IMG/VR virus record: IMGVR_UViG_3300028394_000037
Reading direction: 5' to 3' (one strand)
Source: a virus
DNA length: 64,000 nucleotides
A model generated the notes under the pieces. It had not been told where the DNA came from, did no database searches, and was given only the letters and a program-made list of their open reading frames with translations. Each line of letters starts with the position of its first letter. The first letter of the stretch is position 1. The translations under genes and the position numbers were made by a program. This document shows positions 1 to 64,000 of the stretch, piece by piece.

Positions 1-423
1 AGTATAAGAGCGACTATGAATCATCTCCATAAACTCCCACACTGTCATACACGCTTCAAGTTCAGGAAGTGAACAGTATGGCAAAAATGCCAATCCTGGA
101 CCTCTCCCTTGAACACTATCTAACATAATTTGATATTTCAAATTTGAAGTGTAAATATGCTTTTGCTCAGGACGAAGGGTTTGATAATCTCCACGATCTT
201 TCTGAAGTGAAACCTCTTCAGGTCTCCAGAAATATCCTAGCTGTTGAGTTGTTAATTTTTCAAAGATTGGATATTTGTATGAATCATACCTTTGGATTCC
301 CAAAGGTTTGCCGAAGAACATTGGTTGTTTTTTAGTATTGACCTGATCCGTGTTGAAAACAGTCATGCCTTTTACTTGCGTATGTTCCTCTTCATTAAGA
401 ATTTTAAACTGCACAGGATTCAC
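1..423 (-). CDS. nrdB: Ribonucleotide reductase class Ia beta subunit, 5' part (runs off the left edge; not in ORF track)
   Basis: Manual translation gives MTVFNTDQVNTKKQPMFFGKPLGIQRYDSYKYPIFEKLTTQQLGYFWRPEEVSLQKDRGDY...QIMLDSVQGRGP...WEFMEMIHSRSYT, with the R2 motifs FWRPEEV and ExxH. Directly follows nrdA. Start could be GTG 423, GTG 414 or ATG 366. Confidence 0.96.
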   Translation of the reverse strand, partial: MNPVQFKILNEEEHTQVKGMTVFNTDQVNTKKQPMFFGKPLGIQRYDSYKYPIFEKLTTQQLGYFWRPEEVSLQKDRGDYQTLRPEQKHIYTSNLKYQIMLDSVQGRGPGLAFLPYCSLPELEACMTVWEFMEMIHSRSYT

Positions 424-2701
424 ACTCCCCTTCCTCTACTTTACTTAACTCGTCAACCAATTCAGACAAAGTAGGTTTTGACTCCTCAACTTCATCAGTT
501 TTAATATCGTATGTATTCTGATAATATGAAGTCTTCCACCCATACTTATATGTAGTCAGAAAATCATTTGCCATCACAGAAACTGGAACCTCATTGTCGG
601 AATAGTTCTCCGGATTATAACTCCAATTTCCAGAAATTGCCTGGTCAAAGAACTTTTGCATCATTGCAACAATTTTAATATATCCATCATTACTCTTCAT
701 ATCCCACAACAGAGTATAATTATGTTTCAGTGTTGTATATTGTGGAACAATTTGCTTCAGAGGTCCTTTCTTTGACTTTTTAATTGAAAGGAATCCTCTA
801 GGTGGTTCAATACCATTTGTCGCATTAGAGACGACAGAACTACTCTCTGAGGGCATTTGAGCGGAGAGGGTGGAGTGCCTAAGTCCATACTCTAAAATAG
901 ATGCTCGGAGTGCCTCCCAATTATGTTGCAGTGAAACAGAAGAAATCTCATCAATATCTTTCTTATAAGTATCAATAGGAAGAAGACCATCGGAATACTT
1001 AGTTCTTCCAAAATATTCACAATGTCCCTTTTCCTTAGCAATTTGATTTGATGCCTTTAGCAAATAATATTGAAAAGATTCTGAAAGTCCATGAACCGCA
1101 TCCCATGCCTCTTGAGAATCATATTTAAATCCTAATTTGGCAAGATAATGAGCCAGACCAATAAACCCTATTCCAAGAGAACGACGTGCCTTTGTAGCAA
1201 CTTCTGCAGCAAGTACGGGATATTTTTGATAGTCAATCAATTCTTCTAAACCACGAACAGAAAGTTCACATAGTTCTTCCAGTTCTTCATCAGACTTTAC
1301 TTTACCAACATTAATAGCAGAAAGAATACAGAGAGCAATTTCACCTGTTGTTTCATCAATATGTTGAATTGGATATGTTGGAAGGGTTATTTCTTGACAG
1401 AGATTACTCATCTCAACTTTATCCTTAAAAGATGAGTGAGTATTGCAATGATCAATATTCATGATGTAAATACGACCAGTTTCTGCACGTTCCTTAAGAA
1501 GACTAAGAATTAATTCTTGTGCCTTAACAGTTTTCTTTTGAATGGACGGATTATTTTCATACCCAATGTAGAGAGAGTCAAACTCAATTGTTCCGAAAGA
1601 ATCATAAAGTCTAGGTACGTCATGTGGGGAGAAAAGTGTAATCTCACCATCTTGAATAAACCTTTCATAGAATAACTTTGAAATTTGAATGGAGTAATCC
1701 AACTTACGAACACGATTATCTTCGGTTCCCTTGTTGTTTTTAAGAACTAGGATGTCTTGGATTTCTTGGTGCCAGATAGGAAAATGAACTGTAGCAGAAC
1801 CACCTCTGATGCCGTTCTGTGTGCAGCATCTGACAGTTGCCTCAAACTTTTTAAGGAAGGGAATAACACCTGTGTGCTGTACCTCTCCACCTCTAATTTT
1901 AGCGTTGATGCCACGGATTCTACCTGCGTTGATGCCGATACCAGCCCTTTGTGAGACATACCTGCCAATAGCCATATCACTGCTAAAGATACTATCCAGG
2001 GTGTCATCAACATCAACGAGAACACAAGATGCAAATTGACGAAGGGGTGTTCTGACCCCTGCCATGATTGGTGTTGGAATGTTGATTCTGTGCCTTGAGA
2101 TTGCGTCATAATACCTCTTGACGTATGAAAGACGGGTTTCCTTAGGATACTCTGCAAAGATAGTCAGAGCAATCATCATATACATGAACTGTGGAGTCTC
2201 ATATACTCCACCGGTACTCCGATCTTGTACAAGATACTTATCAACAACCTGCCTAAGTCCAGCATAGGTAAACAAATAGTCCCTATCGTGCCGAATAAAA
2301 GCGTTTGCAGACTCAATTTCTTCCTTAGAATACTTGGTATAAATGTCTCTATCATAGACTTCTGCAGAAACACAGTCCATGATATGAGTTTCAAGATGAG
2401 GAAGTTCTTGCATCTTCCCATAAAGTTGCTTACGAATGGAAAAAAGAAGCAAACGTGCAGCAACAAACTGATAATTCGGATGCTCCAAATCAATCAAATC
2501 TGATGCAGAGCGAATTAAAATTTCTTGAATTTCTGCTGTAGTAATTCCATCATAAAATTGAATGCCAGATTGTATTTCAACTTGTGATGCAGAAACTCCA
2601 GCAAGATTCTTACATGCCTCATCAACCATGATGTGCATTTTATCAAGATCTATTTGTTCAACTATTCCGTTTCTTTTTTTGACTTTAAGTTCGTTACTCA
2701 T
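404..2701 (-). CDS. nrdA: Ribonucleotide reductase class Ia alpha subunit
   Basis: N-terminal ATP cone (VKKRNG), TPIMAGVRTP, FASCVL, SNLCQEI, SAQMPSESSS, C-terminal CESC. Normal length, no intein. Confidence 0.98.
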   Translation of the reverse strand: MSNELKVKKRNGIVEQIDLDKMHIMVDEACKNLAGVSASQVEIQSGIQFYDGITTAEIQEILIRSASDLIDLEHPNYQFVAARLLLFSIRKQLYGKMQELPHLETHIMDCVSAEVYDRDIYTKYSKEEIESANAFIRHDRDYLFTYAGLRQVVDKYLVQDRSTGGVYETPQFMYMMIALTIFAEYPKETRLSYVKRYYDAISRHRINIPTPIMAGVRTPLRQFASCVLVDVDDTLDSIFSSDMAIGRYVSQRAGIGINAGRIRGINAKIRGGEVQHTGVIPFLKKFEATVRCCTQNGIRGGSATVHFPIWHQEIQDILVLKNNKGTEDNRVRKLDYSIQISKLFYERFIQDGEITLFSPHDVPRLYDSFGTIEFDSLYIGYENNPSIQKKTVKAQELILSLLKERAETGRIYIMNIDHCNTHSSFKDKVEMSNLCQEITLPTYPIQHIDETTGEIALCILSAINVGKVKSDEELEELCELSVRGLEELIDYQKYPVLAAEVATKARRSLGIGFIGLAHYLAKLGFKYDSQEAWDAVHGLSESFQYYLLKASNQIAKEKGHCEYFGRTKYSDGLLPIDTYKKDIDEISSVSLQHNWEALRASILEYGLRHSTLSAQMPSESSSVVSNATNGIEPPRGFLSIKKSKKGPLKQIVPQYTTLKHNYTLLWDMKSNDGYIKIVAMMQKFFDQAISGNWSYNPENYSDNEVPVSVMANDFLTTYKYGWKTSYYQNTYDIKTDEVEESKPTLSELVDELSKVEEGECESCAV

Positions 2702-3666
2702 ATTTTTTTCCAGGTTGTAAATTTAAGTTTTGCTTCTAATCCACTGTATGTATTTAATTCTATCACTTCCTGAACATTGTGTCCAGTGAGTACCATATCA
2801 TTTATATCCTTTTCCTTTATTGATGAAGGCCAGATGACAACTTTTTGTCCCATTTCAATAACACGGGAAATTCTTGATAGGATTTCTGAATTACGTGGTT
2901 CGTTATCATATATCCACACAGGATTGTCAATCCCCCACTTACCAACATCACCATCAGCTCCACAAAGAGCAATCGCGTTTGAAATAAATGTTGAATCAAA
3001 GGGACCTTCGGTGATGTAAACAGTTTGATCCTTTTGCACTTCATCAAGACCGTATATTTTTGGGGCATTGTCACATAGCATCACAGTAATGTATTTAACC
3101 TTGCTTGGACCCAATGCTCTTCCCTGAAATCCTATGAGAGCATTTTGATAAAACATTGGAATGATAATCCTTGATTCATCATACTTTGTATTCTCAAAGG
3201 TTTGTTTAAGAGAATTAGTCCACTCCTTAAATTTTTCCGCATAATAAAATTTATCTGGATTTAATTTTCTACCTTGCAAATATCCAGATGCACTTAGATT
3301 TTCAGATGCTTTGGGTAAATCAAGTTTTGGTTTAAACTCAGGAACTTTAAACTCAAATTTAGGTTCTTCTACTGTAAAATTCTTACCAGTATGCCCTTCT
3401 TTAAATTTATCAAAAATATATTGCTTATGAATCTCTATATCAAGTTGTTTTAAAAAATTATTAAATGATATGTTAATACCACAATTATGACACTTATAAT
3501 TTGTATTATTTTTAACCTGATAAAGATATCCTCTCAACTTATTCTTATTCTTTTGGGAATCCCCACAAATAGGACAACGAAAGTTATAGAGATTGTTCTT
3601 TACCTTTTTAAATTTTTGAAGGCGAGAAGATATCAAATTGATGTACTTAACATCAATAAAGTCCAT
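2698..3666 (-). CDS. gp61: DNA primase (T4 gp61-like)
   Basis: Zn finger RCPICGDS...CHNCG, TOPRIM motif ITEGPFDS, YDNEPRN, KDINDM. Confidence 0.96.
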   Translation of the reverse strand: MDFIDVKYINLISSRLQKFKKVKNNLYNFRCPICGDSQKNKNKLRGYLYQVKNNTNYKCHNCGINISFNNFLKQLDIEIHKQYIFDKFKEGHTGKNFTVEEPKFEFKVPEFKPKLDLPKASENLSASGYLQGRKLNPDKFYYAEKFKEWTNSLKQTFENTKYDESRIIIPMFYQNALIGFQGRALGPSKVKYITVMLCDNAPKIYGLDEVQKDQTVYITEGPFDSTFISNAIALCGADGDVGKWGIDNPVWIYDNEPRNSEILSRISRVIEMGQKVVIWPSSIKEKDINDMVLTGHNVQEVIELNTYSGLEAKLKFTTWKKI

Positions 3667-3689
3667 AAAATCACATAATCATTGATACA

Positions 3690-3717
3690 AGTTTAGCAGA
3701 TTATCTTATTTTGTCAA
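3690..3717 (-). promoter_or_regulatory. Sigma70-type promoter for g61-nrdA-nrdB
   Basis: Minus strand TTGACA-16 nt-TAAACT with extended -10 TGn, about 25 nt upstream of the primase ATG. Confidence 0.65.
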
Positions 3718-3725
3718 GACATATA

Positions 3726-4145
3726 TTAGTTAGTTTTATGTTGATGATTTATACGTGCAGAATCTTCCATTCCGGCAGGTGTCCACCAACCAGATGCAAG
3801 AGTTGACATAGATGTGGCAAGAATAGCAAGAAGAACTCCACAACCAATAGTCATCCATTTGATTTTGGAAACATCACCTAATTCTTTTTCCAAAATAGTA
3901 ATTCTGTCCCCAGATTTTCTATGTTCTTTCTCATTATCTTCTTTTAAATTATCAATCATTTTAAGAAGTAAGTCATCAGTTCTTTGCTGATACTCAATTT
4001 TTTCATCGTGTACAGCAAGCATCTTAATTACATTCGTATTAACTTCACTTAATTTTTGAATGGCATCATCAAGTTTGTTGACTATATTTGCAAAGTCAGC
4101 AAACTTTTGCTCTAGCACAGCTACTTTTACAATTTCTTCTGACAT
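3726..4145 (-). CDS. Coiled-coil protein with a C-terminal transmembrane helix, function unknown
   Basis: Heptad-rich N-terminal 95 aa followed by hydrophobic WMTIGCGVLLAILATSM. ATAAATA box upstream at 4211-4217. Confidence 0.7.
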   Translation of the reverse strand: MSEEIVKVAVLEQKFADFANIVNKLDDAIQKLSEVNTNVIKMLAVHDEKIEYQQRTDDLLLKMIDNLKEDNEKEHRKSGDRITILEKELGDVSKIKWMTIGCGVLLAILATSMSTLASGWWTPAGMEDSARINHQHKTN

Positions 4146-4213
4146 TGTTCTAAAGCAAAGTATAGTTTTAAATAAAGAGCACTTTGCTAATATAATTCGT
4201 TAGATACAATTAT

Positions 4214-4429
4214 TTATTCTTTTGGTTTCATCCATTTTTTACGAGAACCTAATCCCAAGTATATACTCTTTTTCTTATTTTTGAAAACTGGAGGATTACC
4301 TGGATCTGCTTGAGGAGTACCTGCAATTTTCCCCCCACCAACAGAATTGGTTGGTCCTCCAACAACCATACCATCCTCTTTCAATTGCCTAAATGCATTA
4401 ATTATTTTTTCCAGTTTATTATTTTTCAT
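4214..4429 (-). CDS. Small hypothetical protein, possible head-associated peptide
   Basis: Likely start MKNNKLEK at 4429, overlapping the upstream stop. Contains LKE...PTNSVGGGKIAG and a basic C-terminus. Confidence 0.7.
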   Translation of the reverse strand: MKNNKLEKIINAFRQLKEDGMVVGGPTNSVGGGKIAGTPQADPGNPPVFKNKKKSIYLGLGSRKKWMKPKE

Positions 4430-4802
4430 TGTAAATTTTGTAAAGTTCTGAAAGGCAATGAATATCAACTTGAATATCGTGAATTGAAGATTTTGGATAT
4501 TCAGGAAATTTTCCCAAAAATATAATAAAAGTCTTCATTGCAGACCATAATTCCTTTTCAATTTTAAAAAATAACATTGGAGTTGTTGCTTCACCAAATA
4601 TATTATAAAGAATAATAAAATGGTTAATAAGAAGGTGAGTTTTTAGGTCACCAGTATTCTTATATCGTTTCAAAAGTCTTTTGATATATTTAAAATGATT
4701 CAAATCCTTATCAAAATCTTCTCTGGTTACTGCCTGAGGATTTTCATAATGTTTAATTGCAAACAAGAGGAAATTGTCCTCATTCAATTCATTGAAAATC
4801 AT
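4419..4802 (-). CDS. Conserved hypothetical protein of T4-like phages
   Basis: MIFNELNEDNFLLFAIKHYENPQ...KYIKRLLKRY...LLINHFIILYNIFG is a recognisable conserved T4-like family upstream of primase. Confidence 0.8.
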   Translation of the reverse strand: MIFNELNEDNFLLFAIKHYENPQAVTREDFDKDLNHFKYIKRLLKRYKNTGDLKTHLLINHFIILYNIFGEATTPMLFFKIEKELWSAMKTFIIFLGKFPEYPKSSIHDIQVDIHCLSELYKIYNEK

Positions 4803-4808
4803 TTATTA

Positions 4809-5843
4809 TCAAGCAACAGTAAGTGTAGTTGTTCCAATACCAACATCAGAAGTTGTTCCTGAACCACCAATATTGCGAAGAAGAACATCACCAAACTGTG
4901 AGGTGAATGAACTAATTACACCAACAGCACTTGAACCATCAGTAATAACGCCAACAAATCCACTTGGAAGATCAATTTTCAGTTTTGTTGCATTCGTGCG
5001 AGTACTAAATGTAACTAAAAGTCCTTGAGTAATTGTTGATCCAATTGTGCTACCAGTTCCAATTTGAACAGAAGTAGTCCCAACAGCAACAACAGGAACA
5101 TTTGTAAGTTTACCTGCTACTGTAAGAGAACTTCCAATAGCAACACCTGCTACTGAATCAACAAAGATATTAGTTCCACCAATCGCAACAGTTTGTCCCG
5201 ATGTGGTTAATGTTGTTGAGATTGCAACGTTTGCAGAAAGGACTGTACTTGGTGCAGTAAATGCAAATGATACTCTGTTTGTAACTTGACCATTAAAGTT
5301 TGTAAACACATCTGGAGATCCGTGCAGAGCAGCCGTTGATGACCAGGCATATTGAGTGGATCCTGATGATGATGCAGTTGCAACGATTGCTGTGGATTCG
5401 TTTGCATTATTTGCATCAAAGGTACGAATTCTCATCGTTGCACCAGCACTTGCAAAAACAAGCTCATTGAATACAACGTGAATATACCCAGTAGTGTTGG
5501 TAGCAATACCAGTAGTTGCTCCACCACCGATGGCAATTCTTGAGGATCTATTTGGATCTTCAAAGAAGACCGCAACAGGACCAGCAGTACCGATACCAGT
5601 AGCACCAGCATCTCCAAGTGTTGAAGTACTGTTCAATCCAACAACTGGAACTAAAACTTCATCATAATAAGATGATGAAAGACCAGAATGTTCGCTAGTG
5701 CCATATCTTCTGTAAACCCATCCACGTACATCTGCAAAGCAATTCCAAGGAGTATTATTTCTATCATTCTCAGACAGATGTTTGGGAATAGCATAATTGT
5801 TTGCTGCGGTTTCAGTTGTTGTGGAAATGCCCCAGAGTGCCAT
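4809..5843 (-). CDS. Putative virion structural or fibre protein (Gly/Thr/Ser-rich, beta-rich)
   Basis: MALWG N-terminus typical of cyanophage structural proteins, G/T/S/A-rich composition, TATAAATA 33 nt upstream. Confidence 0.7.
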   Translation of the reverse strand: MALWGISTTTETAANNYAIPKHLSENDRNNTPWNCFADVRGWVYRRYGTSEHSGLSSSYYDEVLVPVVGLNSTSTLGDAGATGIGTAGPVAVFFEDPNRSSRIAIGGGATTGIATNTTGYIHVVFNELVFASAGATMRIRTFDANNANESTAIVATASSSGSTQYAWSSTAALHGSPDVFTNFNGQVTNRVSFAFTAPSTVLSANVAISTTLTTSGQTVAIGGTNIFVDSVAGVAIGSSLTVAGKLTNVPVVAVGTTSVQIGTGSTIGSTITQGLLVTFSTRTNATKLKIDLPSGFVGVITDGSSAVGVISSFTSQFGDVLLRNIGGSGTTSDVGIGTTTLTVA

Positions 5844-5875
5844 TCTTTTTACCTATAATTCGTTAATCTAAGAAG

Positions 5876-5883
5876 TATTTATA
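5876..5883 (-). promoter_or_regulatory. T4-type late promoter TATAAATA
   Basis: Exact gp55 consensus immediately downstream of a terminator U-tract. Confidence 0.8.
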
Positions 5884-5924
5884 AAAAAATGAGACCTCGT
5901 TAATTAGAGGTCTCATTATTTTTT
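5883..5924. terminator. Intrinsic terminator, possibly bidirectional
   Basis: 11-bp inverted repeat AATGAGACCTC/GAGGTCTCATT (5888-5917) with an A-tract on the left and a T-tract on the right. Confidence 0.8.
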
Positions 5925-6067
5925 GAGAGAACTATTAAAATATTTCGTATAAACTGATATACAGTATTTGCCTTTATTTTTTTATTTTGTCCAAGATATT
6001 CAGAAAAGGAAAACAACAATCCAAGGATTACTGTTATTCCCCAATTTGCTACTAAACAACTAATCAC
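5900..6067 (-). CDS. Small membrane protein, 55 aa (not in ORF track)
   Basis: GTG start overlapping the upstream TGA. MISCLVANWGITVILGLLFSFSEYLGQNKKIKANTVYQFIRNILIVLSKNNETSN has one TM helix and an amphipathic helix. Confidence 0.6.
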   Translation of the reverse strand: MISCLVANWGITVILGLLFSFSEYLGQNKKIKANTVYQFIRNILIVLSKNNETSN

Positions 6068-6237
6068 TTGCAGTTCTTCAGAAGAGCTACTCTTACTGTT
6101 GAGGCAATTACATTATCAATATCGTTATCGGTTGTTGCGACATAACGATCAATCAAATCCACAACCAGTTTCTTTACCTGGCATGAATTCATAAACTGAA
6201 TCAAGATTGGTTTTAAAAGATTTACTACATTAGCCAT
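6064..6237 (-). CDS. Small hypothetical protein, 57 aa (not in ORF track)
   Basis: MANVVNLLKPILIQFMNSCQVKKLVVDLIDRYVATTDNDIDNVIASTVRVALLKNCK with a TDNDID motif. CTAAATA late box at 6263-6269. Confidence 0.7.
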   Translation of the reverse strand: MANVVNLLKPILIQFMNSCQVKKLVVDLIDRYVATTDNDIDNVIASTVRVALLKNCK

Positions 6238-6295
6238 TTTGAGAATCCTATTACAACAATATTATTTAGGGATTTTACCTAATTTTAATCATTTA

Positions 6296-7627
6296 TCAAC
6301 CACCTGTAGTTGTTCTTGTACTTCTCCTCATCTGATCAAGATAATATTGAGTATGAGGTCTTGCTTTACTAGTATCCCCTGCTTTTAATGCCTTGGCTGC
6401 TGGACCACTATCATTTCCCATCATAGCATCAGCAGCAGCAGCAGAGTACTCTCTAGACATTCCTCCCGTTTGCCCTCTGTGCTTAGGAGATCCAGCTTCT
6501 GCTGCTTGCGCTTCAAGTCTTTTTCTTAGATCAGTACTAGAAGGTGGTTTTTCCCCTTTTTTGTGAGTAAATCTTGCCCTATTTAAAGTGTCTCCAGTTT
6601 TAATACTACCAAGACCCTTTCCACCACTCATTTGATTGATAGCACCTTTGCTAATTGGTCTCCATCCTTCAATAATAGATTCTAACCAAGCATCACTCAT
6701 ATGCTCTACAATATTTTCTGCTGAATCAAAATTTTCAGCAAAACAATTATCAACCAAAGTTTCAATTACATAATCATAAATGTTTTCAGTTTCTTCCCTC
6801 ATTGCTTGCTTTCTTTTCCAAGCATAATAAATTTTTTCACCTTTTTCTGCTCCATACTCTTTCATCATTGCCTTTTTTGCTGAAGAAGTTTTCTTTCCAA
6901 GTGCTTCTTCCTTTCTTCTTTCCACAGAAGTCATATGTCTTTCATCAAGTTCATATTCTTCAGTATTAAGTGGAAGTTTTCCTTGCTTTAATGCATTGAT
7001 TTTAAATTGCTGTTGCTTTCTTACAAGATTTATTAATTCTTGTGGAGTTGGTTCTTGTTGAGTTGGTTCTTGTTGAGTTGGTTTTTTTGATTGGGAATCA
7101 ATTTCTTCCTTTCTTAAACTTTTAAGTATTTCATCAGGAGATTTTGTAATAGTATCAGATTTTTCACGGGGAATTTGTTTTCTTTTTGCTTGCAATTTCA
7201 AAAGTTTCTGTCTTCTTCTTCTGAGTTTTTCTTCTCTTTCATAATCTGTTTCTTCACCAATTTCAACCATTTCAATCAATTCACCACCCAATTCAGAGGC
7301 AATCTGAATCATCTCAGTATTCATCGTTGGATTGATTTCAACTATATTATTTACCTCTTTTTCTTTAATTTGTTTTTTATTTTGCTCATTATCAACTAAA
7401 TCAGCAATTTCAAATAAATCATCTCTCCAATTTGATAATGATTCTTTACGAGTTTTAATTACAGAACCTATTTTTCTACGACGATTTAAAAGATACTTAT
7501 CGGTCTTTGTATTTTTTTTACGATCATTATCAATGTCAGAATCTTCTTGTCCTACTGGATCAAGTTTTTCAGATACAATTTTTCCAAAATAAACCTTTGA
7601 AATATCGTTAAGAATATTATTAGACAT
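6296..7627 (-). CDS. Modular charged protein, probable internal head protein, carrying a diverged copy of the shared 38-aa module
   Basis: 443 aa. KLDPVGQEDSDIDND motif, alternating acidic linkers and basic blocks, YDYVIETLVDNCFAENFDSAENIVEHMSDAWLESIIE. TATAAATA at 7661-7668. Confidence 0.7.
   Translation of the reverse strand: MSNNILNDISKVYFGKIVSEKLDPVGQEDSDIDNDRKKNTKTDKYLLNRRRKIGSVIKTRKESLSNWRDDLFEIADLVDNEQNKKQIKEKEVNNIVEINPTMNTEMIQIASELGGELIEMVEIGEETDYEREEKLRRRRQKLLKLQAKRKQIPREKSDTITKSPDEILKSLRKEEIDSQSKKPTQQEPTQQEPTPQELINLVRKQQQFKINALKQGKLPLNTEEYELDERHMTSVERRKEEALGKKTSSAKKAMMKEYGAEKGEKIYYAWKRKQAMREETENIYDYVIETLVDNCFAENFDSAENIVEHMSDAWLESIIEGWRPISKGAINQMSGGKGLGSIKTGDTLNRARFTHKKGEKPPSSTDLRKRLEAQAAEAGSPKHRGQTGGMSREYSAAAADAMMGNDSGPAAKALKAGDTSKARPHTQYYLDQMRRSTRTTTGG
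7041..7085. repeat. 15-bp in-frame tandem repeat (PTQQE PTQQE PTPQE)
   Basis: gagttggttcttgtt unit, about 3 copies. Confidence 0.85.
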
Positions 7628-8915
7628 TAGAATAAATGCTTTTTTTTATTTTTCTATACTTATTTATAAATTCTTTGATAGCATAATATTTTGCACCAGA
7701 TTGTAAATTTTCTTTTCCAGTTTTAATTGCTCCTGGAGTTTGTTTTGCTGCGTATTTAGCTGCCCCAAGAGTTCCCGTTAAAGTATTTGGTTTACCAGGC
7801 TCTCTATACATACGGTTCATATTTTTTTCAGTATATTCATTCAAATCTTTAATCCAAGACTTAAACATAATATCATCTTCGGTAACACAAATTAAATAAT
7901 TAGTTCCTCTACGAATTACTTTTCCAGTCAATCCAGTATTCATATTTTCTACAATATCACCAATTTTAAAAATTTTATTTTGAACATAATTTTCTCTCAA
8001 ATTTTCATTATCCAATTTTGGAGCAATTTGCCACAAATTAAAATTTTCTTTTATTGAAATTTCCATTCCTTTACGAACATCATTAAATAATTTTTTCGTT
8101 TCTTTATCATCAAGTTTTTTAGGAACTCCTCTTCGGAAAGTTTCAAAATCATTTTCTGCTGCTGCCTTTCTCATTTTAGATGCCGACATTCCTGATGCAT
8201 TTTTATCAGAATCTGCTGTTCCTGCTGCAACTACATTGATTTGTGAAAAATTATATTCAGAACCATTATACTTATTTGCAAGATTTTTAATCTCTGCTTG
8301 ACGATCTGAACCAACAACAATATTTACATTTCCATACCCATCCTCAGAAGTTGCCCTCAATACATCAAAGATATTTTGCATATCCGGATTATTAATTATA
8401 TTTTCACCAAATTTAGGAAACATTTTTCTCATATATGAGATTTTTGTATTGGGATCCAATGGATTCTTTTTTGGATCTTGAATCCTAGATGGATAAATTT
8501 TCAATTCTCCACCAATAGAAATACGATCTGCAGTCTTAAAAAGTTTTTCGTGTCCTATTGTCGGTGGATTAAATCTTCCAAAAATAATTGTAGAGAATTC
8601 ATCATTTTGTTGTTGTTCTAGAGATTGCTGTTGTTGCTGTGGCAATTCAGATTGTATTTGTTGTGTTGGTAAATTAACTTGAGTTCCTGCGACTTGTTGA
8701 TTTGCTTTTGTTTTTGGACCATCTGGAATATCTCTTTTACCTACTCTTTCACCACGATTAAAAAATTCAAGTTCACCCCCAACAGTTTTAGCAACAAATT
8801 CTCCACGAGAATCATACCAATCCCCGTGCCCATCACCTTGCAATCCAAGTTTTTTGGCTTGTTCTGATGCTTTAGTTTTCTTTGCTTCTATTAAGAACTG
8901 AGAAAATCTCTTCAT
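7620..8915 (-). CDS. Cytidylyltransferase-like (HxGH-superfamily) nucleotidyltransferase with capsid-targeting-like N-terminus
   Basis: FGRFNPPTIGHEKL, VVGSDR and MSASKMR motifs. N-terminus MKRFSQFLIE, poly-Q linker, C-terminal SH3/KOW-like FKIGDIVEN...GKVIRRGTNY. Confidence 0.85.
   Translation of the reverse strand: MKRFSQFLIEAKKTKASEQAKKLGLQGDGHGDWYDSRGEFVAKTVGGELEFFNRGERVGKRDIPDGPKTKANQQVAGTQVNLPTQQIQSELPQQQQQSLEQQQNDEFSTIIFGRFNPPTIGHEKLFKTADRISIGGELKIYPSRIQDPKKNPLDPNTKISYMRKMFPKFGENIINNPDMQNIFDVLRATSEDGYGNVNIVVGSDRQAEIKNLANKYNGSEYNFSQINVVAAGTADSDKNASGMSASKMRKAAAENDFETFRRGVPKKLDDKETKKLFNDVRKGMEISIKENFNLWQIAPKLDNENLRENYVQNKIFKIGDIVENMNTGLTGKVIRRGTNYLICVTEDDIMFKSWIKDLNEYTEKNMNRMYREPGKPNTLTGTLGAAKYAAKQTPGAIKTGKENLQSGAKYYAIKEFINKYRKIKKSIYSNV
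7661..7668 (-). promoter_or_regulatory. Late promoter TATAAATA embedded in the 3' end of the upstream gene
   Basis: Exact consensus 34 nt upstream of ATG 7627. Confidence 0.75.
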
Positions 8916-8933
8916 ACTATATTATTTTTTAAA

Positions 8934-8941
8934 TATTTATC
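8934..8941 (-). promoter_or_regulatory. Late promoter GATAAATA
   Basis: Overlaps the upstream stop codon, 19 nt from ATG 8915. Confidence 0.65.
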
Positions 8942-10418
8942 AATATAGTTTTAAATGAAATGATGCACTAATCTTATTTGGTGCAATTTGGTTTGCCATA
9001 AGAATAGATCTTGCCTTATCATCTGCCTGATCTTGAGTTAAATTCTTTTGTCCAATTTTTTTAGATTTATTGTATATATTTTTTCCTATTCTTTCAATAA
9101 TTTTTTCAGAATCCTTTCTATTCAAAATCCCTTTACTTACAATTCCAGACCATAAATCCAAAATAATTTCATCTTGTTTTTTTTGATTTCCTGAATTTTG
9201 AATTGCAAAAGCAATTTCTAATTTATTTTGTGCATTTCTATAACTTCCAATATATGATGATAGTGTTTTATTTTTAACTGATGGATCTATATTTTTTGCC
9301 AACACATCCATATACTTTTCTGAATTTTTCTTTTTATCATCATAACTTTTACCAATCATTTCACCATTACTAACAATATCAGGTGATAATGATTTGTTAA
9401 ATACTTGACCACGAATAGATTGCATCTTTCTAATAGCACCAGAATTATACAAAATAATATTTGCACCACTCATACCCATTGATCCCCCAGCGGCAGTCTT
9501 AAATTGTGCTTCTTTTTCAACTTTAAGAGATGAACTAGCATTATTATATCTAATACTATCAGTTTCTCTCTTATAACTAATTTTTCCATTTTTTTCCAAT
9601 GTTAGTTGATCTACTTCAACAACATATTTGAGAGTTTCATCAACTTTATAATATGTTGATTCATTTTTTATAGAATTAGTTCTAGATTTAACTGATGGAG
9701 GATTTGGTAGAGGTATTTCTTTTGATGGAAAATTTACAAATCCAATTCGTGAAGAATATACACCTTTAGTTGATGTCGCTTTCTTAAGAGAAATTGGTGC
9801 TAATTTTTTTTGTTCATATAATTTATAAATTAATCTATTCAAACCTACAATATCATCTATAGCATATTTTTTTTGAACATCATTTGGCATATTTTGAAAT
9901 GCATTTCCCATAACAACAGATAATTTGATATATTCTTTTATTTTATCTACTGCAGACTGATCAAAGAACCAAACATCAGCAGGATTCCATCTATCAGATT
10001 TTACATTAATTTTAAATGTACCCATATACACTTTATTTAAAAAAATACCAATATTACTAATTTTATAAAAGTAATCTTGTCTACATATTTCTAATTTTTT
10101 AGTAAATGAAACTTTTGGATTTTTTAAAAAATTTTCATTTTGTGATTTTAATGCTCCGTGCCAATCATCAGTTACAAAAAATGTTTTAGCATTACCCAAT
10201 TTCCTATTAACTGTAATAACATCCGATTTTAAATTTGAAAATTCATCTAATATTCCAAGTTTTTCAAGAGATCCAGTCAATTTATCTTTACCAGAAAAGG
10301 CATCAATCCAAAAATCTGGAGTTACTTCAATACCTCTTAATGTAAAATTTTGAGATTTTTTTTGAATGACATAATATACAGTCCACATTGTCTCTAAAAC
10401 AGTTGCAGTTGCAGCCAT
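8940..10418 (-). CDS. Hypothetical protein, putative PD-(D/E)XK-fold nuclease
   Basis: DRWNPADVW followed later by PISLKK. Very Lys/Asn-rich. Start moved to MAATAT (10418) because the track's longer N-terminus runs through a terminator and promoter. Confidence 0.55.
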   Translation of the reverse strand: MAATATVLETMWTVYYVIQKKSQNFTLRGIEVTPDFWIDAFSGKDKLTGSLEKLGILDEFSNLKSDVITVNRKLGNAKTFFVTDDWHGALKSQNENFLKNPKVSFTKKLEICRQDYFYKISNIGIFLNKVYMGTFKINVKSDRWNPADVWFFDQSAVDKIKEYIKLSVVMGNAFQNMPNDVQKKYAIDDIVGLNRLIYKLYEQKKLAPISLKKATSTKGVYSSRIGFVNFPSKEIPLPNPPSVKSRTNSIKNESTYYKVDETLKYVVEVDQLTLEKNGKISYKRETDSIRYNNASSSLKVEKEAQFKTAAGGSMGMSGANIILYNSGAIRKMQSIRGQVFNKSLSPDIVSNGEMIGKSYDDKKKNSEKYMDVLAKNIDPSVKNKTLSSYIGSYRNAQNKLEIAFAIQNSGNQKKQDEIILDLWSGIVSKGILNRKDSEKIIERIGKNIYNKSKKIGQKNLTQDQADDKARSILMANQIAPNKISASFHLKLY

Positions 10419-10437
10419 ATTCTTTGCATCTTTCTTA

Positions 10438-10444
10438 TATTTAG
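10438..10444 (-). promoter_or_regulatory. Late promoter variant CTAAATA
   Basis: Abuts the terminator U-tract, 20 nt upstream of ATG 10418. Confidence 0.65.
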
Positions 10445-10476
10445 AAAAAAAAAGACCCCCCTTGTGAGGGGGGTCT
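10445..10476 (-). terminator. Intrinsic terminator
   Basis: 10-bp stem AGACCCCCCT/AGGGGGGTCT, 4-nt loop, U9 tail on the minus strand. Confidence 0.9.
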
Positions 10477-10499
10477 CTGTACAAATTTGTAAATAGTTT

Positions 10500-11066
10500 T
10501 CAACCTAGAATAGAATTTCTCCAATTTTCACTCATATTCACCATAATTCTTTCTGCTGCTTCTACAGTTTCAGCATATCCTTCATCTAAAAGATGTGAAA
10601 GAATGAGGTCATAGAGGTCATAAGAGTTGTTTAGATTTTTTCTATTATTATAAACTGCTTTTACCGCATTAAATGAAACTCTATCCTTTTTCTTTTCATC
10701 ATCAGAGAGATTGGAATATGGAGTATTAGCAAGTACTGATCTTCTTTCTTTTTGTTCTGGAGTTTGATCGGCACTTGTTTTTGCTGTTCTTGCCCATCCT
10801 TGGTGAACTGCATCGGAACCTGCTTCGGTTGAAGTTCCACTACCACTTCTTTCACCTCTTCTGAGAGCACGAAGAGCAGCAGCAGCAGAAGAACGATTTG
10901 CTGCTCTACCAAAAGAATGTTTATCTCCAGTTGCTCTACCATATCCATATCTAGAATCTAATGCAGCATCAGATGCTTTTTCATAAGGACTATCTTCCTT
11001 TTCCATAATATTATTATAAACATCTAAATATGCTTCTTGAAGATTGCGTAATTCTTGTGAGTTCAT
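10500..11066 (-). CDS. Modular protein: leader, RyR-like domain, shared 38-aa module
   Basis: MNSQELRNLQEAYLDVY leader, SDAVHQGW...PYSNLSDDEKKKDR, then YDLYDLILSHLLDEGYAETVEAAERIMVNMSENWRNSI. Confidence 0.75.
   Translation of the reverse strand: MNSQELRNLQEAYLDVYNNIMEKEDSPYEKASDAALDSRYGYGRATGDKHSFGRAANRSSAAAALRALRRGERSGSGTSTEAGSDAVHQGWARTAKTSADQTPEQKERRSVLANTPYSNLSDDEKKKDRVSFNAVKAVYNNRKNLNNSYDLYDLILSHLLDEGYAETVEAAERIMVNMSENWRNSILG
10518..10634. repeat. 117-bp dispersed direct repeat, copy 1
   Basis: Matches 11543-11659 with 7 mismatches by hand count, including a 66-bp perfect core. Confidence 0.95.
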
Positions 11067-11086
11067 CTGTATGATTACTTTTTAGA

Positions 11087-11094
11087 TATTTATA
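11087..11094 (-). promoter_or_regulatory. Late promoter TATAAATA
   Basis: Exact consensus 21 nt upstream of ATG 11066. Confidence 0.8.
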
Positions 11095-11155
11095 AAAAAA
11101 GACCCCTTGGAGAAGTCTTGGAAAAGTTTGGAAAGTGGTTTTACTAATAAGTTGA

Positions 11156-12028
11156 CTATGGTTTTGAAAGAATTGGATCAACTTTAACATTTGAACCTGT
11201 TCTGTCATTTCTTCTTGCCGCTGCCTGATGGGCGTTACGTCTTTGAAAAAATTCTTTTGTAGGCGCTCCAGTATCTATGTCTCGTCTATCTCTTGCTCTT
11301 AATAATCCTGCTACTTTTTTATCAGAAATTTCATTAAGTTTTGAAAGAATTGGATCAACTTTAACATTTGAACCTGTTCTGTCATTTCTTCTTGCCGCTG
11401 CCTGATGGGCGTTACGTCTTTGAAAAAATTCTTTTGTAGGCGCTCCAGTATCTATGTCTCGTCTATCTCTTGCTCTTAATAATCCTGCTACTTTTTTATC
11501 AGAAATTTCATTAAGTTGCTCAAACTCTTCAAAAATACTTTCTCTCCAATCTTCGGACATATTCACCATAATTCTTTCTGCTGCTTCTACAGTTTCAGCA
11601 TATCCTTCATCTAAAAGATGTGAGAGGATGATGTCATAGAGGTCATAAGAGTTGTTTAGTGCTCTTGTTATTCTAGTAACATTTGATTGAGTTCTGTCTC
11701 TATTATCCCCAATACCATAAGGAATATTGCTCATTATTCTACCATATCCACCTTTCTTAGGTTTTGGGACAGTAGTTCCTGGGTTTGCAATTTTATCATC
11801 TGGTTTTTCGAACTTCTTTGGTCCACCATATCCAGTTCCGTCTCCCTTTTCACCTGAAAGTGGTTTTGATGGAGGTAAAGGAGGAAGTTTTCTGGCTACA
11901 TAAGGTTCTACCCCAGGTGCTCTTGCTTCACCAAAAATCAATCCATTTTCTTCCATTGCATCACGAAGTTCTTCATCATATACTGCCTGATATGCAAGTA
12001 AAGACTCTACTAGAATTCTTGAATCCAT
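11156..12028 (-). CDS. Modular protein: leader, Pro/Gly/Lys-rich block, shared 38-aa module, two identical 59-aa repeats
   Basis: MDSRILVESLLAYQAVY leader, YDLYDIILSHLLDEGYAETVEAAERIMVNMSEDWRESIFE, and LNEISDKK...DPILSK twice. Confidence 0.8.
   Translation of the reverse strand: MDSRILVESLLAYQAVYDEELRDAMEENGLIFGEARAPGVEPYVARKLPPLPPSKPLSGEKGDGTGYGGPKKFEKPDDKIANPGTTVPKPKKGGYGRIMSNIPYGIGDNRDRTQSNVTRITRALNNSYDLYDIILSHLLDEGYAETVEAAERIMVNMSEDWRESIFEEFEQLNEISDKKVAGLLRARDRRDIDTGAPTKEFFQRRNAHQAAARRNDRTGSNVKVDPILSKLNEISDKKVAGLLRARDRRDIDTGAPTKEFFQRRNAHQAAARRNDRTGSNVKVDPILSKP
11161..11517. repeat. Exact 177-bp tandem duplication (in frame, 59 codons)
   Basis: 11161-11337 equals 11338-11514; no mismatch found on manual comparison. 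Confidence 0.95.
11543..11659. repeat. 117-bp dispersed direct repeat, copy 2
   Basis: Offset 1025 bp from copy 1. Confidence 0.95.
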
Positions 12029-12053
12029 TTTACCTAGAATAGTATACTCTAAG

Positions 12054-12069
12054 TTTATTTATAAATAAA
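12054..12069. promoter_or_regulatory. Palindromic double late promoter
   Basis: Perfect 16-bp palindrome TTTATTTATAAATAAA with TATAAATA on minus (12056-12063) and plus (12060-12067). Confidence 0.7.
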
Positions 12070-12072
12070 ATA

Positions 12073-12095
12073 ATTTTTCCATTATCTGGAAAAAT
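12073..12095 (-). terminator. AT-rich hairpin after mazG, possible weak terminator
   Basis: 9-bp stem ATTTTTCCA/TGGAAAAAT, 5-nt loop, U-rich downstream on minus. Confidence 0.5.
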
Positions 12096-12103
12096 ATATA
12101 AAA

Positions 12104-12511
12104 TCACTTATCGTTAGGATCTCTATTTTCGGAGCGATAAACATCAAAAGCACCTTCGGGATAACGCTTACTGAGTTTTAAATAGTTACGTTCTAGAACT
12201 TCCTCAAAAGAAACATCAAGTGCCATACAGGCTTGTGCGGCATACCACATAATGTCACCAAGTTCAATTTTCAAATGTTCTATATTATCTTCATTATAAG
12301 GTTTTCCTTGAAGAAACATTTTCTTTACAATTTCAGTAAACTCACCTGCCTCTGCACTCATACCAAATGAAGCAGTAAGAAGACGAGGAACATCAGCATC
12401 AGCAAGTTCTAATTCAGTCAAACGAGCAAAAAGTGCTGCAAAATCAGTGCTTTCTTTACTTGTAGTTTGACGAACAAATTCAATATATTTTTGTGTATCT
12501 ATTTTAGACAT
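12104..12511 (-). CDS. mazG: MazG-like NTP pyrophosphohydrolase
   Basis: AEAGEFTEIVKK...ELGDIMWY...NYLKLSKRYP; conserved position after g41 in cyanophages. Confidence 0.93.
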   Translation of the reverse strand: MSKIDTQKYIEFVRQTTSKESTDFAALFARLTELELADADVPRLLTASFGMSAEAGEFTEIVKKMFLQGKPYNEDNIEHLKIELGDIMWYAAQACMALDVSFEEVLERNYLKLSKRYPEGAFDVYRSENRDPNDK

Positions 12512-13890
12512 TAGAATTTAAATCCCTCGAATGATTTTTTAGGTTTTTTTTCTTCTTCATAAGTATACTCTTCTTCCTTTCCATTGTCAATAATATCATC
12601 CTGTGCTTTTTGTTCACAATCATAAAGACGCATTTTAGCACGATCAATACCAACAACAAATCTTTTATTCATTGTTGGATCATTATATCTATTCTTCAGT
12701 TGTTTCACCATTATCTGTCCAAGTTGTTCCAACTCTTCAGTGCTAATAAGGGCAAACATAAGATCAGCAGTAGCAGGGAGACCAAAGGATTCAGAAGTAT
12801 CAGTAAGTTCAACATCAGAGTTACCATAACCACTACGAGTAGTCTGGGTAGCAGAAACAATTGGAACATTAAATTCAACTGCAAGACCTCTAAGTTCTTC
12901 AGCAATAGACTTGATATATGAATAAGAATTTGCAGAACCATTTGCTTTGTGCCTGGAGGAAGCACAAATATTAAGGTAGTCAATGAAAATAATATCAGGT
13001 CTAAATGATTTCTTAAGAGCAAGTTCATTCAAAAGTGCCTTAAAATGTCCAGAGTGTGCCGAAGCAGTTGGATATTCTTTAATAATAAAAGTTCCTTGTG
13101 TTTTCTTTGCAATACTATTTACCTTAGATTCAAACATAGACCTTGGCAAATCAGTAATATCTTTAATATTAACATTTAATAAATTTGCGTCAATTCGCTC
13201 AGCAATTTTCTCCTCTGCCATTTCAAGAGTGATGTAGAGAACGTTGCGCCCTTGCAATAAGACGGAACTAGCAACGTGGCACATAAAGAGACTCTTTCCG
13301 ACACCTGTACCAGCAAGAGCGATATTGAGAGTCTTAGTAGGTAAACCACCTTTAGTAATTTTGTTGAAATATTCAAGGTCAAATTCAATCTTTTGCTCCT
13401 TTTTATGGTAAGATTCATAACGTTTTTCATAGTCTAACAGATAGTCGTGTCCGATTGCAGTATCAAAAGATACTGCTAGGGCATCAGATAAGATTGATGG
13501 AATGCTATCACGATTTTTCTTTTCGTCTTTACCATCAGCAATATGAATAGATTCCATTAGAGCCAAATAAATGGCACGGTCACGACACCACTTTTCGGTA
13601 GTATCAACTAACCAATCAAATTCTATAGGAACATCATCAAGACATTCAATTAATTGTAAGACTTGTTTAAAACTATCTTCATTAATATCTTTAGATTTCT
13701 CAACTTCAATACAAAGAACTTCTTTTGTAGCAAGTTGATTATACTTTTGAACAAAATTTAAAATTTCCTGAAATACAATTTTTTGATTCGTGTCTTCAAA
13801 ATATTCTGGTTTAACGAAAGGAATAACCTTTCTTGTATATTGTTCATTATGTAAAAAATTTCTTAGAATCAAAAATTCAACTTTATCCAT
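12511..13890 (-). CDS. gp41: Replicative DNA helicase
   Basis: Walker A AGTGVGKS, ITLEMAEE, IFIDYLNI, SATQTTR, QLKNRY. Start taken at MDKVEF. Confidence 0.97.
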   Translation of the reverse strand: MDKVEFLILRNFLHNEQYTRKVIPFVKPEYFEDTNQKIVFQEILNFVQKYNQLATKEVLCIEVEKSKDINEDSFKQVLQLIECLDDVPIEFDWLVDTTEKWCRDRAIYLALMESIHIADGKDEKKNRDSIPSILSDALAVSFDTAIGHDYLLDYEKRYESYHKKEQKIEFDLEYFNKITKGGLPTKTLNIALAGTGVGKSLFMCHVASSVLLQGRNVLYITLEMAEEKIAERIDANLLNVNIKDITDLPRSMFESKVNSIAKKTQGTFIIKEYPTASAHSGHFKALLNELALKKSFRPDIIFIDYLNICASSRHKANGSANSYSYIKSIAEELRGLAVEFNVPIVSATQTTRSGYGNSDVELTDTSESFGLPATADLMFALISTEELEQLGQIMVKQLKNRYNDPTMNKRFVVGIDRAKMRLYDCEQKAQDDIIDNGKEEEYTYEEEKKPKKSFEGFKF

Positions 13891-14884
13891 AACTAAATTC
13901 TTTTCGTGCTGTCTCATCAAGTGCTTGCATTACTTCAGGTGTGAAGTATTTTTCAGGATTTTTTAGAATCTCTTTTGCATAGAGTTTCTTTCCATCTATC
14001 TCATAACGTCCAGCAACATTCTTCCAAAGTCCACCAAGTTCTCCCAATTCAAGAAGTCCATAATACCTATCTAAACCACGCTCATCATAGAACAAACGGA
14101 TTTCAACATCTTTATTTTCTTTACTTAAACGCGACTTAGCAGTCTTTGCCTTGATAATGTTTCCAATGACTTCTGTTCCATCTTTTTCTTTTTTCTTGCT
14201 GAGATACACGATAGTAGAACTGGCATACTTAAGACCAGAACCACCACCCATTTCTTTTGTAGGAACATAAGCACCGATGACATCGTAGGTATGATTGGTT
14301 ACAATCATTGGAATTTTTGCTTGACCAAGTTTGAGCGTAAGCATTCGGAATGCACCCTTTACAAGTTGAGATTTGGTCATATCTCTGACTTGCTTTTCAT
14401 TTAGGGCATCAGTAATCTCTTTATCAGTAGAAAGCATACCCAGAGAATCTAACACAAACATACAAGGTTTGCGATCATCCACTGGTGACTTAAGATATAT
14501 ATCTACTGCTTTCAGTGCCTTATTTCTAAAGTCTTCAATTGTAACGACTCTTACAACTACAAGACGTTTCGTATCAACACCACGACTTTCTAGAAGTGAT
14601 TTGGTGATTGCTGCCTCAGTATCAAAATAGAGACAATATCCATCAGGATTACTATCAAGAAAATTCTTAACGACAGCCAGACTGAAGAAAGTCTTTCCTG
14701 TAGAACTTTCACCTGCGATTGCAGTAATCTTGTTACCAGATACACCACCAAAGATACTCCCACTGACAAGAGCATTAAAGATGTATGAACCCGTATCCAC
14801 ATAAGTTTCAGTCTCATCAATATCTGATGCCAACTCTGTGTAGTCATCGCCAATTTCTTTTACAATATCTTTAAGAAAATCCAT
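13883..14884 (-). CDS. uvsX: RecA-like recombinase
   Basis: AGESSTGKT, YFDTE, VLDSLG, MGGGSGLKYASS. Confidence 0.97.
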   Translation of the reverse strand: MDFLKDIVKEIGDDYTELASDIDETETYVDTGSYIFNALVSGSIFGGVSGNKITAIAGESSTGKTFFSLAVVKNFLDSNPDGYCLYFDTEAAITKSLLESRGVDTKRLVVVRVVTIEDFRNKALKAVDIYLKSPVDDRKPCMFVLDSLGMLSTDKEITDALNEKQVRDMTKSQLVKGAFRMLTLKLGQAKIPMIVTNHTYDVIGAYVPTKEMGGGSGLKYASSTIVYLSKKKEKDGTEVIGNIIKAKTAKSRLSKENKDVEIRLFYDERGLDRYYGLLELGELGGLWKNVAGRYEIDGKKLYAKEILKNPEKYFTPEVMQALDETARKEFSYG

Positions 14885-14886
14885 AA

Positions 14887-15024
14887 TCAATCATCCTTTT
14901 TTTCATTTTTATTCAAATTATTCATCTTATAACTCCATAGTTTTTGATATAGTGCAGTATCACCCCCCAGTCTTAGAGCACTAAGAATAGTTTCAAGTTC
15001 TTTGTCGTTAATTGGCAATTCCAT
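14887..15024 (-). CDS. Small hypothetical protein, 45 aa (not in ORF track)
   Basis: MELPINDKELETILSALRLGGDTALYQKLWSYKMNNLNKNEKKDD. ATG overlaps the g43 stop (TAATG) and the ORF fills the g43-uvsX gap. Confidence 0.7.
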   Translation of the reverse strand: MELPINDKELETILSALRLGGDTALYQKLWSYKMNNLNKNEKKDD

Positions 15025-17519
15025 TAAGAGAAAAATAATTCAAGGTTTACAGTTTTTTCCACGTTCCATCCAATGGCATCAAGAATTGATTTAAGAGGAT
15101 CTAGAAATGCTTTCTCAAATTGTAGGTCATAATCCACATATTTATCAAGTCTAATTTCTTTAGGAAATTCTGATATAAATGAAATTACATTCTCGTGAAT
15201 TGGATTTGGTTTCTTTAGATATACAAACTTAATCTTTTCACCACTTTGTATTAATGAATATTTATTTGTTAGTTTTGCCTCTTTAATATAATGATTAAAG
15301 AGGAGCGCCCCACGAACGTGAATGGGTGTCCCTTTTGTATAAATTGAAGATGATGATTTGTATTTGTTTGTATCAGACACAGAACGAGGAAATGAAATTT
15401 GCTCAGGAGGAAGTTTTTTAAAGTTATTACGACACTTATCAATATAATCAATAACTTCATCTTCAGTGCCACTCATCATTAGTTTAAGAGCATCCTTAAT
15501 CATCTGACGGCAAGGAGCAGGAGTTGAGGATTTAACAGCTTCAATTCCCATCATCTTGAGTTTGGGTTCAGTATATGCCACACCCTCACTATTCCATACA
15601 TTGAGAATATAACGCTTCTTGGCAGTCCAGATTCCACGATCAGCAATATTCTCACGCTTCATCTGCATCTTCTGATCATAAGCATTCACATAGGTTGCCA
15701 GTTCTTGGTAAGAACCCTCAATATATTTTTCAAGTTCCATCTCACAGATCTTATCAAGGAACGAGACAATGCTTTCAGTAGTTTTCTCTCTTCCCTTGAA
15801 TACAGTTTCAACCACAGGACCCATATTAAGATAAATGGAATCGGTATCAGAAGCAATGACATAATCTACATCCTCAGTCTTAAGAAGTTTATTGATATAA
15901 GAATTCATCTTGGATTCAATCCAACGAATAGAAACCTGACCAGAAAGAGTGATTGCCTCAGCATTTGCTAGTTTATAATACCGGAAATACTGGTTACCAA
16001 TAGCACCATAAGCAGAGTTAAGAGAAATTTTCTTTGCCATTTGAATATTATTACATCTGGCAATTTCTTTTTCCAACTCCTTAGACTTATTTTTTTCATA
16101 TGATTTTTTGGCATCAATCATCTTCTTTTTAAAGATAACTCGCTCATTGTACATTTTCTCCATAAGTTCAGGAAGAATTCCACGAACATCCTTACGGTAC
16201 ATTGCACCATTTGCACATACCGCATAATCATTATACCCATCAAAGTCAATCTCTTGATTAAGAATTTTATCAACAGTTGCAGTAGGATGACGTTCATCAA
16301 CCAAAGTTTCAGGAGAAATATTATACTGCATAATCAAGTGAGGATACAGTGAGTTAAGGTCAAAGTTCACCACCCAATCATACTTACCAGGAATTGGTTC
16401 CTTTACATAAGCACCAGCATATTTTTCATTCTTTTGAGATTTATTTTTTGGAGGAATTACAATATTACGTTTCTTGAGATAATTGTAGATAATATTATCC
16501 CACATACGAACCTGATAAAAAACATCATTAAAATTTACTTTGGCATCAAATGCCATTGTAATTGCAAGTTCAATGAGTTTCATTTTATCTTCTAGACGAT
16601 CAACAAGTTCCACATCAATGATGTTATACTCAATAAACTTTTGCCAGTTATTTGTATAAAATTCTTTAAATGTATCAAACTCAGAGTGATCTAGTTTCTT
16701 TTGCCCAAGTTCTACCTCAGCAATATAATCCAAACGATAGGATTCTTGTGCTTTATAAGTAAACTTCTTATAAAGATCCAGATAATCTAAAACAGTTACA
16801 CCACCAATATCAAATACTGTATGTTTACGTCCATTAATATAAATTTCATCCTCAGTTACAAGTCCCCAAGGAGAAAGTCTCTTCATTGTTTTTTCATTGA
16901 GAATTCTATTGAGACGCTTGGCAATATATGGAATATCATATAATTGAACATTCCATCCAGTAATAACTTCTGGAGTTTGTTGTGACCAATAATGAATAAA
17001 AGAATTTAGAAGATCATATTCAGAGTTACATTGAACATATTTTACATTTTCTTGCTTATTTTCAAAAGGTTTAATTCCCCAAGTTATAATCCTTTTGGTA
17101 TTATAATTTTGAATAGAGATTGCAAGAATTTCCTCAGAACAAGATTCAACATCGGGGAATCCTTCTTCTGATGCAACTTCAATATCAAGAGTTATAAGTT
17201 TGATTTTACTAATATCAAACTTAATTTCATCTTCTGGATATTTTTCTGAAATATATTGATAAACATATCTATCTTGCCCATATACATCAAATCCTTCAAC
17301 ATCTTCATACCTTTTAAAAAATTCCCTACAATCTTTAACTGTTCCCGGTTGAATAACCTCAACCGGTTCTCCGCTTAATGTTTTATACTTAGTTTCTTTT
17401 TTAGTTTTTACAAAAAGAGTTGGAGTAAATTCTTCTCTTGTTTCAAAATTTTCTCCATTTTCATATCCACGAATCAAAACTTTATTTCCAATTAACTGGA
17501 CATTAGTATAAAATTTCAT
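15024..17519 (-). CDS. gp43: Family B DNA polymerase
   Basis: Exonuclease motif LDIEV, FDLNSLYPH, KISLNSAYG, ASDTDS, KKRY. Uninterrupted. Confidence 0.98.
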   Translation of the reverse strand: MKFYTNVQLIGNKVLIRGYENGENFETREEFTPTLFVKTKKETKYKTLSGEPVEVIQPGTVKDCREFFKRYEDVEGFDVYGQDRYVYQYISEKYPEDEIKFDISKIKLITLDIEVASEEGFPDVESCSEEILAISIQNYNTKRIITWGIKPFENKQENVKYVQCNSEYDLLNSFIHYWSQQTPEVITGWNVQLYDIPYIAKRLNRILNEKTMKRLSPWGLVTEDEIYINGRKHTVFDIGGVTVLDYLDLYKKFTYKAQESYRLDYIAEVELGQKKLDHSEFDTFKEFYTNNWQKFIEYNIIDVELVDRLEDKMKLIELAITMAFDAKVNFNDVFYQVRMWDNIIYNYLKKRNIVIPPKNKSQKNEKYAGAYVKEPIPGKYDWVVNFDLNSLYPHLIMQYNISPETLVDERHPTATVDKILNQEIDFDGYNDYAVCANGAMYRKDVRGILPELMEKMYNERVIFKKKMIDAKKSYEKNKSKELEKEIARCNNIQMAKKISLNSAYGAIGNQYFRYYKLANAEAITLSGQVSIRWIESKMNSYINKLLKTEDVDYVIASDTDSIYLNMGPVVETVFKGREKTTESIVSFLDKICEMELEKYIEGSYQELATYVNAYDQKMQMKRENIADRGIWTAKKRYILNVWNSEGVAYTEPKLKMMGIEAVKSSTPAPCRQMIKDALKLMMSGTEDEVIDYIDKCRNNFKKLPPEQISFPRSVSDTNKYKSSSSIYTKGTPIHVRGALLFNHYIKEAKLTNKYSLIQSGEKIKFVYLKKPNPIHENVISFISEFPKEIRLDKYVDYDLQFEKAFLDPLKSILDAIGWNVEKTVNLELFFS

Positions 17520-17770
17520 TTAATAAGATCCTCATATTTTTTCAATAATAAATTATTTGGATCAACAATTGTTAGGATTTTGTCAGAATGTATCATAAAA
17601 GTATTCTGTGACGAATATTCCATCATCCAAGGAACTAATATTTTATCATCAGTAATTAAAAAAGGCTCAATCAATTTACAATCAGGTTCACCTAACTCAG
17701 ATCCAACTTCTTCAATCTGAGTTATCAGAATTTCCTTGTTCAGAAGAACTAAAATTTTTATCATTTTCAT
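17516..17770 (-). CDS. Small conserved hypothetical protein (Sm-like fold suspected)
   Basis: GEPDCKLIEPF...PWM...IHSDKILTI; syntenic upstream of g43. Start 17770 or 17776. Confidence 0.7.
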   Translation of the reverse strand: MKMIKILVLLNKEILITQIEEVGSELGEPDCKLIEPFLITDDKILVPWMMEYSSQNTFMIHSDKILTIVDPNNLLLKKYEDLIK

Positions 17771-18080
17771 TTCCATAATTCAATACATCCTCTAAATACA
17801 TTTCTTTAAGTTTTTCTACAGGTTCAACCATTGTAACAACCCACTCAGTAGTTAATGGAATTGTTTTATCTTTGCTTAGTGGCATCCAAGGATACAAAGA
17901 AACTTGAAATGCTGCTTTTTGATTTTGATCAACTTCTTCAGTCAATACATTTGGATTTCGCATTTTAACAATGCAAGGTTTAGTTAAAAAATATCCAATA
18001 ACTAAATCATCTTTAACCATCTCTTGAATATCTGCGATTAGATCTTCTCCAGATTTCAATAAAACAAGTTTTACAGTCAT
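17712..18080 (-). CDS. Conserved hypothetical protein (Sm-like fold suspected)
   Basis: MTVKLVLLKSGEDLIADI...PWMPLSKD...WVVTMVEP. Start moved to 18080 because the longer ORF crosses a terminator. AGAGG and an extended -10 TGcTACAAT (18102-18110) lie upstream. Confidence 0.75.
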   Translation of the reverse strand: MTVKLVLLKSGEDLIADIQEMVKDDLVIGYFLTKPCIVKMRNPNVLTEEVDQNQKAAFQVSLYPWMPLSKDKTIPLTTEWVVTMVEPVEKLKEMYLEDVLNYGNENDKNFSSSEQGNSDNSD

Positions 18081-18111
18081 AGTTTTCCCATACCTCTTAG
18101 TATTGTAGCAC

Positions 18112-18153
18112 AAAAAAAGGGGAGGCACAACTGGTTTTTGCCAGTTACCTCCC
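18112..18153 (-). terminator. Long hairpin terminator after hsp20
   Basis: GGGAGG/CCTCCC outer stem, AACTGG/CCAGTT inner stem, U7 tail on minus. Confidence 0.75.
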
Positions 18154-18182
18154 TGCGACAACGATAGTTAGCTCAATATTAT

Positions 18183-18626
18183 TTATTTAAGTTCATATAC
18201 CTTTCTCTTTTGGTGTTCTGGAATAACTCTATTTAATTTGACAGTCAGTAGTCCATCTTCAAAAGAAACATCACCAACGACCACATCATCAGAAAGAGTC
18301 CAGGTGCGTGTGAATGCTCTCTTTGCCAATCCCTGATGTAGATATTCATCCTCAGATTTACGAACTTTTCCCGATTCCACAAAGAGTTTATTCCATTCTG
18401 TAGATACTCTAATATCATCTCTTTTGTATCCGGCAAGTGCAATTTCTAATCTAAAATCAACATTACTTTCTTTAACTAGATTATATGGTGGATAGTTGGT
18501 ATGCGATTCATACACAGTATCAAACCTTTTGAACCACTCATCTAATCCAATACTATTTCTCTGAACTTCCATCAGATACTTTGCAGTTTCTGGTACTGAG
18601 AGTGTAAGCGAACTTGTTCCAAACAT
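18183..18626 (-). CDS. hsp20: Small heat shock protein (Hsp20)
   Basis: NYPPYNL, EIALAGY, YLHQGLAKRAFTRTW, FEDGLLTV; strong SD AAGGAGG. Confidence 0.96.
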   Translation of the reverse strand: MFGTSSLTLSVPETAKYLMEVQRNSIGLDEWFKRFDTVYESHTNYPPYNLVKESNVDFRLEIALAGYKRDDIRVSTEWNKLFVESGKVRKSEDEYLHQGLAKRAFTRTWTLSDDVVVGDVSFEDGLLTVKLNRVIPEHQKRKVYELK

Positions 18627-18690
18627 GATAGACCTCCTTAAAGCGTCTGTAAATTAATAATGTCCCCGAAGGCAACATCATTAGTATATA
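18627..18690 (-). promoter_or_regulatory. Structured 5' leader of hsp20, candidate RNA thermometer
   Basis: C(UUCG)G hairpin at 18656-18682 plus an SD-sequestering hairpin at 18630-18648. Confidence 0.55.
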
Positions 18691-18700
18691 TTCCGAACAT

Positions 18701-18726
18701 AAAAAAAGCGGGATGTTGTTTCCCGC
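18701..18726 (-). terminator. Intrinsic terminator after regA
   Basis: GCGGGA/TCCCGC stem and U7. Confidence 0.85.
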
Positions 18727-18732
18727 CCATTT

Positions 18733-19179
18733 TTATTCGGTTTCCTGTTCCTTACTACGTTTACCAATATTATATTTTTGTTCCAAAATCCAATCTCCCT
18801 TATCCTTATAAGCAAGAACTTTGATTTGATTTAGAGGAGCAATATCTGTCACAGAATCTGGATTTACGATAGTTATAAGTCCCCAATCAGCAAGTAGACG
18901 AACGATACGATTACGTCTTTGAACATCATTCACAGTCAGATTAGCATATTTACCATCCAAAGCAAATAATTCTTTGAAATGTACAATATAATATCTACCT
19001 TGCTTGTGAAGAATATGGCAAGATTGGTATATTTTTTTCTCTTTACGAGATGCAACTCCGATTCGTGTTAAAGTCTCACGAACTTTTAAAAAGTCATCAG
19101 GTTCATTTAAAATCACCTCAACCATCTGGTCTTGTGACCAATGAACTTCAGGTTCTACTGTTGTGTGTGCAGTAGTCAT
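18733..19179 (-). CDS. regA: Translational repressor RegA
   Basis: DDFLKVRETLTRIGVAS, QSCHILHKQGRYYIVHFKELFALDG. Confidence 0.97.
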   Translation of the reverse strand: MTTAHTTVEPEVHWSQDQMVEVILNEPDDFLKVRETLTRIGVASRKEKKIYQSCHILHKQGRYYIVHFKELFALDGKYANLTVNDVQRRNRIVRLLADWGLITIVNPDSVTDIAPLNQIKVLAYKDKGDWILEQKYNIGKRSKEQETE

Positions 19180-19562
19180 TTTGTTCCTCCAGTATCAAGT
19201 CGTTGTTTAATAAAGTTAATTTGGTCTTTTGATAAAATTTTTAGAGATTGGGATGCCTTTTCATTACTATAATTATAGTATTTTTTTACGCATTCTAAGT
19301 CTGTGACTTTATCCTTTCGGAGCCAAGGAGAATATCTTTTCCTTTTCCTTAGACTATTTAGATAAAATGAATATTGCATATCTTTATCTAAAGAATGATG
19401 AAGATTCATTTCATTAGCAAATAATATGCAATCAATATGACCAGATAAACAACGATTAATTATATAAGGTGCATAATCTTTTTTTGCATTGGGGTCTTCA
19501 TTCATCAGATTCTGCTTTGACTGATTGATTGAATTCAACCAGTCCTTCAGTTCGTAAGTCAT
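19176..19562 (-). CDS. gp62: Clamp loader small subunit
   Basis: LNSINQSK...YIINRCLS...RKRKRYSPW...YYNYSNEKA; directly upstream of regA. Confidence 0.92.
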   Translation of the reverse strand: MTYELKDWLNSINQSKQNLMNEDPNAKKDYAPYIINRCLSGHIDCILFANEMNLHHSLDKDMQYSFYLNSLRKRKRYSPWLRKDKVTDLECVKKYYNYSNEKASQSLKILSKDQINFIKQRLDTGGTK

Positions 19563-20472
19563 AATTTAATAGCAAAAGTTCTTTTCTTTGTTTTTGATCG
19601 CGCATATATTCACCAACAGAACGCATTGTATAAGTTAAGTCAAACTCATATGCTTTCCAGTCTTTTCCAGAAAAACGATCCTTTACAAGTTGGTCTGAAT
19701 TATAACTCACCATCATATTCATATTTGTGTTATTACAAACTTCGGCAAACTTATCGTGATCAAATCCCTTATGAATTTCTCCATTCTTTCCATAAAGATT
19801 ATCTTTAATATCATAAGGAGGATCTAGATAGATAAAAGTATTTTTATCATCAGTCAACATTTGCTCATAAGATTTATTGGTAATCTTCCAATTTCCAATA
19901 AGTTCTCCATATTCAGGAAGTTTCCCAATTCCCCTAGTAGAAAAATTACTAATAGATGCCTGTTGAGAAAAAGATGAAGATGATGTCAACCCAGAAAAAG
20001 AACATTTATTGGCAACATAAAAAGCAGCAGCTCTTTCCAGAGCACTAGATTCTGTTCCGTTTGCAATCTCTACTGACTTGTGAAACAAGTCTTTTGCAGG
20101 ATAAAAAAGAGTTCCTTTATAATCTTTATCATCTGCTTTTTTTACTTTCTCCTTCTCAACTTCTTCAGGATCTGGATTGGGATGCTTATCCTTAATATCC
20201 ATTAGTAGATCATGAAGTTCATTAGGTTGATATCTTAACTGGCACCAAAAATTATATAAAGGTTCGTAAAGATCATTCACCCAAATATTCAAGTTTGGAT
20301 ACTTCTTTGTAATGTGAATTGCAACACTTCCACCACCAAGGAATGGTTCACGAAACTCATCATAGTCTCGTAGATCTGGAAAGTATTGGTCCATCTTGGC
20401 GCAGGCACGGGACTTGCCGCCAGGATACCTTAAACAGGTTTTTAGTTGTTTTTGACTAAATGGAGTTTTCAT
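19498..20472 (-). CDS. dam: Dam-family DNA adenine methyltransferase
   Basis: LRYPGGKS, EPFLGGGSV, YLDPPY, ELLLLNY. Confidence 0.92.
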   Translation of the reverse strand: MKTPFSQKQLKTCLRYPGGKSRACAKMDQYFPDLRDYDEFREPFLGGGSVAIHITKKYPNLNIWVNDLYEPLYNFWCQLRYQPNELHDLLMDIKDKHPNPDPEEVEKEKVKKADDKDYKGTLFYPAKDLFHKSVEIANGTESSALERAAAFYVANKCSFSGLTSSSSFSQQASISNFSTRGIGKLPEYGELIGNWKITNKSYEQMLTDDKNTFIYLDPPYDIKDNLYGKNGEIHKGFDHDKFAEVCNNTNMNMMVSYNSDQLVKDRFSGKDWKAYEFDLTYTMRSVGEYMRDQKQRKELLLLNYDLRTEGLVEFNQSVKAESDE

Positions 20473-20987
20473 ACCAATTGCTCAATTAATTCATAAAGTT
20501 TAATAGAAAAATCTTGCTTTTCTGCCGGAATAACATTTTTTGCCAGAAAAGTAATATCATCACAATCAACTCTAAACCCAACATTTGCATCCTTAAGAAT
20601 TGCATTTTTTATACAAGCATCCCAAGAACAAATTCCAACACTATAATTTTTAGTATCCCATAGAAGCATATAATCAAAGGTTTTTTCTGGAAGACCCAAA
20701 TTTTTGCCCTGAAAATTCTTTAAGGTAATTTCTTTAGTGTAAGGTACGGTTTTTTGAAATAACCCATCCATCCCTTTAGATTCATAATTTAGTTTATCCA
20801 AAATACCAATAAAATCTTTTCCATTTTCAGTATCTCCAACATATTTCAATTGTCCTCCACTATACTTAGCAATAGCAATTTCTTGAACTTCTGCTCGTAA
20901 TGGTCTTGTTTGATTTCGTTTAAGTCCTTCAGTAGATTTAATTACACCAAAAATAGAAGAAAAATCAAATAATTCAAAGTTGATCAT
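20469..20987 (-). CDS. Hypothetical protein, possible PD-(D/E)XK endonuclease
   Basis: Pattern AEVQE...GKDF-x7-YESK; ATGA overlap with dam. Confidence 0.5.
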   Translation of the reverse strand: MINFELFDFSSIFGVIKSTEGLKRNQTRPLRAEVQEIAIAKYSGGQLKYVGDTENGKDFIGILDKLNYESKGMDGLFQKTVPYTKEITLKNFQGKNLGLPEKTFDYMLLWDTKNYSVGICSWDACIKNAILKDANVGFRVDCDDITFLAKNVIPAEKQDFSIKLYELIEQLV

Positions 20988-21174
20988 AATTGGGTTGGTT
21001 ATATTTCAAGTATTCAAAAAAAGTTAATTTCATTTCTTTATTAGTCATTCCACAATGTCTTGCTGCTTCTGGAAGATTCCACTTAGCACGAAAAAGATTT
21101 TCATTTGATTCCTGAACATTTTGTGGAGTAGTTTTAACTTTACCCTCTTTAAGGTCTTGATAATTAAATTTCAT
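20974..21174 (-). CDS. Small hypothetical protein with HTH-like segment
   Basis: WNLPEAARHCGMTNKEMK; coupled to the g44 stop. Confidence 0.65.
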   Translation of the reverse strand: MKFNYQDLKEGKVKTTPQNVQESNENLFRAKWNLPEAARHCGMTNKEMKLTFFEYLKYNQPNYDQL

Positions 21175-22115
21175 TTAAACTCACATTCACACATAATTTC
21201 AGTTAGTGCTGCAAGAAGATTAATTTCCTGATCTGCTACAAATGCAATTTGATACTGATACTTAGCAATAATAAGTACAGCAGCAGGAATAGTGGTGGGC
21301 ACCAAAGAGTCGTAAAGTGAATCATAGACTCTACGAAGAATAACACTAGAATCGTTATCCAAATTGGAAACAACCCATTTACGAACTTCTGCAAAGTTTT
21401 TCTCCTTAAGATATTTAATCAGATCATTTACTGAAACGTCTGAAAAAGATGCAAGAATTGCTGCGTCAATTTTACCCCCCACCGAATACCTTTGACATTC
21501 GTTAAGAATTCTTCTCCAGTCGGGAAAGTGCTTATTGATGAGTTCTGCAAGGACTTTTGCATCAAATTCTACTTGCTCGTGAACGAGAATTGTTTGAAGT
21601 CGCTTGAAGAATTCTCCTGCAAGTTGAGGCTTTTCTTTTCCTTTGATTCCAAACTCCACAACGGCACAACGGGAATGAAGGGGTTCAATGATTTTGTTTT
21701 TGTAGTTACAGGTGAAGATGAATCTACAGTTGCTACTAAATTCCTCAATAGACGCCCGTAAGAGGAGTTGAACATCGCTGGTTGTGTTATCTGCCTCATC
21801 AATGATGATGACTTTGTGTTTAGCAGTTGAAGAAAGTGAGACGGTAGAAGCGAAGTTCTTCGCATTGTTTCTGACAGTATCAAGGAATCTACCTTCGTCG
21901 GATCCATTAATGACATAAAAATCTACTCCCAATTCATTACATAATGCCTTTGCTACCGTAGTCTTTCCACAACCGGCAGGACCAGCAAGAAGAAGATTTG
22001 GCATCTCTCCGTTATTTACAAAGTTCTGAAATGTCTTCTTGGTTGTGGCAGGTAAAATACAATCTTCAATAATCTTCGGGCGATACTTTTCAACCCATAG
22101 AAATTCATCACGCAT
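21171..22115 (-). CDS. gp44: Clamp loader large subunit
   Basis: LWVEKYRP, GPAGCGKTT, IIDEAD, HSRC, FPDWRR. Confidence 0.97.
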   Translation of the reverse strand: MRDEFLWVEKYRPKIIEDCILPATTKKTFQNFVNNGEMPNLLLAGPAGCGKTTVAKALCNELGVDFYVINGSDEGRFLDTVRNNAKNFASTVSLSSTAKHKVIIIDEADNTTSDVQLLLRASIEEFSSNCRFIFTCNYKNKIIEPLHSRCAVVEFGIKGKEKPQLAGEFFKRLQTILVHEQVEFDAKVLAELINKHFPDWRRILNECQRYSVGGKIDAAILASFSDVSVNDLIKYLKEKNFAEVRKWVVSNLDNDSSVILRRVYDSLYDSLVPTTIPAAVLIIAKYQYQIAFVADQEINLLAALTEIMCECEFK

Positions 22116-22117
22116 AA

Positions 22118-22645
22118 TCAAATCCAATCAGGTTTCCGTTCTGGACGGCGAAGATAATTATCGCACACCCAGGGTTTAGATGCAATATACATCTTATAAG
22201 CAGTGAAGGTATCAATACTATCATCAAGTTTATATTCATCAGGCATTGCCCGAGTGAATTCTTTTACATTAGTATGCTCGGAAATAGAAATCTTAGCATT
22301 GTTATGAAAGATTACCATTGCTTCTTCTAGTGTACTCAAACAAGAGTGTCGTTTTTGATACCGATGTTCGTACTCAAAGCATAAATGTATTCCGTGTGTA
22401 ATCAACCAGGCAAGATTGTAGTGATTATCTGCAGCCCATTTAGTGCAGGGATGATTACGAAAGGCACCCTTTACTGTACTATAAGGAGTGCCGTCTGTTT
22501 TATTAATTGTACCCCAATCATAGTACCACTTAGAGTATATGATGGAGACCATCTGACAGGTCTCCAGGGGCATTTTCACGACGTGTTTATCAGGAAGTAC
22601 TTGAGCAGACTTACTGGGGGACACGTCAGTTACAAAGATATTCAT
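22118..22645 (-). CDS. Pyrimidine-dimer DNA glycosylase / endonuclease V-like protein
   Basis: MNIF...DKHVVKMPLETCQM...NHPCTKW...EYEHRY...AMPDEYK family signature. Confidence 0.8.
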   Translation of the reverse strand: MNIFVTDVSPSKSAQVLPDKHVVKMPLETCQMVSIIYSKWYYDWGTINKTDGTPYSTVKGAFRNHPCTKWAADNHYNLAWLITHGIHLCFEYEHRYQKRHSCLSTLEEAMVIFHNNAKISISEHTNVKEFTRAMPDEYKLDDSIDTFTAYKMYIASKPWVCDNYLRRPERKPDWI

Positions 22646-23310
22646 CAGTTAAAGGTGGAATCAGGCTCTAGAGCAATATAATACTTCAAATCTCGGTCAG
22701 TGCTCGTAAATCGTGACAAAAGTTTTTGTGACACAACCACCTCGTAACTGCCAGGAAGAATCTTGATATTCTCTACCTTAAAGTTAAAGGTAAACGTGTC
22801 ATCAGTCTCACCAACCACAATAGAAAAATCATTTGACGTATCATTCTTCTTGTCACGAACCAGTAGTTTTACCACACCTGCCTCACCAACGGCAGAAAGA
22901 TCTGGAAGTTGATAAATTGCTGCTGCCTTAAGTAACTTATCCATTTGCTGAGTACTCAACTCAAAACAAACATCTTCACTGGGAAGAGAGATTTCTTTAT
23001 CAGGAGGAGTTACAATTACACTGGGATCCGCAAAGAAATACTTAGACCGCATCTTACCTTCACGAATCATCACATAACCATTATTCTCAAAATCCAATTC
23101 AGCTTGCTGATGTAGATTAAGTCCGTTTAGAAATTGATTCAAATCATAAATGCCAAAATCTTTAGGAAACTCTTCTGTAATAGTTGCCTCGGCAAGAATA
23201 TTCTTCATCACAGAAATTGTGCGAAGAGAACTACCTTCTTTGAATAAAATTGATTGATTGATTCCAGAGAAGTTCTTTAATAATGCCAGAGTTTTATCAG
23301 AAAGTTTCAT
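22645..23310 (-). CDS. gp45: Sliding clamp
   Basis: MKLSDKTLALLKNFSGINQSI...FGIYDLNQFL...YYIALE. Alternative start 23331. Confidence 0.96.
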   Translation of the reverse strand: MKLSDKTLALLKNFSGINQSILFKEGSSLRTISVMKNILAEATITEEFPKDFGIYDLNQFLNGLNLHQQAELDFENNGYVMIREGKMRSKYFFADPSVIVTPPDKEISLPSEDVCFELSTQQMDKLLKAAAIYQLPDLSAVGEAGVVKLLVRDKKNDTSNDFSIVVGETDDTFTFNFKVENIKILPGSYEVVVSQKLLSRFTSTDRDLKYYIALEPDSTFN

Positions 23311-23887
23311 AGTTTGATTTCGCAGTTTCATTATTAAATCCGGCAAAGTGATACAGAAGAACACCGTAATGGATAATCTTCAGTGCGTCAAGACGGGACA
23401 TTCCATCTTTCTTACCGAAACGAGATGAATACTTGATGAGATTATCACGACAGAAAGGAACACCATCACCAATTGCATCAATCATATCCAGAACCTGAAC
23501 CTTAGACTTTTCAGATGCATAATGTGAATGATATGTACTGACAATATAATCATTCACTGCCTTTAAAGTTTCACCTTCACCAAACTTCCAAAATTGCTCT
23601 TGACTTGATTTTTGTGAAGTAGTCAGATTAATATTCTGTGGAGTTTTATTTAAATTAAATGACTGAGAACTAAAAGTTGTACTATGATTATTTCCAAATG
23701 TTACTGCGGCAGCAGGTCCTCCCAGATTGAAAACATCTGGAGAAGCATATGGATTTCCAGTCAAACTGAATCCATCATCCTCCCAATAGTTATTCGTATT
23801 AAACGAAATATGGTCATCACCCATTCCACCAGGTAAATTAGATCCAATGTAAGTGACATTATTTTTCTTTTCAGGAATTTTAGACAT
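23297..23887 (-). CDS. DUF3310-like (T7 gp1.7-related putative nucleotide kinase) domain with a low-complexity N-terminal extension
   Basis: SHY...DMIDA...FCRDNLIKYSSRFGKK...DALKIIHY. Confidence 0.65.
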   Translation of the reverse strand: MSKIPEKKNNVTYIGSNLPGGMGDDHISFNTNNYWEDDGFSLTGNPYASPDVFNLGGPAAAVTFGNNHSTTFSSQSFNLNKTPQNINLTTSQKSSQEQFWKFGEGETLKAVNDYIVSTYHSHYASEKSKVQVLDMIDAIGDGVPFCRDNLIKYSSRFGKKDGMSRLDALKIIHYGVLLYHFAGFNNETAKSNYETF

Positions 23888-23911
23888 AACTTTTTATATA
23901 CAACACCTTAG

Positions 23912-23940
23912 ATAATAGCATCTGAGAATTTCAAAGTCAA
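23912..23940 (-). promoter_or_regulatory. Sigma70-type promoter
   Basis: TTGACT-17 nt-TATTAT with extended TGn, overlapping the g46 stop. Confidence 0.65.
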
Positions 23941-25649
23941 GTACCAATACGACTAAATCCCTTAATTTTTTCAAATTTAATTACGCTCTCAAATTTATCA
24001 AACAATTCAGATTTATGTGATATTACAAATATATTAGCATCTTTAATTACAAAACGAATAATTTTTAAAAATTCTTCTGTTCCAAAACCATCAAGAGAAC
24101 TATCAAAAACTTCATCCAATATTAGTAAATTTGTATTTACAGAATTTTTAAATCTTGCAACTTCACGCCAAGTAAAAAGAAGAGCTAAATCAATTCTCAT
24201 TTTTTCACCTTCACTAAATGAAGCATAAGAAAAATCTTCGTGAATCGGTGATTGAACAGTTTCATTAAATTCTTCATCAAGAGTAAAGTTAATATAAAAG
24301 TCCATCATCTGAAGATAACGATTAACTTGTTGATTAATCAGAGGCAAATATTTCTTAATAATTTTAGATTTAACTCCACCATCCTTCAGAAGATTGTATG
24401 AAAAATCGTAATACCCAATCTCATCTTTTTTCTTTGAAAGATTTTCAAAAGTTTCTTGAAGTGATTTTTTATATTCATCTAATTTTTCATGTTCAATATT
24501 TTGATTTTCTATTTTTTCAGTAATAGTTTTAATTTCAAATTTCAAATCTTCAATTTGTTTATCATATCCAGAAATAGAAAGATTGTTTTGAGAAATCTTA
24601 TGATTTAGGGAAGTGATATCCTTTGATAATTTAATAAACTCATTTTCTCTATTCTCTTCATCTTCAATTGCTTTCTCAAGTTCTTGATACCCTTTCTGAA
24701 GTTCTTTAGCATTTGATTGGGCATCATTTATTTTATCTAAACGAAATTCTTCTTGAATTTCCTGCTTGCAAGTAGGACAAACCGTATTTTCAGTAAAAAA
24801 TTTATGTTGTTCTGTAATTGAAGATACTTTTTGTTGAACCTTTCCTTTCAATCCAACAAGTTTTCTAAGTTTATCTGATGAACCAGAAAAATTTTCAAGT
24901 TCTTTATTTAAACTATCAACTTTAATTAATATATTTTTTATATCAATTTTTAAATTTTCCTCTAACTTAGAAAGTTCTTTTATTTTATTTTCTTTTTCTT
25001 TTATATTTTCTTTTCCTCTTTGTTCTAATTCATCAATAAATCCATTTTGCATTTCAACTTTATCTTTGAGAGATTGCCTTTTAAGTTCTAATGTTTTAAT
25101 CTCATCTTTAATCTCACGAATCTTATCTTTGATAACAACATTCATAGAAGAAAAGATTTTAATATCTAACAAATCTTCAATGACTTCTCTGCGATGAGCA
25201 GTAGAAAGTTGCATAAAAGGAACAAAAGTACTACTACCAAGAATTACAATCTGAGTAAAAGATTTATAATTCATTTTAATTACAGTTTGTTCAAACCATT
25301 TTTGTTGATCAATTGTAGCAGATACTTGATCTAAAAGTTTTCCATTATTATAAATTTGAAATGTATTTGGTTTAATTCCACGTACAACTTTCCAATCAAT
25401 ATTGGAAATTGAAAATTCAACTTGAACAACACAGTCTTTTTCATTGACTGTATTAACAAGTTGTGATTTATTAATTTTACGAAATGGTTTTCCAAATAAA
25501 GCAAAAGTAAGAGCATCCAAAACAGTGCTTTTACCTGCTCCATTATTACCAATAATTAAGTTGGTTGTATTTTTAGTAAAATCTATTTCTGTCCATTGAT
25601 TGCCTGTGGATAGAAAATTTTTCCAAGAAATTTTACGGAATAAAATCAT
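23937..25649 (-). CDS. gp46: Recombination endonuclease subunit (SbcC/Rad50-like)
   Basis: KNFLSTGN, GNNGAGKS, CPTC zinc hook, FSEGEK, LDEVFD, ISH. Confidence 0.97.
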   Translation of the reverse strand: MILFRKISWKNFLSTGNQWTEIDFTKNTTNLIIGNNGAGKSTVLDALTFALFGKPFRKINKSQLVNTVNEKDCVVQVEFSISNIDWKVVRGIKPNTFQIYNNGKLLDQVSATIDQQKWFEQTVIKMNYKSFTQIVILGSSTFVPFMQLSTAHRREVIEDLLDIKIFSSMNVVIKDKIREIKDEIKTLELKRQSLKDKVEMQNGFIDELEQRGKENIKEKENKIKELSKLEENLKIDIKNILIKVDSLNKELENFSGSSDKLRKLVGLKGKVQQKVSSITEQHKFFTENTVCPTCKQEIQEEFRLDKINDAQSNAKELQKGYQELEKAIEDEENRENEFIKLSKDITSLNHKISQNNLSISGYDKQIEDLKFEIKTITEKIENQNIEHEKLDEYKKSLQETFENLSKKKDEIGYYDFSYNLLKDGGVKSKIIKKYLPLINQQVNRYLQMMDFYINFTLDEEFNETVQSPIHEDFSYASFSEGEKMRIDLALLFTWREVARFKNSVNTNLLILDEVFDSSLDGFGTEEFLKIIRFVIKDANIFVISHKSELFDKFESVIKFEKIKGFSRIGT

Positions 25650-25905
25650 AATCTTTAGGTGGTATTACAATATCATCGGGTGTAATAATCGTATAACGAT
25701 AATCATGAGTCTCACAAGTTTTTATCATTACTTCATCTTCTATTTCAATTACATGCATTTCAGGATATCCATCCTCTTCCATTAAAAGAGCATATCTAAC
25801 TGCATCATCTTCTTCTTGAAAGAGATATAAAATTTTATCTCCTTCATCATCAAGTACAGAATATGCCCCTTCAGTTTCCCTTCCATTAATTGTAAGTATA
25901 AACAT
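25633..25905 (-). CDS. Conserved small acidic hypothetical protein between g47 and g46
   Basis: EGAYSV...LFQEEDDAVRYA...IITPDDIVIPP; overlaps both neighbours. Confidence 0.75.
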   Translation of the reverse strand: MFILTINGRETEGAYSVLDDEGDKILYLFQEEDDAVRYALLMEEDGYPEMHVIEIEDEVMIKTCETHDYRYTIITPDDIVIPPKDYDFIP

Positions 25906-26939
25906 TACATCATCTCACAAGCTTCTTGATATATTGATTGAATCATAGTTTTAACCAAAGATTTGTCAAGTTCTATTTCTGCTTCTTCAACATATCTATT
26001 CAAAATTGAAAGTGTATCTTCAGATTCTGTTATTTCAAATTCTACATTTTCTTCAACCTGAAAATTTTCAACTATTTTAAGTTCTGATATATTTGAACTA
26101 TAAAGTTTATCAATAAATTTTTCAAATCTTTCAGTATTTGTTTTTTTACGAACAATTACTTTAACAATTTTTCCTTCATATTCTGCTGTATCAAATGTCT
26201 TATAATCTAAATCCTCATAATAAATTACATAATACATTCTATATGGATTATTGACTGGAATATGTTCTAAGGTTTCAGTATCAAAAATATGAAATCCACG
26301 AGTATCATTTAAATCATTCCAAAACATTTCATATGGATTTCCCAAATAATATACTGTTCCATTATCTGAACGGGTATGATAATGCCCAGAGAATACTTTT
26401 TTGAATCCACTAAAAACTATAGAGTCCATACCATCATCCATAATATGTCCCCTATATGCTTCAAATCCATTCAACTCCAAATGACCCATCGCAATTTTAC
26501 AACTATTATTTTTAATCAGACGTAAAGTTTTTTCTTCATTATCAGCGCATATCCAAGGAATAAAAAGAATATTTAGATTTCCAATCTTAACAACTTCCGG
26601 ATCACTATAAGTCTTAATATTTGAATAATTTTGAAGTAAAAGATTTGGTGAATTCACATTATTAGTATTTTTATAATATGCATCGTGATTACCAATAATC
26701 ATATGAACATCACAAGACGAGAGAGGATCTAATACAACCCGTTTTGTCCATTCTAGACTTTGATAATCTATTGATTTGCGACTATCAAAAGCATCCCCAA
26801 GATGCAATACGGTAGTAATCCCTTCTTTTTCTAATGTTGGGAAAAAAATATCATTATAAAACATTTCAAAATAATCATGAAAAAGTTTAGAACCTTTTCT
26901 TGCTCCCCAATGACTGTCTGTTAAAATAGCCACTTTCAT
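25905..26939 (-). CDS. gp47: Recombination nuclease subunit (SbcD/Mre11-like)
   Basis: DSHWG, LGDAFD, GNHD, GHLE, SGHYH phosphoesterase motifs. Confidence 0.97.
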   Translation of the reverse strand: MKVAILTDSHWGARKGSKLFHDYFEMFYNDIFFPTLEKEGITTVLHLGDAFDSRKSIDYQSLEWTKRVVLDPLSSCDVHMIIGNHDAYYKNTNNVNSPNLLLQNYSNIKTYSDPEVVKIGNLNILFIPWICADNEEKTLRLIKNNSCKIAMGHLELNGFEAYRGHIMDDGMDSIVFSGFKKVFSGHYHTRSDNGTVYYLGNPYEMFWNDLNDTRGFHIFDTETLEHIPVNNPYRMYYVIYYEDLDYKTFDTAEYEGKIVKVIVRKKTNTERFEKFIDKLYSSNISELKIVENFQVEENVEFEITESEDTLSILNRYVEEAEIELDKSLVKTMIQSIYQEACEMM

Positions 26940-26981
26940 AATTTTACGTTTCCTTTATGGATTTTTAGAAAATGTATTTGA

Positions 26982-27476
26982 TCAATATCTAAATTTAGAA
27001 TAAACAGCATCTTTAATACTATTATAATCTGAATAATTTTCGCCATCAATAAGATTATTATCTACAAATACATTATCAAATCCAGTCTTTTCAAGAATCT
27101 TATTCTTAATTTCCAATTGTTTTTTTTCTTTTTGAATTCTTCTTAAAAAAGCATAGTAAACAATTTGAGTAAAATAAGCAAATGGATTTGTACGTTCTAC
27201 ATCAAATCTGTCAATATATTGTACACAATTTTCTATACCATCACAAATCATATCATCCTTAAACATATAATTTACAAAATTTGGTTTAAAGGATAAATGT
27301 GTAGCAATCTTTAAAAAACATTCACCAAGATAGTTTGTAATTCTTGGTTTTGGATTGTTGCCAGATTCTGCATTTTCAACTTCTTTTTTGTACTTAATAA
27401 GTGCATCCAAAAAATCTTTATTATTAACATAATGCTCTGACCTCTTTCTTTTGGTCATAACTGTTGTTGTAATCAT
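26982..27476 (-). CDS. gp55: Late-transcription sigma factor
   Basis: HYVNNKDF, NFVNYMFKDDMICDGIENC, NPFAYFTQI...AFLRRIQKEKKQ. Confidence 0.97.
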   Translation of the reverse strand: MITTTVMTKRKRSEHYVNNKDFLDALIKYKKEVENAESGNNPKPRITNYLGECFLKIATHLSFKPNFVNYMFKDDMICDGIENCVQYIDRFDVERTNPFAYFTQIVYYAFLRRIQKEKKQLEIKNKILEKTGFDNVFVDNNLIDGENYSDYNSIKDAVYSKFRY

Positions 27477-27503
27477 TAACTTAATTTACTTTAGTATCTA
27501 GAC

Positions 27504-27532
27504 ATTATAATATTTTTAGTCGTAGTTGACAA
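27504..27532 (-). promoter_or_regulatory. Sigma70-type promoter for g55-g47-g46
   Basis: TTGTCA-17 nt-TATAAT on minus. Confidence 0.75.
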
Positions 27533-27554
27533 GTGTATTGAAAATTGATACAAT
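27526..27554 (+). promoter_or_regulatory. Sigma70-type antisense promoter
   Basis: TTGACA-17 nt-TACAAT with TGn extension on plus; its -35 overlaps that of the g55 promoter. Confidence 0.65.
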
Positions 27555-27582
27555 AACCTTTGTGAGGGTTGAAAGAAATGTA

Positions 27583-27975
27583 TTAGTTATTTTTATAGAG
27601 CTTCTCTAAGCTCTTCTTGGCATCATCAATATTGGAAATATATCCCATTTTTCTATTTAATTTGGATTCATTTGATTTTAACTTATCACACTGTCTCACA
27701 TAAGACTGATACATCATTATCATTTCAATATCAGAAGATTCTGTCATTGTGATAATATCATTCAAATTAATAATAAACATATCTTCTGTGGTAGTTTTTA
27801 ACCAAGGCTCTACTTTATAACCAAATTGACCTATCTTATTTTTATATTCAGATACAGTAATTGGATGAGTAACTATCAATAAAGTTCTGTCTTCTTCTTC
27901 AGAAGCTGCCACTCTACAGAAAATTTCCTCTCCTGATTTTAATTTTAAAGTTGCATAAAAATCTTCTTCTATCAT
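27583..27975 (-). CDS. Conserved hypothetical protein (Sm-like fold suspected)
   Basis: FYATLKLKSGEEIF...KVEPWLK...MGYISNIDDAKKSLEKLY; syntenic between uvsW and g55. Confidence 0.75.
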   Translation of the reverse strand: MIEEDFYATLKLKSGEEIFCRVAASEEEDRTLLIVTHPITVSEYKNKIGQFGYKVEPWLKTTTEDMFIINLNDIITMTESSDIEMIMMYQSYVRQCDKLKSNESKLNRKMGYISNIDDAKKSLEKLYKNN

Positions 27976-29444
27976 TTTTTTAATTGAATAGTGGTTATTT
28001 CGTAATTAAATTTTTCTTCATTATAAATTTTAATTCGTTCTATCAAATGATTGAGTGTATAATTTTTTCTTGAATTATGAGTACAATCATCTGCAATATC
28101 ATAAAGAACTGCTTTTGTTTTATTTTTACCTTTTCTCAGTACTCTTCCAATTGATTGAAGATTTCTGACTCTTGATTTACTTGGAGAAGCAAAAATAACA
28201 TTATGTAAATTTTTGATATTGATTCCAGTGGAGAAAGTACCGTAAGAAGCAACAATAATAGCGTTAATTTCCTTTTCAGTAATTTCTCTAACTAATTCTC
28301 TTTCTTCAGTATCCACTCCACCGTGAATAAAAAAGACTTTACGATCATTTCGCTTATTACTATTTATCATTTCGTATAATATCTTACCATGCGCTTCTAC
28401 TCTTGAAAAAAGAACAAGTGTATTTCCTTTCAAATCTAAAGTAAGATTTGTAATAAATTTATTTCTTTTTTCGTGAGAAATTAAAAATTGTATTTCATCT
28501 TCATAAGTTTCAAATTTTTGTGGAGAATGTTTAAGAACAATGCATTGAATATCTAACTGTGAAAGATGACCTTGTTCCATCAATTCAGCAGTTTTAGTTA
28601 CTTTGTATGAAGGTCCAAATAATCCTTCAAGAACCCATTTATGAGTTTGAGTTCCATCTAATGTTCCAGTGAATCCAAATCTATATTTTGCATGATGAAG
28701 ATTATTCATAATATTAATTAAAGATTTGCTCTTGAATAAATGAGCTTCATCACCTATAATTACATTATAGTCTTCAAAAAATGAACGCTCTAATTTATAA
28801 ATGGATTGCCAAGTTGTAATTGTAACTGGTGATTCGTTTGTTTTTTCTCTACCTGAATAAATTTTATGACAATATGATTCAGCATTCCAACCATAATCCT
28901 GAAAATCTTTATACATTTGCTCTACAAGACTGGTTGTTGGAACGACTAAAAGAATTTTTTGATTCTTATCAACATAATAACGCACTAAAGAATAAATCAT
29001 CAGACTTTTTCCTGATGCAGTAGGACTTATCAATAACTTCCTATTGTTCTTTAATGCGCCGTATACGCCTTCTATTTGATATTGGCGAGGTTCATGTACA
29101 CAAATAGACTTCATGTAGTCTTTTACACCTTCAAGAGAAATTAACTCATTGATTTCAAAAGGTAATCCATAAAATTTATTATTTTCAAATTTATAAGTAT
29201 ATCCATATTGCTTACAAAAATCTATAACTTTATCTAAAAGACCAACATAGATTTGCTTAGTTCTTGTATCAAATAAATGTATTTCTCCATTCCAATTTCT
29301 ACCTCTATACTGAGGCATAAATTTTGCATTAGGAACTTCAAATTTGAAATGATCTCTAAGTTCATATTCAATATGAGGTTCTGTTTGTATTTTTAAATAA
29401 ACTTCGTTTGACTTGCTAATAACCAGATTTGTAGTATCAACCAT
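27972..29444 (-). CDS. uvsW: RNA-DNA and DNA helicase UvsW
   Basis: PRQYQ, SPTASGKS, GDEAH, GFTGT, QSIGRVLR. Confidence 0.97.
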   Translation of the reverse strand: MVDTTNLVISKSNEVYLKIQTEPHIEYELRDHFKFEVPNAKFMPQYRGRNWNGEIHLFDTRTKQIYVGLLDKVIDFCKQYGYTYKFENNKFYGLPFEINELISLEGVKDYMKSICVHEPRQYQIEGVYGALKNNRKLLISPTASGKSLMIYSLVRYYVDKNQKILLVVPTTSLVEQMYKDFQDYGWNAESYCHKIYSGREKTNESPVTITTWQSIYKLERSFFEDYNVIIGDEAHLFKSKSLINIMNNLHHAKYRFGFTGTLDGTQTHKWVLEGLFGPSYKVTKTAELMEQGHLSQLDIQCIVLKHSPQKFETYEDEIQFLISHEKRNKFITNLTLDLKGNTLVLFSRVEAHGKILYEMINSNKRNDRKVFFIHGGVDTEERELVREITEKEINAIIVASYGTFSTGINIKNLHNVIFASPSKSRVRNLQSIGRVLRKGKNKTKAVLYDIADDCTHNSRKNYTLNHLIERIKIYNEEKFNYEITTIQLKK

Positions 29445-29874
29445 ATCCTGCCTGGAATCTTATAAATTCAATTGCATTTTTAATTTGATAAGTACGATTT
29501 TGTATTACTTTAAGAATGCTCTCTAAGTAATTTAGCATAGTTTCATAGTAGTCAATTTTTAAAGAAATTTGTGATAATTTTTCATCAGCATCAAGATATT
29601 TTTGTAAAGTATCTTTATCTCTTATTTTTTTAGGAAAAGGATTGTCTATGTAAATTTCTGGATCGGATTTGCCAGAATAATATTCGTATCTTTCGTGACG
29701 AATATTTCTTTTTTGTTGCTCTGCTCTTTTTCTTAATAGAATTATATTATTATAAAGATCAAAATATTTTGCATGTAATGATGGGATTTTTAAAGATTCT
29801 GTATGAAGATTATCTGGATCAATTTTAGAATCTTCTTCCCACATTTTTTGAATCATTTCAATATCAAAACTCAT
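29437..29874 (-). CDS. uvsY: Recombination mediator UvsY
   Basis: DSKID...IPSLHAKY...YYSGK...RTYQIKNAIE; adjacent to uvsW. Confidence 0.92.
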   Translation of the reverse strand: MSFDIEMIQKMWEEDSKIDPDNLHTESLKIPSLHAKYFDLYNNIILLRKRAEQQKRNIRHERYEYYSGKSDPEIYIDNPFPKKIRDKDTLQKYLDADEKLSQISLKIDYYETMLNYLESILKVIQNRTYQIKNAIEFIRFQAGYG

Positions 29875-30419
29875 AAAGGATTTCCACTTAAATCTGTTAT
29901 ATTGTAAATAGTATACTTGAAACTTATATCTGCCGTAAAGTATTGTATATCAGTATCTGTAGCATCAAAAATAATTGTTGATAGTGAATATGGAAATAAG
30001 TCTTTAAATATAACTTTAAAACGTGGTACTAAATTGCTACTTAAAATTTGCAAAGTACCATCAGAATAAATGTCCATTCCACGTTGAGTGTATCTTGCAT
30101 TTATAAAACCATTATTTTGTAAATTATAAATTTCTTCTAAACTTTCTGGATATCCAAGACCACGAATCCAATTTTGCAATTCCATATAATTTTCAAGATT
30201 TTCATCAACTAAAAATCTCAAATTCAAATCACCAAAAATTATTTTATCTCCTGGTTGGTCAATATCTTTTAAGTATGATGGTTGAACGGCAATACCCAAA
30301 TTAATATCTGGTATATTTGCTTGATTGCAAAAAAATGCTACTTTGGGACTTCTATTTAAAGAAAACTTAAACCCTGTAGGCGATAAAAAATTGCGATTAT
30401 CTATTTGATTTGATGACAT
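29871..30419 (-). CDS. gp3: Tail completion / tail tube terminator protein
   Basis: NRNFLSPTGFKF, ANIP, FLVDENLENY, FKDLFP. Start moved to MSSNQID because the longer ORF crosses the g23 terminator. CTAAATA at 30430-30436. Confidence 0.9.
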   Translation of the reverse strand: MSSNQIDNRNFLSPTGFKFSLNRSPKVAFFCNQANIPDINLGIAVQPSYLKDIDQPGDKIIFGDLNLRFLVDENLENYMELQNWIRGLGYPESLEEIYNLQNNGFINARYTQRGMDIYSDGTLQILSSNLVPRFKVIFKDLFPYSLSTIIFDATDTDIQYFTADISFKYTIYNITDLSGNPL

Positions 30420-30438
30420 TTTTTTTAAATATTTAGAC

Positions 30439-30468
30439 AAAAAAAGGGACCCCTTTTGAGGGTCCCTT
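30439..30468 (-). terminator. Intrinsic terminator after g23
   Basis: AAGGGACCC/GGGTCCCTT stem with U-tract on minus. Confidence 0.9.
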
Positions 30469-30485
30469 GAAAACTGCATGTAAAA

Positions 30486-31916
30486 TTACATGAGATTTTT
30501 TACAGAAACACGTCTGTAGTAACGGTTTGCATTAACTTGCAATCTACCTTGACCTTGAGTGGTTCCTTCTGCAAATGGGTTAGCAACAATACCGTAACGA
30601 GTCTTGAAGCCAATCTTTGGTTGGAAGGAGTTCTCACCAACGGCACGAACCATTTGGAGAGGAACATAAGGACAATAGAAGAGTCCAGCATCATAAGGGG
30701 ATGTACCCTTATAACCGACAACATAGTACTGATTAGTACCTTGTGCAAGACCAATGTTGTTAGCAGCGAGGTTAGCAGAATATGGGTCAATATATACGCG
30801 GAATTTGCCCATCAATGTACCAGCAAAAGTATTGCCAGTGTCATCAACGTTAAGGTTAGCGTTGAGTGCAGGGGTGTAGTCAAGAACACCAGCCATGGTA
30901 AGTGCTGAAGCAACGTCAGCAGAACACATGATGATGTTGCCCTTTCCACGACGAGTTCTTTGTGCGATTGCGTTAGCATCACGCTCAATTTGGAACAAGA
31001 GACCCTTGAACTTCTCAACTGACCAACGACCGTTGGAATCAACGTCAAGGTCAAATACACCAGCAGTAGCGGTGTTTTGAACAGCACCTTGCTCAGCAAC
31101 CTTGTAGATGGTACGAATAACTTCGCGGTTGATTTCAGCAAGAATCTCAGTTGAGAGAATGTTTGCCAATTCCGCTTCAGCATTCAGACCATGAATTGCC
31201 TTAAGGTCTTGTGCGAGTTCTAATGAGTACTCAGCCTTGAGTGCTCTAGACTTTGCAGTAACAGTGACCTTCTCAATTGAGAATGCCATCTGGTTGAACT
31301 GGTCACCACCAGCGCCATCTCCAAGTGCTTCTGCATCACCAGTCTGCATTCCGTTACCAACGTTGTATGCAGTTTGATCGCCAGCACCACCAACAGGGTT
31401 AAGAACTGATGGGTTGGTTCCAGATTGTGAAGTAGTACCAATACCAGCAGCAGTGCTACCAAATCCAACGTTATCAAACGCTGAATTTTGTCCAGAGAAT
31501 GCTGAATCTACTTCATTGTAGAATGCTTCATTACCGGATTGATTGGTGTAACGTGAACGCATTGCGAAGATGAGTCCAGTAGGACCGCTCATTGGTTGAA
31601 CACCTGCGAGGTCATAAGCGACCAAGTTAGGCATTGAACGACGAATGAGTGAGATTAGAACTGGATCAAAACCTGCGGTAGGACCACCAGAAGCAGAACC
31701 ACCACTGAAACCACCAGTACCAGTTGAGTTAGTTGGTGATTCCATGAGCATACTCATGGATCCATTATCAAAAGAAGATTGCTCTCTTAAGAATTTTTCT
31801 TGATTTTCTAGCAGGACTGCGGTTACAGCTCTACGATGGGAATCTTTAATTTGATCAAGACCCTCATAGTTGAGAAGTGGTGCCCACTTTTCCTGCAGAT
31901 GTTCTGATTGAAACAT
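30486..31916 (-). CDS. gp23: Major capsid protein
   Basis: KWAPLL, LLENQE, GVQPMSGPTGLIFAMR, KSRALKAEYSLELAQDLKAIHG, YCPYVPL, FKTRYG. Confidence 0.99.
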   Translation of the reverse strand: MFQSEHLQEKWAPLLNYEGLDQIKDSHRRAVTAVLLENQEKFLREQSSFDNGSMSMLMESPTNSTGTGGFSGGSASGGPTAGFDPVLISLIRRSMPNLVAYDLAGVQPMSGPTGLIFAMRSRYTNQSGNEAFYNEVDSAFSGQNSAFDNVGFGSTAAGIGTTSQSGTNPSVLNPVGGAGDQTAYNVGNGMQTGDAEALGDGAGGDQFNQMAFSIEKVTVTAKSRALKAEYSLELAQDLKAIHGLNAEAELANILSTEILAEINREVIRTIYKVAEQGAVQNTATAGVFDLDVDSNGRWSVEKFKGLLFQIERDANAIAQRTRRGKGNIIMCSADVASALTMAGVLDYTPALNANLNVDDTGNTFAGTLMGKFRVYIDPYSANLAANNIGLAQGTNQYYVVGYKGTSPYDAGLFYCPYVPLQMVRAVGENSFQPKIGFKTRYGIVANPFAEGTTQGQGRLQVNANRYYRRVSVKNLM

Positions 31917-31972
31917 TTGCTTTTACCTTTAGTAAGTGTGTTTTTTTGCGTTTGATTTAATATTAAAATCAG

Positions 31973-33160
31973 TTATTTGCTGAATGCTGAAAGAGTTTTC
32001 AAGTAAGAAGCCATTGTTCCTGAAATTGATTCAGGTGAACTATCTACACCTTCTGATAAAGTTTCAGTTTTAGCTTTTGGAGTTCTATGAGTTGGGAAGT
32101 ATGACTCCCTCAATATCTCCAATTTTTCACGATATTCTGCTTCACTTTCAAACTCAACACTTTCGGAAAGTGAGGCGAGCTTCTCTTTCTGAGTAATCGC
32201 AAGACCCTCAGAAACTTGATCTAAGATTCCATCAGCAACCGACTCTGCGAGACGCCTGTTAAGGGAAACATTTTTCTCAATCTGCTCGTTGAGTTTTGTC
32301 TCCATTTCATCAAGTTTTACTACCATACTATCTAACACATCATATTTATCTTCAGGGATTTCTACATAATGTTCTTCAAAAAGACCTTTCATTCCTGAAA
32401 GGAATGATTCTGTAAGTTCTGACTTAAGACCTTGCTCAATTGCAAGAAAATTTTCTGCAAACCATTCATCAGAAACATATTCTAGATAGGAATCAACACG
32501 ATCACTAAGATTTTCTTTGATGATTTCAACTTCTTCAATCAATCTTTGATCATATTGATACTCAAGAGATTCTTTAATTTCATAAACTTTAGATTTTAAA
32601 GCAGCTTCAAAAATTGTTTTTGCTTTTACTTTAAATTCTTCTGAAAGATCTTCGCCACCAAGAAGAGCATTTACATCCTCTTCAATTTCAAAACTTTCAT
32701 CCATATCTTCTTTTTCATCTTCTTCATCCTCATCATCTTCTTCAGATTTCTTAGGATTCTTTTTACCATATTCTTTTTTATCTTCCTTCTTATCTTCTTC
32801 ACTCCCTTCGTCTTCGTATTCTTCCTCTTCTTCTTTTGCTTCTAGAAGTTCTTCATCTTCATCATAATCAGAATCTTCCTTCATTCCTTTCATTGGGCCA
32901 GCACCTTTTGCACCCTTGTTTACAACATCTCTAACTTGCTTGAGTGTTGCACCAGGAGTTTTAAGTTTTGCTGTTCCGTTTTCATCATTAGTATAATCTT
33001 CTGGAGTAGGACCACCGAGGTCTTCCCAACTACCAGTTTGCCCAGCGACAGCGCCGCCAGCTAATTTTGGCATCGCATCTGCTGCTTTAGCATTCGTATT
33101 CACAGCAGTTTTGGATTGCTTAGTGCCTACTTCCATTTCTTGTAGATCTCCACGAGACAT
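31973..33160 (-). CDS. gp22: Prohead core scaffolding protein
   Basis: EDLGGPTPE, acidic tract, LSEEFK..AKTIFEAA, VDSYLEYV; between g21 and g23. Confidence 0.93.
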   Translation of the reverse strand: MSRGDLQEMEVGTKQSKTAVNTNAKAADAMPKLAGGAVAGQTGSWEDLGGPTPEDYTNDENGTAKLKTPGATLKQVRDVVNKGAKGAGPMKGMKEDSDYDEDEELLEAKEEEEEYEDEGSEEDKKEDKKEYGKKNPKKSEEDDEDEEDEKEDMDESFEIEEDVNALLGGEDLSEEFKVKAKTIFEAALKSKVYEIKESLEYQYDQRLIEEVEIIKENLSDRVDSYLEYVSDEWFAENFLAIEQGLKSELTESFLSGMKGLFEEHYVEIPEDKYDVLDSMVVKLDEMETKLNEQIEKNVSLNRRLAESVADGILDQVSEGLAITQKEKLASLSESVEFESEAEYREKLEILRESYFPTHRTPKAKTETLSEGVDSSPESISGTMASYLKTLSAFSK

Positions 33161-33196
33161 TTGAACTCTCCGATTTACCTGTATTAAATCTATATT

Positions 33197-33204
33197 TATT
33201 TATA
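33197..33204 (-). promoter_or_regulatory. Late promoter TATAAATA for g22-g23
   Basis: Exact consensus upstream of SD GGAG and ATG 33160. Confidence 0.8.
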
Positions 33205-33206
33205 AT

Positions 33207-33857
33207 TTAAAGATTTGCTAGAAAATCGTTGAACAGATTTAATTTCTGCTCATCAAGTTGTTTTTGGTCAGAAAGAGTATTAATTCTTCTTTGAATTTTA
33301 GTTGCAACTTGTTCACGAAGAATTCCTCCTTCCCAAATCCACTCCTTACCTTCCATAATTCCCTGAACAAATGCATCAGGGGCAGAAGGGTCTGCAACAA
33401 TATCTGCAGCAGTAGCAAGCATAAAATCTTGACCAACTTCATTGTATCCATCACGATTTCTTATGACAGATCCTATACCACGAGAAGATACTCCAAGAGT
33501 AACTCCAGAGTTTAAGAGTGCCTCTGCAATTTTACCCATTGGAGTTGGAAGAATTTGAGCTTTACCAATAAAATTATTTCCCTCAGCATAAAGGCAAACA
33601 ATTTTATGAGAAACTCTATCCAAATTTACAGTCGGACCATCAGGATGTCCGAGTTCTCCAAGTGCCCTACCTTTCAAGATATAATTTTCATTATATCGTT
33701 TAACTTCCCTTTCCATTACTGGAAAGCGATATACTCTATTATTACGATTTGGTTGTTCCGTTTGAAGGAATGGACCTTGAATGAATAGTGTTTTCTTACC
33801 ATTTACACTTTCGGTAAGAACTTCTACTGATTCTATTTCTTCGGTAATGAGTTTCAT
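33207..33857 (-). CDS. gp21: Prohead protease
   Basis: MKLITE, NRNNRVY, ALGELGHP, GVSSRGIGS, DIVADPSAPDA. Confidence 0.97.
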   Translation of the reverse strand: MKLITEEIESVEVLTESVNGKKTLFIQGPFLQTEQPNRNNRVYRFPVMEREVKRYNENYILKGRALGELGHPDGPTVNLDRVSHKIVCLYAEGNNFIGKAQILPTPMGKIAEALLNSGVTLGVSSRGIGSVIRNRDGYNEVGQDFMLATAADIVADPSAPDAFVQGIMEGKEWIWEGGILREQVATKIQRRINTLSDQKQLDEQKLNLFNDFLANL

Positions 33858-34411
33858 CAGGCTTGGTTGGTAATTTGTACTTGTTGATAATAAAGTATTC
33901 CACCACCACCTGCCCCGTAAGCAGCAATCTTTTGAGAAATAACTGCGGTAGCATCGGTTGGCGCAAAGGCAGTCAGAATTCCACTTGAATTATAGCTTAC
34001 GGTAATTCTGCCTTGGAAATAACCATTTACACCAGAAGATGTATCTACAGATGCAACTCTCTGATGGGAGAAATCATAATATGATTGTCCACTTGCAGTT
34101 AGACTGATATAATCACCAACACCAAATGGTGCTTGAGTACCTTCTGCAAAGGTTAGAATCGTTGATGTTCCAGTGGTAACACCAACTACTCTATTAGATG
34201 CTTTTGTAAGCGCAAGAGTTACTGCAGACCCTGATGGAATGTAGTAGTCAGTTACTGATGTAGCTGGACTTGCTGCAATTGCAACGTGTGCAGCTCCACC
34301 AACCGCAATCACTCTCAAAGTATCAGACTGAACTGAAAATGCTGTTGAAGTTGTTGCGGTTCCTGCTGTAAATGCAAATGAGGCACCTGCCCCAACCGGT
34401 CTATGCGTCAT
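33857..34411 (-). CDS. Conserved hypothetical, probable virion protein
   Basis: Beta-rich 184 aa between g20 and g21; CTAAATA at 34436-34442; TGATG overlap with g21. Confidence 0.7.
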   Translation of the reverse strand: MTHRPVGAGASFAFTAGTATTSTAFSVQSDTLRVIAVGGAAHVAIAASPATSVTDYYIPSGSAVTLALTKASNRVVGVTTGTSTILTFAEGTQAPFGVGDYISLTASGQSYYDFSHQRVASVDTSSGVNGYFQGRITVSYNSSGILTAFAPTDATAVISQKIAAYGAGGGGILYYQQVQITNQA

Positions 34412-34464
34412 TATTCGTATAATACATTTATTAGTTATTTAGTATTTCTCACAAGTTCTCAATA

Positions 34465-34650
34465 TCACTCTTCGTCTTCTTCCTCATATTCTTCTTCGGA
34501 GTCTTCATCTTCACCAAATAGTGAAGATGCTACCATTGGACGAAATGCATCCAGTCTTTCTGCAGATTTTGAGAACAACAAGTCCTTAATTTTATCGCTA
34601 ATATGCGAAGGAGATTCGTCAGAAACAATCATATCCATCAGTTCATCCAT
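34465..34650 (-). CDS. Small acidic protein at the position of T4 prohead core genes 67/68
   Basis: MDELMDMI...ISDKIKDLLFSKSAERLD..RPMVASSLF with acidic tail; tandem TATAAATA at 34676-34689. Confidence 0.7.
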   Translation of the reverse strand: MDELMDMIVSDESPSHISDKIKDLLFSKSAERLDAFRPMVASSLFGEDEDSEEEYEEEDEE

Positions 34651-34684
34651 AGTTTTGACCAATTACTTACTTGTGTATTTATAT

Positions 34685-36370
34685 TTATATTTCAGCCCCT
34701 TTGGGAATTTCTGCTACTTTTGCATCTACTTTTGTAACATCTCCTTGCTTATCAATATTTGGTTCCATTACTGGTTGTCCTAAATTACCCATTTGACCAT
34801 CTTGCAATGGCATTCCAGTCTGAGGATCAATTGGAGTATTTGGATCTGGAATGATACCATTTTCAATTTCCTTTTTCATCAACATATCCTGTTCAAGAAT
34901 CTCAACGTCAGTTTGACGAAGAATTTTTCTTCTCAGATAATCTTGAGAAAAATACCTACCAACATATGGTTCTGCAACTTGAACCATATTTAATCTTTCA
35001 TTGAGAAGTTCTGCATCTTTAAGTTCTGCAAAGTGATTATCATACAAGAAGTCATATTGAATATGTTCATCCATCATCTCCCAATCTTCTGGAGTAATAA
35101 TATTTTTAAGAAGTAATTGAGTTCTTAGCATATCATTGAACATATATGAGAATCTTTTTCTCAAACGAGCAACAAATTTACTAAACTTAACTTCATCACG
35201 AAGAATTTCAGATGAACGTCCTAAATTAAATCCACCTTCACCATCCATTCTTGATGGTGGAACATTTAGAGAACGATAAAGTTTTTTCTTAAAGTATTCA
35301 ATATCTGTAATTTCTCCAAGATTTTGACCACCAGGAAGAGTTGTAATTTCTGTTCCTCTACCACCTTCTCTACGTGGAAGCCAGAAATCTTCCAGCATAC
35401 TCATAAATTTCTTATCATCTCGTACTTCACCAGTATTGGCATCATATACAAGTTTATTGCGATATCTCATCATTACATCACGAAGATATTGCTCTGCTTT
35501 AACCTTAGGGAGATTACCAACGTCAATATAGAAAATTCTTCTTTCTGGAGCACGAGAAAGTCTATAGATTACAAGACTATCTTCAATCATTCTCAATTGA
35601 TTGAGAGATTTGATTGACTTATGTAGATATGAAAGAGTTGATCCTTTATTGCGATCTACAAGACCTGAAGTGCAATATGTAATGGAATCTTTTGTCATCT
35701 TGATTCCTGCCTCACCACCCAAAGCTGAAGGATTTCCTGTAGGATATGTCATCTTTGGATTGTAGATGAAATATTCCTCCAATTCTGGAAATTCATATTC
35801 CATTGGATTGCTATTATTTGTATTTCCTAATCTATATTTTCTATCACTATCTTTTGTTTTTTTCTGTTGCCTTACATAACGCATCTTCATTGCGTCAATA
35901 TATCTTAATTCTTGAATTCCTTCTTCTGGTTTTTTAAAATCAATTACTTTATGATAATAAAGTCTTCCATCAATATACCAATTTCTATAAATTTCGTGAG
36001 ATTTTCTATCAAAATCCAATAAATCTAAAATAACTTTAAATTCTTCTCTGATCTTTTTCTTTATACCATCACTGGCATTTAGATTTGAAAGTTCAATTTG
36101 TACCGGAGAATCATTTGTATCTGATACAATTGCTTCATTTACTAAATCTTCAATTGCACTATCACATTCTGGATGAAGTGCCATTTCACGGTATCTTTTA
36201 ATTAAATCAAACTCAGTTCTATAAACACCTTCAATATCTACATAAGAACCAAAAAATCCACTACTTAGATAAAAATCAGACCCGTCTTCACTGTTAGGTG
36301 CGACGGGCGATACTGTAGATGGAGATAGTGGTTGATTGTCCTCAATAGAAAAACCAAATAATTTTGCCAT
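34685..36370 (-). CDS. gp20: Portal vertex protein
   Basis: MAKLFGFSI, YRLSRAPERRIFYIDVGNLPK, EDFWLPRREGGRGTEITTLPGG. Confidence 0.99.
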   Translation of the reverse strand: MAKLFGFSIEDNQPLSPSTVSPVAPNSEDGSDFYLSSGFFGSYVDIEGVYRTEFDLIKRYREMALHPECDSAIEDLVNEAIVSDTNDSPVQIELSNLNASDGIKKKIREEFKVILDLLDFDRKSHEIYRNWYIDGRLYYHKVIDFKKPEEGIQELRYIDAMKMRYVRQQKKTKDSDRKYRLGNTNNSNPMEYEFPELEEYFIYNPKMTYPTGNPSALGGEAGIKMTKDSITYCTSGLVDRNKGSTLSYLHKSIKSLNQLRMIEDSLVIYRLSRAPERRIFYIDVGNLPKVKAEQYLRDVMMRYRNKLVYDANTGEVRDDKKFMSMLEDFWLPRREGGRGTEITTLPGGQNLGEITDIEYFKKKLYRSLNVPPSRMDGEGGFNLGRSSEILRDEVKFSKFVARLRKRFSYMFNDMLRTQLLLKNIITPEDWEMMDEHIQYDFLYDNHFAELKDAELLNERLNMVQVAEPYVGRYFSQDYLRRKILRQTDVEILEQDMLMKKEIENGIIPDPNTPIDPQTGMPLQDGQMGNLGQPVMEPNIDKQGDVTKVDAKVAEIPKGAEI

Positions 36371-36400
36371 AACTAAATTATAATTTGATGCTACTATTTA

Positions 36401-36982
36401 TCAGTTACTTTTACCAACAGGATACCAATAATTCACTTGAAATTCAACAGTAAATTCTTCAATTTGATCTGAAGAATCAAATGAGAGATCAATTGCAGAA
36501 ATATTAGTTGGGAATATATCTTCAAATTTATATTCCTTTGCACTTTTAATACCGCCACCACTACTGGCTGTCATAGTTGAAACATTTCTATCCAATTGAG
36601 TCACTGTGGCATTTGCCATATAATCTGCCGGAGTTGTTACCCCACTCGCATCTTTATACTGACCAATATGTTGCATCCAGCTTTCCATAAACGTTCTGAT
36701 TACAAAATCAGTATCGTTAATGACAGTAATCTGCCAAGTATCAAATGTACGATCTCCTGCTACCTTAAATACTCTTCCTCTAAAAGGAACATCAATATTA
36801 CCAACATTTGATGCTGGAAGATTTGTTGCCTTACATAACAATGTAAATTTTGCATCAATTTGTGAACCAACTGCTGTCTGTGCCGCCGCTGGTAGAGTTA
36901 TTCCAACTTCAAATAGATTGGGGCGAGCACCACCACCCGAAAGTGCTGTTTTAAAATCTGATAGAGTTTTGTTTGTTGCCAT
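36401..36982 (-). CDS. gp19: Tail tube protein
   Basis: GGGARPNLFEV, VPFRGR..KVAGDRTFDTW, FPTNISAIDL, IEEFTVEF. Confidence 0.96.
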   Translation of the reverse strand: MATNKTLSDFKTALSGGGARPNLFEVGITLPAAAQTAVGSQIDAKFTLLCKATNLPASNVGNIDVPFRGRVFKVAGDRTFDTWQITVINDTDFVIRTFMESWMQHIGQYKDASGVTTPADYMANATVTQLDRNVSTMTASSGGGIKSAKEYKFEDIFPTNISAIDLSFDSSDQIEEFTVEFQVNYWYPVGKSN

Positions 36983-37016
36983 TTGTAAAATCTCCTTTGG
37001 TTTTAGTTAGTTATGT

Positions 37017-39218
37017 TTAAACAGTACCAGCAACTTCTTCAAAACTTACACCAGTGCGAGTTGCAACAAATGTAAGAGTAACATAGTTAATTGACTTGGT
37101 TGGTTTTAAGTAGATGTCAGCACGGAATTCATTGTTATCAATAACATCAGGAGTATTGTTTGTGGTGTCACAAACAACAAGGAATCCATAGAGTCCTCTT
37201 TTTGCTTGTACATCACGGAGATATGGTTCAACAATATTTCTAAAGTTTGCTCTAGTGAGGTCATCGTTGAGTTCAAAGAGTTGAGCATTTGCTGATTTTT
37301 GAAGTGCCTGCTCAATTGTTAGGAACAATCTACGAACGTTAATGCGGTCAAATGCAGATGCATACCCAAGTGCAGTCTTATCACCAAAGAGAAGAGTACC
37401 AATACCTGGTTGAGTAACAATAGAATTAACTCTCAAAGGATAGAGTTGATCTCTTTGATCCTTGGAAGGATTGTATGCAAGTTTAATTGCATTATTCAAA
37501 ATACCTCTCTGTTGTCCAGCAGGAGAGAACCAAGGATATGATGTAATGTTTGTTCTGCACATTAAACCTGCAATATCGGCATTACAAGGAATGTAGCGGA
37601 ACTGATTGTTGAATCTATCATAGGTGTACTTATATCCACTATCAAAGACTGCATAAGACGATGAAGAAAGTGAACTAAAGAATCTAATTAGATTATTAGT
37701 TTGAGTTGTTGTATTGGTAATATTTACCAAATTTGCCCTATGAGGACCAACTACTGCAATACAATCTTTTCTTAAATTAGCAATTGAGATTAAACTATTT
37801 GCCTTTGCCTGTGAATCAAATTCATTGGTTAAACCAGGACCCATAATTAAATAATCAACAGCAACACCATCTCTGTTAGTGAAGAGGTCATATGAAGTTG
37901 TTAAATCTCCAAGAGTTGCTTCCATTCCACCAGAAGCAGAATAATCAACACCACCAGTTAAGGTGTAAGTCTTATTGCCAATTGCATTGAAGGTAATACC
38001 CTGTGCATTTTGTCCCCAGAGTCCTCCATTAGTAGTAATTGGAGTAAATGATGTTGAGAAGGCAACTGCTCTTGGTGTAGTTCCCCAGAAAGCATCTGTC
38101 GCACTAGATGTATTATATCCTGAGTAGATTTGTGATGAGAAATCTGCAATATAATTCTTATACCAGATTTTCTGTGGAGAATTAACTGCAGAAATTGCAT
38201 CAAGTGCCTTAGAAAGTCCTACGTGATTCTCAATAATCGCACCTTGAATTCCGGTGATTGTACCGAAATCATCAACAACAGCAATATTGATGCCATCTCC
38301 TTCTCCACCTCTTCCAGCAGTGTAACTTGTAGTTACTGGTTTTGGTGCAATAGACTTCCAATATACAGTACTATTGGTTAAACCAAGAGTTTGTTGATCG
38401 TACCAATCTACAACGGTTGCTGGAGTTACACCTGCTAATCCTTGTGTAGAACCAGTAGCAATACCAGAATTATTTACAAACTTAATTGTATTTGAAGTTG
38501 TGAAAGATGCATAACTTGCAGATTGTGCATAGTTAATTGCAGTTTCTGTACCTGTAGAAGAAACTCTTGAAACAATATGAACATCAATTGCACTATTTCC
38601 GTTAGTGGAATCAGTAGTAACTCCAGTAATAATTCCTTTTAGATATCCATTAAATACTGAAGTTGTTCCTGTACCAGGAAGGACAACATTGCTAAGTGCT
38701 GCAGTAACACCAAATCCAATCGTAGCACCTAAAGTGCCTGGATTAGTAGTTGTGATACCTATAGTTTGATCTGCAAAATCATCAATAAAACAAACCTTCA
38801 AACTATTTGCCCAAGAACCTGGATTTTTAGCTGCAAAAGTGAAGTTAGTTGCAGTTGAAAAATTATTTTGATAATCGTCGTAATTTTTAATGTTGAGTGT
38901 AGTAGTTGTTCCAATTCCTACACCAGCATTTGCACAATTAAGTGTGCTACCACTAGTTCTAACGACCTTAAGAACACCACCATATGAAAGATATGATGAA
39001 GCACTCATCCAGTACTCATATTGAGCATTTGTTGAAAGTGGTTTACCGAAAGTATTGATTAAATCTTGTTCGGTTGAAATGTTAATTGGAGAATCTACAG
39101 GTCCAATTGAAAATGGTCCAGCAATTGCTCCAATATTGTCTATTACATTATCTGCTCTCCCAACTGTTAAATCAACTTCCCTAGTAAGTACCCCAGGAGA
39201 TAATTGAGGAGTCGCCAT
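37017..39218 (-). CDS. gp18: Tail sheath protein
   Basis: LSPGVLTREVDLT, PWFSPAG, GDKT, FDRINVRRLF, CDTTNNTP. Confidence 0.98.
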   Translation of the reverse strand: MATPQLSPGVLTREVDLTVGRADNVIDNIGAIAGPFSIGPVDSPINISTEQDLINTFGKPLSTNAQYEYWMSASSYLSYGGVLKVVRTSGSTLNCANAGVGIGTTTTLNIKNYDDYQNNFSTATNFTFAAKNPGSWANSLKVCFIDDFADQTIGITTTNPGTLGATIGFGVTAALSNVVLPGTGTTSVFNGYLKGIITGVTTDSTNGNSAIDVHIVSRVSSTGTETAINYAQSASYASFTTSNTIKFVNNSGIATGSTQGLAGVTPATVVDWYDQQTLGLTNSTVYWKSIAPKPVTTSYTAGRGGEGDGINIAVVDDFGTITGIQGAIIENHVGLSKALDAISAVNSPQKIWYKNYIADFSSQIYSGYNTSSATDAFWGTTPRAVAFSTSFTPITTNGGLWGQNAQGITFNAIGNKTYTLTGGVDYSASGGMEATLGDLTTSYDLFTNRDGVAVDYLIMGPGLTNEFDSQAKANSLISIANLRKDCIAVVGPHRANLVNITNTTTQTNNLIRFFSSLSSSSYAVFDSGYKYTYDRFNNQFRYIPCNADIAGLMCRTNITSYPWFSPAGQQRGILNNAIKLAYNPSKDQRDQLYPLRVNSIVTQPGIGTLLFGDKTALGYASAFDRINVRRLFLTIEQALQKSANAQLFELNDDLTRANFRNIVEPYLRDVQAKRGLYGFLVVCDTTNNTPDVIDNNEFRADIYLKPTKSINYVTLTFVATRTGVSFEEVAGTV

Positions 39219-39272
39219 TTTTTTCTCCGTAAAGTCTCAGTTTATCTAAAAGATATTTATTAAATTATTAAT

Positions 39273-40919
39273 TTACATATATTGCCACATAAAAGATCTA
39301 TCGCCATATTCATCTGCAAACCATCTATCCCCATCAACGTCTGTGAAACTAGAATCACCCATTCCATCATCCATAAATCCAAATGGTGCCATATCTTGAT
39401 CTATTTGATTTTTTTGTTCCTCATACAATTTCTTTCTTACATCTTGATCTGTAAGTTCTTTAAAATAATCCTGCGCTACTAACCAGGCATAAATTACTAA
39501 ACACATTGCAAGATCATCATTACATCCTTCTTCTGCTTCAAATGAATTATGTTTTTGAATAAATGTTGTAAGTTCGCTAATAATTTCATAATCATTGAAT
39601 AATAATTTATTCTCTTCAATCATTGTCTTTAAGTTCAAACATCCAACTTTTTTTACAGTTTTGGACATTTTTACTCCAAGTTGAGTTTTCTTTCCAGAAA
39701 ATCCTTGTCCCACAATTTGACCAGCACGACCTCTCATTGAACACATAAGAATATTTTGGTATTCCAGATCATATTGAAGAATACTTGCTACTTGATCTCC
39801 AATATCATTCACTTCACATAAAATAAAAGCATTGTTATAACTTTTTGCTATTTCATAAATTATACTAGGAAATATCATTGGTTTAATTTCATTATTTCTA
39901 TACTTTGCAACAATTACGTGTGGAAATATTGTAATATCTACTATTACAAATGCAGAATAATCATTTCCAACTCCTCTAGCAACGTCTACAGTGATAATAT
40001 AATCGTGTTTATCTTCTGGGTCCAGATAAACATCTAAACCACCACTACGGGTCTTAGGATTATCATAGACAAAACTTCTAAGTTTACTTGGTGCAATCAG
40101 AGTATCAACAGAACCAAGAAATTCACATTCAAACTCAACCTTAAATTGTTGTTCACTAGTATTGGCAATTGTCTGTGCTTTCCAAACTTCGTCTCTGCCA
40201 GGAACTTCAGTCCAATGAACATCTGTTGGAATATATTCATTTTTTCCTCTTTCTGCATCGTGCCACATTCGGTAGAAGTGATTCATACCGTGAGGTGTGG
40301 ATACAATAATTACCTTTGTTGATTTACCAGATGAAATTGTGGGATAAACAGAAGCAAAGAATTGATCTGCAATATGATTTGGAATGAATGCAAATTCATC
40401 CATAAAAATAATATTAAATGACATACCACGAACAGCAGATGCAGATGTTGATGCTGCAATAATTTTTGAACCATTCTCAAGCATCAAGCTTCCTTTATTC
40501 CAAGAAAGAATACCCTGTTGCATCCATTTGGGTAAGTTTTCATATGCAATTTGAAGACGCTCAAGAAGTTCTCTTGCAGTTGCTGCCTTGTTTGCAAGAA
40601 TACCAATATTTACACTATCATTAAAAACTGCGTAATGTAAAAGATAAGAAACCACAGTTGTAGATTTACCTGTTTGACGAGGCATTTTACATATATTAAA
40701 TCTATTATTATGAAAGTTTCTTATCAATTTTTTTTGAAATTCATACATATCAAAAGGAATTAGTCCTCTATCAACGTTTACAATTTTTACATAATTTTCT
40801 GCGAAATATACTGGATCTTCTTTACATTTAATAAACTCAAGAATATTATCTTCTGTAAATTCAATATGAGTATTTGCTTTTTTTAAATTAGGATTACCTA
40901 AGTAAATATCATCTGCCAT
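39273..40919 (-). CDS. gp17: Terminase large subunit
   Basis: YLGNPNLK, PRQTGKSTT, MDEFAF, STPHG, VDVARG, NDDLAM. Confidence 0.98.
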   Translation of the reverse strand: MADDIYLGNPNLKKANTHIEFTEDNILEFIKCKEDPVYFAENYVKIVNVDRGLIPFDMYEFQKKLIRNFHNNRFNICKMPRQTGKSTTVVSYLLHYAVFNDSVNIGILANKAATARELLERLQIAYENLPKWMQQGILSWNKGSLMLENGSKIIAASTSASAVRGMSFNIIFMDEFAFIPNHIADQFFASVYPTISSGKSTKVIIVSTPHGMNHFYRMWHDAERGKNEYIPTDVHWTEVPGRDEVWKAQTIANTSEQQFKVEFECEFLGSVDTLIAPSKLRSFVYDNPKTRSGGLDVYLDPEDKHDYIITVDVARGVGNDYSAFVIVDITIFPHVIVAKYRNNEIKPMIFPSIIYEIAKSYNNAFILCEVNDIGDQVASILQYDLEYQNILMCSMRGRAGQIVGQGFSGKKTQLGVKMSKTVKKVGCLNLKTMIEENKLLFNDYEIISELTTFIQKHNSFEAEEGCNDDLAMCLVIYAWLVAQDYFKELTDQDVRKKLYEEQKNQIDQDMAPFGFMDDGMGDSSFTDVDGDRWFADEYGDRSFMWQYM

Positions 40920-40925
40920 AATTTA

Positions 40926-42428
40926 TCAACACTTCCAACGTCTTCTTGCTGCCAATCCTCTTTCTCCATCCCAACTTCTACTACGAGAACAGAAGTTTTT
41001 ACGACGTTGTGCTGCTTTACTTCCTGGTTTCACATCACCAGTTACAGGTGCTTGAAGATGTGAACCAGTAGCACGATTGTACTTATCCCTACCTTTTTTA
41101 GTAAGTCCACCACCTCTTTCCACTGAAAGTTTTTCACCTCTTCCAACTGATAATACTGGACCTTCTTCTTCAATAGTCTCTTCACCAATTGTTTTATTAT
41201 TCATTAAATAATTTTTTGACTTTTTATTGTCAACATAAATGAGTGGTTGTCCTGGAACAAATTCTGTAACCTTGTAAGATAATATTCTAGAATCAGGATA
41301 AACTTTTTGAATTTCATATTCAACATCCATTCTAGATGGAATACTTAATTGTGGGAAAAACATCTTTGTAATATAGGTTTTTCCTCTCCAATTTAATATT
41401 ACAGAAATAATATTGCCAGTTGTTGCAGGAAGACGAGTTGCTTCACTTACTTGTTGCTTAAATCCTTTGATTAGTTCTGGTTTGATTATATCAACAACTT
41501 CTGCAAATGTATTACCATTTGCATCTTCAATTGTTACATCTTCTTTCTTATATCCCTTTGCTTTTGGTACTCCTTTGGAAGGAACACAGTTTGGAACTTT
41601 TTTTCCATCTTTATCTTTCATTCCAACTTGAGTATATCCTTTCCAACAAGGATCTTCTTCTTGAAGTTCTGCAAGAATTTTAGCAACTAGTTTTTCTTCT
41701 TTTTTAATTGTTGGAAGTGTAGTAGTTTTTCCTAACTTTCTTTTTGCTACGTCTGCTTCGTTTGGATTTGGTGATGTGGTTAATGCCTCAATCTTTCTTC
41801 TTTTTGCTGCAACTTTATGTGCTTCAGGATTTATTGTAAATGATTCTTCCATTTCTCCACTTGCAATATAATCTGCTGCGGTATCAATATAATCTGCTGC
41901 CTTAGTGATTTTTGATTGTACCCACGCTTCCAAATTACCTTCACCTTTACTCATTTTTTTCTGAAGTCTCTTTATAGCATCCGCCATTGTAGAAAGTTCC
42001 GACCTTGCCATAGAATATTCGTGATCTTTTACTGAAAACTTATCCCAAGCCTTTTCTCCATAAGAACATTCTGATCTAGATTCTCTTTTGTCACAAAGAG
42101 AACAATATCTTTGCTCATCCATTTCTTCCTTTACATCCTTAAAATTTTTATGTTCTTTTTTTGCTGTTGTTTCCATTTTTTTAAGTCTGGTATAGTAATC
42201 GGGAATTTCATCTAAATGTTGCAAAGCAATATTTCTTGCTAAGTTATTATCTCCAGTATGTTCGTGCTCAATAGGAATTCCCATCTTGAGTTGATTTTCT
42301 ATAAACGAAACTTCTAGACGATGTTTTTTTGCAATCTCATTCACAGTTTTTGATGATTTTACTGAAGGACATTTTTTCTTTCCGTGTATTGAACAAACAG
42401 ATCCTTTATCAGTATGATTGCAATTCAT
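40926..42428 (-). CDS. Multi-module hypothetical protein between g16 and g17
   Basis: Small modules (MGIPIEHEHT...HLDEIPDYYTRL, DUF5661-like; DHEYSMARSEL; CWKGY...VPNCV; GGLTKKGRDKYN...RRKNFCSR, DUF6321-like) separated by Glu-rich linkers. ATAAATA at 42449-42455. Confidence 0.75.
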   Translation of the reverse strand: MNCNHTDKGSVCSIHGKKKCPSVKSSKTVNEIAKKHRLEVSFIENQLKMGIPIEHEHTGDNNLARNIALQHLDEIPDYYTRLKKMETTAKKEHKNFKDVKEEMDEQRYCSLCDKRESRSECSYGEKAWDKFSVKDHEYSMARSELSTMADAIKRLQKKMSKGEGNLEAWVQSKITKAADYIDTAADYIASGEMEESFTINPEAHKVAAKRRKIEALTTSPNPNEADVAKRKLGKTTTLPTIKKEEKLVAKILAELQEEDPCWKGYTQVGMKDKDGKKVPNCVPSKGVPKAKGYKKEDVTIEDANGNTFAEVVDIIKPELIKGFKQQVSEATRLPATTGNIISVILNWRGKTYITKMFFPQLSIPSRMDVEYEIQKVYPDSRILSYKVTEFVPGQPLIYVDNKKSKNYLMNNKTIGEETIEEEGPVLSVGRGEKLSVERGGGLTKKGRDKYNRATGSHLQAPVTGDVKPGSKAAQRRKNFCSRSRSWDGERGLAARRRWKC

Positions 42429-42457
42429 TTTTATCTAGTATCCTTATATATTTATTT

Positions 42458-42889
42458 TTAAGAATTTTTGTCTTCAATTAATTTTGATTTTAATAATTTT
42501 GATAATTCTGCAGTAGATCCAACAAATAGTGCATTTGTGACATTTGTGGGTCCTCTTACTTGTTTAATTTCATCAATATCTTTTAATTTTTTCTGTAGTT
42601 CCATTAATTTGTCAGTAGCATCCGCTACATTTTTAATTAATTGACCTGCAACTTCATATGCTCTTGGCATTTCACTTTCTTGTGCAAGTTCAAGAATGCC
42701 ATTGATTGCTTCTTGACCCTTTTCAATTAAAGAATACAAATTTCCTCTTGTATATTCATAATCCTTTTTTATATCATCAACAGATGATGATATTTTTTCT
42801 ATTTTTTCTTCATTAGTTTCAATTTCTTTGGATACTATTTCCCCAGAAATATCAAATGCATCATTTAATTTGTCAAATTTTTTTGCCAT
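42458..42889 (-). CDS. gp16: Terminase small subunit
   Basis: DYEYTRGNL, PRAYEVAGQL, NALFVGSTAELSKLL. Confidence 0.95.
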   Translation of the reverse strand: MAKKFDKLNDAFDISGEIVSKEIETNEEKIEKISSSVDDIKKDYEYTRGNLYSLIEKGQEAINGILELAQESEMPRAYEVAGQLIKNVADATDKLMELQKKLKDIDEIKQVRGPTNVTNALFVGSTAELSKLLKSKLIEDKNS

Positions 42890-42892
42890 TTT

Positions 42893-43885
42893 TTATATAG
42901 TATTCCCAGAAAATCCAAAATTATCACCATCTTGAATCAATAAATTGTCTGCAGAAGTGATGGATTTAATTTCTGCTCCAGATACGTGAGAAATTGCTTT
43001 TGTAGAATCTCTTCCTCTCTCAACTGTAAGAGTGCTGTCATCTTTTGATTTTACATAAATTTCTTCACCTTCAATATCAATATAAGTATTTTGTAAAATT
43101 GAAGATGCATTATTGACAGTTATTAATGTATCTGTGGGAGTAATATCATATGTAAGATTTGTAACAACAATTCCAGTATAATTTTTAAGTGCTCTTGGTT
43201 CTACAGAATAACTAAGTTCTCTAGTTGCAGAGGAACCTGCATCACTAGCAACAAATCCAACAGATATTTTTTTGACAACATCTTTGGTGACTGATGAAGT
43301 TGGTCCAAACAAATATGTTTTAGCTAAAAATTTTAAACTATAAAGTAATACTCTTCTTTTATCAAAATCTCCTTCATACTCATCTTGCATACTAATTCCT
43401 TCAAATATGATAGGAATATCCTTTTTCTCTTTTATTTCTTTAACTAATTCAATAGTTAAATTGTATGATGGTTGAAAATATGGTAAAATCTGCTCTACAA
43501 TTTGAAGCATATCATCATTCAATTTTGTCATAATATTCAATTCAAAAGTCATATTATATGGAACTGGCATATATGTTTTTTGAATATTATCACCATCTGG
43601 TGATGTAAAAGTTTGAGTTGATGTAACTTTTCGTGACCCATCATATGACAAACCGGTAAATTCAAATGACATTCTTGGTAATGTCATTTGAATGGGTTTA
43701 TTTAAATCTGGAGACTGTTCTAATCTTGCTAAAAACTTTTGTGTTGGTCCATAAGCAAGAGGAACTTTTATGACGCTAACGACATTATTATTATCATCAA
43801 AATGTTTAATATTAATATTATTAAATAATGTTCCAAATCCTATAATAGTTTTTCGTAGAATCTCGTGATAAAAATATCCAAACAT
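42893..43885 (-). CDS. gp15: Tail sheath stabiliser / completion protein
   Basis: YFYHEILRK, FGTLFNNI, VPLAYGP..KFLARL, LPRMSFE, QIVEQILPYFQP. Confidence 0.95.
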   Translation of the reverse strand: MFGYFYHEILRKTIIGFGTLFNNINIKHFDDNNNVVSVIKVPLAYGPTQKFLARLEQSPDLNKPIQMTLPRMSFEFTGLSYDGSRKVTSTQTFTSPDGDNIQKTYMPVPYNMTFELNIMTKLNDDMLQIVEQILPYFQPSYNLTIELVKEIKEKKDIPIIFEGISMQDEYEGDFDKRRVLLYSLKFLAKTYLFGPTSSVTKDVVKKISVGFVASDAGSSATRELSYSVEPRALKNYTGIVVTNLTYDITPTDTLITVNNASSILQNTYIDIEGEEIYVKSKDDSTLTVERGRDSTKAISHVSGAEIKSITSADNLLIQDGDNFGFSGNTI

Positions 43886-43933
43886 ATCTATTAAGAAGTG
43901 TACTTATATTAACTATTTAACATTTTTTTATAA

Positions 43934-45334
43934 TTAGATTAAACCAAAAGGATTGCGCTCACTAAAATCTAGTATATCATTTGCTTCACTTTGAATATCT
44001 ATATTATCAGAATATCCAGTATCAGATCCATTTGTATCAATTATTCTTATTTTGAATGATGCAGAAGAAGAAGATCCAACCACAGTTTCTCCAAGAGAAA
44101 ATTCACCAGAAACATTTGATACATCTAGTTTATTTGTAGTATAATTCCAATTTCTTACTCTTGCCGTTGTTCCACTATAGGATCCTGTTATAACTTCATT
44201 GAACAAGAAAGTTCCAATACCACCAACAGGGGGTGGTGATATACTTATTGTAGTTCCAGTATATCCAAAACCACCATCTTTGATACGAATAGATGTAATA
44301 GTACCAGAAGAGCTAACAATTGCCTCTGCAGATGCTGCGGATAAATTAAATCCACTAAATGAAACTGTTGGTGGATTTACATATCCTGATCCTCCATTAG
44401 TAACAGTAATTATTCCAATTACTCCATTGTTTATTATAGCAGTAGCATATGCTCCAGAACCTCCTCCACCAATAAATGCAACTTTTGGAGCAACTGTATA
44501 TCCATATCCAGAATTTATTATTTCTACGCTTTGTACTGATTTTGATACCGAATTCACATTTTGATTACATACAACAATACCATCAATCATTATTGCTGTA
44601 GCAATTCCAGTTTTACCTCCTGATGGTGCAGAAGAAATTGCTACTCTTGGAATACTGGTGTATCCACCTCCTCTATTTGAAACAATGATTGAACGTATTC
44701 CGCCATTTACAATATTACCTATTGCATAAGCAGTTGATGATGATCCTACTAAAGTTAAAGTTTGTGTTGGTCCAAATTGTTCTGGAATACTTCTTGGATC
44801 TTTTAAATTCTGATCAATCTCATCAATATTTGTATCAATAATCTCATCTTCATATCTAAATAACTCACATTTTAGTGTATAAACGTAAGTTTTTTTTAGT
44901 TGATAAAATGGTTGTTCGTGCTCTACAAATTTAATCTCAAATAAACGATTTCCTAGTGGAAAGAATATTAAATCACCTTCTTTTGGTCTGGTTGATAATT
45001 TAGTATCCGCTTCATCTCTTATTAATGGTGTAATATAATTTTCAAAACGTTCTTTTGAAATTGTAATTCTTAATTCGTTTAGTGCCTGTATGCCAAATTT
45101 TGAAAGTATGGTTGTATTATCACCATATCCCTCATAATTTTCAATATAAGCTTCAATTGGAAAATTAATATCAAATGTTGATTGAATAACTTCTTTTATA
45201 ATTGTTTTTTCAGTTATATATTTTCTAGGCAAATAATATACATCAACACCATACATTCTTAATTGTTCATTGATTAAATCTTGAACGAGACCTTGCTCTG
45301 TTTCGGACCCTTGAAGAAAAAATGGATTTAACAT
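43934..45334 (-). CDS. gp14: Neck protein with an inserted Gly-rich beta-repeat region
   Basis: LNPFF, YYLPR, RPKEGDLIFFP, FVEHEQPFYQL, DFSERNPFG. Confidence 0.94.
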   Translation of the reverse strand: MLNPFFLQGSETEQGLVQDLINEQLRMYGVDVYYLPRKYITEKTIIKEVIQSTFDINFPIEAYIENYEGYGDNTTILSKFGIQALNELRITISKERFENYITPLIRDEADTKLSTRPKEGDLIFFPLGNRLFEIKFVEHEQPFYQLKKTYVYTLKCELFRYEDEIIDTNIDEIDQNLKDPRSIPEQFGPTQTLTLVGSSSTAYAIGNIVNGGIRSIIVSNRGGGYTSIPRVAISSAPSGGKTGIATAIMIDGIVVCNQNVNSVSKSVQSVEIINSGYGYTVAPKVAFIGGGGSGAYATAIINNGVIGIITVTNGGSGYVNPPTVSFSGFNLSAASAEAIVSSSGTITSIRIKDGGFGYTGTTISISPPPVGGIGTFLFNEVITGSYSGTTARVRNWNYTTNKLDVSNVSGEFSLGETVVGSSSSASFKIRIIDTNGSDTGYSDNIDIQSEANDILDFSERNPFGLI

Positions 45335-46179
45335 TATCCTATCATATCAAAGGGTGGAAGTTCATATGTGCTTGACATTTTTTCCATTATAATATCAATT
45401 TCTCTTTGTGCATCATCGTACATTTGTCTTCCATTAAGTTCTACCCCTCCAGGAAGTTTTACTCCTTGGAATTTAATTAAGTTTTGTCCCCACTGTTTTT
45501 TAATTAATGAAGTTAAATATGGTTTTAAAAATGAATCATTCCATACTCTACTATAATCATTTGGATTTAATGTACTGTAACAATCTATAATTAAATAATT
45601 TCCAACAGAAACAGCTCCCCAATCAATATCCAAATACAATCTATCTTGTCTTTTATTGAACCTAATTTGTTTCTGGGTTGTCAATAACCAATCAAGATCC
45701 TCAAGATATGTTTTGACCATTGCATAACTCAAAAGTTCTGTAGTTCCCCAGTAGTAAATATCATTTAAAAATAATTGATATTTGACACTGAACATATTGT
45801 GAGTAATTGTATTTGTCCCATCATAATGAAAAATTTTAGTTACACCGATAACTGATGGTGGGATTTCCAAATAATTACTATTTTCAGTGTAATTGAATGT
45901 ATTTGCTACTCCAACAATATTTGCTGTAACTGAAGTTGATGCTAAACCAACGACAGAATTATTTCCTGGGGCTCTTCCTCTATCAATATCCTTTTGAGTT
46001 ATCTTATATTTAAAATATGTTTGATAAACTCCATCAAAATGACGTTCTTGGAATAATTGGATTGCATCATCTACAAGATCATCAATCTGTTCATCTGCAA
46101 CATTAATCTCAAGTACTGGAGCACCCAATTTTCTTTTACAATAATCTATCAATTCTTGTCTAGTAGTTGGTTGCGCCAT
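45334..46179 (-). CDS. gp13: Neck protein
   Basis: LGAPVLEINV, ERHFDG, QWGQNLIKF.GV.LPGGVELNG. Confidence 0.95.
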   Translation of the reverse strand: MAQPTTRQELIDYCKRKLGAPVLEINVADEQIDDLVDDAIQLFQERHFDGVYQTYFKYKITQKDIDRGRAPGNNSVVGLASTSVTANIVGVANTFNYTENSNYLEIPPSVIGVTKIFHYDGTNTITHNMFSVKYQLFLNDIYYWGTTELLSYAMVKTYLEDLDWLLTTQKQIRFNKRQDRLYLDIDWGAVSVGNYLIIDCYSTLNPNDYSRVWNDSFLKPYLTSLIKKQWGQNLIKFQGVKLPGGVELNGRQMYDDAQREIDIIMEKMSSTYELPPFDMIG

Positions 46180-46208
46180 TTATTTTTATCCGTTAAAAAT
46201 ATTTATGA

Positions 46209-46382
46209 TTATAAACTTGCTAATTTTGAAACTACCTCTTGTTGCTTTAAATAAAGTTTATAATAACATTTTGCGATGTTTTTAATATTTTCAATGTCAT
46301 ATATGTTATCTATTTCAGAACAAACTTTAAAGTATTCAAAACTTTTTGTTAAATTTTCAAGCTGAATTTCATCAGGATTCAT
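46209..46382 (-). CDS. Small helical protein, 57 aa, NblA-like pattern (not in ORF track)
   Basis: MNPDEIQLENLTKSFEYFKVCSEIDNIYDIENIKNIAKCYYKLYLKQQEVVSKLASL; SD AGGAG upstream; fills the gap before g13. Confidence 0.65.
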   Translation of the reverse strand: MNPDEIQLENLTKSFEYFKVCSEIDNIYDIENIKNIAKCYYKLYLKQQEVVSKLASL

Positions 46383-46596
46383 TGACTAAACTCCTAAGTA
46401 AAGATTTTATTTCATCAAGATCATTTTTTATACTAGCAACATCAGACTCAAGATTCTGTATTTTTTGATTCTTTTCACTTTTTGAATCTCTTCTTGTAAT
46501 GTATTCTTGATATTCTGACATATTAATATTTACAATAGAATTTGTATTTGGATCTCTCATTAAATCTGAATGTCCCTCTACTTTCAAATAATTCAT
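46372..46596 (-). CDS. Small conserved coiled-coil protein
   Basis: KVEGHSDLMRDPNTNSIVN followed by a coiled coil; start MNYLK. Confidence 0.75.
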   Translation of the reverse strand: MNYLKVEGHSDLMRDPNTNSIVNINMSEYQEYITRRDSKSEKNQKIQNLESDVASIKNDLDEIKSLLRSLVNES

Positions 46597-46597
46597 A

Positions 46598-49500
46598 TTA
46601 TGCAAGTGCAATTACTTTCAAGTCCTTCATTCTAGGAACATACACTTGATTAGTTGATGTCATAATAATTTTAATTCTGTATGATCTAAATGATTGTAAA
46701 TTGCCTGATGTAAATACATATTCTTTATATTCAATATCTGAAGGAGAAAATCCCATAGAAGTTGTTTGAGAAATAAAGTTATCAGAACTACCATCACTAT
46801 TCTCAAAATTTATAATTTGTTTTTGTGTATTTAAATTATTATATCCAGGAAAAGGTATAAATATTGGATTGAAGTTTTGTGAAGAACTTACTGCATAAAA
46901 TGCACGAATATCACAATATGGATTTACGTGTGCATTTAATATTATTTTTATAGCGGAAGCTGAATTTTCTAAAATAATTTCTTTAGAAATATATTGGAAT
47001 GCAGTTGGATCATTATCTATAGTGTTTGATTTACTATCTGTAGCATAATTTGTAATTACACTATTAATTCTATTTGATGTTAAAATTGTACTGATTCTTT
47101 GTGTATCTACCATTGGACTCAATTTAGTATCAATTGTATTGAGTGATAGTCTCATATTAAGTGATTTATTTCCAGGTAAAGTTGAAAGTTTATTACTTTC
47201 ATTTACTTTGGATGCAATAATTCTGGGACTATTATAATAATTTGATTTATTTAATGCAATTGATTCAAATCCATTATCAACGTAAGATAATTCATTTCCA
47301 CTTATACTAGTTCCAGAAATTGATCTTAATTCAGCACTTAAAGAAGTTCCTTGAACTGTAAGATTGTGTACTACCGGAGTAATAATTTCATATGGTATAT
47401 TCTGAGTTGCTCTGATATTAAACCCACCAGTAGATTTAGTTTGATTTAAAAATAGTTTGGGATATCCATTATCAGTACTTCTATCAGTACCGTCCGTTGT
47501 CATATCAATCTTAATATTGTACGAATCTAATGTTATTGGATTGCTGATAGAAACATCATTTAAATAATGAGTCTTATTAATTCTTCTTAAAGAAACTCCT
47601 CCCAATTCATACTTATAAACTGGAGTTCCTACTGGATAATTTTTGGGATTTGATCCTCTAACTATAGTTCCATTAATCACTCCTGGAGAAGTTGATGTAT
47701 ATGAAATAATTTCATCACCAATTAAGATATATCCTTTATTGGTTGTTCCCACTCCAACATTTTCAAAAGTTGATAGATTTGATGTACTTTCTACAGAAAT
47801 ATTAGAACTGGAATTTGTATTATATGCAACAGACAGTTTTGTTGGTTTTACATCAGATTCAACATTTGAAATTGTCACATAGTTATCTTTTGAATACATT
47901 CCATGATTTTTATGATCAACTAAAATATGAAGTCCATCACTAATTGCGTTGATATTTGATATTTGAACATCTCCACCATTGGAATAGTTTAATATTGTAG
48001 TTATACCAGAACTATTAATATATTGAAGTGTTTTTCCGGTTCCAACAACAACAAAATCACCCTGAACATTATTCAAAATTAATTGATTAGTACTTCCAAT
48101 TGAAACAATAGAGAATTTTGCATCACCACCAGTGCCACTATTTCCAATTGTTGTTATACCCAAAACATCTCCAATTTGATATCCACTACCACCTGCTACA
48201 ATTGTTGCTGCAATTGCAACACCTTGACTTATAGTAATATCTGCAGTTGCATTTGCGCCATAACCTGTAATACTAGTTAAATTTACGTTGTTGAAAGTAT
48301 ATGATCCTGATGATGGAGTGTAACCAATACCCGCATTGATAACATTTAACGATGATGTTGCACTTCCTGCACTTCCAACATAATTTCCAGTAGCATTAGT
48401 TCCAAGTTGTAAAACTGTATTTCCAAATGCTAATCCAGAATCTGCAATGGTTGTACCCAAACCTACTCTAATATTTCTAGATGATAAATTAATTGAATTT
48501 GGCATCAATACTGGAATTTGATTATTTCCTTCAGATAATTCTGGATTATAAAATTCAACTGTACCTGATTTTATGAAATCTGCACGATAAAGAACAAATT
48601 TCAAATCTTCCCATTGACTTGCTTCCCAAGTGGAAGTATTTTGTGATTTGAATAAGTATCCAAGATATGGTTGATTAGATATGAATGATTGTGACAGTAG
48701 ATCATTCTCACCAATTCTTGATACATAAATGCTATATTTTGTAGAATTTGATGATACGCAAATTGCATATTCTTTACCACCTTCCAGATATACCGGAGAT
48801 TTGAAAATAAATGAAGTTGCTACAGAAGAATTTGATGAAATACTAACCTCAGATGAATCTAATGTAACTTCAGAAAATGGTAGTATCTTTTGAGTTGGAA
48901 TTCCATTTTCAATTGTTCTGAGTTGTAGTGTAACTGGAATATCCATATCATCTTTTGATTTAAAGAAGATATCACATCTTGTCAAAAAGATTCCTGTTGA
49001 ATCTTCAACCAAGAACGATTGTGCAATAGGATCATACCAACTAACAACAACATCTTTATTTGATTTATTTGCTAATATTCCCGCTCCAGAAACAATTTGC
49101 GTTCCTGTTGTTTTTGATACTAATTTATTATTAAATTCTTTTTTATTTTGTATTCTTGTATTTCTTATTGAAATTATATCATCTTGGACTGTTTCCAAAA
49201 TACCTGTAGATGAAAATCCTTCTTCTGCAGTTGTATTTGCTAGATTTGAATCATTTATATCATTATCAATAAAACTGAGTACTTTATTTCCAATTTCAAA
49301 TCTTGGATTTTCAAGAACATTTGGATTTGGAATAAAGAAACATCCAGTTAAAGTTGATGATAAATCTGATATTAATCGTACATTTGTAATTGTTGCTTGA
49401 GCACCACTTCTTTGTCCAACTAAAATCATATTAGATTCTACCCATCCACTAAACTCACCTTGAGTTTGATTTGCTAAAGAAAATGTGTCTACATTTAATA

Positions 49501-52500
49501 TAGTTGAGGTTGATGAATAATTTCCTTGAAGTATTTGACTTGTGTATGGATTAAATGGATATGTTGAAGTTGCTGAATTATAAGGACCATCTTTATGATT
49601 TGATTGTGCAACTCTAAATGTTATACTTGGTGTTGTTTGTTCAATATTTGGTCCAAGTCCAGTATTTCTTACAGTTCCAACAACAGTTTCTCCAACAGAA
49701 AATACCCCAGAGATCATAGATATCTCTAATAGTTTTGGAGTACAATATTTGCTTACATTAACTCCATCAAAGAAAGCATAAAGTCTAGTTAATGGTTTTA
49801 ATTTCTTAGCAACAAATTGAACATTTCTAGATCTCATATAAGAAATGAGATCTTTATTTACAACTTTATCACCAATAGATGACTTATCAAATTGATCAGA
49901 AACAATTGTTGTTCCTATTTTTTGAGGTACAACTTCTTTAACTTGATTTCTTACTATAGTTGATACTTGCGTATCATATACAGATCTTCCCCACTCACTA
50001 CCAGATATCATAGATGAATATTTTGGAGTTTCAATAATATCCTTACCAACCCAAATAGTTTCCCAAGAATCCCAAAGAACTGGAGCGAATCCAATTTGAG
50101 AATCCATATCTATGGTTCTTGATGCAAGAGATAATATCTCTGAGTAATTTCCTTCAGTGTTACTGCTTTTTGCATTTATTCTAACAGTATCCATCCAACT
50201 ATCAGATGCTGGAGTAATCTCAATAGAACCTTGCCAGAAACTGATAATAAATGGAGTTACATTTTCTGATCTTGTAGCAAAAGATTGTTTCAACCATTCA
50301 ATTTCAGCATAATCAAGAGTGATAATATCTCCAGTTTTTCTTGTATTGATTCCATCTATAACTGAAAATTCCAAATCTTCTGATGGATCAACATTAGTAA
50401 CTGGTCCAACAATCAAATCAACGGAATTTGTATAATGTTTTGGACGTAATTCTTTATTTGAAATATCTATACTATTTTTATACTCAACTCCATTTTCTTG
50501 TGGAAATAATGAACTAAAATTATCCACAAAGAAACCGGATTTAAATCTATTGAATCCATTTTCATCAGAAACAAAAAGATTTGCAGTATTTGTTTCTAAT
50601 AAAGATAGTGATGTATAATACTCCAGATTTTTTATTCTATTCTCAAGTTGTTTAATATCAACCATTCTATATTTTTTATGCTCCAAAAATCTTAAAGAAC
50701 TTTGGGATACATTATACAAATATGGAGGTAACATTACTGATGATATCTCCATTGCATCATCTACAGATATGGGAAGATCAGGTTTTTCTGATGGTGTTCC
50801 ATATTTTATTTGAAATTTTCCATCCTTTGTTAGGTATACTCTGTCAATTCTACCAAGATAGAATGAAAAAGTTGTGACAATAGATTCATCTGATGCAAGA
50901 ATGTTAGCAGCAGAATTTCCAGAAGAATTGAAGGTTCTTCCATAAAATTCTAATGGAGATCTTGAACCTATAGAAACACTATAGTTAGAAACTCTTGGTC
51001 TAATATCAATTAAATCAGTATTTCTGATATTATCTACACTCTGTATTTCTTTACCATAGTTAAATGTATCATATGACTGAACTGTAGTGACATCTCCAGA
51101 ATCTGATGATTGATAATATCCATTGGAAAAGTATATCTTTAATTTTTTGGATGGCTCTAAAGCATTTGATTTTCTATTAATTGTTCCGTAATTATAAAAT
51201 GATCCATTTTGTCCATTATCATAACTATAATTAAATGATACATCAAAACTTGTTGAAGTTAATGTAGTAATTGTTGCCCTAACTTTAGATTCTTCAAATA
51301 TTACAGTTTCACCTTCCTTAAAATTGTATTGATTTTTTGAAACAAATGAAATCTGATAATCGGTTAGTTTTTCCGCGCAGATTGCAACAGCACCACTACT
51401 TTGTCCTGTAAATTTTTCTCCGATAATTAAATCGGATGTTTTTGATGACGGACCATTTAATGATGATAAAACTACCTTTGGTGCAGATGCTGCAGTAATA
51501 TCGGATGATTCATAAATTGAATGAATTTCAATTATATCTGGAACATTTAAAGAAATTATTTCATCTTGAATTCTTGTGCCATATGGATAATTTCCATAAA
51601 TTAATCCATCATTCAATGTTCCAGATCCTGTTCCAGATGAACTATACTTTGATTTGTCAATAATTAATGTATTTACTCTATTTTTTATTTTTAATTTTGA
51701 TTTTATTTTAGACTTCTTAAGAGTAGTTATTAATGTTGCATTTGTATCATTTGATCCAAGATTGTTAATTTGTAACTGTAATGAATCAGATGTAATATTG
51801 ACATTATTTGACGTTAATATTTCTGTAGTACCATCAGATCTGATTAATGAGTATCTCTCATCGGAAAATGGTAGAAATGTCTCATTTGTCCCAGCAGTAA
51901 CTGCAGATGATAACTGATTTCCGGAAATATTAACATTTTGAATCTTTCTTATAGTTACATAAGAATCTGTTAAATCTATAGATTCTATATTATCTTTTGG
52001 TAATTTTGTATATAATGTGTTGTCACTTGAAGATGATAAAGATGATGTTATTATTTTTAAGTCTGTTACATTTAATGTACTAGATGGCAATTTACCTTCA
52101 ACTATACCAGTAATTGTAGTAACTCCAGATATTGTAATAGATGTTGATCCAACGCTTACAACTTTAGCAAAAACTGGATCTGAAGATCCTCCACTATACT
52201 TTATAATATTTTTTGCTCTTATATTTTTTCCTGGAAATTGAGGATTTGAACTATATACCGTACTTATGCCACCACTCAAAGCTGAAATTGTTGCTATTCC
52301 AATATTGAATGAATCTGACTGAATTACATCTGCAGTAAATGTTGAAGCAGAACCAACAATACCATAAACAGATTTAATATCCGAGATTCCATATGAAGTA
52401 ACTGCTATTGCTACTCTATTATTTTCTATACCGTTAAATATAAATGATTCATTTGCAATAAATTCTCCAGACTTTTCATATACAGTTACTGCAGTCCCGG

Positions 52501-54022
52501 CTGAAACAGCATATCGTAGAAATGCTGTTGCACCACTAGATTTGCCCTTAATAAATGTAGGTATTGATAAATCAATTGGTTGATTTAATGTAATCTCTGA
52601 AATAGTTTGAATATCATATAATGAAATATCCCATTCATTTATATTTTTATTTGATGTATTGTATTTTCCAGATTCTAATCTAAAATCATAAACTCTTGCG
52701 ACACCTATTTCATTTCCTGGTGCGGTCGTTGAAGAATATCCAACACGTTCATCTCTTAAACTTAATATATAAGTATTTCCAATTCCAATTGTAGGTGTTC
52801 CATATACTCTATTTAATTTTAATGTTGATCCTGTATTGTAATTGATTGATTGATTTTTTATTGTCTTTGTTGTTCTTGGTTTTGGTACATCCAAAAATAT
52901 TGGAGATGTATTTTCAACTTCATACCCTCTTACAACAGATTTTCCTGGAGATATTTGATATATTGCTAAATCATCAGACGATGTTGATCCTCCATATGTA
53001 AATTGTCCAGAATTAAATATTCCACGATTTCCAACACCATCATTTAATGACTCTACTACAGAAATATTATATGGATTTATGTAATAATTTCCAGACTCTG
53101 CGTATGTTTTTTTTGCTAATTCATCTTTAACAAGATTATAATTTGATGAAACTGATTGAGATTTTATAATTCCATCATTAATTGTTGATAATTCTATAAA
53201 ATTGTTATCATTAAAATCTGCTAAATTCTTTTTATACAGTGAAACTGTTATTTTCAGTCTATCAGCACCTGGAGCAGCATAATTATTAAATCCTTGTGAA
53301 TTATCTGTTAAATTTTCATCAATATCTGCATTGATGATTTCTTCATTTATAAATAAACCAACTCTATAGTTAGGTTTATTTGTATATTGATCTAAAATTA
53401 ATGTCTCTGTATTTACATTTACAAATTGTCCACGAATAAAATATACACCATTAGTGATAGAAAATGCAGATCCTACTGATGTTGAATTATTTGCAATTGT
53501 AGATGCAAATACACTACCTGAAGGAATTGATGTATTTCCAAGAAGTCCAGATATAATAGTTACACTTGTTTCTAATAATTCATCGTCAGAGAACTGTTGT
53601 GTTGAATTATTTTGAGTATTTGATGAAATATAATTTACATATAATGTTACATTTCCTCTTTCTGAATCATTTGCAGATAGAACTTTTTCTACTACAGCAG
53701 TTACTCCAGAAGTCTGCCCTGTAATTTTTGTTCCTACAAGTTGACTTATATAAGCTTCTATTGGAATTCCAAGATATGTATTATTTAATTCAACTGCATA
53801 ATAAATTGCATTATAACCAGTATTTCCGGGAATAACTTTTGCGCCTTCTTTAAAGAAGTGTTGCCCAAATTTTTCAATTTGATTCTGTAATATTGACTGA
53901 AGAGTTGTTAATTCTCTTGCTTGAATTGGAATACCAGGTTTAAAAAGTACTTTATAGTAGTCATTATTTGCATCAAAATCGTCAAAATATGGTGATACAT
54001 TTAAATTAGTTTGCTGAGACAT
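46598..54022 (-). CDS. Very large virion structural protein (DUF4815-like, baseplate or tail associated)
   Basis: NLNVSPYFDDF, QARELTTLQSILQNQ, APGADRL, RFKSGFFVDNF, DPIAQSF, EDLKF; between g8 and g13. Confidence 0.88.
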   Translation of the reverse strand: MSQQTNLNVSPYFDDFDANNDYYKVLFKPGIPIQARELTTLQSILQNQIEKFGQHFFKEGAKVIPGNTGYNAIYYAVELNNTYLGIPIEAYISQLVGTKITGQTSGVTAVVEKVLSANDSERGNVTLYVNYISSNTQNNSTQQFSDDELLETSVTIISGLLGNTSIPSGSVFASTIANNSTSVGSAFSITNGVYFIRGQFVNVNTETLILDQYTNKPNYRVGLFINEEIINADIDENLTDNSQGFNNYAAPGADRLKITVSLYKKNLADFNDNNFIELSTINDGIIKSQSVSSNYNLVKDELAKKTYAESGNYYINPYNISVVESLNDGVGNRGIFNSGQFTYGGSTSSDDLAIYQISPGKSVVRGYEVENTSPIFLDVPKPRTTKTIKNQSINYNTGSTLKLNRVYGTPTIGIGNTYILSLRDERVGYSSTTAPGNEIGVARVYDFRLESGKYNTSNKNINEWDISLYDIQTISEITLNQPIDLSIPTFIKGKSSGATAFLRYAVSAGTAVTVYEKSGEFIANESFIFNGIENNRVAIAVTSYGISDIKSVYGIVGSASTFTADVIQSDSFNIGIATISALSGGISTVYSSNPQFPGKNIRAKNIIKYSGGSSDPVFAKVVSVGSTSITISGVTTITGIVEGKLPSSTLNVTDLKIITSSLSSSSDNTLYTKLPKDNIESIDLTDSYVTIRKIQNVNISGNQLSSAVTAGTNETFLPFSDERYSLIRSDGTTEILTSNNVNITSDSLQLQINNLGSNDTNATLITTLKKSKIKSKLKIKNRVNTLIIDKSKYSSSGTGSGTLNDGLIYGNYPYGTRIQDEIISLNVPDIIEIHSIYESSDITAASAPKVVLSSLNGPSSKTSDLIIGEKFTGQSSGAVAICAEKLTDYQISFVSKNQYNFKEGETVIFEESKVRATITTLTSTSFDVSFNYSYDNGQNGSFYNYGTINRKSNALEPSKKLKIYFSNGYYQSSDSGDVTTVQSYDTFNYGKEIQSVDNIRNTDLIDIRPRVSNYSVSIGSRSPLEFYGRTFNSSGNSAANILASDESIVTTFSFYLGRIDRVYLTKDGKFQIKYGTPSEKPDLPISVDDAMEISSVMLPPYLYNVSQSSLRFLEHKKYRMVDIKQLENRIKNLEYYTSLSLLETNTANLFVSDENGFNRFKSGFFVDNFSSLFPQENGVEYKNSIDISNKELRPKHYTNSVDLIVGPVTNVDPSEDLEFSVIDGINTRKTGDIITLDYAEIEWLKQSFATRSENVTPFIISFWQGSIEITPASDSWMDTVRINAKSSNTEGNYSEILSLASRTIDMDSQIGFAPVLWDSWETIWVGKDIIETPKYSSMISGSEWGRSVYDTQVSTIVRNQVKEVVPQKIGTTIVSDQFDKSSIGDKVVNKDLISYMRSRNVQFVAKKLKPLTRLYAFFDGVNVSKYCTPKLLEISMISGVFSVGETVVGTVRNTGLGPNIEQTTPSITFRVAQSNHKDGPYNSATSTYPFNPYTSQILQGNYSSTSTILNVDTFSLANQTQGEFSGWVESNMILVGQRSGAQATITNVRLISDLSSTLTGCFFIPNPNVLENPRFEIGNKVLSFIDNDINDSNLANTTAEEGFSSTGILETVQDDIISIRNTRIQNKKEFNNKLVSKTTGTQIVSGAGILANKSNKDVVVSWYDPIAQSFLVEDSTGIFLTRCDIFFKSKDDMDIPVTLQLRTIENGIPTQKILPFSEVTLDSSEVSISSNSSVATSFIFKSPVYLEGGKEYAICVSSNSTKYSIYVSRIGENDLLSQSFISNQPYLGYLFKSQNTSTWEASQWEDLKFVLYRADFIKSGTVEFYNPELSEGNNQIPVLMPNSINLSSRNIRVGLGTTIADSGLAFGNTVLQLGTNATGNYVGSAGSATSSLNVINAGIGYTPSSGSYTFNNVNLTSITGYGANATADITISQGVAIAATIVAGGSGYQIGDVLGITTIGNSGTGGDAKFSIVSIGSTNQLILNNVQGDFVVVGTGKTLQYINSSGITTILNYSNGGDVQISNINAISDGLHILVDHKNHGMYSKDNYVTISNVESDVKPTKLSVAYNTNSSSNISVESTSNLSTFENVGVGTTNKGYILIGDEIISYTSTSPGVINGTIVRGSNPKNYPVGTPVYKYELGGVSLRRINKTHYLNDVSISNPITLDSYNIKIDMTTDGTDRSTDNGYPKLFLNQTKSTGGFNIRATQNIPYEIITPVVHNLTVQGTSLSAELRSISGTSISGNELSYVDNGFESIALNKSNYYNSPRIIASKVNESNKLSTLPGNKSLNMRLSLNTIDTKLSPMVDTQRISTILTSNRINSVITNYATDSKSNTIDNDPTAFQYISKEIILENSASAIKIILNAHVNPYCDIRAFYAVSSSQNFNPIFIPFPGYNNLNTQKQIINFENSDGSSDNFISQTTSMGFSPSDIEYKEYVFTSGNLQSFRSYRIKIIMTSTNQVYVPRMKDLKVIALA

Positions 54023-54028
54023 AATTCT

Positions 54029-55582
54029 TTAGAATTGCAAAATGACTTTAATATCTTCTTTTTGGTTAGATGATCTGGTTATTGATGGTCTATTATCAAC
54101 ATATATGATATTTCCTGAATATTTTTTTATCTCAGGAGTTGCAAGACCATTTACAAATGACTGACCTAAGTAATATGTTCTATTATTTATTGCAGTTGAT
54201 ATACCCGTAAATGTACTGTCTATTGAGAGAGTTGTCCCAGAATTTCCCGATACAACTAAACTTCCACCAGTAGAAGGTGAACTTGTAAATTGCGTAAGGT
54301 TAAAACTATACTGGGGGGTTGTTTGTGATGTTCCATCTGTGTTAAATCCGGATAGTGTCCTATCTTGCCAATACTTTAGTACTGCAGTAGTCTGATCGTA
54401 ACTTATAACTCTACCTACTGCGGTAACTCCAGTTGACACTGTTTGACTTATTAATGAATCTGCAGTAAATGATGCCGAACTATAACCTACTCCAGTTAAT
54501 CTTATTGCGTAAACAGCACTTGCTTTATCCAAAGACAAAATTTGAGTTGATCCATATGATTTCGGATTCTCAATAATACCAATTCTTGAGAATTCATTTC
54601 CAGTTATAAAATCTGGATTTTCATTATCATTTTCAATTCTAGAATATATCAATACATTATATGCTCCAAGTTCTCTATAAATATCATATCCGTGCCCACC
54701 CTTGGGAGGAATAATAACATCAAAAGTTGGTCTAGTTGTTCCTGTAGGAACTCCACCAGATACTAAATCTACATTTGCATAAGTATATCCAGATCCTTGA
54801 TTTGAGACTGTAATGGATTCTACTTGTTGATCATTGTTTATTACTATTGTGCATTCTGCTCCAGAACCATTACCTTTAATTGGAACTCTTGTATATGTTC
54901 TATTTGCCGTTCCTACACCAACACCTCTATTTGTAATTGATACGATTTTAATTGATCCATCAACTGCATTATTTCTTACAGATGAATTATTTGTATCAGT
55001 TTCCCAATTTGATGGGACTGGCATAAAATTTGTAGATTCAAATTTTACTATATCTGATGGATTGATTGTATATAGATATTTCCAAACGTATCCATCACCA
55101 CTTGTACCTGCCGATCTTGGTTCTAAGTCAGTAAAAGTTGGTTCATCAATTGATGGTTTTCCAGTTGGATTTTCTGGGTCCATTCCATTTTGTAAGCAAA
55201 TATAAACTCTATATTCACTATTTAAAACGTAATATGATGAAAAATATAGATTAGTTGAACCTGATACTTGAGCAGTATTTGACACATTATAATCGTGTCT
55301 GTACATATCATATTTTGTGCCAGAAGACCACATTCTTTTCTGAATTACTTGTCGTATATCATTTGAAGTAATCTTTTTCAAAGCAATCATATTATCCCAA
55401 TAATCATTCTCCTCATTAAAATTATCTTTAGGTGAGGGAGGATTTGCATTCCAATCAGTTTGAATGTCTGTCGGATTTGGTAGTCCAATAAAAGAATAAT
55501 ATGTATTCGTAGATGTTGTTACGCCAGATATAAAGTTCTTAGCATTCAATATTCTAATTTGGTCAGTTATAATAGCAGACAT
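54029..55582 (-). CDS. gp8: Baseplate wedge subunit
   Basis: MSAIITDQIRI, YDMYRHDY, VYICLQN, DGYVWKYLYTI, IYVDNR...QKEDIKVILQF. Confidence 0.93.
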   Translation of the reverse strand: MSAIITDQIRILNAKNFISGVTTSTNTYYSFIGLPNPTDIQTDWNANPPSPKDNFNEENDYWDNMIALKKITSNDIRQVIQKRMWSSGTKYDMYRHDYNVSNTAQVSGSTNLYFSSYYVLNSEYRVYICLQNGMDPENPTGKPSIDEPTFTDLEPRSAGTSGDGYVWKYLYTINPSDIVKFESTNFMPVPSNWETDTNNSSVRNNAVDGSIKIVSITNRGVGVGTANRTYTRVPIKGNGSGAECTIVINNDQQVESITVSNQGSGYTYANVDLVSGGVPTGTTRPTFDVIIPPKGGHGYDIYRELGAYNVLIYSRIENDNENPDFITGNEFSRIGIIENPKSYGSTQILSLDKASAVYAIRLTGVGYSSASFTADSLISQTVSTGVTAVGRVISYDQTTAVLKYWQDRTLSGFNTDGTSQTTPQYSFNLTQFTSSPSTGGSLVVSGNSGTTLSIDSTFTGISTAINNRTYYLGQSFVNGLATPEIKKYSGNIIYVDNRPSITRSSNQKEDIKVILQF

Positions 55583-55606
55583 TTTTATGGTTTTTTATTT
55601 ATTTAT

Positions 55607-58600
55607 TTATGAAACATAATTGATATAACCAAGAGGTTTTGTTCTTTTTAAAATAGTTCCTGTAGTTATTCCTGCCGATCCACGTAAATTATACGAATTA
55701 TAAGATAATTCTTTATTTCTAGATTCAAGTGAAACTTTTCCCCAACTAAATTCTCCATAAAAATTACTATATCCAATTCCAGTCAATCCATTATAATTTG
55801 AAACACTTACCGTTACTTTTGCAACATAAGTAATTCCAAAACCAACCGCAGAAGTTTGTGCAATTGATACTGAAGCAACTTGATATACATTATCTAAGAA
55901 AGTAGATCCTACACCAACAATAGATCCAGAAGAATTTAAAGAAGTTACACCATTTCCAACATTGGAATTGTAAACAACAAAATAATAACCTGTTTGAATT
56001 CCACTAATAGTTGTTACTCCAGTTATTAAAGAATTTCTGAGGAAAGAATTTTTTGAAATAACAAAGTCAAATACAATTCCAGTTGAGGCTACTCCAACAG
56101 AAGTTGTTTTTATACCTGTTATAATACCAAAATCACCCTCATATGATTTTACTTCATTATTTTCAGTTTTCATTGTTGGTGGTTCAATTAATACTATAGG
56201 TATTGTCGTATAACCTAGTCCTGGAGTAGTTATTGTTATTGTTGTCACTATACCAGCAGTTATTGATGCAACACCAACAGCAGTATTTTCTGTTGCAGTT
56301 GTTCCAAATCCAATTGGACCTGCAATTGTAACAGTTGGATTTGTAATATACCCCTGTCCACCATTAGAAATAACAATTGAAGAAATTGTTCCAGCAATTG
56401 AAACTATTGCAGTTGCTGCTGCAGAAACTTTAGGTTCTTGAGAAATTAATGTAATATTTTTTTGATAATCTAAATTAGTACTATTTTCATTGATTTGATT
56501 AAAGAATGGTTTAATATTATCAACAAATATAATTGTGCTACCTATACCAACCGAATTTATTAAATATGCAACAGGATTGATCAATGGTTCATATAATATT
56601 CTACTTTTTGATATTACAGTTTCATCAATAATCATATCTTCAGTTTGCTTGCACCAAGTAACTGGACGAAGAAGTGTTGCGTCTGTGACGTTTCCTGGAC
56701 CAAAATATGGATTAGTACTTAAAACATTAGTTGAATTTATACTTGTAACTGCCCTTTCATTTTCTTGTAGAGATATAGATTGTCCAATATATGGATCATA
56801 TCCAATCGTAAGTTCATCACCAACTTTTACAGTTTCCAATATGTCTCTATATACAACATCAATTTCACCGCTTCCTTTATAGAAAATGATCTTTGATGTA
56901 TCTCCAGATTTTGGAGGTTCTGTAAAAGTTATAATACTCCCACCAGGAAATTGATATCCTTCTCCAGGAACCTGTAGAATATCATTTACAAAAATTAGCA
57001 GTGTATCCTCAACATTTATATTGGATCCTTTTGCTGAATATATTGAAAATGGAATTCTAGAATATGATATTGTAAAGGTTTTTCTTTTTCCATCAAATAA
57101 ACTGTCAAAGTTATCTAGTACTTGAAGTTTTCCAATTGACCAACCAGTAAATTTATCTGTAAATGTTTTTTGTATATTTATTTTAAATTCTTCAAAATTT
57201 GAATTGGATGTTGTTGGAATTCCTACAGTTCCACCAATACCAATTGTTAGTATATCATTTTCATTATAACCATATCCAGTATTTTTAATTTCATAATCAA
57301 TTATACTAGATCCTTGCCCAACAACAATATCAATAGTTGCCTGTGTACCAATTCCAGATGATGAAGAACTATAAACTAATGGTATATTTGAATATGAAAG
57401 TGGAGCATCAAATATGACATATGGTGTATTTGTGAAAGTATACCCAACTCCAGGATTTGTTATTGAAACACCAGTGATATATCCATTATTAATTGATGCT
57501 GTTCCAACAATTGTTATATTTAAGATATCAGTAGAAGATGTTCCTACTCCAACTCTAACGGTCTGTAACCCTTGTCTATAACCAGATCCACTATTACCTA
57601 TACTAATAGATGAAATTGTTCCTGCTGCCGATACAGTTGCAGTACCACCAGCAGAAATTAATGGTTGATATCCAAATCCTGAAGATGAACCTACTGATAC
57701 AATAATACCACCACGAGGAATAGATGCTGTATTTACATCTGATGTAATTGAAGATGCAGTTCCTGTAAAAGTAACTGATGTAATGCCTGCTGTTTGAGAT
57801 AATGTATAATTATATTGGGATTCTGGTCCCTGAAAAATATCATTAATTAATATAATCGCATTTTCTGAAGATATTCCAGATATATTTGATCCAAATGATT
57901 TTAGATTAAATGTTTTTTCTTTACCGTTAAAACCAGATGATATATCATCAAATATGTAATTTTTATAATAAGTCTCATTTGATGTATTAGATTCACCAGA
58001 TCTCAAAAAGGTTCTTCCTTGGAATTTTGAATGAATTGAAATTCCTTCCCAATCTCTTTCATCTGGAGGATTTGTAGTTGTTCCATATGGAATATTTCCA
58101 TATGGAGCTTCAATGAAATTAAGAGTATTATCAACAATGTTATAATTTCCAGATACTTTAGTTACCAAAGTTCCTGTTGAATATCCCGCAACAACCGTTC
58201 CCAACCAAGGTCTACGAACTCTGATTCCATTGGTACTTCCTATACCAACTTCATCAATTCTCATTATTTCATTACCAATTTTAAGTAAGTTTGATCCAAA
58301 TAATGATGTAATGTTATCAAGATAAATGATATCGTCAGTAGTAAATACTCTATTTGATAGTGTTGTAGTTACAGCAGAGGCTACAATTGGGGATTGTATC
58401 AAGTTATCAATAGCAATAATAACTTTTGCATTTTGATTTGTTGATGTGAATGAGTGTAATGTTTCTCCAATACCAACACTTACAATATTTAATACTTTGG
58501 GAATAGGATTTAAAGCATCACTTGCACTTGCTGCGAGTTTAATCTTATTATCATTAACTTTGACTACATAGACAGATGATGGGAGTTTGCTAGTTGTACC

Positions 58601-61600
58601 AACACCAACAAAATATGTTGATGCAATTCCAATTGCACCATAAGTACTAGTGCTTATTCCTGGATGTGAATATGTAAGATTTTCTCCAGTAACAAAGAAA
58701 TGATTTGGAATTGATATTGTATCTGAACTTGTGCTTATGATTGAAGAATCAGTACCATCAAAATATCTTTGGAATATTGGATAATTTTTATGTTTTAATT
58801 CAAAAGATCTTTTAATATCACGATTAGTTCCATAATAATTTTGATAGTTTGTTTCTAGTGATGAATTATTAAATGATACTACATCTTTATCATCATCTTC
58901 ATAACGTAAAATATTTGAAAATACTTTTATACCTGTTTCAACATTTTGAAGGGGAGTAAAAGTTAATTGTGTTACTCCACCAACTCTTGCTGTTCCAATT
59001 GTGCCAATTCCAGAAGAAGTTTCAATATTTGCAAATTCATTAAAATATGTTTCTGTATCATCATCAATGACAACGACCTCTGATAACTGATGTCTATTAT
59101 TTGTAATATCTGATGCTTGAACTATAAAATATGCCCCATCATAATCATCCAAATAATCTGAAATTACTATAGGTGTGGGTGTTGATGTTGATGCAATTGA
59201 AGTTGATCTTGATTCTAATCTAGAATGTTTCAAATCAAAGGTGCCAACACCAGAAAATCCAGTATTTGCAATAGAAACCTGTATCGTATTAATAATTGCC
59301 GTTAAACCAATTCCTGAATTTGGAATAAAATCTAATTTAAAATCAGATCCAGAAATGTATGTATTATAAGTTCCCAAACCAGAAGAAGAATTTTCAGTCA
59401 AACTATCAGTAGATAGTTGTCCATAATCAATAAATTGTACATCAGAACCATCGTGAATTATACTTATTTCATTAAATTGAAATGGTCCTGTTCCATTATT
59501 TGCCCCAATTTCAACCAAAATTTTTGCAGACTGATATGTGGTTGGAATATTGGAAATATTTGTTGTAGTTCCAGAAGATACTATAATACTTGTTGTTGCA
59601 AAACTTACAGAATCTCCAAAACTTGTACTTGCAACGGAAGTATACACATCCTTTAAATTGTATGATATTAATGTGACATCATAATCGTTTACTTCATATT
59701 TTGTTGGATAAAAATATAATACACCTTCAGAACCCACAATACCAAAATCAAAAGATCCCATATCATACGTAGTTTCAACTCTACCGTATTGGTTAATATG
59801 TCCCAATCCAACATCGTGAATTAGCGTAGAAATTAGCAATTGTCTTTGTGATGTATATCTTTTATCTCTTATATAAATGAAATTTTTCTGTGCTCTTGCA
59901 TCAGTTAATAAAAATCTATGAACCTCAGAATAATTAGTAGGTCTTGGATTGCTATTAAATTGTGAACTGATATCATCTATTGATAAAACTCTATTGCCGA
60001 TAGATTCAAAATAATCAATTAAGATAGTATTTGAAAATATCATCTCATTGGAAATGACTGATGAATTAATTTCTAATGAATTTTCTCGTACTAAATCAAA
60101 ATTATAAAAACAATTCAAATCAGCATATCCAACAATATCTGTTATGACATCTATTGTTGCACTTAATGCCTGATTATTTTTTGGATCAAATATGTTTGGT
60201 TCTGAACTTTCTAATTGATAATCACTGAATTTTTTAAATCCAGATGTATGATTTAATGTACTTACTGCGTCATTCCAAGTATCATAGTCTACTTTTGATT
60301 TTAATGAATATGAAAAATTTTGATAATAATGATTATCTTGTATTCTCTGTAAATTATCATTTAAGAATCCAGCATTTGAATTCCACCCACCATTTATATC
60401 CGATGATGAATTTAATTCAAATACTGCATCAAAGTTGTCTAATTTACTAATAATTCCTTGACTCTTTGATGTATACCCTTCTATTATTTCATTGGCTACA
60501 AATTTTTGATTTGAAATTATTCTTAATTGATCTATTGTAGAATTCCAAGTGTCCACATAACCAGATGCTGATAGTGTTAATACTTTTTCATTTTCAAGAA
60601 AATTATTTTTTTTCAAAATAGAATTAAAAATTGGAAAATATTTTTCTGGTATTATTCTTCCTGCAGAATTAATGGAATCATATGTACCTGGAACTTCAGA
60701 TCCTATTAAGTAATTTGATAGATTATAAGTTACTGTTCCAATATTTCCTCCAATATTTGCGTCAACTGCAGTAATTGTAAATAGAGAATAATTATAATTT
60801 TCGGAATTAAAACCTTTACCAGTTGATTCAATTCCAACACTAACATTTTCAATAAGAACCTTATCATTAACTTTAAATGGAAAATCATTTGCAACACTAA
60901 ATCCAACAGATAATGTTACTGTCACATCTTTTGATATACTATTAAATTGAATTGAACTTATTCCGACACCATTTGAATTTTGTATTGGAATAATTTTTGG
61001 GGTAATGTTATTGAGTCCATAAGTATTTTTTAATATTTTAACATCATTATCACCAAGAGTATATTTTAAATCAACCTCAGATGCAATTCTATTTGTTTTG
61101 CCATCAATAACAATTAGTTTTGGTGATACTGTGTATCCTCTACCAAAAGAGGATACTTTTATTGATTCAAATGATGCTAGAGGTTCAACCTTTATAACCT
61201 GTGGCATCTGAACAGATGGTTTAACTGTAAAATCGCAAGGAAAATCAAATCCAATATCATTAATTTTTGTGCTATTTACTTTTCCTATTGATTTGCTTGA
61301 TGCTTCTAAGAGTGCTCCATATCCATCTGTAGATGTAATATTCGTGAGTGTTGGGAGAGTATAATAATTTTTACCTTTATTTGTAATTTCTACATTTGAA
61401 ATTGTACCAGAACAATTTTTAGAATTCGTTTGGTATTCTAGTTTTGAACTGGATGAAGAATATAAATCTGCTTCTAAAATTTCCCCAGAAGTGTATGTAA
61501 ATGATGTGGATGATGCAACTGAAACTTGATATTCTCCATTATATTTACTTTGATGTATTTGTATTTCATTATTTGAATGTATAGAATTATCTACAACTAT

Positions 61601-64000
61601 TTCTTGTTTTGTACTTGGGAGTTGATTTTCATAGATTGGATTTAATTTATAGTATAATTTTTCTGGTAGATATTGATTGACCGTTAATATCACTCTTGCA
61701 TCATTTGTTATTCCAACAGATCCATATCTTGTAATTTCAAAAATATTCGTTTGCTCAGATGTTGTATATTTTTCTGTAAAATTTGAATCTTTATAAAAAT
61801 CCAATTTGAATGCAGAGTAAATATTTCCTTGTAAATTATATGAAAGAGATGAATCTGATAAATCAAAAGTAACCGTTGAATCTTTATAAACTTTTATTGG
61901 TGGATTGATTGCAGAAATTGTACCAAATGATGCACTACTGATACCAACAATTTCTGGATTTAGTGAAATTGAATCAAAATATGTATTTGATAATTTAATA
62001 TTATTTTCATCAACAATTACAGCATAATAAATTTTATTTGATTGTAATCCAATTGATGGTGACGAAGAAGTATGAATTATCTTTTGACCTTTTACATACC
62101 CGTGATTTGGAATTGTAATAGTATTAGTTATAGTACTTATTCCAGCAGATAAAAATGTGTTTGGATTAACTACTAATCTTCTATTGTAGTCATTATAATT
62201 GATAGTAAATGTTGTTGATATTGATGGATTTACATCCACAAATACTGTATCTCCATTTAGTAAACCGTGTGTTTGTGCTGTGGATACCGTAATAAGATTC
62301 CTAGAAATCTTTCCAGTAATTGGTAGATAATTTGTTTTGAAACTGTGATTGACTCCTGTTCCCAGTCCAGTAAAATAAAGTGTACTTAAAGAGCTAGTAG
62401 TACTTGCTATTCCAACAAATGTTCCTGTTGAACCAAGTCCAACTTTTACCGTTGATATTCCAATTAAACTATTGGATATTTTTGCGACATATACTGTAGA
62501 ATTATTTTCTAAAGTTGTTGTTCCTATTCCAGTTTGTGAGACTATCAGTGGACTACCACCATTTACGGAATATGTAAGAATATCTCCAGTTTCTAAATTG
62601 TGGTATGGAATATAAATTGATTTAGTTGGAATGAAAATTTGAGTTATTCCAACTCCAGGATTTGAGAATGATATTGTTGTCCCTATTCCAACACCAGATT
62701 TAGTTCCAATTCCAATAGATTCAATTGGATTTAAATATATTTCTTTATTTGTTTTATAATCAAATAATGTAGAAAATCCAACATTTATATTCAATCTTTT
62801 TGAATTTTCAAATAATAAAGATGATGCTGTATGAGATACTCCTACTGAACCATTAACTCCTCTCAATACTTTAATTCTTGACGATCTTTCATCTATACTT
62901 AAAACTTGTACTTTTTCTGTTCCTATACCTAAAATATCATTCTCACGAATATTTTGATAAGACAAATTTCCAGAAACTGAGAAGTATGTTATTATACCTG
63001 TGCTACTCAAATTTCCAGTAGATGATATTAGAGTAAGAGTATTTGTTGTAACTCCTACAGTATAAAATGCTTCAAGTAATGATGATGTTGTATTTAATCC
63101 AGATATTGAAATGATATCACTATCTTTGAAATTATGAGGATTCTTTGTGAATAAAACAAGATTTCTTTTTTCTTCTGTTGGATATATTTCTACATTTGAA
63201 ATACTACTAGTTGCTACACTTATTGTATTAATAGGTTTTCCATATATTTTAGATACTTTAGCAGAAGCTCCATATCCTCCTTGTAAATTTTCATTGTTGA
63301 ATGTAATACTATCATCTACTTTATAATCATTTCCTCCGGTTACAATTCCAACATTCTCTACCGCACCAGGTGATGCTGATTTTATATCAACAGTTTGATT
63401 TAATTTATTTGGAATATTTAAATATGGATATGAACTATTTTCATCAATTAAATTGTATGGATAAGTATTTCTCATCCATTGGGTTTTATTTAAATCAATA
63501 TATTTTTGATTTGATAACTTATCAAAATTAAAATCAATTGGTTTTGATCTAAAATTATTCCCAATAATATATGGGAATGTTGGTTGCTTATATCCTATAA
63601 ATGGTCCAGAAGAGTCTACTGAAATATTATTAATAGTTACAAAATATGCATAAGTCCCATTTGGAAATTCTGGAGTAATACAATATCTTCCATTATTCTC
63701 ATCCAATACTGTTTCATCATCTCTATTATAATAAGTATAATCTTCTACAAAAAATCCAACAGGGAAATTATCATTTACTGGAGGTCTATTTGTTTTCAAA
63801 TCAATTTTATATCCAGATTTCATCTGAGATACTATTCCACCTTGATTTTTTAAGTATCCATAGGGACCATATATTGGATTTCCATCATAAGCCCATCCTA
63901 TAATTGGAGAATGATCGGTAGATAAAATTTCTGAACCATTTACTTTTTTTAGATCTGCTGTTTTATATAAAATATTTCCACCCTGATCTGATGCATATAA
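55607..64000 (-). CDS. gp7: Baseplate wedge initiator (gp7-like giant protein), 5' end outside the window
   Basis: The frame stays open from the track's ATG 63823 to 64000 (...HSPIIGWAYDGNPIYGPYGY...). Contains LDENNGR...TPEFPNGTYAYF and QRIQDNHYYQNFSYSLKS...LNHTSGFKKF. Immediately upstream of g8. Confidence 0.85.
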   Translation of the reverse strand, partial: LYASDQGGNILYKTADLKKVNGSEILSTDHSPIIGWAYDGNPIYGPYGYLKNQGGIVSQMKSGYKIDLKTNRPPVNDNFPVGFFVEDYTYYNRDDETVLDENNGRYCITPEFPNGTYAYFVTINNISVDSSGPFIGYKQPTFPYIIGNNFRSKPIDFNFDKLSNQKYIDLNKTQWMRNTYPYNLIDENSSYPYLNIPNKLNQTVDIKSASPGAVENVGIVTGGNDYKVDDSITFNNENLQGGYGASAKVSKIYGKPINTISVATSSISNVEIYPTEEKRNLVLFTKNPHNFKDSDIISISGLNTTSSLLEAFYTVGVTTNTLTLISSTGNLSSTGIITYFSVSGNLSYQNIRENDILGIGTEKVQVLSIDERSSRIKVLRGVNGSVGVSHTASSLLFENSKRLNINVGFSTLFDYKTNKEIYLNPIESIGIGTKSGVGIGTTISFSNPGVGITQIFIPTKSIYIPYHNLETGDILTYSVNGGSPLIVSQTGIGTTTLENNSTVYVAKISNSLIGISTVKVGLGSTGTFVGIASTTSSLSTLYFTGLGTGVNHSFKTNYLPITGKISRNLITVSTAQTHGLLNGDTVFVDVNPSISTTFTINYNDYNRRLVVNPNTFLSAGISTITNTITIPNHGYVKGQKIIHTSSSPSIGLQSNKIYYAVIVDENNIKLSNTYFDSISLNPEIVGISSASFGTISAINPPIKVYKDSTVTFDLSDSSLSYNLQGNIYSAFKLDFYKDSNFTEKYTTSEQTNIFEITRYGSVGITNDARVILTVNQYLPEKLYYKLNPIYENQLPSTKQEIVVDNSIHSNNEIQIHQSKYNGEYQVSVASSTSFTYTSGEILEADLYSSSSSKLEYQTNSKNCSGTISNVEITNKGKNYYTLPTLTNITSTDGYGALLEASSKSIGKVNSTKINDIGFDFPCDFTVKPSVQMPQVIKVEPLASFESIKVSSFGRGYTVSPKLIVIDGKTNRIASEVDLKYTLGDNDVKILKNTYGLNNITPKIIPIQNSNGVGISSIQFNSISKDVTVTLSVGFSVANDFPFKVNDKVLIENVSVGIESTGKGFNSENYNYSLFTITAVDANIGGNIGTVTYNLSNYLIGSEVPGTYDSINSAGRIIPEKYFPIFNSILKKNNFLENEKVLTLSASGYVDTWNSTIDQLRIISNQKFVANEIIEGYTSKSQGIISKLDNFDAVFELNSSSDINGGWNSNAGFLNDNLQRIQDNHYYQNFSYSLKSKVDYDTWNDAVSTLNHTSGFKKFSDYQLESSEPNIFDPKNNQALSATIDVITDIVGYADLNCFYNFDLVRENSLEINSSVISNEMIFSNTILIDYFESIGNRVLSIDDISSQFNSNPRPTNYSEVHRFLLTDARAQKNFIYIRDKRYTSQRQLLISTLIHDVGLGHINQYGRVETTYDMGSFDFGIVGSEGVLYFYPTKYEVNDYDVTLISYNLKDVYTSVASTSFGDSVSFATTSIIVSSGTTTNISNIPTTYQSAKILVEIGANNGTGPFQFNEISIIHDGSDVQFIDYGQLSTDSLTENSSSGLGTYNTYISGSDFKLDFIPNSGIGLTAIINTIQVSIANTGFSGVGTFDLKHSRLESRSTSIASTSTPTPIVISDYLDDYDGAYFIVQASDITNNRHQLSEVVVIDDDTETYFNEFANIETSSGIGTIGTARVGGVTQLTFTPLQNVETGIKVFSNILRYEDDDKDVVSFNNSSLETNYQNYYGTNRDIKRSFELKHKNYPIFQRYFDGTDSSIISTSSDTISIPNHFFVTGENLTYSHPGISTSTYGAIGIASTYFVGVGTTSKLPSSVYVVKVNDNKIKLAASASDALNPIPKVLNIVSVGIGETLHSFTSTNQNAKVIIAIDNLIQSPIVASAVTTTLSNRVFTTDDIIYLDNITSLFGSNLLKIGNEIMRIDEVGIGSTNGIRVRRPWLGTVVAGYSTGTLVTKVSGNYNIVDNTLNFIEAPYGNIPYGTTTNPPDERDWEGISIHSKFQGRTFLRSGESNTSNETYYKNYIFDDISSGFNGKEKTFNLKSFGSNISGISSENAIILINDIFQGPESQYNYTLSQTAGITSVTFTGTASSITSDVNTASIPRGGIIVSVGSSSGFGYQPLISAGGTATVSAAGTISSISIGNSGSGYRQGLQTVRVGVGTSSTDILNITIVGTASINNGYITGVSITNPGVGYTFTNTPYVIFDAPLSYSNIPLVYSSSSSGIGTQATIDIVVGQGSSIIDYEIKNTGYGYNENDILTIGIGGTVGIPTTSNSNFEEFKINIQKTFTDKFTGWSIGKLQVLDNFDSLFDGKRKTFTISYSRIPFSIYSAKGSNINVEDTLLIFVNDILQVPGEGYQFPGGSIITFTEPPKSGDTSKIIFYKGSGEIDVVYRDILETVKVGDELTIGYDPYIGQSISLQENERAVTSINSTNVLSTNPYFGPGNVTDATLLRPVTWCKQTEDMIIDETVISKSRILYEPLINPVAYLINSVGIGSTIIFVDNIKPFFNQINENSTNLDYQKNITLISQEPKVSAAATAIVSIAGTISSIVISNGGQGYITNPTVTIAGPIGFGTTATENTAVGVASITAGIVTTITITTPGLGYTTIPIVLIEPPTMKTENNEVKSYEGDFGIITGIKTTSVGVASTGIVFDFVISKNSFLRNSLITGVTTISGIQTGYYFVVYNSNVGNGVTSLNSSGSIVGVGSTFLDNVYQVASVSIAQTSAVGFGITYVAKVTVSVSNYNGLTGIGYSNFYGEFSWGKVSLESRNKELSYNSYNLRGSAGITTGTILKRTKPLGYINYVS

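Follow-up and report, generated by a model that had tools for sequence, protein, structure and literature searches.

Three genes, P0001, P0002, and P0003, in a 64,000-nt stretch of viral DNA (the window) probably encode cargo polyproteins resembling the internal proteins of T4, predicted to enter the prohead and be processed by gp21, and would represent a cyanophage-lineage version of those proteins. A preliminary description had read them as cargo precursors of this kind, with units joined at gp21-type (L/I)xE sites, and the analysis presented here supports that part of its reading. The three ORFs were found where it had placed them, all on the minus strand (Table 1), and the box TATAAATA, 21 to 34 nt upstream of each ATG, bears out their designation as late genes. 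Their common part is an acidic module, which places them in a very large and so far undescribed gene family whose members occur in T4-like myoviruses from fresh water that belong to the cyanophage lineage. Family genes are laid out as a late promoter, an acidic leader, a basic payload, and an acidic three-helix module ending in IxE, with further payload units, with or without a module, optional.

Table 1. Positions of the family genes, their parts, and related features in the window (arrows mark junctions)
Feature	Position	Strand	Details
P0001	6296-7627	-	443 aa, divergent; mixed charged regions, divergent module
P0001 module copy, divergent	6668-6799	-	aa 277-320; net charge -12; IIE↓G at end; HMM E = 2e-15
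Cytidyltransferase/NMNAT-like gene	7620-8915	-	Between family genes
Late promoter box TATAAATA	7661-7668	-	34 nt 5' of P0001 ATG, within 3' end of NMNAT gene
Strong intrinsic terminator	10451-10478	-	3' of P0002
P0002	10500-11066	-	188 aa, minimal member: canonical leader, folded helical payload, C-terminal module
P0002 module copy	10503-10631	-	aa 146-188; HMM E = 5e-29; ..SILG-stop is module end
P0002 payload	10632-11000	-	aa 23-145; net charge +7; folded helical domain
Late promoter box TATAAATA	11087-11094	-	21 nt 5' of P0002 ATG
Hairpin, intrinsic terminator-like	11099-11119	-	3' of P0003
P0003	11156-12028	-	290 aa; leader variant, payload, module, two identical 59-aa basic units, each after LNE
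Tandem duplication in P0003	11161-11514	-	Exact 177 nt, 2 x 59 aa, 100% identity
P0003 module copy	11528-11656	-	aa 125-167; net charge -9; IFE at end; HMM E = 6e-31
P0003 leader region	11927-12028	-	aa 1-34; net charge -7; subclass ..AYxAVYDEELRD..
Late promoter box TATAAATA, T4-type	12056-12063	-	28 nt 5' of P0003 ATG
gp23	30486-31916
gp22 scaffold	31973-33160
gp21-type prohead maturation protease	33207-33857	-	Presumed processing enzyme
Portal	34685-36370

Shared and private parts of the window genes

The module of about 40 aa is homologous among the three proteins, as the preliminary description had proposed, both by BLASTP between copies (E = 2e-27 for P0002/P0003, 3e-8 for P0001/P0003, and 4e-7 for P0001/P0002) and by a family HMM. 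A six-frame search of the window with this HMM returned these three copies only, with no fourth (next match, E = 2.7). A hinted similarity of the module to gp22 was rejected by the family HMM search. The second part said to be shared, the leader, is confirmed in P0002 and P0003 but not in P0001, as judged by a leader HMM and by Smith-Waterman shuffles. P0002 matches the canonical leader (aa 1 to 22; E = 1e-14), with LQE↓A at 9 to 11 and IME↓K at 20 to 22. The P0003 N terminus aligns to an extended leader subclass with a score of 44.5 (shuffles, 19.2 ± 3.2; 0 of 2,000 reached 44.5), and its leader-payload junction is FGE↓A, which is noncanonical relative to (L/I)xE. For P0001 the similarity was not significant (463 of 2,000 shuffles reached its score); its N terminus is of another recurrent type, LNDISKVY, found likewise in S-SCSM1 ORF92. 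To call the proteins otherwise unrelated was a slight overstatement, as P0002 and P0003 have about 30 aa more in common upstream of the module. The (L/I)xE tripeptides singled out earlier are all in place: the IME of P0002, LNE at 172 and 231 in P0003, and IIE at 318 and LDE at 227 in P0001.

The P0002 payload gave an AF2 model with pLDDT of 80 to 93. Its profile matched only RyR-domain chains in the PDB (6uhi, 8.1e-5; 4n05, 0.018), VIA gave Z scores of 4.8/4.6, and the Pfam RyR match (E = 0.017) was under the cutoff; on these models the payload appears to resemble a single RyR repeat. The terminator 3' of P0002 overlaps the listed TTG start of an ORF at 8940-10484. The P0003 payload is basic and rich in Pro, Gly, and Lys, and its two repeat units each read LNE↓ISDKKVAGLLRAR..ILSK, with net charges of +6 and +7. 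P0028, of 231 aa, is a one-copy variant, and in three runs the repeat contig is about twice as deep as its flanks. On freshwater metagenome contigs, other contexts part from P0003 directly past the codon for E167, leaving loose ends at 11527-11529. The tail of P0001 is 123 aa long and basic (+12).

A large family with conserved carriers and variable payloads

At E ≤ 1e-3 the module HMM collected 2,981 protein clusters (50% identity), a number that falls to 1,301 with a cutoff of E ≤ 1e-10, and a separate module search found 1,552 proteins of 159 to 508 aa. Proteins contain one to three modules, and stand-alone module-only proteins of 52 to 54 aa exist; neither Pfam nor NCBIfam has a model for the module. 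The consensus, YDLYDIILSHLLDEGYAETxEAAExIMVNMSEDWRESIxE↓, is acidic and highly conserved, and AF2 modelled the P0003 copy as three helices (pLDDT 83), with an invariant LLDE↓GY where helix 1 ends and a loop begins. A fold search gave generic three-helix matches only (best Z, 5.6; Foldseek E > 1). Almost all module positions are at least 90% conserved, and acidic, His, Asn, and Ser residues on the surface are among them. Third positions at identical codons agree at 0.75, compared with 0.57 expected, and over 126 nt the modules of P0002 and P0003 have 91% DNA identity; part of the extreme conservation may stem from DNA-level homogenization. About a quarter of the synonymous sites differ while the amino acids stay. 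In freshwater metagenomes, the summed contig depth of module bins is 3 to 10 times that of the flanks, and alternative contexts branch off at the module borders.

The leader, acidic and of about 20 aa, follows M[ND][SA]Qxx[RH]NLQE↓AYLxVY..(L/I)DE↓. It is canonical in 164 of 197 unique members, 150 of which have [LIV]xE no more than 22 aa past AY. Payloads are basic and hypervariable and come as disordered polycations or as small folded domains, of which the RyR-like one of P0002 is an example. Payload diversity is very large, and the flanks of the module are hypervariable; constant flanks, which the preliminary description had said would refute its proposal, are thus not what is seen. Among 113 family genes (78 IMG/VR loci), 89 have TATAAATA within 70 nt 5' of the ATG, mostly at 19 to 27 nt, and terminators separate the family genes of the window. 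Net charge is about -4 for the leader and -9.6 per module copy (about -10 per 47 aa), and linkers carry +9.8 per 100 aa. Whole precursors have a mean net charge of +1.3 and a median of +1.0 (321 proteins), and one-module and two-module precursors are both near neutral.

Payload junctions and exchange with T4-type CTS proteins

gp21, the head protease of T4 type, cleaves after (L/I)xE. Of 178 module copies, 131 have [LIV]xE as their last residues, and 33 proteins terminate precisely at the module end. We compared 210 cross-context pairs, in which one payload follows the leader in one protein and the module in the other; payload homology starts no more than 3 residues from [LIV]xE at 76% of ends, and 10% of random control positions fall within -1 to +3. 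Examples are IME↓KEDSPYEK, LDE↓KEDSPYEK, and SIME↓KEDSPYEK; LDE↓ERAEGVKPY versus SIIE↓ERAPGVKPY; and LNE↓ISDKK versus LDE↓ISDRR. Homologous payloads begin directly past (L/I/V)xE, regardless of the carrier ahead of them. Inside linkers, [LI]xE is not enriched (147 observed versus 144 in shuffles). Release of the payload from the next module, which the earlier proposal entailed, did not hold up in the same way: a site freeing it is not conserved, with [LI]xE directly before the module in 18 of 190 cases. Cutting at conserved sites would thus leave the module on the payload C terminus, unless LLDE↓GY is also cut; LDE↓GY serves elsewhere in the family as a leader-payload junction.

In T4, basic proteins with a capsid targeting sequence (CTS) stay in the head and are then ejected. 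The module loci also encode 39 unique basic proteins beginning with MKT[FY]x[EQ]F[ILMV]xE↓A, all of them net positive (mean, +21.9); the N terminus of T4 IPIII and IPII is MKTYQEFIAE↓A. On related contigs these genes form arrays directly adjoining module genes, and in 653 kb of whole contigs each of the seven CTS-type starts has a module match no more than 2.6 kb away (reversed-pattern control, 0). Common payloads occur behind the T4-type CTS, the leader, and the module, with identities of 70% (171 aa), 70% (116 aa), and 89% (115 aa), which shows that the carriers are interchangeable with the T4-type CTS. In the window itself, the N terminus of the NMNAT-like protein, MKRFSQFLIE↓AKK, agrees with the T4 CTS at positions 4, 7, 8, and 10, reportedly the important ones. 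The window encodes the head proteins gp21, gp22, gp23, and portal (PHROG matches of 3e-79, 2e-100, 2e-171, and 4e-223, respectively), and gp21, 67 to 78% identical, is encoded by all four large module-bearing contigs.

A family member in S-SCSM1, ORF89 (related leader MDSKTFNSLSEAYAAVY; module HMM E = 1e-12), and its neighbors ORF90 to ORF93 are annotated as virion proteins detected by MS, including ORF91, the NMNAT orthologue (PMC9602691). The authors of that study cautioned that carryover of abundant late proteins could account for some of the MS detections (PMC9602691).

Proposed role and alternative explanations

We propose that the acidic leader and module would hold the polycationic cargo near neutrality and would steer the precursor to the core of the prohead as it assembles; the window's own proteins are predicted to be packaged in this way. 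gp21 would cut the precursors at (L/I)xE junctions, and the basic payloads may remain with the packaged DNA and probably exit with it at infection, after which they may act as effectors, possibly against host defences. The module could serve either in docking or as a charge-masking pro-piece.

Acidic leaders and modules also recall the T4 core proteins gp22, gp67, and gp68, which are acidic and protease-degraded (PMC9026906). As accessory prohead core or scaffold, the family proteins would coassemble with gp22 and be degraded by gp21, including at LLDE↓GY, with the fragments mostly lost before packaging and nothing functional injected. Late promoters, near-neutral precursors, the invariant LLDE↓GY at the helix 1 end, and the use of LDE↓GY as a leader-payload junction would all suit such a role. 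We nevertheless consider it unlikely: about 2,980 clusters at 50% identity and cassette-like payload shuffling are hard to square with a purely structural function, payloads are shared with CTS-type basic proteins, which T4 keeps in the head and ejects, and ORF89 was detected in mature virions.

The conservation of almost every module position, surface residues included, together with the strong negative charge, the module-only proteins, and the passage from payload to next module without a conserved cleavage site, could instead mean that the module is itself a delivered effector that binds a conserved target of host or phage origin, perhaps by mimicking DNA, with the basic linkers as DNA-binding tethers in the head. 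The generic outcome of the fold search, however, indicated no mimic or binding family, the module is interchangeable as a payload carrier with the leader and the T4-type CTS, and several payloads are themselves folded, conserved domains, all of which makes this quite improbable. The proteins might also be late cytoplasmic proteins, for instance regulators or assembly chaperones, and never be packaged, with (L/I)xE marking the ends of recombining blocks and with module and leader acting mainly as DNA-level recombination handles. Excess synonymous-site identity in the module, the 91% nucleotide identity between the module regions of the adjacent P0002 and P0003, and the module depth and diverging contexts in metagenomes point that way, and the S-SCSM1 detection could be carryover. 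We give this very little credence, as the fold of the module is predicted with confidence, about a quarter of its synonymous sites differ with amino acids kept, the block ends fit the T4 gp21 consensus, neighboring genes carry a near-exact T4 CTS, and the charge balance of the precursors suggests design at the protein level.

Comparison with known systems

Read as prohead-loaded cargo precursors, the family proteins parallel T4 IPI, IPII, and IPIII, although packaging, cleavage, and injection are only predicted for them. In T4, a range of basic proteins reach the core by means of CTS propeptides, which gp21 removes, and the internal proteins copurify with gp22 and vary between related phages (PMC9026906, PMC3012670). 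Both groups are late genes, present as several paralogues in a genome, and their products have a short propeptide at the N terminus, with (L/I)xE at its end, and basic, nonconserved mature parts; gp21, gp22, and gp23 are present in the genome, carriers are conserved and cargo is hypervariable, and adjacent genes of related contigs, with a near-exact T4 CTS, swap payloads with the module family. Unlike the T4 proteins, the family has a longer leader (MNSQxxRNLQEAYLxVY..LDE) without detectable homology to the T4 CTS MKTYQEFIAE, adds a conserved acidic three-helix module, often C terminal or between units, and includes many multiunit polyproteins; its whole precursors are charge neutral.

T4 Alt, a head-packaged ADP-ribosyltransferase, and CTS-tagged enzymes likewise place an enzyme or folded domain in the head, and the NMNAT of this cluster, with its CTS-like start, has an orthologue in virions. 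The N- and C-terminal propeptides of Alt, both cut off by gp21 (PMC9026906), parallel the N-terminal leader and C-terminal module; Alt has no sequence relationship to the family, however, whose C-terminal element is a conserved folded module in thousands of proteins. For the giant phages phiKZ and SPN3US, the cited sources describe many head-internal inner-body and ejection proteins, some of them multifragment, cut at xxE motifs by a T4-gp21-related protease, with products ejected into the host (PMC5694885, PMC7411985, PMC9026906). These phages belong to another lineage and use another cleavage motif, those sources describe no shared leader-plus-module chassis, and we found no sequence similarity between their inner-body or ejection proteins and the module family.

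Close T4 relatives differ in their internal proteins (PMC4122927). PeSLs, promoter/terminator cassettes that bring about modular shuffling in T4-like genomes, resemble the family genes, which are self-contained terminator-promoter-gene-terminator units in variable regions, with blocks conserved at the DNA level at the shuffle points. In PeSLs the conserved motifs are regulatory, promoter and terminator, whereas the conserved recombining blocks of the family, leader and module, are coding and are expressed from late promoters.

The module and leader of three late genes

The preliminary description had proposed that three otherwise unrelated window genes, encoding P0001, P0002, and P0003, are late genes that share an N-terminal leader and a module. 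BLASTP bore out the module, an acidic unit of ∼40 residues, in all three proteins (E values of 2e-27, 3e-8, and 4e-7), and a hidden Markov model (HMM) built from it, as had been suggested there, picked up these three copies and no others when all six reading frames of the window were scanned (6e-31, 5e-29, and 2e-15; the next match had an E value of 2.7). The leader held for two of the three: P0002 has the canonical form (1e-14) and P0003 a related subclass (0 of 2000 shuffles reached its score), whereas the N terminus of P0001 shows no significant similarity to it (463 of 2000 shuffles); the P0001 type of N terminus is seen again, as MTHLNDISKVY, in ORF92 of phage S-SCSM1. The late assignment also stands as a prediction from promoter motifs, since TATAAATA lies 21 to 34 nt upstream of the ATG in each gene. 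One terminator each follows P0003 and P0002. Residues 18 to 61 of P0001 (SEKLDPVGQEDSDIDNDRKKNTKTDKYLLNRRRKI) include an EF-hand-like DxDxDND stretch; they are 68% identical to residues 77 to 120 of S-SCSM1 ORF92, a virion protein, and match phrog_4359 and phrog_38880, two PHROGs without an assigned function.

The window belongs to a T4-like myovirus. It encodes the T4 head module of gp23, the gp22 scaffold, the gp21 protease at 33207-33857, and portal, and the PHROG matches of gp21 and gp22 have E values of 3e-79 and 2e-100; gp21 is also encoded in all four large module-bearing contigs, at 67 to 78% identity to that of the window. Of the named phages, Synechococcus myoviruses (Kyanoviridae) are closest to it, the best being S-SCSM1, with 72% nucleotide identity over the gene for an NMNAT/cytidyltransferase-like protein (NMNAT). 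A freshwater origin of the phage follows from several freshwater metagenome runs that contain the window sequence (67 to 93% of the words sampled, and contigs of ≥99% identity). Of phages in culture, only a few Synechococcus myoviruses have the module (S-SRM01, S-CRM01, DSL-LC02/03, B3/B23, S-SCSM1, and S-SCSM2R), mostly of freshwater or reservoir source; S-SRM01 and S-CRM01 have four module matches each.

The genes around P0001 to P0003 all lie on the minus strand (see the table). The listed TTG start of one of them, P0005, falls within the hairpin that terminates the gene before it, and the ATG at 10418 (MAATATVLETMW...) is probably the true start. P0005 has W-N-P-A-D...I-S-L-K-K motifs, reminiscent in sequence of a PD-(D/E)xK nuclease, that are colinear with S-SCSM1 ORF90, a virion protein detected by mass spectrometry (MS); the similarity is weak (pairwise E value of 0.16). 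Elsewhere, a small, strongly acidic ORF (..EDEDSEEEYEEEDEE), with TATAAATA boxes just upstream, is found between the portal gene and another ORF, upstream of gp21; in T4 this position is occupied by gp67 and gp68, small proteins of the prohead core.

Coordinates of window genes (in gene order from nrdA to UvsX), other window features, and features of related loci
Feature	Location	Strand	Remark
nrdA		minus	
Primase		minus	
Small ORFs		minus	
P0001	6296-7627	minus	module-bearing
P0001 residues 18-61	7444-7576	minus	EF-hand-like stretch
NMNAT	7620-8915	minus	
NMNAT N terminus	8883-8915		CTS-like start
P0005	8940-10484	minus	listed TTG start at 10484
P0002	10500-11066	minus	module-bearing
P0002 payload	10632-11000	minus	
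P0003	11156-12028	minus	module-bearing
P0003 duplication	11161-11514		177-nt unit, twice
MazG		minus	
gp41-like helicase		minus	
UvsX		minus	
gp22-like match	32435-32521		rejected
ORF	33857-34411		
Acidic ORF	34465-34662	minus	
TATAAATA boxes	34676-34689		
Portal gene	34685-36370		
CTS-type array	L056:1088-3500		
CTS-type array	L011:4252-7900		
CTS-type array	L077:4518-6300		
CTS-type array	L062:6250-8500		
CTS-type array	L026:4905-7200		
CTS-type array	L004:2619-6700		
Mini-protein	L075:29-181		52-54 aa
Mini-protein	L067:9364-9516		52-54 aa
Kinase-like protein of S-CREM2	OR473000.1:12235-12360		matches NMNAT residues 15-56

The module family

A search of 1.84 billion representatives with the module HMM (E ≤ 1e-3) gave 2,981 clusters at 50% identity; another search yielded 1,552 proteins of 159 to 508 residues. 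The consensus, (x)SYDLYDIILSHLLDEGYAETxEAAExIMVNMSEDWRESIxE, is conserved at 90% or more at most positions. AlphaFold2, given a 78-sequence alignment, modeled the module as a confident three-helix mini-domain (pLDDT of 83), in which the invariant LLDE/GY (here and below, a slash marks a candidate cut position) spans the passage from helix 1 into the loop. The canonical leader M[ND][SA]Qxx[RH]NLQEAYLxVY starts 164 of 197 unique members, with [LIV]xE no more than 22 residues after its AY in 150 of the 164; further leader classes recur, for example, MNYRDLQNISNLSQEILxE and MRDQEIIGLWEAY. In 89 of 113 family genes from 78 IMG/VR loci, TATAAATA precedes the ATG by no more than 70 nt, the usual distance being 19 to 27 nt. 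A complete genome of 247 kb contains seven dispersed module matches, and three partial genomes contain three or four each. Third-position identity at identical codons within the module is 0.75, versus 0.57 expected, and the copies in the adjacent genes P0002 and P0003 are 91% identical in DNA sequence; together these values suggest that gene conversion may be a partial source of module conservation. Stand-alone mini-proteins that approximate one module (P0155 and P0147) were also seen, as was a 105-residue protein with one truncated and one full module.

No model in Pfam or NCBIfam matched the module, and a Foldseek search of the PDB gave no match at an E value of ≤0.001. A wide fold search with VIA reached a best Z score of 5.6, to a generic three-helix arrangement, and the ESM Atlas matches were only unnamed clusters of 51 to 52 residues, at 0.78; assignment to a known fold or family was therefore rejected. 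LisH (PF08513) matched 2 of 139 family members somewhere along their length, and none of the isolated modules at E values of ≤10; PF14407, a Frankia RiPP-like peptide model, was flagged on two members, P0037 and P0039, and matched 1 of the 139 scanned. A predicted homodimer of two module copies scored 0.21 against a mark of 0.42, without a verdict. A weak resemblance of the module to gp22 in tblastn (E value of ∼0.2) was rejected, as the family HMM gave an E value of 29.

Payloads exchanged at protease motifs

Of 178 module copies, 131 terminate in [LIV]xE, a pattern that includes the (L/I)xE motif of gp21; 33 proteins, P0002 among them, stop exactly there. P0002 also has LQE/A at residues 9 to 11 and IME/K at 20 to 22; the leader junction of P0003, FGE/A, is noncanonical. 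The same payload can follow different carriers. That of P0002 (KEDSPYEKASDAAL...) stands after a leader ending in IME/ or LDE/ in P0002 and in the database members P0110 and P0129, and a payload of this type follows the end of a module (DIME/ or SIME/) in P0006 and P0022. The same switching of carriers was found for the first payload of P0003 (ERAPGVKPY...) and for its 59-residue unit (ISDKK...). In 210 pairs of proteins that share a payload in different upstream contexts, and that are phylogenetically nonindependent, the boundary of homology fell within 3 residues of [LIV]xE at 76% of ends, compared with 10% of random positions falling within −1 to +3. In metagenome contigs, alternative contexts split off immediately past E167, the last codon of the IFE with which the P0003 module closes. 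The payloads act as cassettes. Within linkers, [LI]xE was not enriched (147 versus 144 ± 10). A conserved cut site just before the module (LNE/SYDLYD), suggested by column counts, was rejected because its joint frequency was only 18 of 190.

The 3′ end of P0003 is an exact in-frame tandem duplication of 177 nt, which doubles a basic unit of 59 residues flanked by LNE. A one-copy variant of 231 residues exists in the databases (P0028), and the collapsed repeat contig has ∼2-fold the depth of its flanks in three of four freshwater metagenome runs; on these grounds the duplication is probably real and polymorphic.

Charge and content of the payloads

Leaders have a net charge of about −4 and modules of −9.6 per copy, while linkers carry +9.8 per 100 residues, with 22% Lys plus Arg; the window payloads have net charges of +7, +9, +6, +7, and +12. 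Whole precursors are nevertheless near neutral (mean, +1.3; median, +1.0; 321 proteins), in one-module and two-module forms alike. Most payloads lack a Pfam domain and have the composition of disordered polycations. The payload of P0002 was modeled as a folded helical domain (AlphaFold2 pLDDT of 80 to 93; pTM of 0.70) that resembles a single RyR repeat. The Pfam RyR model (PF02026) gave an E value of 0.017 and 15.8 bits, below the cutoff of 27.4; a profile of orthologues matched only RyR-domain chains in the PDB (6uhi, 8.1e-5; 4n05, 0.018), aligning the hallmark VHxxWA...PYxxLxxxEKxxDR with VHQGWA...PYSNLSDDEKKKDR in P0002. VIA comparisons with RyR gave Z scores of 4.8 (root mean square deviation of 4.0 over 124 aligned residues) and 4.6.

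Relationship to the T4 capsid targeting sequence

The internal proteins IPIII and IPII of T4 start with MKTYQEFIAE/A (NC_000866), the capsid targeting sequence (CTS), in which E-to-D substitution is reported to block cutting. According to PMC9026906, the first ten residues of the CTS are enough for head targeting, with positions 4 and 7 mainly serving targeting and positions 8 and 10 processing; the CTS/internal-protein system and its polymorphism are already described (PMC9026906, PMC3012670). None of the three window proteins starts in this way (0 of 3); they have other leaders. A scan of the window with the CTS pattern matched only the NMNAT gene, whose product begins MKRFSQFLIE/AKK and agrees with the T4 sequence at positions 4, 7, 8, 10, and 11. 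Orthologues start similarly, for example, MKSFLQFLKE/A in S-SCSM1 ORF91 and MKKFSAFLTE/A in S-RIM2, and the N-terminal 60 residues are kept in 253 cyanophage records. NMNAT-like proteins recur in cyanophage virion proteomes (PMC9602691), and the CTS-like start may be the reason. Residues 15 to 56 of NMNAT (AKKLGL..DGHGGWYD..GEFVAKT) are also found in a protein of S-CREM2, an APH-like Ser/Thr kinase by annotation, as well as in the 934-position PHROG profile phrog_3561; this stretch, too, may be a module that moves between the N termini of packaged enzymes.

Near family genes, 39 unique proteins start with M-K-T-[FY]-x-[EQ]-F-[ILMV]-x-E-A; each has a positive net charge (mean, +21.9), and the sequences that follow this start are diverse. 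Their genes form tandem arrays, encoding basic proteins of 68 to 482 residues, that directly adjoin module genes. Whole contigs totaling 653 kb contained seven CTS-type starts, none of them more than 2.6 kb away from a module match; a reversed-pattern control gave 0. The same payloads are found behind the T4-type CTS, the family leader, and the module (70% identity over 171 residues, 70% over 116, and 89% over 115). The three carriers are therefore evolutionarily interchangeable, which argues, from sequence comparison, that they would share one job.

Interpretation

The best-supported model is that the family is the cyanophage-lineage counterpart of the T4 internal-protein system. The precursors would be made late and enter the prohead core, gp21 would cut them wherever units join at (L/I)xE, and the basic payloads would stay with the DNA. 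[quoted passage not shown] Two roles are plausible for the acidic leader and module in combination, masking the charge of polycationic cargo before assembly and binding specifically to a conserved head component; such binding fits the very high conservation of the module surface residues.

Three other readings are less well supported. The late proteins might never be packaged, the shared blocks being recombination handles. The proteins might instead form an auxiliary scaffold that is degraded, or the module itself might be the effector.

The counterpart model can be taken further, to a possible but on balance doubtful proposal: that leader plus module form a second, unrecognized capsid-loading system in freshwater T4-like phages, parallel to the T4-type CTS system and sharing cargo with it; that the module, acidic and three-helical, serves as a new pro-domain for prohead docking and charge masking; and that the ∼3,000 payload clusters are injected effectors (anti-defense, nucleotide-binding, and DNA-binding) evolving by in-frame cassette exchange at protease sites. 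No paper in the literature searched contained the module and leader motifs, and we found no published description of the leader-plus-module family, of a polyprotein layout with near-neutral precursors, of T4-type CTS gene arrays in the cyanophage lineage, or of a CTS-like start on a cyanophage NMNAT/cytidyltransferase. If the counterpart model is correct, the T4 internal-protein/CTS paradigm reaches an abundant, largely uncultured lineage of freshwater phages, a near-exact T4 CTS would be in use far beyond the T-even coliphages, and the conserved acidic leader and three-helix module would be a new carrier of head-packaged cargo. Because protease sites bound the thousands of candidate injected proteins, looking among them for anti-defense or takeover effectors of cyanophages becomes tractable, and leader, module, and junction could be used as parts for loading proteins into cyanophage capsids.

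The family agrees with the T4 internal proteins in four features. The T4 proteins have the gp21 motif (L/I)xE at the junction of propeptide and mature protein, a sequence motif also present in the family; they are transcribed late, with which the predicted TATAAATA boxes of the family agree; their mature part is basic, as are the family payloads; and they are encoded in a genome with the gp21 protease and the gp22 core, as are the window genes.
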